Positions 1-49,797 are shown, counted from the stretch's first letter. The stretch: 49,797 bases of DNA from Cercozoa sp. M6MM (GCA_040357565.1 JBDODJ010000078.1), one strand, 5' to 3'. Notes: a model not told the origin generated them from the letters alone. Made by a program: numbers and translations.

Positions 1-15
1 ACACACACACACACA

Positions 16-69
<54 letters not shown>
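1..69. repeat. (AC)n microsatellite at the window edge
   Basis: Near-perfect AC dinucleotide run, directly visible. Confidence 0.98.
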
Positions 70-70
<1 letters not shown>

Positions 71-963
71 TTAAAACTGAAGCAGTACCACTTCACTCAG
101 GTCCAATCTGAAGTCGCGAACGACATCAGCCTCTCGGAAACAATGCTCAGTGAACAGTTTCGCCGCCTGAGTGACGCGATCGATCAGCTCGGCCATGTGC
201 TTCGATCGCAGTTGCCTTCCCTTGTGCGACGTGTGCAATCGAACGAGTGAGCAAGCCACCGCCACTGCCGCACGCTCCATTGAACTCTTGCACAACTGTC
301 TTTCTTGTGCCTGTGTTACATTTGACTCAACTCAGTTTTTGTACGTATACAGTACTGAAGTGAAACAGACCACGTCAAATGCGCGGAACAAAAGTGCAAC
401 TTTCGACGTAAACGACGAGCGACTTAGCGCAATCGCTAAAGCAAAGATGTCCAGTACGTTAACGCAACTGCGCTGACACTCGAGTTTCCATCGTTTCTTC
501 AGCAGCTCTCGCAACTGCTGCAGCCGCTTGGGATCAAAGTGGCAGTCCCACGAGCTTTCCACAATGTCCAGCGTTGAACTGAAGCCGCGCTGCACAACCC
601 ATCATCAAATCTGATTTCTTGGTTTACACAGGATTACACAAGAACACACCAAAGTTTGCTGCTGTTCGAACCGATTCCACACCTCCTCGAGTTCTTGCTT
701 CCCAGGCTGTGCACACGCAATCAGATGATGTTCTCAACGACTGAGACCCTCTTTCAGGAGCAGTACGGGAGCGCTTTCCGTTAAAAACTGCACATCTGGT
801 GGCAGTTCGATATGAGCGAGAACGTTGCCCATAAGCACCGACAAGCGCAGTTGCAGGTGGTGATTGCAAGTTTAAATACACCGTCTTGATCATCCGAGAA
901 ACGCAGCTCTCAAAAAAAGAAAACTTAGCACAGTAGGTGCTTGTGTTCAGGCGTGTGGTCCAT
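71..963 (-). CDS. Degenerate EF-hand protein (calcineurin-B/NCS-like), spliced; 3' end uncertain
   Basis: Removing GT-AG intron 311-370 gives KVALLFRAFDV-AQERQLCKSSM ... CFREADVVRDFRLDLSE, two EF-hand-like helix-loop motifs with degenerate Ca ligands. ATG at 963 is tentative. Confidence 0.55.
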
Positions 964-997
964 TGAGACCAATTCAAACGGAGCTTAGTTTAACTTT

Positions 998-2935
998 CTA
1001 GTTGTTCACGTCATAGTCTGCGTCGTCGTTGTCTATCGCAGTGGACAGGTCGAGTGCTTGGAAGCCGTTGGTGGTCAATACCAGTTCTGCGTCAACAAAC
1101 ACCACTCATTAGCAACAGTGCACCACTGTGACTGCAAAATGGTACCGGCATCGTTCGCGTTCGTTCGCAGCACTTGCGCGTGGTCGCTCTTTCTCGTGAC
1201 CAAGCTGATCATGTCGTGCAGCATTTTCTACTCTCATAATCAGTCAGTGTCAGTTCTTTAGTTTAGTCTACTTCAGCAAAGTGACTTACGTGCAGAACGT
1301 GCACATGGGTCGATGTTCGGTATTTCGTCGACGGATCAGAGTTGATCTACGTCGTAAGAAATAAGATACAAGTAAATTTACAGTCAGTACAGCAAATAGA
1401 TGTAAGTTTTACCTCCAGCAAGACAAGTTTCAAATCGTCGGTGACCAGGAGATCAAATCCAAGCAACTTGAAGCACGCCTTGCAGTCGAACAAAGCCAGG
1501 TGAGGCACCACACGTCGAACGGTATCAGCGAGTACTGCACGCAATCGTGTCGCAACTGTCTGCGCCGCAACTTCACCTCTCTCTTCTTCTATCGCTGTGA
1601 GAACCTTGTCGAAAGGAACGGTCAGTGGTTCCTGTTTCAGTGTCGGTCAGTTGTAAATTTAATCTGCATCCACCAGAGAATTCTATTCCTTGAATGGCTG
1701 CACTGCCTGCACTGTACCAAGTCATTGTCCAAAACTTGAAAGGCAGAGTTCGTCACGTGCTGCTTCTTTCGTTCGTAGTTATTGTTGCGACCTTTCTGTG
1801 CAACTCATTGATCAGTTTTCTTTTGTAAAAATGCCAACTGAAAGCGTTTAGCACCGCAAAATAATCGCCTTGGTACTCGCCGGGACTGAAGCGCGTCAGA
1901 ATGCGCTGGTGCACGTATGAACTAACGCCAGTCTCCTTGATGTTGTCGAACAAAACATAGACTCTCAAGTCAAACTTCCGACGTTTAAAACTCTCCAGCA
2001 GGATCACATTTCGTCTGTTTTACATGTAAGTTTAAACTTAGCACCAGGGTACGCCAATCAACCTGTCGTACGAAAAAGAAACGCTTACACAAATAATTGG
2101 CAGGTACAGTGTCGGCGCGACTTATCTACGGGAAAGTGGGCCACCATCTCCACAATGGTGATACAATTCCTGCCGACCGCGAACCGCCGTTGGGCTTGCA
2201 AATCAGAACAGTTTCATTGAACGGGACGAATTCACGACTTATTCGTCTGTTCGAAGCCATTGTCTGTCTGTCGAAAGAATCAAGCCAGTTACACACTCAG
2301 TTTTGGGTTTTTCCCAAGGTTAACTGATCTTACTTTACTGCAGCGAAGTCGTCGTCGTTCGACATTACGAAACTCTTGGGAACTATCGAAGTTTTTCAAT
2401 GGTTGCAACCATAAACAATGTAACTTTAAAGTAGATCGTTTACCATATGGTGCACTTCCAAGGATACGTGTAAACTCATTCTTTCGGCCAATCTATGCAG
2501 GATACGATGCACGAAAAACTCGACAAGAGTGTATCAAAACAGAAACTTAATTTTATATTACAAGCAGGTTGTTATGCAGGTAGCTTCATCTCCCTTGTTC
2601 TAGTTTGAAGCACAATAACCTTAAGAATACGTCGAATTACCTTTTTCAAGCGCGCCTGCAATTCCCTGCCGTCGATTATACCTTTCGGGAACAACTGTCA
2701 GATGCACAACTTCGTGCTCCGTCTCTGCTTCTTTCCATCCTCGTGACAGGAGTACGAATGCGAGTTCTTTTCCCCAACCGTCTTCGGCGCGAGCCTTTCC
2801 CTGTCGAGAAGCAATTCGAAACACGTGCTCTGTTTTTGTGATGACCTGTGCTTGCCCATTCGAGCCCGAATTCGAGGCGATGCACGTGCCAAAAAGGCAC
2901 AAGAAGAGTGACAAAGCACAGAAAAGTGATCGCAT
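998..2935 (-). CDS. Tubulin-tyrosine ligase-like (TTL/TTLL, ATP-grasp) protein with N-terminal signal peptide, multi-exon
   Basis: Spliced motifs in family order: IGRKNEF, PKSFVM, ICKPNGGSRSAGI, CQLFV-RNVILL-RKFDLRVYV, RFSPGEY, HVTNSA, CFKLLGFDLLVTDDLKLVLLE-INSDP. Exon 1 begins MRSLFCALSLFLCLFGTCIA; its link to exon 2 is the least certain junction. Confidence 0.85.
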
Positions 2936-3058
2936 CTATTCACGTTCACTAACACGCACAATCACGGGCTTAACGCCTTCCGTAACTTTACATCGTTCAG
3001 ATATTCGGGGACAACCGCGCGGATTCAAAAAGTTACTCCTGTAAAGTCGGACACATGA

Positions 3059-6000
3059 TCACTTGAGAGTCAGTTGAAAAACGGCGAGGGACGCAATTAT
3101 GGCCAAGACAACAGCGAAGTCGCGGTAGTACAGCTGCAGCGTGTTTCCCTGCGGAAGTCGTCGCTGTCGGGGCGACGTCGAACCTTGTGGACAGAACCAA
3201 CCGTCCTCACAGCGCTGCATGCAGGGTCGCGTGCTGCCCTCCAGTCCTGCAGGAGGTTGCGTTACAGTCAAGCAAAATCAAAAGCAAAAAAGTAAATTCT
3301 CTGGACCAGAGTAGCGACCAGAGCGACAGGGTGTGCACTGCGAGGCACCCTCAGTGTCGCTGTAGAAACCGGCAGGACACAGGATGCACCTTGGTTCCAC
3401 ACCTTGCGAGATACGCAGTGGATCCAGGAAGCTGCCCGGTGGACACGTGCCTGCGATCACACATGCATCAACCCAAATTCTATTGGGCAGTAAGTGCAAA
3501 ATACCACAGAGGTTAGGCGACGAGCCTCCTGTGAATGGGAAGAAACGGCCGGCTGGACACGTCGTACCTGCGGAAGACAGATATCATATGATATCTGGGT
3601 AGCGCAAGGTGAGATAGAAACGACATACAAGTGGCACTGCCAGGTATTGCAGCGTAGGTGTTGACTGGACACTCCTGACATGTGCTAGCCTCTGTTGCAC
3701 CAGTTGCTGCACTGAAACGACCGAGCGGACACTTCTCGCACGGGTCTCGCAGCGCTCGTGTCACGTTGTATGTCCCGGGAGGGCAGGTCTGCGAGCACTT
3801 GTCGACGCCTATCGACCGGTCGCGTATCGTTGTTGGTAGAGCGAAATCTGGCCAGCTGCGCAAGCCTCCGCAGGGGTCGCACTGCGCCGGGTCATTCGCG
3901 CTGTATTGTCCTGACACCCCAAGACAACAACTGCTGCATTAGCCACCTGCACCGAGGGATACACAAGTGTGAGTACCCGGAGCACAGCCGTCGAAACAGG
4001 TGAAACTGCCAGCTCCAGAAATACGTCCTGGTGCACACGCTATCTGCCGAGGGTCGGTCGAGTTTGGTGGACAGAAGTACAAGGGCAGACAGGGACCGAC
4101 ACATGCATCGGTTTGCGTTCCATTTCGGTCCGAGTATCTGCCGGCAGGACACGGAAACTGCGTTGCAGATACTGAACCGGCCGGGCAGTAGAACCCAGGC
4201 TGGCAGTCGCCTGTGTGACATTAGTCACAGAAGTGTATACCTCAATGTAAGAAACATAATACCTTCGCACTGAGGCAATACTTCCCCCGGCATGGAACCA
4301 AAGCGACCCGGTGGACACAGAGTCAGGAGTGGGTTGCTCGTTTCGCCCAAACAAAAGGATCCGGGTGGACATTCGCCGGTGCAGTTCTCGTTGGAGAGAC
4401 GCGGCGAGTCGCCGAAGCGACCGCTCGGACACGGAAGACAAGTGAAGCGATCAGTTTCGTCGGGGTTCGAGTATCGACCAGGTGCACAGTCGTCGCAGCT
4501 TGCCTGTTCCAGTAGCAGTTTGTTGGTGTCCACAATATGCACTTGCTTGCACCCTTTTCCTTACCTGGGTGAGACCTAAACTCGTTCCTGGTGGACAGAA
4601 GGAACAACCTTCTGTTCCCGGTAGGCCCACCTTGCCGATGGGACACCTCACACGTGTTCCATTGCCCGGACACTGGTAGCCGGCTGCCCCACGGAAACAA
4701 GCATACCAGAGATACACATCAAACTAGAGATGATAAGAGTACGTGGGCAACTGAAGCAATCTTCTTTTCGAGTGGTTCCTGGATTCGACCAGCGTCCAGC
4801 AGGACAAAGCACGTTTTCGGCATCCCATGGCATCGTGTTTTCGCCACAGAACTCACCTAACATTGTGTTGCGGGTCGGTCTCCTTCATTGCCAAACCGTA
4901 TCAAGTACCTTCTCTGCATGTGATGCAACCGTCGACAAAGTTCTCGACGCGTTGTCCTGCTTCGCAAAAGACGCAAACATTCGCCGCGCCGCCGTCGGAC
5001 AGACCTGAGCTAGACGGAATGAAAGTGACAACGTCGTCGCTTTCTTCTGCCAGTGCAGGAAGCCACTCCGGGAAACAGCGGAACGGATTGTTTTGAAGCG
5101 AGAACTGCGTCACTCGTGTCGGAGGCTTTGCTACCTCTGCCAGCATGGCTGGTGTCAGCATGTCGAATCTGCACACTCAAACAACTCGGTCTATCTTCAA
5201 AAAGAAACACAGCACCGAATCAGCTGAATTCACCGGTTTGAACTGAAATCGATTCGTTGCACTTCACAAAGAAAGAGCGTGAAGTTCGCCGAGACTGAGC
5301 TGGCGTCCAACATGTTGTTCGCAAGCGACAACGTCGACAGAAAAAAGAGTCCTCGAAAGTCGTTTTCGCCAACGTTTCGGATCAGGTTGAACGACAGGTC
5401 CAAGTGCCGGAGGAATGTAAGGTCTCGGTTCAACGACCCACTCCAGGTCGCTAAGCCGAGGCCTCTGATGCTCAATGACTCCAAGTAGGACCCACTCACT
5501 GTACACAAGAAAACACCAGAGGTAAAAATACAGCGCGATTTAGCACCTCTGCGTATTACCTCTTCGACCAAAGCTGGGATTTCGCGACATCAAACTGAAC
5601 ATATCACCAGGTAGCACCATTGGTGCGAACATTTGGGTTCCGTAGTTCGGGAGAAGTGTCAAGTCCTGAGATACAATACACATTGAGCAGCCAAATAGAA
5701 CACGACGTGTAAGCGAAAGGAAGAAGTACGAATTCTTCAGCAACGAGAGGAGTCGACTCTCCGCGCAGGGCAGGATTGCGAATGATATCGCTGAGTGTCA
5801 GCACCATCGCAGAGGCACCTGTCATTGAGTCCTGAGCTGCGAGAGAGTTCTGTCTGACAATGCCGGTGTCTGCATTCAACAAACGTAGCGCACGCAAGCG
5901 CACACCGCGAAAGTGCTCTCGATTCAGTGCGCCAAGTCCTGTTGTGTCGAGCCACATCTCCAGTTCCTGCACGGACTGCGCGAGCGACTGCAAAAACGCC

Positions 6001-7571
6001 GTCGGAACTGTACCCAGCTTGCTCACCGAAAGAGCTTGCACTTGCGTTCCGCTCGATGCCAGGAAGTTAAAGTCCGCCACGTCGTTGCCCACCAAGACCT
6101 GCTTGAAAGAAGTAAATTGTAAACTTACTGTACAGTGAAGGAACCTGAGAGAGTGACACACCAGTTTTTGCAGGGTTCCGACCACATCGGTGAGAAAGTC
6201 GGACGGGATCATGCGCAAGCGATTGTAGCCGAGGTCAATGATTTGCATCACTTGGCGTGCACTTGCTCCCTGTGTACACATGATATCGTATGGTACACCG
6301 ACACAGACATGGATGAGTAACAGCTTCAACTACGGGCATAGCGAGCATGTCGCGAGGCACGCTTGCGAGCTCGTTGCCAAACAGCGAGAGTTGCGTCAGT
6401 CGAGGCAGATTGGCGAAAGTAGCTGCCCCAATGGCGTCGATCTTGTTGCGACTGAGATCGATCGACTGCAGTCCCCTGTTGCGCGCAAAAGAGGCAGCGT
6501 CGACCGAAGTGATTTTGTTGCGTGTCAGAGAAAGCGACTGCAAGCTTTGCAACTTGCCGACAAACTCTGGCACTCGATCGATGAGATTGTTGCCGAGCGA
6601 CAGGGCACTTATCGTGAAGGCATCGTCCAAGAGATCGCTAGGCAGATCTTGCAACTCTGCGTTGGCCAGCACGATCGAGTTGATCAAGAAAAAGTGCGCC
6701 AGAGCAAACTGCTCTCGCAATAATCGCGGCCGCTTCACTGCGCTGATGTATTCGACGCTTGTGATCGTGGCACTTCCCGGTGTGCTTGGGTCCTCTGTCA
6801 CCTGCACTTGCCATCCCGGACATCTCTTCCTGCGTTCTGCGTCTGCAGTCAGTAAATTCCATCCATGCAACGTATTTACATTTGTGCTATCTCAAGGGGT
6901 ACAGCATACTTACCATCGACTTTCACATCGAAGGCAGAGCAGGGGCACGTCGGGGAGCCGTCCTCTTGCGCAGTGCATGGCGTCTTAAACACGGAGCGCA
7001 CGCCTCTCCTCCTCTCCCACAGTACCATGGAGGTATGGAACACAAAGACGGCTGAAACACTCGCAGTTGTTCGTGCATTGGTGACTGAGTCTGCTCTGTT
7101 TACTTGCTTGTCTTCGGGGGTCGGGTCACCGGGCATCCCGGTCTGTGCGACATCCACGAATATGTACGCGCTGCATTCGGGTATCAGTCGGCAACATTCG
7201 TCTGCTCGGTTCACCCACGTCACGAACACACTGGAGGCAACACCTCTCGTTCCCAGGTATGGTACAAATTCGTCAATCACCCATGTGCCTGCCTCAGTTA
7301 TAATATGAACGGTTTTTGAAGTCCGAAAGTCCAGGTACCAGGCAGAAAATCTTGACCCGTCGTTGCAACTAGACTTGTTCCCCGTGGCGATGCCGTGAGT
7401 TGGGAACAACGTTGCCTGACTCGCAAATCTGCGGTCCCCCTGTTCCTCACTGTCTGCGCTGCTTGACACAACACCGAACCATCACTATTTAACTGGCAAC
7501 TGAACTTTCTGTGATGAGACAAATTTAGTACCAGCAACCAGCACGAGAAATGCTAACAACACCAGGCTCAT
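3059..7571 (-). CDS. Large cell-surface protein: signal peptide, PAN/apple-like Cys segment, many LRRs, tandem GCC2-GCC3/ephrin-receptor-like Cys repeats, C-terminal hydrophobic anchor
   Basis: LRRs LQSLSLTRNKIT, LQSIDLSRNKID, LTQLSLFGNEL, LRHLDLSFNLI; LRR C-cap SLQNNPFRC; repeats such as CEKCPLGRFSAATGATEASTCQECP and CILCPAGFYSDTEGASQCTPC; C-terminus DFAVVLAIIASLAVFQLTLK*; N-terminus MSLVLLAFLVL. Confidence 0.85.
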
Positions 7572-7915
7572 TAAAATCCCATTCTTTCAGCCTCTTAGAT
7601 GACAGTTTCTCTTTGAAACTGGCGCGACGGATATGTGAAAGTCTCATTTTGCTGCATCCAGGCGGATTCTCAGTCTGTCAGCGTATTCACGATTCAGTTG
7701 AAAACAAAAGGCTGGATAAGCAGCACGTATTGCAATCCGCAGTGACGTAGAGACACCAAATCCCCATGCTTCGGCTCTAAAGACGGCGATTTCGCTTTGT
7801 CCAACGAAAAGGAACACCATGACCGAATCTGCAAAAGCGTTTCGCCCTTAAAGCTGTTCGACGCTGACCTGTGAAGGTCACATCGGAGAACTCAAGGATA
7901 TATTTCCCTTGGAGC

Positions 7916-10759
7916 ATGGTGTTTCTAGCGCTTGTGTGGGCGTGTTTGGCGCTAGTAGGCCCGATTCTGGCCCAGGAGGAGGAAGGCGAAGAAGATTCAT
8001 TTGGCGGCGACGGGCCGTTAATCCAGTACACGGAGCCCGTTCTACTTCGCACCCCGCATCCTTACACCAAGGAAGACTCCAACCGCACTTGGAAGCTGTG
8101 CCGAATGGGTGCGAAGTTTGTCCGCCTGCACTTCAGCTTCTTCTCGCTTCACCACGATGATTACGTGGAGTTTACAGATCCAAAAGGGGGATCTTCGTCG
8201 CGTATCTACGGATCTGAGAGGTTCGGCGATGTCTGGGGTTTTACGGTTTTCGGAGACACCATTGTGATGAGATTGCACGTCGCAGAGAACTCGACGGGGG
8301 CATTCGGTTTCCTTGCGGAGGAATTTGCGTTTGCCCTTGCCTCAAACAGCAGCGATGGAGGTAAACGCGCAATTTGTGGTTGTGCGTGTTATTCTCTTTC
8401 GCATGGTAAAGTTTAGAAGAAGGTTTGGAAATCTTACTGTCAAAAGAAACGAATCCGGATGACGAAGAATGCGTCATTAGTCCGCCGCTCGGCTACTTGC
8501 CAGAAACGACGACACACGACGCCACATTGTCCTCAAATTGCACGGACTCCTTTAATTGCAAGTGCATCACGCAGGAGGAATTTGATACTCTGGTGGAAAA
8601 GCAAGCAAAAAGACGTGCCAAGAACATTCCGTCCGACCAAATGCTGCTTGAGCAAGAGGAATATCACGACGTAATTCAGCCGAACAGTGTCTGTGGAGAG
8701 AATGGCTGGGTAGACGCGATGTGTGAACGCGACATCGCTTCCGATTTATTGTCGTCCCAACAGTTTCAAGCGGCTCGTGATGCGGTAGCGTGGACGAACA
8801 CTGCGAGTGTTGCACAGTGCACAGCCACAAAGGTGGGCGATGGACTTGAGTACGGAGTCTGGATGACTAACAACCACTGCTTTTCGACCACTCACTCTGC
8901 TCGCAATACCGAAGTACGACTCCAGTACAGGCTGCCTGGCTGCACTGGAGAGGGAGGAATTAACGTGCACCACGCATGGGCTGAGCGCGTGCTTTATACG
9001 TCAATGCCGTACGATGTGACGTTCTTTACAGTGGCCTCGAGTGCGAGCGAGACAATGAACGAGTTGACACGCAACGCACCCTGCGTGCCAATTGACCCCA
9101 AACGGTTGCAATCAGGAGAGTCGATCTACATCCTCCACCATCCGGGTGGCGCTCCACTCAAGCTCTCGTACTATGATGATGTGCACGGTGACGACTGTCG
9201 AATCGAAGACGCGGATGCCGCGGGTCGCGTTGGAGAAACCGACATTTCCTATTGGTGCGATACGCGAGAGGGTTCAAGCGGCTCTCCTGTGCTAGATCGT
9301 AGTGACCACTCCATTGTTGCTCTGCACCACTGGGGTGGATGTCCCAATCGCGCTGTCGAACTGCAGCAAGCACTTGCACCGATAATCGACACGGTTGATG
9401 AAGAGAGCGGCTTGACGTTCCGTGAGCTGCTCTCCTGTCGCGGACACGAGCCAGAGCTTTCAAACAGCGAAGTGGACTGTTTGGGGTCATGGTCGGGCTG
9501 GCAGTGCCAAGTGTTCGATTGCATTGAAAGACGGACCTACAAGGTGTATCAACCTGCATCAAAGGGAGGCAGGGAGTGCGAGCGGGAAGATGGCGCAGTC
9601 GAGACCCGTGAGTGCCCGAATCCCGAACAGCAGTGCGTGAACATGCCCGAGAGTTCTCGAGTACGATACAAAATCAAGGTAACCACGCGCGACTTGTCCG
9701 TTGCAGGCTCGAGGTCGGTGACGTTCGCGCGGTTAATCGGGCGCTACGAGGAGAGTGATGAACTCCTTCTTGGTTTCGACTTTCCTCCTGGTTCCACGCG
9801 ACAACGCGACCTGCAGATCCCGCGTGTACGCGAACTTGTTGAGGTCGAACTTGTGCTAGACGGAACAGACGAATGGATCGTGGGTATGATCGAGATAGCC
9901 GAGGTGTCACCCGAAGGCGATGTGCTGCGTAGTTACTCGAGTGGAACCATCAATGTCGTGCTACACAGAGACCCGCGGGGCGGCAGTACTTCCACAGCTC
10001 GCGTGCCTCTTCGTGCAGCCGGAAAGGAATCCTTCTCTCGTAGTCGGCCACCGGACAACAACAAAGCTCCACCCAATGTCACTCTTGCTCCTGCTCAAGA
10101 AATCAAACAAGGTGAGACAAAGATGACGGCAGGTATGGCAAAACTCCGTATGTTTTAATCTCATCATTCGACTGTTTACTCTTTGTGTAGTGAAGAAAAA
10201 GGTCAAGTACAGGATCACCTGTGACAACGAAGACTGGAAGCAGTTCAACTGGAAGAGCGAGCTGTGTCAGTCGCCCTTCAAAGACAAGACCTGGGACGCA
10301 GCCATGAATCACTTTGAGCGACACATGAAGCAAAATCTACAGCGTCGTGTTCAAGTCAACACTGACCCGTCGCTCGGCACGAGTATCCGTGTGCTGGCTC
10401 TCCACTCGCCGCGACTTCCGTCCTCTTGGCGCTCTGTTGTAGGCTTTCTCGGTTCCGACGGCAGGCTGCGATGCCACTCCGAGAATCCTGACTACCCTTG
10501 GCGAGTGCAGCAACTCCGGAAGTCGGAATCAGAGCTCAAAGAAGGCGTATGCGAAGCAGAGCTGACACTAACGATTCCGTGGAGCTCGGTGACGCGCTGT
10601 TTCGACGAAGACTTTGAAGACGACGGTATCTCTGACTTGCGCGGCACTTTCGTGTGGCTTCTTGCTGACTGCGCCGATGGCACTGTGCAAGCACGCGTCG
10701 ATCTTCAGATTCACTTGTCGTTTGGAGCTGAACTTGAATTCGTGAGTAAACAGACGTGA
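7916..10759 (+). CDS. Secreted trypsin-like (clan PA) serine protease: signal peptide, CUB-like domain, protease, TSP1, PLAT/LH2, unknown C-terminal domain
   Basis: Signal MVFLALVWACLALVGPILA; CUB-like GAKFVRLHFSFFSLHHDDYVEF; triad TNNHC / YDVTFF / DTREGSSGSPV; TSP1-like DCLGSWSGWQC...GGRECE; PLAT RYKIKVTTRDLSVAGS...DEWIVGMIEI; introns near 8361-8416 and 10133-10190. Confidence 0.88.
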
Positions 10760-10808
10760 GTTCATTGCGTTTCCAGTATTTGCGCTCGGATAAAATCTAA
10801 ACACACTT

Positions 10809-13800
10809 TCACCCTCGCGTTCGGTCACCGGCAGAGAGAGACTCGAGTTCGTCGCCAAAGTTCAGATCGAGTGTGTCAGTGCTGACGTCTTCGCGTTTCG
10901 GAAAAGTCGACAGCGACAGTTTGTTCCGACAGTCGGACGCGGCGTGGCGAACAGCGATGACGTGCGACTGTTCCGACACCGACGTAGTCTCATCGTTCAA
11001 GGACAACTCGATCATGCAGGGACTGGAGTTCTTCTTGCCGAGAGATGGGCATTGGCGAAACTGCGACAGTATCGACTGCAACAACACGCCAAGTTAGTCC
11101 AACTTATGAGCATTTAAAGGAAAAAGACAGCCGTACCTGCAAGCGCATGTCACGAAGCGACAGGCGTCCGTGACCCACATCGAGCGACCCTCCAGCTGAC
11201 CAAAAGTGTGTGTCCTCAAAACTCAACAAGTTGTATCATAAAGCTACCTCGGTGCCAGTGACTTTGGAAGGCCGAATTCACCGCCAAGGCCGACAGTTGC
11301 ACAAACCGCCTGTCCCAAGGTAGGACCCACCTTCTCCAAAACTACTTGCCTTGCAGGAAGATGTACCTACTGCGAGAGCAACTGCAACACACACGAAAGC
11401 AGCGTGAGTTCAAGTAGAACGACAGATGACCCTATGCAGGACACGATAGACCAACGACGCAACTTAAGGAACGATGTACCACGCCGAATCCGCACAGACA
11501 GGCAACGCAGAGAAAGAAGTGCGTGACACTGTCATACACAATGATATAGTAGTCAGAGTAGTATAATTTATGTGCGGACAAAGAAGACACTACGAATGTT
11601 CCGTCAAGGCAGCGTGCGTGGCAGCAGCGAGCACGACGCAGCAGCAGCCAGTGACCAGCAGCAGCACGCTTGAACTCCGCAGCAGCGTCTTGCAGCTGTT
11701 GCGCCAGAAGCCTGGGAGCTACAGTACTCGCAAGCAGAGTTACCTCGCGCAAAGATACTTCCAAAATACTCTGACACTGCGGTCGAGCAAGGAGGGAGGT
11801 CTACCTGATGCCACAGCCAGTTGTTTCGCAGTTGACAAAAGCAGCGCCACAGCACCACACCGGCGTAGCACAGAGTCACAGCGAGTGCTGTCCACGCAAG
11901 TGTGAGTGCAGCGAAGACCAGGCCGGGTGGAAGAGTCGCATGCAGCGCAGTCACATGCAGCACCAACATGGCAGCAGTCAGACAGAGCATTGAGTCGGCA
12001 AGCACACGCGACACGGCCGAGGCACCGTAGTTCTCGGTGCCCTGACCTCGCAGTTCGATGTGCTCGCAGTCCTCATCCACACTGACGTCGTCGTTGTGCC
12101 GGCTGACTTGCATGCGGTGCAGTTGCACATCGAGAATGCGACTGTCGCGCTTGCTGAACACGCTGAAGGACACGTGTAGTTGCAGTGTCGCCACACTGGC
12201 CTGCGAGTCCAATGCAGTGCATTAATTGGGAGACTGATCACACTCGAGTGTTGACAGAGTGACACGAACTGACGTACCGCAAGAATAGCAGCACACGCAG
12301 CGATCGGCAGCGGCAGCATCGAGGACTCCGAGTGCTCGTGCTGTCGCGACCGACCGGCGCTGACACTCGAGTCGCGCTCGTCCTCGTCACTGCTCAGCAG
12401 CACTGGCAGCGACGTGATCAACGCGCACGCCACTCCGATGGCTACCTACGAGGGGAGGTACCTAGCTACTTGGAGGGGTGCAACAAAGGGAGTGTTGTAC
12501 TGCCAGGACCAGACTCATCGCGGGGTCTCTCCTGTGTGCGTGTTGAAACTGTAGGTCCAACAAAGGCAGACTGATGGAGGGTGGAGAGACACTACGAGCA
12601 AGGCTGCCGACGGGAGGAAGCGAAGCGACCAAAGGCGATGAGACAGAGCAGCGAGACGACGCCGGCGATACAGCAGGCGACGAGTGACATCCAGAAGGTG
12701 AAGGGATCACGCGTCTTTTTCTTGTTGTTGCTGCTGTTGTCGCTGTTGCTGTTGTTGGCAAGTACTGCTTGCTTTTCTTCTTCTTCTTCAACTGCCTTCT
12801 CTTCTTCTTCTCCAAACGTTCTCTCCTCTTCTTCTTCTGCCTTCTCTTCTTCTTCTCCCTTCTCTTCTTCTTCTTTCTCTTCTTCTTCTCCCTTCTCTTC
12901 TTCTTCTCCTTTCTCTTCTTCTTCTTCTGCCTCCTCCTCTTCTTGCGCTTTCTCTCCTGCTTCTCGGTGTGTTCCTACCGGTGCAATCAGTTGAGATCCT
13001 GCTAGTTGACAGTAAGCGAGGTACCTCTCTCGGGCAGACGGAACGGTTGGTACAGCACGGACAAGGCCTCGAGCGGAAGTGGCTGCACCGACACAGTTGC
13101 CACGTGTCTCACCGTCCTGTCACCGATCGTGGTCACTCGAGTGCTGTGCACGTGCAGCAGCACCGTCAGTCGGACCGCTGCATCGGCCTCCTCTGGTCGC
13201 CTGTAACTTTATTGCAAAGCACTCCTTTTCACAGACTCCGCAAAAGCCAGACAAGCCAGAATTACGGTGCTATCAGTGTCAAGTGGTTCTGCCTGTTTCT
13301 CAGAGAGAAGCGTTTCTCGTGATTGACTGTCACTTGTGTGATCTGCTTGACCGAGAGTGACCTGCTGACAAATACACTGTAACCTACTGACCCTAGAACA
13401 CAGCCAACTTAACCAAACTGGAAGGTCAGAAAATCCATACGGAAATTGGGTCAGGCTCGGCGGCAGTGTTGTCGGAAGCAGCAGCTGCGCGATCGTTGTT
13501 TCTTCCGGAACCGCGTCGAGAAAGGAGCGAACTTGCGCCACTTCGCACAGATCTGTTTCAGCAGATAAAACGGTGAGCAAACTGAAGAGACCAATGAGAT
13601 ACTGGATAGAATTGAAAGCTGCACGAACGATTCAAGCAGACACAGCGCAGAATCGGCTCAGCTGGCAACGGAAGCTGCGCTCGCAGCAAGAGTTCGACCT
13701 GACTGAGTTGAGCGCCGACTCGAACAGCGGCAGCTCCAGTGTTGTCCGAGTTGAAGCAAGGCACTTCTCTGTCCAGCCAGTCTTCGATCGAGATTGGGTC

Positions 13801-14720
13801 CCTTCGATGCTTGCGCAGAGACAACGTCATCCTCGTGGTCTCTAATTTTACAATCAATCCAACCAAAAGACAATGAGGCCTGAACTGCCTGACTGGTACA
13901 GTGACCGTACTGGACTGACTGACTGTGTCGTCGTTGCTGTGATTCTGCAGCACGAGATCGTAGTGTTCGGTAAGAGGTTTCGCCAGCACTGTGAGACTTT
14001 CGGAGAAGGCTTCGGCGGCGAATTTGTTCGTCTGATCGGCGTGCTGTTGTCGGTCCAGTGCCATGTTGTGCACCACCAGATCGATCGGCACTGACTCGGC
14101 TTCCTCGCGGGTTGCCTCAGCAGTGTCTTCCTGCTCACACAAATGATACTGCAGAACGATACAGAAACTGGTATTCGGGTTTACAGTTGGAAGCGACTCG
14201 CAGTTCAGAACAATCTCAGCAAAGTCGTGAAACACGGTGATTGTCTCGAATTCACGCAACTCGGTCCCGGGAGGTTTCGCTCTCGGAGAAGACTATCGCT
14301 GGGACTCGCCCAGCGTTGCGGTTCGTTCTTCCTTAACCGCAAAGATTTGGTCCTCAAAAAGCGAGCACGATACCGAAAGCAGACACTGTTGTCGCGTGAG
14401 AGCAGTCACGTCCGACTGGAACATGTCGAACGCTCTCGCAAACACTGTAGCCGCTCGGTCTCGGCCTAAGTTGTCCTGTTGTTGGACAGGAAAGATGTCT
14501 CTCATGTTGTTCTTGAACCAGCGTGAAGTGTCGACATCGGGAGATACACTGGCGGCACACTACAACACCCCACACACACGGTCAAATCGGTTCTGCAATC
14601 ACACAACAGAGGACACTGATCGAAACGTCAAAGACTGGCGGGAACCGAACTGAAAGAACCCACCAGCGTGCCAGTGAGCACGTGTAGCCCGAGCAGCCAC
14701 AAAAGACGGATACACAGCAT
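10809..14720 (-). CDS. Uncharacterised multi-pass membrane protein: signal peptide, large luminal region, poly-Glu linker, several TM helices
   Basis: MLCIRLLWLLGLHVLTGTL at 14720; long exon 13558-14259; hydrophobic segments FWMSLVACCIAGVVSLLCLIAF, VAIGVACALITSLPVLL, MLPLPIAACAAILAV, LCLTAAMLVLHV, GLVFAALTLAWTALAVTLCYAGVVLW. The last three exons join in frame and end at the stop at 10809. Could be two genes. Confidence 0.55.
12772..12945 (-). repeat. Purine-rich coding repeat (GAA/GAG) encoding an (E)nK/G acidic linker
   Basis: TTC/CTC-rich run on the plus strand; minus translation EEEAEEEEKGEEEEKGEEEEK... Confidence 0.9.
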
Positions 14721-14959
14721 CTACAAGTTTTCGTAGCAAGCTACCCCTGAGCGTGTAAGGGCACGCGCGGGTTTTACCTTCTATCGAACTACGAATCCGA
14801 GGTGCACGCCCACGTCACGCCGCTTTTCCAGTTGTGAGGTCAGAACTATGAACGTCCGAAACCCGATACCTGCGGCTCACTGTTACTTTTAAAATTAATT
14901 CATATGTAAGTTAGAATAACAAAGTAACATAGTACTGTGTTATTCTTACATTATGTGTG

Positions 14960-15901
14960 ATGAAACGCCTCCGCTGGGACGGTGCCAAAAACGCTAATAG
15001 AATACGATACAGCCTAAAACGGTGCCGACTCGCTTCCATCGTAGCAGATGACAGAGCGCTTCACATATGCGCTGCTGCGGCGCAGTTGCGTCAACGCAGA
15101 GTGCGAGTACGCAACGATGTTTCGACTTTCGCTGGAAAAGTGAGTTGTTTCCTTTCGACTTTTTTCACGCATCGAACACCTCTGATACCATACGATTGTT
15201 GCGTAGAACCGACTTGAGTCGCTTTGATTTTTCAACCTTTCCGGGATCGAACCTGACGAACTGCGTCGAAATCGATCTTTCCGACACGTACTGTACTGCC
15301 AAAATGTGTGAATCGAAGTTAGTATACTGTCACGGTAGAAACCTGACTGGAAGTCAAATTGCTAAAACACGATGGCCTCCGACGCTACGGCGTTTGTATC
15401 TCAGAAATAACGACAGGATAACTGCTCTTTCGCCTTGGATAGAAAGCCTGGAGCATACGTCGATCCGACGACTTTGCTTGGAGGGCACTGGCATCACAGA
15501 ACTCAATGACAACGACCTCGCTGACTTGAGCAGAGTCAGAACTCTAACGGCACTCGTACTGCCTGCTGAGCTGGCTGAGCAAGCAACGCTGCGACAGAGA
15601 GTTCGCACTGCACTTCCCTCGATACAATCCATCAACGACATTCCTCTCGACTGTGTCGAGTACGACGAACTGACGCGCATTGTGGGCGAAGTTGAGCGCG
15701 CCAACACCGATGAATCGAAACAAGCTGACTGTACCATTTTAGTTTTAAACGAAAGGTGCGGTACTGTCGTAAAATAACTGTACCTGGAACAAAATGCAAG
15801 TAGACAACCAACTGAGCGAATCGGTGAGTGACGCGTTGCAGGCCTCGATCGAATCACTTCACACAGCGTTGCGTCGATCCACCAGCACGACTGTAGCTTG
15901 A
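14960..15901 (+). CDS. Small intracellular leucine-rich-repeat protein, spliced
   Basis: LRR-type units CVEIDLSDT, TLRRLYLRNNDRIT, SIRRLCLEGTGIT, TLTALVLP; last exon DNQLSES...TTVA* after a phase-1 intron. Confidence 0.7.
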
Positions 15902-16286
15902 GAGTCTAGCAGTTATTTCAGACTCGGGCAACCAAAAGTTGCCACAGTGTCGAAGGACAACCAGCCTCCCAGCAGGCACTGGGCCGAGAGGTCTCCGACA
16001 TAGACTTAGGGCCTATGAGTGGTTAAGTCTTGTCCATGTGTTTGTTTTGTTTAGTGATCGAGTGGAGAGACGGGAGGACGACGACGGGACGACCCGACGC
16101 CGCCTGCAACGCCTCTCTAAACTTACTTGTAGCCCGCTACCTGCTCCAACCATGAAGTCTACTTCGTTGTCCTACCCTAAGCGTGCGCTAGGCACGGCCA
16201 TGCTCTTGTGGCCTACCCCGGACAGGTGCAGGGAACTACTTAGTTGGTTTCCTAGAAGACTCAACGAACTAACTAAAATATAGTGT

Positions 16287-16771
16287 TGTTACAGACTGAC
16301 TCAGATTATGCAGTCTCCGCGAGGATGAACCCAGACAGACCAGTTGGTCCACTATCATTGAAGCAAAAGAGAAAGAAGAGTTAAGAGTTTGTGGCTCTGC
16401 GGTACTACTGCCTATAGAGCTGTGACTGGACCTGTCTGAAAGCCTGTCCCTGCAGATTGAGCCTGCCAGTTGGCAAAGAGAAAACCTCATCTACTTGGCA
16501 TCAGCTGGTCAGTTGCTCTGCAGTTTGTACTGATATCCACCTCTACAAGTAAGCATTGGCTGCTGTAGAGAGAAGGGGTTTTTTAATCTTCTCACGATTT
16601 TCCCCTGCGACGGAAGTTTCCGTCTACAACTCCGTCTAGTTTGACGTAAGAACCCAGTTGGGGTAATTCTTCACTTCGCTTCTACTAACTGAACCATTGA
16701 TTCCCTCGCTTCGTCTAATTGACGACTTACTTCTTTTATTTAGTTCTTTTCACTGACAACCGTCAGTAACA
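16287..16771. mobile_element. Solo LTR-like element (485 bp) with 4-bp TSD GTGT
   Basis: Starts TGTTACAGAC and ends GTCAGTAACA (9/10 inverted match); GTGT at 16283-16286 and 16772-16775; last ~38 bp identical to 48877-48914. Confidence 0.8.
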
Positions 16772-16842
16772 GTGTTTTGAAATAATTGGATGACATTCTT
16801 CACTGCGGCGACTCCGTTATTTAAATTGTTGGCAGGATCACT

Positions 16843-16882
16843 GGACCCAGAAGAAGTCGAAGACCCAGAAGAAGTCGAAGAT
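16843..16882. repeat. 18-bp tandem duplication GACCCAGAAGAAGTCGAA x2
   Basis: Directly visible. Confidence 0.9.
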
Positions 16883-17104
16883 AACCTGTCAGGCACAAAG
16901 CCGAGTGAGTAGAATCGTGCAGTACTAAAAGTATTATCCGCATACAGCCGAGCACAAATACGGTTCTTGCAGCCGATTAAACCAGCGTACCGCTTGGAAC
17001 CTTCGGGGGTTCAACTGCCTGAAGGCTCTTGTTGTTCGACACGAGAGCGGTAGCAAAAAACAATGCTCGCATTTCAGTTTTGAATTCTACGTTCAAACAG
17101 AACA

Positions 17105-17760
17105 TTAAACTGCTTCTGGATATTGTGGCATAGACAAGATAATACGTTTAGTTTATAGTACCGTTGGTCGACTCTTGAAGTCTTTTCTGCGAATCTGTCA
17201 AAACCCGCGTAAGTTCTCTTTTGGTAGAGCCAAAGGGAGAAGCCCCGAGCGAGGTAGTACCGTCGGTCGACTCTTGGAGTCTTTTCTGCAATTCTGTCAA
17301 AACTCGCTTAAGTTGCTTTTTGTTCAATAGCGTTCCCAGCGCGTCCCCTCCGAGCAAGGATAATGTACCTTCTGCAGAACGGAGGAGTCTCTCTTCAAAC
17401 TCTATTGGAGAACAAGCAACATCATTGCAAAACATCAAAATCAAACTCAAAGCTCGGTTTTACTTTCTGCACGCTTTTCGACCCGATTTTCCACCATCAG
17501 GTATGTGCACACTGAAGCAAATCCGAACGTGAACAGGATCGGGATCTTGTATTGCGACAGCTTGGCATTTGTATAGCTGAGCCAGTCGTCGAACTTTATT
17601 TGCACACGCTGCGGTTCCGAAGAAGAAAATACGTCTCCGGCTAGAGCAATTCGAGTTTTGAAGCAGAACAACTTTGTTTAAATACCACCGGACAAGCGGG
17701 CATCGGTACCTTCAAACCGCGGCGCGTGCACAAACTCCGCCGAATAGCGCTCCGAATCAT
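17105..17760 (-). CDS. Small single-TM protein, possibly mitochondrial, with a duplicated coiled-coil exon
   Basis: Arg-rich, acid-free N-terminus MIRSAIRRSLCTRRGLK; TM IPILFTFGFASVCTYLMV; repeated LxRVLTxxQKRLQEST; final exon EAV*. Confidence 0.5.
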
Positions 17761-18003
17761 GGGCGACTTGAGCTTAATGCGCCTGGAACAACAGAACAGC
17801 TCTGCGCGGATGAATTAATAATGACAAAAATTTTGCCGGCTTTTAAGGGCGCGTTCTCGAGAGTGAAACATGTGCAGCCGCTTTATGAGACTGATGCTTT
17901 TTTTAAAATCAAAGATAGCAACACGCACGTGCATAAATTGTTATGCGCTTGCTAAAGCATACAAAATCTTTACTATGCGCTGCGCCGTTTGCGAATTTTC
18001 GAG

Positions 18004-20523
18004 TTATTTTGGAGTCGTTGTGGTCGCATGAATGTGCTCGCTTGCGGCAATAACTTTGCGGAATTCAAACACGGCAGGCTGCGTGCAACACAGGACTTGT
18101 CGCACTGTCTCGACGTAGCGCGCACTTGTCTCCTTTGGTTGCTCGTGGTCCACAAGCTTGCTTTCGATGCAGCAGCGCCGCAACGATGAGTGCGATAGCT
18201 GTTGCACCCAGGGATTACCGTCCTGCTCTGCGGCATTGCTGGTCGTGTCGTGTTGTTCCTTCAGCGGTTGATCGGTGGCTTGATTGTTTTCACTGCCTCT
18301 GGAGATGCTGGATTCCTTGTCTGACGCCTCTTCTACAGGGAGCTGGTCCCTTGGAATCTGCAGCTCGTACTTCACTCGTTCGTGATTGTCGAGACAGCAA
18401 ATAATCTCGAGAAATCCGCGTTGTTCATTTTTTTCGAGTAACATCTACACAAGCGTTCAAATGAAGGCACCTTGAAAGTTGTCAGAAAAAATGTACAACA
18501 GAGAGCACCTCATGGGGTTGCAACGGTTTTCGAATCGCAATGCGCAGCTGTTGACGATGCCGCGTTGGGTTCTCACTGCAGTGCACACACAAACATCACT
18601 CTCAAAATCGTCACTTCGTGAAGTTGGCAGTACGAAGCACGTGCGTACTCGAGATCACAAGCACTGCGCGCCATTTCAACATAGCAACGACTGTCGAACT
18701 GCGCCGTCTTGAGAGCCGCATTTACGAGGCCACAGGAGGCGTCGCAAGGCAAGCGGAGAATGTCGATGCCTCGTTGTCGCAGGATATGAACAAGTTCGGG
18801 CACACTCAGACCGTCTTCGCGTTCGATGAGGTCAGAGAAGCGCGTGTCTGCAATTTTCTCTCCGTGCTTGATGAAGTAGACCTCAACGACTTGAACGCGG
18901 TGCTCGATGATTTCAAAAGCGACGCCGTGGTTTGACTCCAGTTCAAAGCGACACATTGTTCGCTCAGTGCCTCCCCTACAGCACGATACGAAACATGTAC
19001 GGTAAACACGAAACAATGTATGACAAGTAGTTTACGAAGGTGTGATGACCCAGTTTTGGAACCGAAGTTGCCTCTGTCGGTTGACACATAGAGAGAAATG
19101 ACAGACCCCTTTGTCGAGAACAAAGTTCACGGTCGGCACGCCGTCATCAGTGACGTGGAATTCGACGTTGGAGACACTCTCTTTCGTCCACTGTTGCGAC
19201 GCCTCGTCAAAGGTGACGACATGGAGCAAATGCATCATGTCGGCGAACTCAGCGCTCACACGACACTGCACCGCCAAGCTACCGACAGAAGCACGCTGAA
19301 ACACATCGTCTTTCGCACTTGTGATGGCGCGCATTTTTATTGTGCCGCCTCGCACGCGCATGGTCGGTGCAAACTCAGGCACTTGGTACGCTGCGAGCTC
19401 GTACTGGTATCCGACAGGCAACCATTTCTGTGCGACTTCGATTGGATGCTGAGTTCGTTCCTCCTTGAGCTACACTCACCGATAGACACTGCAGATTTGA
19501 TGCTGTACAAAAAGAATAAACCTTACGTCTGTCAGTTCGGCAGCTGTCACAAAACGATCGCTCTCAGCAGTTTGCTCGCTCGTGCCGAGTTGCAGCAGAG
19601 TCTTCAAATTCAGCTTGTTTGCAAGAAGCCGGTAGTACACTCTGTGAGCGAATTCCAGAATCTGGGATGTAAGCAAAGACTAGTGCTCAGTTATCGAAGA
19701 AACAAGGACACCTTTGTTTTTCGTCTTGCGAATCGAGCGGCGCCAGCGTCACTTCGAGATTGTTACCGTCGGAAAACGTCACATCCATCGTCTCCTTTGA
19801 ATCCCGACAGAAGAATCCTACAAACGAGTCGTCTTGCGCATGGTTTTCACTGATACCCTCGTCGGTGACGGCACTTTCGAAGGCATGGCTTCTAATAACT
19901 GCCCGATCGAAGGTCTCGATACGGCTGTCTCGCAAGTCTAACAATCGGCGCATGGCGGCTCGGAGGGTTTGCACACTCTTGGTTGGAGAAAGGTGCGCTT
20001 CGAGGATCCAGGTTTCGCGCAGCATCTCCTCCATCAGTTTCTGCTCTTTGAAGAACGATTCGACAATTTCGAGAAGTGTCCGTGTTGGATCAAGGTTCGG
20101 CGCATTGTCTTTGATTTGCCAGATGAGCTTGTCGATCGAAAGTTCGTCACAAACGATGTCTTCTTTGCACGCTAGATAGTTCTCCCATTCGGTGAGGGCC
20201 TTTTCTGCTTCGGTTTCTTGCTGCACGCGCTTCACGTGTGACTCGAGCCATGCGTCTTGATCATCCTCTGCGCGCTCTGCCGTCAGCCGAGCGTGCTCCT
20301 CGCGCTGTCTTTCCTCGAGCAGACGAGCCTCTTCTTCGGCCCGCTTTCGTGCGGCCTCTTCTGCCTCTAGACGTGCGGCTTCCTCGGCCGCTTTCTCTAA
20401 AAGACAAAGCTTGCTTTGTTTCCGAACGAAATGATTTACAAAGGTACAGAGGAGTGATTTACTTGCTGCCAGCTTGCTCTGTTTGGTGGACTTTCCCTTC
20501 TTGGCTTTTGGCTTGGATGACAT
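18004..20523 (-). CDS. DNAI7: Axonemal dynein intermediate chain 7 / IC97 / CASC1 homologue
   Basis: Lys-rich start MSSKPKAKKGK, E/R/A coiled coil, EWENYLAC (Casc1_N signature), FDEASQQWTKESVSNVEF...HFSLCVNRQRQLRFQNW, ELVHILRQRGIDI, YVETVRQVLCCTQ, all in CASC1 family order. Confidence 0.82.
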
Positions 20524-20937
20524 GATTCGCTTCCTTCTCACCGTACACACGCTAGACCCAGAGATAGTGGGATGCGTATTGCCTATCAGGCCTAAAGGCC
20601 AACCGAAATGAGTGCTATTTTCTCACCTCCGCGCGGAGGTGGAACTCCTATGACGGACGGGAGTTCAACTGAATACACGACAGGTGTCACAGTAGAGTTG
20701 AGTCTTATAACCACCATCGCATGCAGTAGTTTCCCTGCATCAGCGTCGGGTGTGAGTACAGTGTTTCTTTTCAGTGTTTCTTTTCAGTTTGCACACTGAC
20801 AGGCGAAGCAATCGAAGGCAGTGCGCTCAGCAATTAGTTTTGGCTCCATGCACGCTCAACGCAAAGCTCGTCCTAGTTTGCAGCGACAAGAGACCGAGAA
20901 AAAACGACAGCCCGCCATGACTGCTTGCTCGGGCAGG

Positions 20938-21326
20938 CTACGCGTGGTTGGTCGGCCGCGAGCGGCGCCTCCGTGCCTTGGGCTTGGCGCCGCTCTGCGC
21001 TGGGCCAAAGGCGGGTCGCCGACGGTTGCGCGTGTCGCCCTGCTTGCTGCGCCGCTTCTTGCGCGCGGGCGCCTCGTCGACCGGCTGCTCGAGGGCGTCG
21101 CTGGCGACACGGCCGTCGTCCTGACGCACGTGCTGCCTGACGCGCTTGCCGAGTGCCGTGTCCAGGTCGACCTGACACACGGAGGAGGCGCGTCGCTGCC
21201 GCACCTCGCCGAGGTCGTGTCCGCGCAGGAAGGCGCTGGCCATGCGGCGTGTGGCACTGCAGGCGTGCTGCGTCGACAGAGTCACGAGCTCCCACGCCGT
21301 CGCTGCCTGCGCGCCTGCCATGTCCT
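20938..21326 (-). CDS. 3' part of an uncharacterised gene with a basic C-terminus; 5' part lost in the gap
   Basis: GC-rich open frame after an acceptor (gtgtacag), with NLS-like PARKKRR. No family recognised. Confidence 0.45.
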
Positions 21327-21378
21327 GTACACACACACGCATACTTTGTATCTGTCTTCGATACATATATATATATAT

Positions 21379-21478
21379 NNNNNNNNNNNNNNNNNNNNNN
21401 NNNNNNNNNNNNNNNNNNNNNNNNNNNNNNNNNNNNNNNNNNNNNNNNNNNNNNNNNNNNNNNNNNNNNNNNNNNNNN
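21379..21478. other. Assembly gap (100 N)
   Basis: Run of N flanked by (AT)n and C-runs. Confidence 0.99.
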
Positions 21479-21897
21479 CCCCCTTTACCCCCCTGGCGCA
21501 GCGGCACTGCACTGCGTGCAGGTGGCGGCGAAAACAGCGCCGCTCGCAGTGCTGTCGACACCGGCGCTGCCCGAACTTCTGCTGGACCGCGATGGTAGCT
21601 CCCTTAATATTTTCGCATCCTTAATTAACTCTAAGCAAAGGCCTCCTTTATTGTAGCCACATTCGAGCACGCTGCCATGGAGATGAAGTGGAAGATCGCG
21701 CGTTTCCTGTCGCGTGTTCTCCCTGCCAATGACCGGCACGCTGCACTCGTGGTACTGCAGTACTGTCTTACCCCTCCCCCTCCCCCTCTATCTGACCCCC
21801 ACAACCCTCCTTCTGACAGGCGAGGTTCGCCGAGTACGCGCGGCAAGGCGTGTACTACCGCGCGCACGTGCCGCAGGTCATGACCGAGTCGGGCTAG
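21479..21897 (+). CDS. PSMD5: C-terminal exons of 26S proteasome assembly chaperone S5b
   Basis: Spliced ...TPALPELLLDRD-ATFEHAAMEMKWKIARFL...-ARFAEYARQGVYYRAHVPQVMTESG*, matching the PSMD5 C-terminal pattern (PGF.E..LDR..E..K...E.K ... GPYY). Confidence 0.7.
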
Positions 21898-22302
21898 TTT
21901 CCCTCGCCTGATGATAGATTAAGTTTAGCACACTGTACGTTCCGTTCAGTACAGCGACTTTGTATCTATCTAACTCACGCTAAACTCAACGTGTCGACGC
22001 GGTATTGCAGCACTACGGCCCTACGGCCTGGTACTAGACTACATGATAGTGTGCTGTACAGGTACATGTATGTCCGAACACAGGACACTGCTGGCCTAAA
22101 GTAACAGTTGTTTTAATTTTGTGAACTGACTAGATAGATCAGATCGATCGCTACCACACTTGTCCAAGAACGCTTCTAGATGCTTTCAGTGCTGATTGTG
22201 CTGTTTGCAGCAAGTGCAATGACTGGGTCTCGAGGAATCGCAGTTTGCGGTAGGTTTCAGTTTCAGCTTCAGTTTTCTGTCCGGTCCAGGTGGTCAGTTC
22301 AA

Positions 22303-22449
22303 ATGGCTACTCGATTCTTGACCTCAGAGTACCTTCGTTTGCTCGAGGAGCACTGCAACAGCATCTTTCTTTCCGACCCGACGTTGGCGAATCTCGAGCT
22401 GTGTTTAAAGTACGCTACTGTTACGAGAGAAACGAGTGTGTGCGCGCGC

Positions 22450-22489
<40 letters not shown>

Positions 22490-23626
22490 TGTGGCCGCAA
22501 GCAGGGAGAAACTGACACCTGCACGAGTGAGTGATCTCTCCGACACGTGCTTTCTCGTGCTGCAAACTGCCGTTAGTGACGAAGAGCAGTTTCACAACTT
22601 TGTATTGGCATCGCTGGCGATGCAGGCAACTTTCGATCAGCGCACGGCACTGCGAAACATCCTGGACACTCTCCCGCAGGTTTGTTCACTTTTTGTATTT
22701 TCCCACTGGAGTCAACTGAGTGCCTGGCTACGGTCTGATCGATTCCGTCAGATGGTCAATCGCTTTGCACTCCAAAGTGAGTCGTTCTTCATGGCACCGC
22801 ACACCATGCTGCAGCAGCTCGATCCAGAGCAACACGCGGCCGTTTCTGACGCGCAAAAACAGGAGGCTGCAGAGTTCTGGGGCAAGCTGGTCTTGCAACT
22901 GCAGTGAGTTTTCATTTCAGTCTGTGTCGATTTCAGCTCGCAACTCTTTTTAAAGAAGGGCATAACTTGGCCTGAGTGAGTGCAGACAACTTCGCCGCTA
23001 CTTTGGCGCATTCGACGAACTCTTCGAGCGGCGACTGCGGCGACTGCGCGAGATACACGAGCAGCAGGAACAGCTGCTGCGGCAGCAACTGCAGTCGTAT
23101 GACAGACCTTTTTTGACCTGGGTTATTTATTGAATAGTCCAGTACAATCACATATGCGTGTCCACTTGCTAGCAGAAAGGAGTGGCTCCGAGTGCTGGCG
23201 CAACGCTTCGTGTGGTTCGAGCGCGGACTGACTTCGTTCCGGCAGCAGTTGTCACCGTCGCTCAAGGTGGTCGTTGATGCCGTCAACTTGTCGCCCGAAC
23301 GCGACGGACTCGCCTTCTTTGTCGGCGATGACACGAGTGGCACCAACGCTAGCACACCGACACAAGGCATCCTGATGAGCGACTTTCTGGCACTGCAGGA
23401 CGCCAACACAGCCACGCGCGAGAGGGGTCACATCGAGTGGATGATCCAGCAGCTGCTGACTGCTGCGGCACGCCACTGGCCTCCGCCGCCGGTCGAACTG
23501 CGGTGGATTCTCCCCTGGATAGAGCAGCAGAGATTACACTGTCTGTACATAGTATACAGTATCTGCACATATACTTTTTACACTGTATAGTATACTGCAT
23601 ATAGAGACATTAACATATCAACAACC

Positions 23627-23663
<37 letters not shown>

Positions 23664-23953
23664 TGCATGTGTGACAGAGAATCCATGGAGGAGAAGGCAG
23701 CCGCGAAAAAAGAAGTCGAGGAAAAAGAGGCGGAGAAACTGCCGGTGCCTTTCGACGTGTCGCCCTCGGTCTTTGTGCAGCCCGAACCCAGTGTATGTTA
23801 ATTTACAACCCCACTCGTGCGTACATTGCTCTGTGTTTAATTTACATCGAATCACTTCGGCAGGAGGAACTGCTGCAAGCGGTGCACCGCGACATTCTGC
23901 GGCAGCAACCTCGGCAACGAGTCGGTGCACGAGCCGAAGCACGCGAGGCCTGA
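22303..23953 (+). CDS. Uncharacterised helical protein, about 7 exons
   Basis: Consecutive GC-rich exons separated by microsatellite-containing GT-AG introns; no motif recognised. Confidence 0.55.
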
Positions 23954-24314
23954 CCCTACCACTTCAGTGACTGACGAGTCTGTCGTTCTGCCGGCGCTTT
24001 CAGTTTGAATACGCTATGAGTACCATGCATTACAGTACCATACATACTACTGAATAAACCACTAGGCGAGTGCACTGTCAGGCGCGGTGCAGACTAGCCA
24101 CGGTAAGTCTTAAAGCTGCAGCATAAGTGTGTCTGTCAAAATAGACCGAACTAACTAAAGTAATTGAACTGAACTGCCGTTCGGTTTATTGGAATTGCGT
24201 TGGATACACTTCAGGTTGGTTGCATTAACAACAAAGATACAATTAATACACGACGGCAGGATGCAATCCAAGCCAGACTCAGACGACATGACGACACACC
24301 CGGGCCCGGCAGTT

Positions 24315-25912
24315 CTAGAAGTTGTACTTGTAGATGTTGGGTCCGCAGATGACGGGCAGACCGTCGCAGTCGTCGCCGGCCATGCGCTCGCAGATTCTGT
24401 CCTTGATGCCTATGCACAACAATAAGGATGATACACAGTGTCAGACAAACTTAATCTGATTGCTCCTGAGGTACTCAAGTACCGAGCATCTGCGACGGGA
24501 GCTTGTCGCGCAACAGCGTCCACATGCACCTGTGGGACACCAAACATGCATACAGTGTTGATACATGCACCAGTCGGAAGCAAGTAGCAAGAACTACTTG
24601 GTGCTGGGAGCGTCGTTCGCGGTCTGCACAAGCGCGGCGGCATCAGCAGCCAGATCGCCGTTGCTGATGAGCTCGAGCACCTCACCCGGACACACGGTGG
24701 TGTTCTTCAGGTCTGTCGTCACATCGCACATACAAGATATCAAAACAGGGTCGGGTGTCCTGAGTGTACCGCGGTGACCAAAGACGTCGCTGTCGACATT
24801 GAGCGTGGCCTTGTAGTTCTCGCTCAGGTGCGCAATCACGGCCACGAGCGACTTGTACTGCGGCGAGTCCTTCGAGAACGGACCCGTGTACGGATCGGCG
24901 CCGTCCTTGCCGCACTCCTCGGCATCGTAGCAGCCCATGAGCGACACGCCAATGTTGCCTGCACATTTTAGTCTTGTTCGTGATGTTTCCACTTGACACA
25001 CGACAGAGCAGTTGAACACACCGTAGTTAGGCGGGGCGTGGGCACCCATCACAAAGCCCGGATACGGCCAGGCACCGCCCTTGACGGGCTTGTCGTTGAG
25101 CGACTTGGGGCCGAGGAACACATCTGATTATACAGAGGTATGTTGGCCTGATCTGATGTAAAGTAGATAAATACGAGGTACCCGAAAGAGTGGCGTTGGC
25201 CGACGGCCAGAAGGCGCTGTCGTCCTCGGCATCGTTCCAGAACGGACGGCCCTGCAAGCAAAGATCCCTCCATGTACGTACACCCCAACCCAGGGGGAAA
25301 GCTGCAGTCAGTTCTACCTGGTACACGGTGCCGTCAGTGCCAATGAGCAGCTGGTAGCCGACGTCGCACCACCCGTTGCCGTCCATGTGGCCGTTCTGAA
25401 TGCGCTTGATCTGGTCGGCATCGGCGTCGCCAAAGGCAGTGTGGTGGATCGTGATCTTGTTCACGTCGGCCTGCGGGATGATCTCCGTGAGTTTGTTGAC
25501 GCAGTTGCAGCCAGCATTGCCAGCGTCGTTCCAGACACGCGCGCCCCAGTCGGCGCGGCTCTGTTGGCACAATAGGATGTCATTCCGGCCAACCTTCAGC
25601 TTCACGAAGGACTCTTAAGGGGTACCTGGAACGGAACGGTGTTCAGGACGAAGTGCTCGACCGCCGACGCTTCGGCGCCAAAGTCGGGAATCACACCCCA
25701 GGCTGCGCAAGACAAAGCGAACGTTATTATCATGAAAAGAAGAACGTGAGAAAACAAAAGGAAAAACAACAAGACCACCACAAAACAAACACCAAGTGAA
25801 GCAACTAAATGAGGTGCAGAAAGTGATAAGTTGTTAATTTACCAGAGCACTTGTCGCCGACCTGACCGGCGGCAGCAGCGGAAGCAACGAGAGTCGAAAG
25901 GAGGAGCTTCAT
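24315..25912 (-). CDS. Secreted peptidoglycan-recognition protein / N-acetylmuramoyl-L-alanine amidase (amidase_2), predicted active
   Basis: Signal MKLLLSTLVASAAAA; SRADWGA, ITIHHTA, IKRIQNGHMDGNGWCDVGYQLLIGTDGTVYQ-GR, GAHA..NYG-NIGVSLMG, VFGHR-D, TVCPG (His, Tyr, His, Cys intact). Two more in-frame exons give KCMWTLL...GPNIYKYNF*. Confidence 0.92.
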
Positions 25913-26546
25913 CTTGGATGGTTGTTCAGTTGTTGTTACAGTATTGCACGAGTGCAAGGTGTTGGGCAGTAGTAGTAGAGAGGAACAATAAGAAAGAAAA
26001 CAAAACAAAGTGAGATGCAAAGGTGCGGGGGTGGTGCTGCTAGAGGTTGAGCATCATTTAAGAACTCGTTTAAACGCGTGGGCGGTTGTCTGGAGGAAAG
26101 GAGCAATGAATGAGTCGGAACCCCTGTATCCGTTTCTTCAGAAAAAACGGTCAGAGTGGCTGTGATCTGCGGTGACAAATCATCGCGACCACGAGACTAT
26201 CGAGTGACCAACAACTCCGTTGGTCGTTCGAACCCTTCATCGGGGTTGTTTTTCCACTTGCTCACTCTTATACGACGCAACTTCTGTCCGGGCAAGGCTC
26301 AGGAGCTCAGTTTAGGCGTTTCCAGCGTGTCCTGTCAGCGCGGCAGGCCGTGTGTGAAACCGTTTCTTCGCGAGTCTTACGTGTCTTTGTCAGCGTCAGA
26401 AGGGACAAGGTGTCGCAACTCTAGCTCGCTTTAACCGATGCGTATCAGTCACTGTAACTTACACTCGCTTGTGTGGCACATGTGCAGTGTGTCACACGAG
26501 TGACTCGACACGTGTGTCATAATTCCAGTCTCGCTCGCGCGACGTG

Positions 26547-27327
26547 ATGATGCTGCTTCACGTCGCGACGTTGTTGCTGCTCGCGCAGACCACGGCCAAG
26601 ACCTACCGGATCGGTGTCATTTATCGCACTCGGCGGTGGCTCGAGGTAAACCTCCTTCTCGATACTGGAGGGCAAGGTGTTTATTACTTTGTCTTGTGTG
26701 TGTCGAATAGGTCTACAACATTTCCAAGCTAGTGGTCGACCAGATCAACAATGACCCCGAGATCTTGCCAGGTGACAATCTCGAGCTGGTCTACGACCCG
26801 AACATTGACACTGCGGCAGCCTGGACTTCTGCCCTGCCCTACGACTGTTACAACAACTTTGAGCGCTACGACGCGATCTCGCAGCCCGACCCGGTGACCC
26901 TCGAGGTTACATGTCAGAACGGTCACTATGGTACAAGACTTCATGGTGTCAAAAGGTCCAAATCACTGATGTTGTATGTTTTGCACTTGTTTAGGCGTCG
27001 GCAAGACGTCGAAGTTCCCATCGAACTTCACGCATGCGAACTTTACAATGTCACTCTACCTTCAGAAGGAACTTCCCGAGGTAACTTCGTTGTTTGACCC
27101 GTGCTTTGTTGTTTAAATTTAAAACAGTTTGGACATGTAAACTTACATGCCCATTGCCATGCAGGCGATGGCCCTGACCATGGGCGTGGACCGCACTCAG
27201 AACGCCAACGCTGGAATGTTCCCGCACAATGCGACCAACCAGGAGGCGCAGCTGCCGATTGACGCAGTCATCACGAGCACGCTGTCGACGCAGACGGACG
27301 CTTTCCTACCCTACATGTCCATGATGT

Positions 27328-27383
<56 letters not shown>

Positions 27384-30300
27384 CTTTCTCTGTGTGTCTG
27401 TGTGTCTGTGTGTCTGTGTGTCTGCGCGTATTAGTTTATGCGCTTGTCATTGCTTGCTCAGCAAGATGCCCGTTGTCGGATGGATCGCCAACTCTGGTTC
27501 GCTCGTAGACAGCGACGTTAACAAGCAGTCGGGTTGGTTCCAGCGTGTCACTCAGAACGATGACCACTCGCAGGTACACCGACCATACCAGTGGCTTTGG
27601 TGATATATTGTATCCGTCTCTTTGTGTCAGATGGCGATTATCTCGTTCCTCGAGGCTCTTGGAGTAGAGCGTGTCGGCATCGCCTACGTGCAGTACGACT
27701 CGGCAGGCATCGCAGTGCGTGACCGACTGGCCACTGTAACCCAGACCTTGTTTTTCTTTTCCGTGCTGAGTTCCGGGTATTGTTGGTTGCCGTTGTGCCG
27801 CGCAGAACTTTCGCACGATGTCGTTCGAGTTGCCGAACCTGGCGACGGACACGGCCAAGTCCGCCGAGAGCAGCGACCTGTACGCCAAGGTGGCCAATGA
27901 CATCCGTGCCTCTGGCATCAAGGTCTTGGTAGTCTGGCCGAGCTGGGCGATCCAGGGTGCCGTGCGATGGCTCGCAGCGCACAACATCATCGGCGACCCG
28001 CGCTACACTGTGATCATGTCGACTGACGCAAACTCTGTACCCTGTAGACATCTACTTGTCTGCGCCTATATATGTAAGTCTATGCATGGGGATAGTTTGC
28101 GTGGCGCGAGTTCATCCAAGCATCGGACAGCGAGTTACTGGCACTGCCGCTGAACTCGTCGGTGACAGGCGTGCCGCAGCCGCAGTCGGAGGACGAGGCA
28201 CTGCAGCGCTACCGCGACAGAATCATGGGTCTCTTCTACGCCACTGCCGTCAGCAACGACGAGGCTGACGCCAGCAAGACGTTGCTGCCCACGGTAAGAC
28301 TGTGTCTCTGTACTGGGATTAACGTGTTGGTATATATTTATGTGAGTATGTATGAGTGTGTGTGTGTGTGTGTGCAGTACCAAGCGATGGCACCGGAGGA
28401 TTCAGGGTACTTGCAGGGCGTCGGAGCCAGCACGTGGGCCTCGATCGAAGACATGGTACGCACGGCGGCCATGGGCATTGGCGCCGCTGCAAAGGCTGTG
28501 CGCGAGCACAATGCCGCAGCTGGTAAAAAATTATCAAACACCGCCCCCCCCCACCTTAAGACAGCACACAAAGGTAACGGGGGAGCTTTACCGTTTTGAG
28601 CAGGGCCCGAAGACCAGCAGGAGGTGACTCGCACCATGATTCGCGATGAGATGCGCAAGCTGTCGATCTACTCGGCGCGGTACGGCAACCTGACCTTCCT
28701 GCCGAATGGCGATCCCGACGTGCCGTTCGCCATTGTGAATTACCGCAAGAACGCGACGACGGGCGAACTTATTGGCGGCAAGGTCGGCCACTTTGCGCCG
28801 TCCTTCATCGTGTCCGAGTCGGAGGTGCTGCCGCTCGAGATGACGCAAGAGGAGCGCGACTCGATCCTCTGGAGCGATGGTGTCGTCGGTTACGATCAGT
28901 CGCCCTTTGTGGTAATGCGAGAAGCTCCTGTCCCAGTCTCTTCTTGCCTTATGGAGGGGGAGGAAGGGCCGGAACTTGGAGTATGCTTTGCTGGACTGTG
29001 TGCAGCCGCTGCTGCAACCGATGGACGCAATGTTCGCATTGTTCAAGCACTTTGACTGGTCGCGTGTCGGCGTCATCTTCAACGAGGCCGACCCGGACAC
29101 GCAGGCACTGCGCGATGCCTTCGCTGTCAACAAGGTACAATTTTACACATGTTCTTTGGTCTAGTCTCACTCCGGGAGAGTTACAAGCGGGACACCTCAT
29201 TTTGTAGGACGTCGAGGCCGTGTTCTTTAGCGCGCCCGACGAGTCGTACGACGAGGTGCGCGAAAATGGCGCACTCTATGACGCACTCGCCCAGAACCTG
29301 CGAGACAGTGACCTGCGCATCATCGTGGTCTGGCCGTCGTGGAACGCCGAGGCTCTGCTGCGCTGGCTGACTGTCAAAGGCGTATCATACATGCATATGT
29401 TCATGTACATGCATATATATACGTATATATTTTGGGGGGGAGTGGGAGAATGGAGAACTCAAGAGTTTTGACTGTGTGCACGAGTGTGCGTGTGTATTGT
29501 GCAGGTGATCGGTTACGATCAGTTCACGTTTATCCTGGCGCCGACCGCGACGCGCGTGAGTGGCGCCGTGTTTGACGGCAGCAACGCTTTGATGTCGAAC
29601 ACGCGCGCGCAGCTGGAGCAGGCCGTGGGCATGTTCTCGCTGGCCATGCAGGACGAGACGGTGGCCGTGTCGAACTGGCGCTTCTCGCAGAGCGAGGCGC
29701 GCGCCGTGCCGATGGCCTTCTCGACATGGAGCACGGACGGCGTGCAGGAGAGTTTCGACGTCACGGGCGACGACGACGTCGAGTGGTCCACGGGCAAGGT
29801 CGGCGCCATGAACCGGTGCGTTTGGTCTAGCTGTACGGGTATTCGGCTGCAGTCTTGTATTGTCCCTGTGCACAGGCCGCTGTCGACTCCGGTGGTGATC
29901 AAGAAGGTGCGTCCGATGAGCGAGGGCGTGCGCGTGACTCTGCTGGTGCTGTCGGTGATTGCGATCGTCGGGTGCGTCGGCACGTTCGTGTTCCTGCTGA
30001 AGCAGCGTCACCTGCGGTACATTCGCATGTCGTCGTGGAAGATCAACTGCGTGGTGCTGCTGGGCCTGCTCGTGGCCTGCATCGGCGTCATTCTGCTCGG
30101 CGTCGGCTCGCAGCAGGTGGCCGACTACGACAAGGACCTCGACTACATCCCAGTCGAGGGCCTCAGCGACAGCGAGTTCCTCGGCGTCTGCAACGCGCGT
30201 CTCTGGCTGCTACCGATTGCGTTCACGCTGACGTTTGGCGCCCTCTTTAGGTACGACTGAATGCGCAGTGCACACACACACGCACACGTGGCTGATGATG

Positions 30301-31132
30301 CTTGCCTGTGTCTGCAGCAAGACCTTCCGCGTCTGGCGTATCTTTGTGAACCACGACTTCAACGGTACCCTGACCACTGATGACTGATGACTGGGGGTGG
30401 AGGTGACTGTGGATTGACTGGAGTGCAACGTGTGCAGTGCGCACGATTAGCGACATGCGACTGATGGCCATGGTGGCGGTCTTGCTCTTCGTTGACGTCA
30501 TCACTATGATTGCCTTTCACGCCAGCTCGTCGTTTGAGCGCACACTGACGGTCGACAACGAGGTGTGTTGCCCTTAAAAGAGAGGGAGGTCCGGATTTGT
30601 TTGTGTGTATGAATGATGTGTCCGCATGTTGTGTCCGCATGTTGTATATGTGTGTCTGTGTGTCTGTGTGTGTACGTGCATGTGTATAGGTGCCGCTGCC
30701 GATCGAGGGCAATCGCGATGCGACGGAGCAGTTCTACTTTGAGCACTGCAGCGCCGACGGTCTGGACACATTCATGGGCATCTTCATCGCCACCAAGGGC
30801 CTCATTCTCATGTTCGGTCTGTGGATGGCGTCCGAGACGCGCAACGTTGAGATGTACGACCTCTTTTTGTATATGTGTGTGTGTGTGTGTATATGTGTGT
30901 GTCTGTACATATATGGTTATGTGTGTGCAGTCCGGCGCTGAACGACAGTCGCAGCATTGCGACGTGCGTCTACGTGGTGTCGCAGGTGTCGCTCATCATG
31001 ATGCCGGTGTCGTTCGTGTTCGACGAGAACGACGGTCAGCAGTCGCGCTACCTCCTGGTGGGTCTCTGCGTGCTCACGATGGTCTACTCGACGCTCGGCT
31101 TGCTGTTTGTGCCCAAGATCTACAATGTACGG

Positions 31133-31185
<53 letters not shown>

Positions 31186-31462
31186 GTTTTGCTGTTTGTT
31201 GTTGTTGTTGTTGTTTCCACCTCGGATCTGAACTTGTGTCTGCAGGTGTGCACGGGCGAGGCCGAGAAACTCACGACGGTGCTGTCCAAGTCGCAGGTAG
31301 CTTGTCGCTCAGTGCGTGCCTTGTGTGTAAACCACAAGGTCAATATTGGCGTGCCTCCAGGCGAGCACGACCACGAGCGGCAACCTGAAGCGCTCAGCGA
31401 CGCTGCGAAGCTCGCGAAACTCGTCGTCCACTCTCGACACGAACGATGTCGAGATGCAGGTA

Positions 31463-31523
<61 letters not shown>

Positions 31524-31631
31524 CCCTCCCCTGCCCGTGTGTTTCTCTTGTACAACGCTTGTGTGCAGGTGCCTTCCAAGTCGCACGTGAGCCGCAACTC
31601 ATCGTCGGTGAGCGAAGGCATGACGGCGTAG
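26547..31631 (+). CDS. Class C (GABA-B-like) GPCR with an enlarged Venus-flytrap/ANF-receptor ectodomain
   Basis: Signal MMLLHVATLLLLA; YRIGVI, VDQINNDPEILPG, WFQRVTQNDDHSQ, HFDWSRVGVIF; 7TM motifs RHLRYIRMSSWKINCVVLLG, CNARLWLLPIAFTLTFGALF-SKTFRVWRIF, KGLILMFGLWMASETRNV, ALNDSRSIA, LLFVPKI. Confidence 0.93.
27331..27424. repeat. Intronic (CT)n/(GT)n microsatellite
   Basis: Directly visible; similar tracts at about 22452-22485, 23632-23662, 31135-31215, 31465-31521 and 45263-45335. Confidence 0.95.
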
Positions 31632-32116
31632 GGCGCTGCGTCTTTCGGAAGCACAACAATCGCACACACAGACACACCTCTTGCACACTCACACTCACAT
31701 TAAACGTTTTCGTCCCGATCGGCCGTGTCTTGTATCGTTATGTCGCACGCACTTGGCCTCGTCGTCGCTTGATTGTTTGTGTTGTCTGCCTCTTCCTTCT
31801 GCGTTGGAACGAACACCCCAGAGAGCCAACCACCGTCGTCACATAGTAGCAGTTGGCACCAACGTAGTAGTGTATCTTATTATAGTTTTACTTGGTTGAT
31901 TGAATACGTACGGGATAGTACGATACGACAGTCGATAATTCAATTTTTTATGATCGCTCAAAAAAAGCAACCGTGACTGGAAAGCAAAAGGTACCGTCCT
32001 GGTGATTTGCAAAAATTCAGTTGCCCTACTTACAGGCTTTTCAGGGTCCTAGCCAAGAGAAAGCGCAAAACTGACCGCAAAAGCGCCAAACACTAAGCGA
32101 AAGACGTTGTCCGAGG

Positions 32117-33468
32117 ATGCGGCTGATTCTCTTGCTTCCAGCGGTGCCATTCTCGGTGTCGGCCTCTTTTCGTCGTGGTACAATCCAGGCTGCTTAAAGT
32201 CGACCTGATAGCTTTCCTGCTTATGTTTATGTTGTTTTTGGGAGAGCAGACGCCTTCACCAGTTCCAGTTCCGTGGACTGCTCCAACAAACCGACGTTCT
32301 GCTCGGGCGTGTGGGACCCAGTTTGCGCCGATGGCAAGGTATAGATGCTGTGTGTTCTAGGCACAGCTTATAACAACGCCCACCATGTAAGTGCAGACCT
32401 TTGCCAACCCATGCGAGCACAGCAGAGCAGTGTGCAACGGCGAGGCACCGCGAGCGCACTTCAAAAAAGGTGAGTGTCCTCGTTCTCACAAAGGTCCAGA
32501 CCGTGTCGGTAGCCACCCCGGACCGAAGCGACCCACGCCGATTCAATGCTTTTCCGTAGTACCATCTCTTCTTCTGAGTTTGAGGGTGATTTAATTCTGC
32601 AACTAAAAGTTTAGTTTATCATCTACTGTAGCGCTGTATGCAACCGCCGTGTGAGAAACGCTTCTGGAAAACGGGTCCTGACGAGTGTTGTCCACACTGC
32701 GAGTGTGCCTCTGTCTGCGCCGACATTTATCAACCAGGTACAGTCGCAAACGTAGTTCAGACTAATACGGTACTCTGTACACGTACTGAGTGTGTAAACT
32801 TAGTGTGCGGCAACAACGGCGTAACCTACGAGAACATGTGTCAGTTCGAAGCAGCGCAGTGCCGAGGCGAGGTGAGCAGTGTCACGAGCGATTCGGAGTG
32901 TGCCACCTACGACGTTGAGCCTGCGCAACCGGTGGAACCGAACGCTGCGTGCACACCTGTCGGACTGCGGCACACGAGCGAGGACAACTGCATGCACTGC
33001 GAGTGCAGCAGTGACAGGACGTGGCTCTGCAGTGCTGTCGGCTGTGCTGCCCTTGCGTGCCCGCAGGAGCATTGGCTTTCTGGTACACCTACAATTAAAT
33101 CGGGTGGTCTTGTTCCACCTGATCAAAACATGCGTAGTGGAAGGCGCATGCTGCCCCGTGTGCAGCACAGAGTGGTCCTGTCAGTGCACCGACGACGGCA
33201 CCAGCGGCGGAGTCGACGTCGACTACAGTGGCTGCGCGGCACATGAGCCCGGCTTTGGCGCCTTCTGCTACGTGCGCGAACCGGCCTTCTGTGTCACAGC
33301 GAAACCCTCGGAGCGGTTCGAAGGAGCCGCCTGGAAGGTGTCTCCTCATAACAGGGAATGCTACTCAGATAGTATTCTTGTTCGTGTGGGCAAGTGCAGA
33401 AATGCGCGCCAAACCAAGAAGAGGCTTCCCCTCGCAGCACTCTAGGCCGTGCGAGCCCGTCGCCGTAG
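32117..33468 (+). CDS. Secreted Cys-rich protein: two Kazal domains, a VWC-like domain and an unnamed C-terminal Cys module
   Basis: Signal MRLILLLPAVPFSVSA; Kazal FCSGVWDPVCADGK-TFANPCE...C and VCADIYQP-VCGNNGVTYENMCQFEAAQC; VWC-like DNCMHCEC...CSAVGC...C...GACCPVC. Confidence 0.85.
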
Positions 33469-33841
33469 CTGCAAGATCAGTCTTTCACAAGACTCGAGGG
33501 ATAACTTGAAGATTCGAACCCGAGTGTTTCGTTTCGTTTATTTCGTTCGGCAGTACAGACTGATCAAACTTAAACTCGAGGATAATAGTGTGAAATTAAA
33601 AACTGAAAGAAACCTGAAAACAAGTAGAAAGTATACACCCTGCGCTGACCGTACTGCACGGCAAATCCAGTCTGGTTCGGTTCAAGCCGACGCGAGTTTT
33701 GTTCCAGCAGGCCTCTTAGATAGGAATCAAGCCTTCGCTTGGTAAATTGAGAGCACGCGCGGAACAGCGCAGTATCGTGAGTTCACTCGCGTAGCGTAGT
33801 GATCGAATAAACTGAAAGAAACGACGGTAGTACAGGGCAGA

Positions 33842-34505
33842 CTAGTGTTCCTGGTGCGAGCGCAGGCACTGGTTGACCATGGCGAGCAGGTTGGGCTTCT
33901 CCAGCGCGGCCGCCACGCGCTCCTTGTCGTTGAGCTGCTTGTTGACCTGGTGCTCCTGCGCGTGCGTGCCGGGCGTGATGCGGATGTCGACCTTGCATCT
34001 GTGCGTAAGGGAGTCAGAGAGGGACTGCCCAAGAGAGAGGGCAGACAGGGGCGACACACCTGGCCGGCAGCGAGCGCATGAGCTTCACGCGCAGACACAG
34101 GCCGATCAGAGTGGCCATCTCGCAGTGCGGAATCGTCGGCGTGAACTGCACCGACACGGCACTGCCGTCGACTGCGATGAGACTGCGCTGCGTCACGTTG
34201 AGCTGCTCCAGCGTGTACGGGTGCTCCGGGTCGTTGATGTTCCTGATTATGTCTGCACACACACCCCATACACTCAGACCCACCCCCCAGGCCCAGTTGT
34301 TTGGTACAGCAATACAAGCACACCAAACACTTCGTTCACGTCCAGTGGTTCCGTCTCCTCTTCGTTAGCGACGGGAGACCCTGCGCAAACCAGAAACTGT
34401 AACTTTGGCACTGTTTGTCGTTTCGGCAGGAGAGATCACACATATTCTTCTGTCATCCTCTTCACGGACGTCGAAAACCACCGGATTCGCATTCAGACTG
34501 CTCAT
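33842..34505 (-). CDS. CIAO2B: Cytosolic Fe-S assembly component CIA2 / MIP18 / FAM96 family
   Basis: [11 protein letters not shown]...[20 protein letters not shown]...[16 protein letters not shown]...[11 protein letters not shown]...[16 protein letters not shown]. The A versus B paralogue assignment is not certain. Confidence 0.93.
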
Positions 34506-34690
34506 GGCTGTACGGGCACGTCGCCACACAACTGCAGACCTTTCAAAACTGTCTACCCTAATATCGCCTTCCGGCTCGATTTTCCGGCTGCTGGCTCAAT
34601 AATTCTATTGAGGTCCACGGTGCTTTAGACACTGCTCCGAGCCCCGCAGTTGTGTGTGCTTACCTTCTGTGCGAGATTCGGTCTCGAACG

Positions 34691-36201
34691 ATGTCAGGAG
34701 TCGATCTGTTAGGCTTCGGTCAGGGTACGATCTCGTGCTGATGTTGTTTGACCCTGGCCCGTTGAAGCGGCCCTGCGGTGTACAGATGCGTTTGAGTTCC
34801 CCGACGCGGCCGATCTGAGCGAGGACAGCGGTTCCGACGAGGACGAGGACCTGGAGCCGGCGCTGAAGAAGCGACGTATCGAGGATGAGGTCGACCGCTC
34901 GCTGAGTTTTGCGAAACTGCAGGACGCCGTTTCTTTAGAAGGTGCTTTCTCGCTTGCTATCAGTACTTGTTCTTGTACTGGTCTGTCAGACTACCTGTCG
35001 ATGTCTACAATGCGTAAAGCTTTATTTTTTTGTGTCTTTTATCTTGTATTTATTAGACGAAAGCGACGCTTCGGACGGCGGAGTGAAATCGGCGGACGAG
35101 TTTGAAGTCGAAGATTTGCTCGAAGTTTCGGTGTGTCACTTCTTTTGTTTCTGCTGCTTTGTGGAAGAGAGAGTTTCGAAGTTCATTCAACAGTTTAAAA
35201 CTCAGCGAGCTGTCGACCTTATCCTCGGTATGCGCTTCTTCAGCGCCAGCTCGCTGAGTTTTGTGAAACTTTTGGATGAACTGTCGACCGCTCGCTGAGT
35301 TTCTGCTTGTGTGTGTTGACTGTTCTGCTATTGCTTGTGTTGACTCCTGACTGTTGATTGTTGTGACTGTTGACTGTTAATTGTCCTGACTGTGAACTGG
35401 GTGACTGCTGGAATAACAGGACATTGAGGAGGAGGAAGAGGAAAAAGAGAGAGCCGACAAGAACGACAGAGACAGGGAGGATCACAAGGAGGAAGAGGAC
35501 GACGAGGTCGAACGGGAGGCACTCCGCCTGCGGCAGGCACTGCGCTCGCTGTCCGAGGAAGTGGACGGACCCTCCGAGGCCGAGCGGCAGCAGATGCGCG
35601 CCGAGAGTCAGACACTGGCGCGCAACGCCAAGCGACGCCGCCTCGAGGAGGAGGAGGAGATCCTTATCAAGCACGCGGAACAGCAGTCCGTACTTCGCGC
35701 TTCTTTTCTCCTCTCGTTCTTTCGTAATCTTTGCTGCTGTGTGTTCGGTGCCTTCTGCAGGGCAAACTGGAGCCTGGTGCCCTGTGGGTACCACGCCTTT
35801 GTTTCTTCAGCTTTGTTCGATCGTTCTACCTATGCGCACGTCGTGTTCAGGTGGTAGTGCAGTTCCCGAAAGAGCTGGCACGCTCACTCAAGATCAAGAA
35901 TCAAGGCAAAATCACCGTCAAGTATCGCGAGGTGTGTTTCGTTTCTGTCTTCTGCGCGTTTTGCTCCTCCCGAATTCACAACTTGGATAGACACAACCTA
36001 TGGCGGATCTGTACAATTTATTGCGGAGAAAAGTCGGTCGGGACGACGTGAAACTCGTCTTTGAAGGTGATCGGGTCACGGAAAAGGTACGTTGTTCCTC
36101 GTTTCGTTTCATCATGGTCAGACGTCCTGTGTCGCTCGCAGTGCACCCCCGCCTCGCTGGACATGGAAAGTGAGGACATTGTGGACCTTAGAGTTTCTTA
36201 G
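34691..36201 (+). CDS. Acidic nuclear protein with a C-terminal SUMO-like domain (Rad60/Esc2/NIP45-like)
   Basis: Disordered acidic N-terminus with NLS PALKKRR; C-terminus ITVKYRE-TQPMADLYNLL...VKLVFEGDRVTEK-CTPASLDMESEDIVDLRVS*, with no terminal GG. Confidence 0.75.
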
Positions 36202-36427
36202 TTTCTTAGTCGAGTTTGGTTCGGTTCGCTAAGCCTGAATCCCGTCCATGATCAACTTTCGGCCCGTACGTGTCACCCGACCTGAGTCGTGTGCAGTGCG
36301 GGTGGCGTTTCTTCAACTTGGCGCTACGTTGCCGAGCGTTTCTCGCCCGTAGTCAGCGGTCATCGGTCAGTCGCACTCGACCATTCACAGTTCCACGCGC
36401 CTGTGTGACTCGGCGCCAACCGGGACA

Positions 36428-39400
36428 ATGCACGATCTTCTGAGCCGATTCTCGCGAGCTTTAGCGAACGGCGAGCCGTTTGCTTTCGGTGATCGCGTTG
36501 AGGTGAGCTTCGCGACGTTTTCGTCCGTATCGAAGGCGTTTGACCGTCTGCGCGAGGAGAATGACGAAGTTGTCGACACTGGGAGTCCCACCGAGTCCGA
36601 GGAAGAACAAGCTCCCTTGTCAGTCACAAGCGACTTCTCCTCGGTCGAGGAAGACTCCGACGACGATTTCGGCGCTCTCGCATTGAGTGTACAATTACAA
36701 GGAGCGACTACGTTAGCAGAGAGCGAGCAAACCGACTTGTTCGACAAAAGTCGCTACTTGGATCCCACTTGTATCAGCAACCGAACATCTCTTTTGCGGA
36801 CCTTTCAGGAGCCTTTCGATTGTTCTGTATGCGTAGTGGCGACTGAGCGTGAAGAAGCGCAGCGAATGTCTCCGCAGTCATCCTCGCACTCGCTGTCTCT
36901 CGACTCGTCCAACAACACCAAGGTGCGTCTGCTGCGGTACGACGCGGCACACCTCGATGTGACGCCCAAGAACGTGTCCCGTGCCAAGCTCACCGACAGT
37001 GCGAAACGGCACCGCCGTGTCTCCTTCCTGGCACGTGTCGACGGGGCCATACGCCGCCTGTCGCTGTCCGACACGTCGCGCAAGCAGCGTCACGAGATCA
37101 TCCACCTGGCGGCATCCGACGAGGAGTCGCTCGACTCGGCCAGCACGGCGGCGGCCTCGTCGTTCGCGACGCCGCACAGTCCTCGGCGAAAGAGACGAAT
37201 CCAGCTGACTCGCGAGAAGGAAACGGTTGCCAAAACGCCTCACCGCACGAAGCGCTCGATTGATCTCGACGAGGCCTTGCGTTTGGCCAACGACAGCTTG
37301 CAGCGTCGACTGAAACGTCTGCGTGCCTCGGAGGTTCTGGTAATGGCATCATCGCCGCATCTGTCTCGTGCACTACTCAGTGCTATGTCTTTCCTGCAGC
37401 TTACAGCGGCCTTGGTGCTGTGCCTGGCTTTCGGGAGTGTACTGGCGCTGGCTGCGAGAACAATGTTTAATCAGAACGCCCTCCGTCTCGCCGTGGCATC
37501 GCCGGCCATGTTGATGCAGGCTATCACGGTCTCCTACGCTTTGACGGCACTGGACTTACGACTGGTGTCCTGGCAGACACCGATCGCTTTCCTGGACAGC
37601 GATGCCGGTGTTGACGAAGCCTTTGGCAATGCGACGTGTAACCTCACCGAAACCGTCTCTGCTCTGGAGCAGGCGCATTCCTGGGTCCCGCAGACACTTT
37701 CGCTCATGGACGCGCAACTCAGCAAGTCGCTGTCCCAGGTGGCCGTCTCTCTGAATTGCGTGCAGACTTCGGCCACAGAGTGGATGCACACGCGTATTGC
37801 CGACGGCAATGTCACCTACTCTGACGTTCGCACTGTGCTTGCACTGCCCGAGATGGCTATCTCTCAAATCGACGCGACACAATTGTCGGGCGCGGCGACA
37901 ATGACCGTGTTGGAACGAGTATGCACACACCCTATCTTAAATTTAACTGCCCAGTGGCGTTTTAACTGAGAGCACTTTTTAATTCTTATGTGGGCGTGTG
38001 GATCTAGAGAATGCGGCAGTACTCGGTGTTGCAGTTCATCGAGGTGTGCGCCGTGCTGGCGACGTGCTGGGTCGGGGCAGGTCTCCTTCTGTGGCACTAT
38101 CTGGCAGCACGCGCCGCTTCCACTCGACTGAGCAACACCGTGTTGAGAGCACAGACGGCGATGAAGCGACTGGTGTCGAATGGAGAGGTTTCGCTGGACA
38201 GGACCATTATTACGGGCTCTGTCGCCGAAGCAGTGGCACGAGAGTCGGCCAATTCGAAGGTTTCCTCCAAGCACAAAAAGACAGACAGTCTCGGCATGTT
38301 CTTCGCCGCGAAAGCTGCCAAGGAGCTCACTCGGTCCCGCACGATAAAATCCGACTCCACTCAGAAAGACTCCTTGTTCGACACACTGGCCGAATCGAAA
38401 GTCACCTACCCCGAATTTCGCAACTATGGTATGTTCATGTCTCAGATTGTAAAATAGAAACCGTTTTGATGCCTATCTGCAGGAGGTTTTGCCAAGAGAA
38501 ACCATCCTCTACAAAAGACGAAACACCGCTACGCGTTGCAGTCGCTCGAGTCGGCCAACACGTGCAGCGACACGATGATGCTGCAGCAAGAGGAGGTCAG
38601 CGACGGTGAATCCACCGATGACCTGGTGATTGAAAAGCCACTCCTGGACTCTGTCAGCATAGTGGCCGATGTCGACAAAAGCAGCATCGACACACAGGAA
38701 CGCGCGGCGTCGTCGCAACAAAGAACGCGTCGACGCAAGTGCCGCGACCTCGGTTCCGACGCTGCCGAAACGCGTGCTTCGAGCCTCAGCAACGTTCTCG
38801 GCCTTGCTCGCGATGGCAGGCTTTGCCTCCATGGCACGCTCCGTGGTGGTACTTCACAAAGGCAGCGCCTTCCGCAGCGCCCTCGAAACAACGCAGCAGG
38901 CGCTGCTGCAAGCCCGCGAAGTCGAGGGCTCGATCGAGTCGCTTCTGTCGGCAGCGCGCACGAGGCACTCTGTGCCCGCCGTGGCCACTGGAGCTGCCAA
39001 CCTGGCCTCGGCATCGCCTGGAAGCAACACCACCGCATCGGTAACTCCGTACGATGAGGAACTCGAACTGACAGACAGTGTGACCAGCTCGCTCTTTGCC
39101 GAGTATGCCGAACTGTCGGCAATCGGGACCACTGGCAACGAGGCCTACTGGACGCTGCGCGAAGGTTCATTGGCATACCTGTCCGATAGCGAAGACATTG
39201 ACCTGCGCGTTATGATGTACGACATGACCTACACCTCAGTCGACAAAAGCAGTGTCGGTTCGCTCGATCTTACGGTAAGTAACTACTGTGTACCAACAGA
39301 CCTCTCGATTTATCTGTTGTATCAACAGGAGCATGTGCGAAAGGAAGTGGTAAAGCCTCTGCAGGACATGATCAGCGACACCAAGAACACGCTCAACGCC

Positions 39401-40584
39401 GAACTGGCAGTGTCGGCGTGCCTGTGCTTGTCGCTGCTGCTGGCATTGTTGTTCTCGACGGCACTGGCAGTTCGCGTCGATCGCTTCAACGAGGCCAGCA
39501 AGACACTCGAACTGCGCAATCAAACCTGGACTCTCGATCGAATGCTTGGTGCATTTGCAATAAGTGAAATGCATGATTTGAACATGTTCTTAAAATATGT
39601 ATTCCTCTGAGAAGGTACGGAAACATGCCGCCAGCTCCTGTACCAGCACGCATGCAAACGCTTCTGCGAAGAAAACCTCTTTGTAGGTCCATAAACACTG
39701 ATGCAGTATGGCAACCAAAAAACATCGTGTCCTGCAGTGGGTGATTGCGTGGCGCTCCGTGTTAATTCACTGCTCCTTCCCGACTCTTCAGAAAGTGCTC
39801 AAGCTACCCTTCGAGGGACAGTCGGTCATCTCGTACTACGGGACCCGGTACAACGCAAGAGGAGCGCCACCAGACGATGCCACGGGCATGTACACGGACG
39901 GCAAGCCTCTTCAAGGCGGCATTCCTCTCGCAACGGCCAAACTCCTGGCCGACACGTTTTTGAAGGAGGACGCGCCATTCCAAGTCAACATCTCGGCCAG
40001 TGCGAGGTGCAATCATATATGCTGTCTGTACAGACAGATGTGTCTGTCATCTAACTGTATGCAATCCTTGCCTTTGGACAGAACGGCAGCTCTCGCAATT
40101 TTGACTCGCGACTTGCGCTCCGCAAAGCAACAACTGCGAGAGACCAACTCTGATGAGACGGTGTGTTTTGTTAACTGTATTACCTAGTGCCGTATGTGCG
40201 TGTTTATTGTGTGGAGTACGTACACCCACAGTGGGCCTCCTTGCAATTCACTCTGCTGTGCGACCGAGTCATCGACTCTGAGGTGCGCGGACTGGCGCAA
40301 CTCAACATGTAAGATCGGGACTTGCTTAAGCTGGGACACTGATCGTCAACACTGACATATGCATATTTCCTGCCGATCTTCTGAGCGCAGAATTACGCCT
40401 TTTCTACTATCGGACGACTTTCAGAAGGTGGTTTTGCTTACAATTTACACGACAGTTGTTTTTGTAAACTTAAAGCAAGGTTGTGCTTTTGCAGTTCATT
40501 TCGACGCGCAGCGAATCGCTCTCAGAGCGTGCAGAGATCTTGCGTCAAGTGGTCACTTCCACCGCGGCAGACGCTACCTTCTAA
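36428..40584 (+). CDS. Multi-pass (about 4 TM) membrane protein with a C-terminal RGS domain
   Basis: Spliced C-terminus WTLDRML-EGTETCRQLLYQHACKRFCEENLF-WVIAW ... AKLLADTFLKEDAPFQVNISASAR ... EVRGLAQLN-IITPFLLSDDFQK; these junctions are in frame. Hydrophobic helices at about 37400-37460, 38020-38105, 38790-38855 and 39400-39475. Confidence 0.85.
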
Positions 40585-40626
40585 CGTAAATTTACGACAG
40601 TACAGAAATCGCATTCAGTTGCCACA

Positions 40627-42796
40627 TTAAACTTCGACTTGCAAAGCTCGGAGCATCTCCGATGGGTCCTGTGAACTTTCAACCAATGGAGAGGATTCAC
40701 CCGAGGGTTGTAAATTTACTGTACCTTAACAAACTGCGCAAACATGCGCTCGAAAAATACGCCATCGCCAACAAACTGCAGCACGAGGTCAGCTGTGTCT
40801 CCACACAGCAGCGAACTCATCGCAGTTTGCACCCGACTTCTTTGCTCCTGTGGGTCAATAGCCCATCACACACATACCGTATGATCGAACGCAACAGGAA
40901 CTGTGTTTACCGAGATGTGGCTGAACATGGGCCGGAGTGCCTCACGGTACACGAACTCAAGCGTCTTCAACGGACTTCGACTGATGTCATGCTGCCAGTT
41001 ATAGGCCAGGCACAGGGTACAGGCGAAAGCGAGTCGCGCGAAAGGCGTTTCTTCCTGTTCAATCAATTACACACGTCACATTTTCCGCTGCGTTTCTTCA
41101 AAGAAACTCTGGTCCGATAACGTTACATCCGCGCGGACAGTTCCGATCAGGTTTCGCAAAATGCCATAATCTCCGAGTTGCTAGCAGACAAAACAATCTC
41201 CGAGTTGCTCGTCTAGGAGAACTGAGTCGCCTGGCAAAACCAGAGGCTTGGAGCCCCAAGGCAGCTCGCGATCTTCGTGCGTTTCCCAGGCCAAAGTTAA
41301 GGCACTCGGGTGGCTACACGCCACATCGATCATTTTGGCCAGACACGCGGCGTGTACCCTGGCATCTTTGGACCCCTCCAACAGCACTGCACAGAAGGTG
41401 GATACCACAGGGGCCAACAAACGTGAGTGAAAATTAAACTTTACTGGCAAATGGCGGTACTCTGACAGAGAAAAGCAGCTGTGTCCTTGTACACCATGTT
41501 GTCCGCGAGGTACACTGCGACGTCACGCTGAGCGTAAAACCCCAGAGTCAACGGCTCAAGGAAGAAGCAAGTGTTTTCTGTTGCATGCAAAGGACAGATT
41601 CAAAGGGGACAGTATGCAGCCAGAGCAGCGTGTATATTTATTTACTGTTGGCCTTGGCGCCGCGATCAATCAGAGTTTGGCAGGTACGGACCCACTTCTT
41701 AGCCAGAGGCACTACCGTACATGGCAGGCAGGAGAACAAGCGCATATTTGCACAAACAGAAGAAACGTAAAGAGATGTGCGAAGTACGATCAACGAGCCG
41801 CTCATAGTTCTCGCAAGCGACCGAAGCGAGGCTCGTCATCATGGCTTCCTGCAGCACTGGCTACGAACAAGCTTAAGGTACAGTAGTTTTACAGTAAATT
41901 GACAGGTACTGCAGTAGCGTCAGTACCGAGTCCAGCAGATCAGCAGGCAGCAACGGCATCACTCCGATCAGCACCGAGAAGTGCATGCGAGCACAGCTTT
42001 CGCTGCGAAAGCTGTCGTCTGTCGCCAAAAGCAGCGATGCGATCGCGAGCATCACGACGTCGTTGGAGAAATGGTTCGGACATATCCATTTAGTCAGACC
42101 ATCGCACACCTGTCACAAAGTACATGTGAGCCTTCTGCAGTCACTCAAGTGAATGCAAGACAACATGGTCACACCTTGGCTATCGCGGCGAGTTTTCGCT
42201 CTTCCTTCGCTTTTCACTAATTGACCAAACTTGGCGCGCAGTTTCTCGAACTCTTCAGCCGTAGTGCTGCGCACAAGAGCTGTCAAACTAACAAACGTTA
42301 CTTGTCAGATATTCCAGCCCACAATCCACAGCGAAAAAGAAAAGAATAAGCAATAGTAACGAGTTTACGAGTTTGGCTCTGCGCACTTCGAGAAAGAAGT
42401 TCATGCAGCAACGACACAGCCGCCATGAGGTCCTTCTCGGTGTCGCTCTCGGAGTCAGTGCTGCCAGTGGGCTCGAAACTGACCAGCTGGTGCATCACAT
42501 AAGCCAGCAATCGTAGCAGCGCCGGCTCTGAGTTCTCCTGTGTCAACAACGGCGACACGTCGACTCTGCGCGAGACTGTGGACATGACGCGCCTAGAGTT
42601 GACAACAACACAGTTGTAAAGAGTTGTTCTAATTCAATTGTACTCACGTATTTTAAAAATTGACTTTAAACTTACTGTACCAAAACTGATGCTCGAAAGC
42701 ACTCACATTAGCGAGCTCGCTTGAGCCTGCTTGGACTACTTCTGCTTGTGCCAGTCGCTGCCAGAGTTGCGCCAGGTTGTACATGGTGAGCGCCAT
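40627..42796 (-). CDS. Uncharacterised alpha-helical (HEAT/ARM-like?) protein, multi-exon
   Basis: Series of Leu-rich helical exons (MALTMYNLAQLW..., PALLRLLAYVMHQLV, VVMLAIASLLLA) with GT-AG introns; no family recognised. Confidence 0.5.
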
Positions 42797-42936
42797 CGCG
42801 CCCTCCCGCCAAACTGTTGAGCGCTGCCGTGCCCTCAGTCTAATCACCGACAGATGAGCGGTATAAACGCAGAATTGCAGCTGAAAAAGCACTCTGTGCC
42901 TCTATGCTGTGCGAGCAACTGTGTGTGCTGTGCAGG

Positions 42937-43341
42937 ATGCGCGCGTGCCTGCCGCTCGTGCTCATCCTGCGCAACCGTCTGCGTTACGCGCTGGCGCGCC
43001 GTGAGGTGTCTTGCTTTTCTCAACCTTGTATGTGTCGCTTGAGTACTGTTCATGTGGTGTTTGTGTACAGGTGACTGCATCCTCATGAGCCGCAGCACGG
43101 CCGTCAAGGTCGACGGTGTGAAGCGCACTGACCCGCGCTACCCGGCCGGCTTCATGGACGTTGTGTCCATCGAGAAGACGGGCGAGAACTTCCGCCTGCT
43201 GTACGACGCCAGGGGCCGCTTCGTGCTCAAGGAGATCGACGAGAAGAGGCTGAGTTCAAGCTGCTGCGCGTCAAGAAGTACGCCAAGTCGGCCAAGGCCT
43301 ACGCTGGCAAGAACCCGCTCGCCAACGGCCAGGCCGCTTCC
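42937..43341 (+). pseudogene. RPS4: Internal fragment of 40S ribosomal protein S4 with a retained intron and two frameshifts
   Basis: MRACLPLVLILRNRLRYALARRE-intron-V...[40 protein letters not shown]; 1-nt losses near 43078 and 43247; both ends missing. Confidence 0.9.
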
Positions 43342-43568
43342 GCCGAATACCCGGACAGTCAGATTAAACGTACCGGTTCATGGCGCCGACCTTGCCCGTG
43401 GACCACTCGACGTCGTCGCCCGTGACGTCGAAACTCTCCTGCACGCCGTCCGTGCTCCACGTCGAGAAGGCCATCGGCACGGCGCGCGCCTCGCTCTGCG
43501 AGAAGCGCCAGTTCGACACGGCCACCGTCTCGTCCTGCATGGCCAGCGAGAACATGACCACGGCCTGC
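43342..43568 (-). pseudogene. Inverted copy of a class C GPCR exon fragment plus 32 nt of the following intron (matches 29618-29847)
   Basis: [52 protein letters not shown](D)[13 protein letters not shown] is near-identical at DNA level to the GPCR gene. Confidence 0.95.
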
Positions 43569-43756
43569 ATTCAATAAGTTTCTATCGTTTCAAACGCGGT
43601 CGAAGTGTCTTCGTTCCCGTCCGGTGCAGTACGAACGGAACATCGCATGCATGCACTGTCACGTAATGTTAACGTAAAAGCTGAACGAAAGCTATTTCAA
43701 GTTCGACGCGTCGGCTTCTTCTTGCGCTTTTTCTTCTTGCGCTCGTTCTTCGTGTC

Positions 43757-45259
43757 CTAATCACGGCCAGCTGCAGTCGCCTCAGGCTGTTTTGAAGTAA
43801 TCGCCCAGCTCAGACGACGAGAACTTCCGGCAGCAATCGAGTCAAAGGCCCAGCTATGTAAAACAGAGCATTCGAACCATGTTTGATGACGTACAGATAC
43901 TGGCTTACTTTGCGTGCAGCACAGGGATACGAGCACTAACAGCGTGCTTAACGATGACGTGATCCAAGTCAGCACCCTCGCCGACAAGCTAGAAGTAACA
44001 GGTCATTTATAGCACGCATGACTGCGAGTAAAATTTACCAACGCGTCACACTGCAAGTCGAAATCATCGAGGGTGACACCAATACTTCCGAGTTTGACTC
44101 GAAGCTCGTCCCATGGCATCCTGCTTAGATGTGACTTTGACGCACTCGGGCACAACATTAATTTATTGTCTTACGCTGGTTTTCCGATGAAGGCAAGTTT
44201 CAGCTCTGATTTCGGGCGTTCGGAAGGCTCATCTTGCTGCTTAGTAAAATACATGCGATAGTTCACTGCCATGAAACGAGTACCTCTTCATCGGCGACAA
44301 CTTCACCAACCTAGAAAATTCATTTAACACCAAGAATTCCGAGTCACATCTGATGTGTTTAGCAGATATTCAAATACATTTAGCTTGTAGACGAGAAGTG
44401 CTGGCGTGCGCCACGTCATGCTGAAGTGCCTGGCGGCGCTGGACGTGGTTTTACGCTTGCGGGTTTGAAACTTTGCGGGTTTTCGCTTGCGGGTTCGCAA
44501 CTTGTGGCTGTTGCAAGAGGTAGGCTCAAACAGCGCCCAAGCAAGAGGCTGATTGGAGATAGGCGGTTCCTTGGGAACGCGCACACAGGTCACAAAGCGG
44601 CCGTTTTCCAGTTGTTGCTCCGACCACTCGAGAGCAGCCTTTTTTTGGTCAGCCACATGCGAGATCACTGAGTGAAGCTCGTACTGCTCCACCTTATCCG
44701 AAGAAGTGCCGGAGCCTGTACGGTAACCTTCAGAGTTTACATCAACGACACGAAGTCAAGTTACCTGGAAGAGATATCACCGTCGACACAAACGACTTGC
44801 GGCTCCAGTGCTTTTTGTCCTCCGGAGCGAAGTTTGGGTCGACCAGCAGCACTTTTGGCAACGGGCGCTTGTCAACAAGCGTCGCTTGCAACAACTAAAT
44901 TTATGACACAATGATGTACAGTATACGCATATTGTTATTAAACAAAAACGTACACTTTGCACAGTGTCAGTATCCTCAAAAATCGCACCGTCTTCGCGCA
45001 GCTTCAAGAACAACAGGTCACTCTGCTTTGGCAAAAGACTTCTCACCGACTCCGAAACCAGTGCCACCGAGTGCTTCGACAGTTCCTCGATAAACGTCAA
45101 CGCATTTTGGAGCAAACTTTGGCCAAGATCCTTGGCTTTCTGCGGCAGTGCGGATTCTTCAAGAATCAACTGTAGTTTCTCCTCGTCGGAAGCACAGCCT
45201 TCCAGCATTTCATAAATCGCTTTCGGACTGCAGAGTGCGACCCGGATCGCCGGAGTCTG

Positions 45260-45297
<38 letters not shown>

Positions 45298-48250
45298 ACA
45301 CACACACTCACACGCACACACACACACACACACACATGGGTGCGGAAGGGGAGCAGAAAATACCAGCTGATACTTGCTGCCCGCTTTTGTCAACTTCTCG
45401 AAAACACCGTCCTGAAGACCCGACCACCAAAGCATATGCAGGACGGAGACACAGCTGTTGAAAAACGGTAGAACTTAAGTGGCTACGCAGTGAAAAAAAC
45501 TCACCAAGAATCCTCTAGCTCAAACGGCGCAACTTCGAAGTTTTTCGAAGTTGTTTCAATAGATGTGTCGTCCTTATCCTTACATAGATTTTTCTGAGCA
45601 CAGGAAACGTACAATAAACTAAAACTTAGCGGTCATAAAAGCAAATCGTACCCAGGCCACTTTTTGACGGCGCCAATTCTCGGATTGAAGGCTAGGTTCA
45701 GCGCTGAGGTCGTCGGCCAGCGCAAACGCAGCCTAGCCAAAAACAGGGCAAAATAGAAAAACCGGAAATGCAAAATGAGCGACAAACCCTGAGAGCAGAT
45801 GTCTGCGTCTCCCAGGCATTGTTGTGCGCCCGGACAATGCCAACAAGAAACTTGGAATCCTTGGCGTCAAAAATTCGACCAGCCGTATTGTCAAAAAACC
45901 ACTCGTCGGGCGTCTCAGGATCCTTCGCCACAGTTACAAAACAGCTATAGTAAACGCCGGCGAGTGTTTGGTAAGAAGGGAAAAACTACGAACGTAGCGT
46001 CGCTCGTCGGCTTGTTGTTCTCTTTCAACTGCGACAGCAAGTTTTTAAGACGGTCATAAACACTGTTTTTGAAGCGTTGTCTTTTAAAGCCACGAAACAC
46101 GACTACAGCACCCAAGCACACAAGCACATAACAACATAGACACAAACAAAACGAAAAAGTATAATATTGATGGAACTGAAAAACGCACAGTAGCCCGAAC
46201 TCTGAAGCAGATGTTTTGCGTTACTTTCAGGTTTGACGGACAGAATGCTGTAAACACACAGAAACAATATTGTTAAATAGAATGCAGCAAAAAACTAACA
46301 AATGACACAAAACACAGTTCATACTCACCTCTCGAACAGTTCGTGGCACAGAACGAGCGTTTCCACGGCTTCTTTGCTCAGTCTGATGGACATGCGGAAG
46401 AACAAACAACCACCTGCAAACAGCAAAACAGACTCGTTTTCTGACCGAACACAAACTAGACATCTATGGAAGAAATTAACCATGCGCCAAGGCGTTGAGA
46501 GACACCAGGACGCGCGACCCTAAACTTATAGTACAGTACAAAGCCATTGCAACTTGTGGAGCAACAGCTATCGAAAGTGCGAGTAGTACAACAGTACAGT
46601 GCAGGATGTCGTTATCATTTGAACGTCTCAGCTCTTTCCGCACCGTAATTTGCCCGTCGCAGAAGACGACTGCATTGTCATCGCCTAGGTCCCACTCATG
46701 CTCCTCCTCGGTGACATCGCCTAAAATGCAATCAGGAATAAACATGCTGTACAATACACAAGACACCAAATACAGAAATTTACCGTAGAACAAGTCGTAA
46801 CTGCGATTTTGATCATCCTCCGCTGAAAACATCATTTTGAAGATCTTTTTGCTGTCATTGGTCTTTTTGCTGTCATTGGTGCGCTCGAGTGTCACTGCAC
46901 GACCCCGAAGATTCTCACTTTTGTTGTTGTCCCACATCCACTTTGAAAAGCCACCTGCCCAGCATTAAACAACAACACTTACAGCTGCAGTATGAACTGC
47001 TTTCCACGGAGCAATCTCTTCAGTCTGAACTCACCGGGTGCACAACAGACATCTGCGAAGGAATCAACCTCCTCCAGCTCAGCTTGGTACCCTGACTGCT
47101 CGATGATCGAAGCAGCCTCATCAACTGCACATGCACTCACAATCAAGTTGTGAAGAGATTTATCTCTTAAGACTGTGGACTGCGATCTACCATAACCCTT
47201 GAACCACTCTTCGTCGCTCGGTCTGCGCTTCTCAGTACTCTGCGTGTTTTCAAGAAAAACAATTGAACTCGTCTGTCCAATCGAACAAGGAGTAGTAAGC
47301 ACCTCTAATTCCGTGTAACTCTTGTCGCCAAAGCTGCAAAACAATGCACAAAACAAACCAAAAAAATGAAGGCCAAAATACAGAGGATCAATGACCGATG
47401 CTATCACAGGGTCTCGGCGTTGTGCAGTGGCACGGTCGCGCAGCTTGTGTGAGATTTGAATGGCAGCGTCGTACACCTCCGGACAACAAACAAATAAAAG
47501 GGTGACTTGGTCCAGCTAGTGCCTCGGTCAGCGTTGTGTTACCTCCTTCGAGCGTGCTGAACGGTTGACCAGACCAAAGGCAAAAGCAGTCTCAAATGTA
47601 AATGATTGTGAAAGTTCAGACGGCGCGGACTTGTTCTTGTAGCGTTTGAAGAACTCCTTCGTCAAAAAATCCACATCGAGCTTCGGTAGTTCTGGCTCCA
47701 GTTCTGGCTCCGATTTTTCTTCATCCTGACAGGCAAAAAATATACAGCACTGGCAAAAATAAGATATGGGTACTGAGAGCTGTGCCAAAGCTGCAAATGG
47801 ATTGGACTGTTTGGGCATGCGTCGGGTGTTTCCTCAGCCGAGAGCAGAAACTGGCACACTGTCTTCCCGAGAACGCATTGCCGAATCTTCTTCTGTGGGC
47901 GCGTGCTTCGATTGGTTGTCGGGATCATCATTTTTCTCGAGTACTACTGATGATGATCGCGAAAGAGACAAAATAACTGCCGATCGCGTGACACAGAAGA
48001 CCCATCATCCATCATCCGTATCTATATCAACCACAACTTAGCACACGAAAAAGTACATGGATGGTCTATATTTGTGCAGACAGTCGTCAGCAATTTCAAA
48101 AAAGTCCGAAAACTGCTCTCGTCCAAATGTGCTGTCGATGTTTTATTGTTCTTGCCTTTTAAACAAATATACTAAAAACGACAACAGCTATCAACGACAG
48201 CTGCGCGGTTTGCTATCGCACCTCCAACACCCAACGTGCACTTGCATGTT
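43757..48250 (-). CDS. Multidomain protein: CMTR/FtsJ-like 2'-O-methyltransferase domain, PAN2-like inactive UCH/USP domain, C-terminal BRCT; start codon uncertain
   Basis: Spliced motifs EWFKGY, FADVCCAP-GGFSKWMW, RGRAVTL, FY-GDVT, VVFCDG, LNALAH-GGCLFFRM, LCHELFE-SILSVKPES, GY-FVFRGFK, HNNAWETQTSALR; then ELEDS-CCVSVLHMLWW, LPKVLLVD, YELHSVISHV, GRFVTCVRV, WALF, TWRTPALLVY; then LKLAFIGKPA-MPWDELRVKLGSIG...CDAL-LVG...IPVLHA-NWAFDSIAAG. Splice phases are compatible from 47200 to 43757. Confidence 0.75.
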
Positions 48251-48356
48251 AAAAAAGTAAAAAGAACCTAATCGATTCCGTTTGTTTGTCCCAAATGGCG
48301 ATTCGGTTGATTCTGATTCTGCCTCGAAAAAGCCCGCTGTTCCAGCGCGAACTATA

Positions 48357-48914
48357 TGTTACAGCATGAACTACTGTATTTCGCGCGGAAGCAACCCTAA
48401 AACTTACAAAAATCCTCAAGAGGGGTGTGGAAGATTTTTGACGTGTGTTCGTTGATATTGAGTGGGGAAGCCTTGGGCAGGCTTTTGCAGCTGAACACAA
48501 AGAAGAGCTCTCTATCTGTTACTGCACATTTTCAGTAATTATTGCTTTGACCCGTCCGCGTGGAGGTCACCTATGTCTCAAGTTTAAGAGTATTTTGGCT
48601 TGATCTTGCCTGGGCAGAGTCCTTGCAGAGAAGCAGAAAGCTCCGTCACGGCTTCAGCCTGGCGGAGTTTTTCTTTCGTAAACGCATTGTTACGACCAAG
48701 GACGTCTTCCTTTGGTCAAGATCCAGTGGGATCACTTCGAGACCCAGTAGGGGTATTTCACCTTCAGTTCTAACGTTGACTCAACTGAGTGACGACTTAT
48801 CTAATTGAATGATTTATTTAGTCTCTCCTTTCCCTTACTGATTGGGCCATTGAGCCGCAGTAACATATCTCTCGACTTTTATTTAGTTCTTTTCACTGAC
48901 AACCGTCAGTAACA
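48357..48914. mobile_element. Outer LTR-like remnant interrupted by a nested element; left boundary tentative
   Basis: Right end TTTTATTTAGTTCTTTTTCACTGACAACCGTCAGTAACA is identical to the 16287-16771 element; candidate left end TGTTACAG at 48357; no matching TSD (TATA vs ACTT). Confidence 0.55.
48517..48865. mobile_element. Nested solo LTR-like element (349 bp) with 4-bp TSD TATC
   Basis: TGTTACTGC...GCAGTAACA perfect 9-bp inverted termini; TATC at 48513-48516 and 48866-48869; internal motif ACCCAGTAGGGGTATTTC resembles ACCCAGTTGGGGTAATTC in the 16.3 kb element. Confidence 0.85.
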
Positions 48915-48916
48915 AC

Positions 48917-49797
48917 TTAGTGCGGCTGCTGCGGTTTTTGCTGGAGGGAATGGTGTTGCTGCAGAGTTTGTTGTTGCTGCAGAGTTTGCTGTTGTTGTTG
49001 TTGCAAGGATTGTTGTTGTGGCAGGGGCTGTTGTTGCTGCTGCTGGACGCTGCCGGACTGCACCACAATGCCTTGCTGTCCACACATACCAGTACACATA
49101 CCAGTACACATACCAGTACACATATAAATATAAACAAAGATCTGTATCTATATCTCTCTGTACATGATACATATAGATATATAGATAGACAGGTAGACAG
49201 ACAGGTAGACAGACAGGTAGATAGACAGGTAGATAGACAGATAGATAAATAGACAAAAAGGTAGATAGACAGAGAGATAGACAGGTAGATAGATAGAAAG
49301 ATAGACAGGTAGATAGAGAGATGATAGAAAGGGAGGGGTACCGTCTGTGGCAGTGCGTGCTGCACGGTGCAGTTCTCGGCAGCGAGTGCTGACATGGTCT
49401 GCCGCTGCAGCGTCATGTTGTGCGGCGCCTGGTGCCGCATCGACGTGCGAATCTCTGGTCGCGCCGCACTCGTGCTCGGCAGCGTCGGCACAGGCAGCGG
49501 TCGCTCCGGCACTCTCTCCTGGTCCGTCTGCTTCTTGTCGCTGCTACTCTCTGCCACTGTTGTGCTGGGGGGGGGGGGGGGGTAAGGTGGGTAGGCAGGG
49601 GGAGGGAGCAGGATGGAAACACACCTGTCGTGGTCGCCAGAGTGCTCGTAGAACTCGCGCGGATCGTCGACCATCCTGTCGCACTCGGAGGCAGACACGC
49701 GGACGTCGGCACTCGCCTCGGGTCGCACCCAGGCCGCGTACAGACTGCGGCCCTCGTCGTGGATGCCCACGCTCGGTGCGTGCGGTCTGGGGGGGGG
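48917..49797 (-). CDS. 3' exons of an uncharacterised protein with a poly-Gln C-terminus; 5' part outside the window
   Basis: Exons about 49627-49790, 49342-49560 and 48917-49075 (QQQQQQPLPQQQSLQQQQQQ...PH*), separated by repeat-filled introns. Confidence 0.6.
49083..49325. repeat. Intronic 12-bp repeat (ACACATACCAGT x3) and compound GATA/GACA microsatellite
   Basis: Directly visible. Confidence 0.92.

Follow-up and report, generated by a model that had tools for sequence, protein, structure and literature searches.

A cercozoan locus that reads as one gene with CMTR1-like and PAN2-like modules and a possible BRCT tail

The window analyzed, a 49,797-nt stretch of DNA from the marine amoeba Cercozoa sp. 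M6MM (Lemnamoeba sinaloensis), contains a locus whose minus strand, from 47818 to 43757, is readable as a single open frame of 865 codons in 24 short exons (X1 to X24; all exons below are on this strand). The introns of this model are 47 to 107 nt each, and all 23 have GT-AG boundaries. Judged from its sequence, the locus looks like one gene consisting of a CMTR1-like part, a PAN2-like part, and a possible BRCT tail. The start was assigned to 47818, the first ATG past an in-frame stop codon (47836-47834). A first-pass annotation had proposed about 15 exons and a gene edge at 47300; its in-frame GT-AG chain is present, including the junctions ...QKVAW|KNLCKD... and ...LVYKLN|VGEVVADEE|QDEPSE..., but the present model has 24 exons, the earlier boundaries were wrong, and the start lies upstream of the proposed edge, with two or three further 5' exons following it. 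The neighbors of the locus are an upstream partial gene and a 513-codon RGS exon.

The 5' part of the chain was resolved in part by RNA. A spliced contig from a public RNA run (itself also labeled X1) removes exactly four introns, 47381-47334, 47302-47240, 47190-47125, and 47034-46955, thereby fixing the 3' boundary of X3 (47382..47476), both boundaries of X4 (31 nt, 47303..47333), X5 (49 nt, 47191..47239), and X6 (47035..47124), and the 5' boundary of X7 (46784..46954). Two of these four introns fall within sequence that the first-pass annotation had presumed to be coding, and its first "exon" is therefore four mini-exons. Upstream of them lies X1 (47774..47818), with the putative start MPKQSNPFAALAQLS; the 48-nt intron that would join it to X2 is in frame and stop-free, so that its splicing is only presumed. 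X2 (47543..47725), defined by frame and GT-AG boundaries, would form the N-terminal part of the CMTR1-type domain and ends in FGLVNRSARSKE, the first tetrad lysine position; by eye, this end resembles the human motif NRAAMKMANMD. X3 matches a paralog on contig C26 (VYERVRRISQTLQDRASVER, E=0.007). X6 contains the first half of the SAM loop (...FADVCCAP) and is 54% identical to the C26 paralog (E=4e-6), and X7 contains the second half (GGFSKWMW...), aligns to an FtsJ-positive exon on contig C1089 (E=7e-6), and holds an exact 18-nt duplication (46844-46880, found by TRF).

The remaining methyltransferase exons were placed largely by comparison with the C26 paralog. X8 (46598..46720) encodes the strand with the tetrad Asp (VVFCDGQI) and matches both C26 (E=8e-9) and C1089 (E=0.015); its 3' boundary was set by an intron position conserved in C26. 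The segment that follows, 46597-46520, most likely represents a further in-frame intron: at this codon, the C26 paralog has an intron of 64 nt that changes the frame. X9 (46481..46519; SRVLVSLNALAH) then aligns to SRLLVALNAVKQ of C26. Because three in-frame introns had already been misread as coding, more hidden introns may be present in X7, X17, or X19. X10 (46329..46413) contains GGCLFFRM, with Arg, by eye, at the second tetrad lysine, and is 52% identical to the GRLYFRM... segment of C26 (E=4e-7). X11 (46189..46247; VKPESNAKHLLQSSGY) has Ser, by eye, at the tetrad Glu and matches KPSSDVKHLLQSQAY of C26 (E=2e-4). X12 (45990..46102, alternative 3' end 45994) also matches C26 (E=0.007), and its junction with X13 (45788..45922, alternative 5' end 45944) has two in-frame options. 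The methyltransferase part ends in X14 (45652..45732; ...QKVAW). For X13 to X15, X17, and X20 to X24, the basis is open frame and splice signals only.

The assignment of the N-terminal part to the CMTR1-type RrmJ/FtsJ methyltransferases is supported by its paralogs. A profile built from X6 to X8 with the C26 and C1089 paralogs (profile A1) retrieved human CMTR1 (4N48) first from the PDB (E=1.6e-6), with the next family at 0.049. The 110-codon C1089 exon, to which X6 to X8 align in order, passes Pfam FtsJ (PF01728) with 29.5 bits against a cutoff of 24.1, and X3 to X12 match the C26 paralog in the same order (E values of 8e-9 to 0.007). In common with human CMTR1, the gene has the loop (F)ADVC-x-PGGFS, a G-x-G(V/M)TL segment after it, and, by eye, the strand and motif order CDG, GG-hhh-K/R, KP-x-S...Y-hh. 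Unlike in CMTR1, about 50 inserted residues, present in the mRNA, separate the first-lysine motif from the SAM loop, and a PAN2-like UCH and a BRCT-like tail lie downstream. The domain calls rest on paralog comparison because exon-by-exon Pfam scanning gave just one match, UCH_1 on X19 (E=0.084). None of X1 to X24 matched Pfam FtsJ when scanned singly, X2 alone matched nothing in the PDB or Pfam, a profile of the second-lysine (K2) region retrieved no CMTR1 from the PDB, and phmmer searches of the PDB with single exons (X2, X6, X8+X9, X13, and X19) returned nothing relevant. No exon matched the accessory domains of CMTR1 (G-patch, guanylyltransferase-like, and WW) in Pfam, in exon-by-exon scans that are insensitive.

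SAM motif I is intact, as the first-pass annotation had stated: DVCCAP|G|GFS, split by the RNA-confirmed intron 47034-46955, aligns with FADVCAGPGGFS in 4N48. The K-D-K-E tetrad of CMTR1 is, by eye, absent. The earlier reading of a degenerate K-D-R-S tetrad was right about the degeneration, but its K (RDKSLHNL) lies inside the RNA-proven intron 47190-47125, and by eye the tetrad reads S-D-R-S: S (NRSARSKEV), D (FCDG), R (FFRM), and S (SSGY). At the CMTR1 first-lysine position, NRSARSKEVYD carries an S, and the next residue is a K. In the C26 paralog, the four positions read R, D, R, Q by eye; the Glu position is thus neither acidic nor conserved, being Ser here and Gln in C26. Tetrad placement follows from motif order, since the last two positions lie outside any profile alignment. 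On these residues, the methyltransferase copy is probably inactive.

Comparison of the two readable copies points to purifying selection between them overall. Of 128 aligned codons, 64 encode the same amino acid, in 35 cases with a different codon; dN is 0.3 to 0.9 across six blocks, and dS is either 0.85 or saturated in every block except the 12-codon X9 block, where the two are nearly the same (dS 0.29, dN 0.31). The Arg of FFRM/YFRM, retained in both copies under this selection, and the intact SAM loop are what would be expected if the fusion were real but the methyltransferase still active, using a noncanonical catalytic set (Arg for the second Lys and the Lys of NRSARSKEV one past the usual first Lys) as a cap or RNA enzyme with extra targeting domains. 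The genome also contains only three CMTR1-like loci by profile A1 (C78, which is the present gene, C26, and C1089) and no separate canonical CMTR1 by this profile, but a canonical CMTR1 may have escaped, because the genome scan is poorly sensitive to split genes. The RrmJ/VP39/CMTR1 enzymes characterized so far need all four tetrad residues, and with neither copy acidic at the Glu position, we consider activity by such a route improbable.

The middle part begins in X15 (45505..45593), which contains a linker and the start of the UCH-like part (...NFEVAPFELEDS), was placed by frame and GT-AG boundaries, and shows a weak match to C26 (NFEVAP, p=0.065). X16 (45364..45454) carries a PAN2-type "Cys box", (C)CVSVLHMLWWS, that aligns to CNALLQLLFWS of the canonical PAN2 of this genome (shuffle p=0.004). 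X17 (44954..45256), of 101 codons, is the sole long open frame in its region and is overlapped by an RNA contig. In X18 (44765..44894; …RPLPKVLLVDPN…), LPKVLLVDPNFAPE matches LPNTLLVAANCRSE of PAN2 in the expected order (E=0.018). X19 (44378..44715) contains a PAN2-type "His box" (YELHSVISHVAD...GRFVTCVRV) and WALFEP, carries a basic repeat insert at 44447-44495, and has ARHFSMTWRTPALLVYK as its C-terminal motif; its two halves match PAN2 with E values of 3e-5 and 8e-5. The canonical PAN2 lies at about 247 to 251.5 kb of contig C5 (G000:C5), with UCH_1 exons above the Pfam cutoff and RNase_T 1.6 kb downstream on the same strand.

These four exon-level matches, ordered along PAN2, support the view that the middle part is a PAN2-type inactive UCH homologous to PAN2, as first proposed. 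The Cys box spacing is common to the two proteins (SSCNALLQLLFWS versus SCCVSVLHMLWWS), both carry YEL-x-SV-x-SHVAD, both lack the catalytic His pair (GQHLVAHL versus GRFVTCVRV), and both have the closing motif (F)-x-M-x-WR-x-P-x-L-V-x-Y. Neither the Cys nor the His that active USPs use for catalysis is present, judged by eye against PAN2 and an active USP of this genome on contig C3 (GSTCYLNSLLQ, HSGTAHAGHY); GRFV occupies the place of GHY, and the PAN2 spacing is kept. Unlike PAN2, the gene has no WD40 domain, PAN3-binding linker, or DEDD exonuclease: the methyltransferase replaces the upstream WD40 flank and a tail of about 105 residues the downstream exonuclease, and its basic insert is built from a tandem repeat (TRF). 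RNase_T matches lie on C5, C4, C87, C622, and C14, with none on C78. Divergence from PAN2 is too great for the Pfam UCH_1 cutoff or for any PDB PAN2 structure. X19 scores 12.9 bits against UCH_1 (PF13423; profile positions 264 to 312), below the cutoff of 22.2, and a profile of X19 with its frame-shifted copy on contig C236 matched no PAN2 in the PDB. Genome scans for FtsJ, UCH_1, and BRCT did not flag C78, no paralogs of X17 or X18 were found in the genome, and ESM Atlas searches with X17 and X19 gave chance-level scores (MH1 at 0.81). Identification of the middle region as the guanylyltransferase-like domain of CMTR1 was rejected, since its four motifs match PAN2 in order.

The UCH-like part is followed by a 27-nt micro-exon, X20 (44284..44310; VGEVVADEE), placed by frame and GT-AG boundaries, which is the weakest link of the gene model, and by the tail (X21 to X24; 44236-44175, 44120-44039, 43988-43909, and 43853-43757), which was placed likewise and ends in a TAG stop. 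BRCT domains are phosphopeptide-binding modules of DNA repair and transcription proteins. The pattern LKLAFIGKP...LLVGEG...ARIPVLHA.WAFDSI, recognized by eye, suggests that the tail is possibly such a domain: a length of about 85 to 105 residues, a hydrophobic first strand with Gly, LLVGEG, and A-x-x-x-IPV-x-x-x-x-W-x-x-DSI are all BRCT-like. The firmer BRCT call of the first-pass annotation was not borne out. X21 to X24, each of only 20 to 31 codons, did not match Pfam BRCT (PF00533), C78 was not among the BRCT candidates of the genome, X24 has no paralog there, and pairwise comparison of the tail with the three detected BRCT loci of the same genome, a weak test with exons this short, gave no significant similarity (p values of 0.05 to 0.97).

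We infer that the three parts form a single gene from the continuity of the frame and the missing start codons. The gaps at the domain links (58, 67, and 47 nt) are of intron size, and Met is absent from X15, X20, and X21, which would leave the UCH and BRCT parts without their own start. No RNA contig spans X14-X15 or X19-X21. Two or three adjacent same-strand genes (CMTR1-like, a PAN2-like fragment, and a small BRCT-like gene) could in principle have been threaded into one frame by chance. The introns are short and their donor sites weak (GTATTT, GTAGAT, and GTACGA), so many GT-AG pairs are on offer, the tail is joined through a micro-exon, and X22 starts with Met. Moreover, neither a UCH nor a BRCT part was detected downstream of the C26 paralog, C236 has the UCH exon alone, and an X19 phmmer search of 1.84 billion representative sequences returned no self-match, placing this exon in no protein of that collection. 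However, the 47- to 67-nt link gaps resemble the proven introns and leave no room for a promoter or untranslated regions. The UCH part has no in-frame ATG ahead of the midpoint of its first conserved helix, initiation at the X22 Met would leave the putative BRCT domain without its first strand, and read-through runs into a stop within 6 codons after X14 and within 17 codons after X19. RNA contigs of the 5' part and X17 have similar depth. On balance, chance threading appears unlikely, and since the C26 paralog shows no UCH or BRCT part, the fusion is seen only at the present locus.

A decaying locus, a transcribed mosaic of duplicated gene pieces making no useful protein, would account for the loss of catalytic residues in both enzyme-derived modules, several tandem-repeat insertions in coding exons (TRF), the frame-shifted X19 copy on C236, and the X17 RNA contig (44922-45127) that runs unspliced 32 nt into the predicted following intron, but it is very improbable given 865 open codons over 24 exons, correctly spliced 5' introns, synonymous sites near saturation against C26 with half of the residues retained, and the precedent of PAN2, whose own UCH is catalytically dead yet functional.

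The best explanation, to which we give about an even chance, is one gene of about 24 exons joined in this lineage from a CMTR1 paralog, a copy of the PAN2 UCH, and a BRCT-looking domain, with a working mode that is most likely noncatalytic. The first module would be a diverged CMTR1 paralog that kept its SAM-binding loop, lost K-D-K-E, and may bind SAM or capped RNA. The second would be the duplicated dead UCH of the deadenylase PAN2, without WD40 and exonuclease, perhaps serving, as in PAN2, as a rigid protein-interaction platform. The third, the short C-terminal domain, might anchor the protein to phosphoproteins, and the basic insert RTRKRKPAKFQTRKRK could act as a nuclear targeting signal. 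The earlier term "double pseudo-enzyme scaffold" is thus a reasonable inference. In a bolder version, which we regard as doubtful, the whole CMTR1 family of this rhizarian lineage (three loci) would have given up 2'-O-methylation, and one member would have been rebuilt as a nuclear mRNA-end adaptor in which a SAM/cap-binding dead methyltransferase is joined to the dead UCH platform of PAN2 and BRCT replaces the WW domain of CMTR1 as a reader of phosphorylated RNA polymerase II or repair factors.

The domain architecture appears new, and the component families are known. The same domain combination was not found in limited searches, and the literature searched held nothing relevant on CMTR1, BRCT, and PAN2 together. 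Scans of metagenome contigs found no relatives of X19 or of the C1089 methyltransferase exon. The sole X19 phmmer match among the 1.84 billion representatives, a bacterial SprB/T9SS repeat protein, was rejected as spurious on the basis of its repeat-wise alignment and Pfam content.

If the single-gene model is true, the locus is a natural experiment in pseudo-enzyme reuse, with two dead folds from enzymes of opposite mRNA ends within one polypeptide. It raises the question of what the enigmatic UCH of PAN2 can do once separated from its nuclease and, because no canonical CMTR1 was found, the question of whether this amoeba still makes cap1 mRNA. Because it concerns a single gene from a poorly sampled lineage, the finding has limited reach until function is demonstrated. 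A mixture of two organisms in the assembly (61% versus 52% GC) was considered and rejected, the genome being derived from culture. Cercozoa sp. M6MM is culturable and a chromosome-level genome now exists (PMC13746701), so the transcript structure should be quickly resolvable.

Codon phase was tracked exon by exon on the minus strand, and all junctions named in the first-pass annotation, which had placed a single gene fusing a cap-2'-O-methyltransferase, a PAN2-type UCH, and a BRCT domain at 43757-47300, were located there; every junction was GT-AG, and the frame was unbroken from 47332 to the TAG stop at 43759-43757. The annotated 3' end was thereby retained, and the 5' end was moved, with additional exons continuing upstream to 47818, the first ATG past an in-frame stop. 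The final gene model comprised 865 codons in 24 exons (X1 to X24, 5' to 3') with introns of 47 to 107 nt. Two in-frame solutions were possible at the X12/X13 junction, of which that giving a 49-nt intron with a TAG acceptor looked better.

Only a single public RNA run contained any of the window sequence, there as Logan contigs only. A 253-nt RNA contig omitted 47381-47334, 47302-47240, 47190-47125, and 47034-46955, and because the plus-strand ends of each skipped segment were CT..AC, this contig is spliced minus-strand RNA and proves four introns at the 5' end of the gene. Two of the four were in frame and stop-free and had been taken as coding in the first-pass annotation. A third hidden in-frame intron is almost certainly formed by the 78-nt stretch 46597-46520, a reading based on the homologous position in the paralogue on contig C26, which has a 64-nt frame-changing intron at ...LLH/W/SRLLV.... 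A second RNA contig spanned 44922-45127, indicating that the UCH-like part is also represented in the run; it included 32 nt (44922-44953) unspliced beyond the predicted X17 donor, which could be due to carried-over DNA, to a misplaced donor, or to unspliced RNA such as pre-mRNA or a retained intron.

The methyltransferase module was identified through its paralogues. No exon of the gene matched Pfam FtsJ in an exon-by-exon scan, and the contig was likewise not picked up when the whole genome was scanned for FtsJ. With X8 plus X9 as a genome query, the C26 paralogue was found, in which X3 to X12 were covered in identical exon order (E values from 8e-9 to 0.007 in local tblastn). The FtsJ scan found a further locus on contig C1089, where one 110-codon exon covers the stretch from the SAM loop to the Asp strand; this exon scored 29.5 bits against Pfam FtsJ (cut-off, 24.1), had human CMTR1 as its best PDB match, and aligned in order with X6, X7, and X8. 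A profile (A1) built solely from exon pieces of these three loci matched the human CMTR1 structure 4N48 in the PDB at an E value of 1.6e-6, the next unrelated family having 0.049; no FtsJ-type enzyme besides CMTR1 was among the matches. The annotated CMTR-like domain is thus supported by the A1 match and by the FtsJ-positive C1089 paralogue. A search of the genome with A1 yielded only three CMTR1-like loci (the present gene; C26, 37.8-38.8 kb; and C1089, 4.2-4.6 kb), so that a canonical CMTR1 apart from these was not seen. The other canonical counterpart, PAN2, was found on contig C5.

The present gene and its C26 copy are old duplicates: 64 residues were identical in 128 aligned codons, 35 of the 64 being encoded by differing codons (totals taken per exon block), and dS was 0.85 or saturated in five of the six blocks, the 12-codon X9 block having a dS of 0.29, similar to its dN. 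Across all six blocks, dN was 0.3 to 0.9, and the methyltransferase fold appears from these comparisons to have been kept by selection overall.

Tetrad positions were assigned by eye from motif order. At the first Lys, this gene has S with an adjoining K (NRSARSKEVYD) and C26 has R; the Asp is D in both (VVFCDG in this gene); the second Lys is R in both (GGCLFFRM in this gene); and the Glu is S here (LLQSSGY) and Q in C26. Of the K-D-R-S tetrad proposed earlier, the last three residues were recovered by eye, and the K was lost, its RDKSLHNL sitting in an RNA-proven intron. By this placement, the K-D-K-E tetrad is absent in both loci with a readable catalytic region; the C1089 contig ends ahead of those positions. 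A 40-position profile of the second-Lys region did not reach CMTR1.

The sole Pfam match of any exon was UCH_1 on X19, suggestive and below the cut-off (12.9 bits; E = 0.084; profile positions 264 to 312). In the canonical PAN2 on C5, three exon matches to UCH_1 exceeded the cut-off and RNase_T followed after 1.6 kb on that strand; the gene matched this PAN2 four times in the correct order: X16 CVSVLHMLWWS with CNALLQLLFWS (shuffle p = 0.004), X18 LPKVLLVDPNFAPE with LPNTLLVAANCRSE (E = 0.018), X19 YELHSVISHVAD...FVTCVRVPK with YELVSVVSHVAD...LVAHLRLPK (E = 3e-5), and X19 ARHFSMTWRTPALLVYK with AARFDMPWRQPCLVAYR (E = 8e-5). An active USP on contig C3 of the same genome showed intact catalytic boxes, whereas those of the gene resembled PAN2. 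Both comparisons bear out a PAN2-type UCH lacking catalytic residues. X17 and X18 had no paralogues in the genome, and X19 had no relatives among 1.84 billion representative proteins or in metagenome scans, its single match among the former being a spurious bacterial repeat protein. A lone copy of X19 on contig C236 (1355-1583, minus strand), reading QHELHSDVSHLAD..., NPLPWALFDPSE..., ARHFSMAWRTPTLVVYR, had a 1-nt frame shift between its halves and intron-like borders and is probably a pseudo-exon from partial duplication or an assembly error. It is found a short way downstream of a multi-pass membrane gene that is unrelated to it.

The final four exons (X21 to X24) read LKLAFIGKP/A/MPWDELRVKLGSIGVTLDDFDLQCDAL/LVGEGADLDHVIVKHAVSARIPVLHA/N/WAFDSIAAGS..., a likeness to the usual BRCT pattern. 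No Pfam BRCT match was obtained in this tail, whose exons of 20 to 31 codons make the scan weak; the contig was not among the candidates when the genome was scanned for BRCT, no tail paralogue was found there, and pairwise scores against the three detected BRCT loci were nonsignificant, again a weak test at that exon length. The proposed BRCT domain therefore has pattern likeness and lacks statistical support.

Indirect evidence places the UCH and BRCT-like parts in one gene with the methyltransferase part. At 58, 67, and 47 nt, the gaps at the links match proven introns in size; X15, X20, and X21 contain no Met; and read-through past X14 and X19 meets a stop within 6 and 17 codons, respectively. 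No Met occurs in the UCH part until within its first conserved helix, and were the tail to start at the X22 Met, the putative BRCT would lose its first strand. Against a single gene, neither UCH nor BRCT was detected at the C26 paralogue, the micro-exon X20 is without support, and X19 had no self-match in the scan of representative proteins, meaning that this exon is absent from every protein of that collection. No RNA contig in the single public run spanned the domain links.

We favor, by inference, a non-catalytic adaptor as the product of this one gene, because both enzyme-derived modules lack catalytic residues, the methyltransferase is conserved in old paralogues, and the UCH of PAN2, a known case of a dead fold retained as a structural part, provides a precedent. 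The SAM pocket, and perhaps a surface for cap or RNA, would be retained in the methyltransferase fold; the UCH-like fold would be a platform for proteins, the tail would anchor the product to phosphoproteins, and the basic insert RTRKRKPAKFQTRKRK in X19 would act as a nuclear signal. CMTR1 reaches phosphorylated polymerase II via its WW domain, and one may speculate by analogy that a BRCT could fill that role here. Each of the three modules is a member of a known family, and only the combination appears to be new; it turned up neither in a literature search nor in exon-by-exon protein and metagenome searches.

Short tandem repeats occurred within coding exons at three places, and such simple repeats add residues to the protein: a 16-nt repeat (3.3 copies; 44447-44495) in X19 encodes the basic insert, which is missing from the C236 copy; an exact 18-nt duplication (46844-46880) in X7 gives TNDSKK twice; and a 12-nt repeat (two copies; 47688-47711) in X2 gives EPEL twice. 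Directly past the TAG stop, the frame continues as DTKNERKKKKRKKKPTRRT, which is based on a 15-nt tandem repeat (43716-43751), and then meets TGA (43700-43759); this would be a strong nuclear-localization-like tail only with stop read-through and otherwise a 3' UTR repeat.

The eukaryotic assembly containing the window, which is an entire contig (C78), has 23.6 Mb in 2235 contigs, and the published draft of strain M6MM comprises 23.67 Mb on 2244 scaffolds at 52.8% GC (PMC11069148). The strain, an amoeba isolated from fish gills, now bears the name Lemnamoeba sinaloensis, is placed among the apofilosan Rhizaria, and has a chromosome-level assembly (PMC13746701). One cultured organism carries two gene styles side by side: the loci on C5, C17, and C1089 have ~61% GC and introns rich in CCCTTA-like repeats, which translate as PLTPLTP, whereas the window, C26, and C236 have ~52% GC and plain introns. 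A (CA)37 microsatellite (45263-45336) takes up most of the 107 nt that separate X16 from X17 as an intron, a feature that fits the unusual simple-sequence repeat load reported for this genome (PMC13746701).
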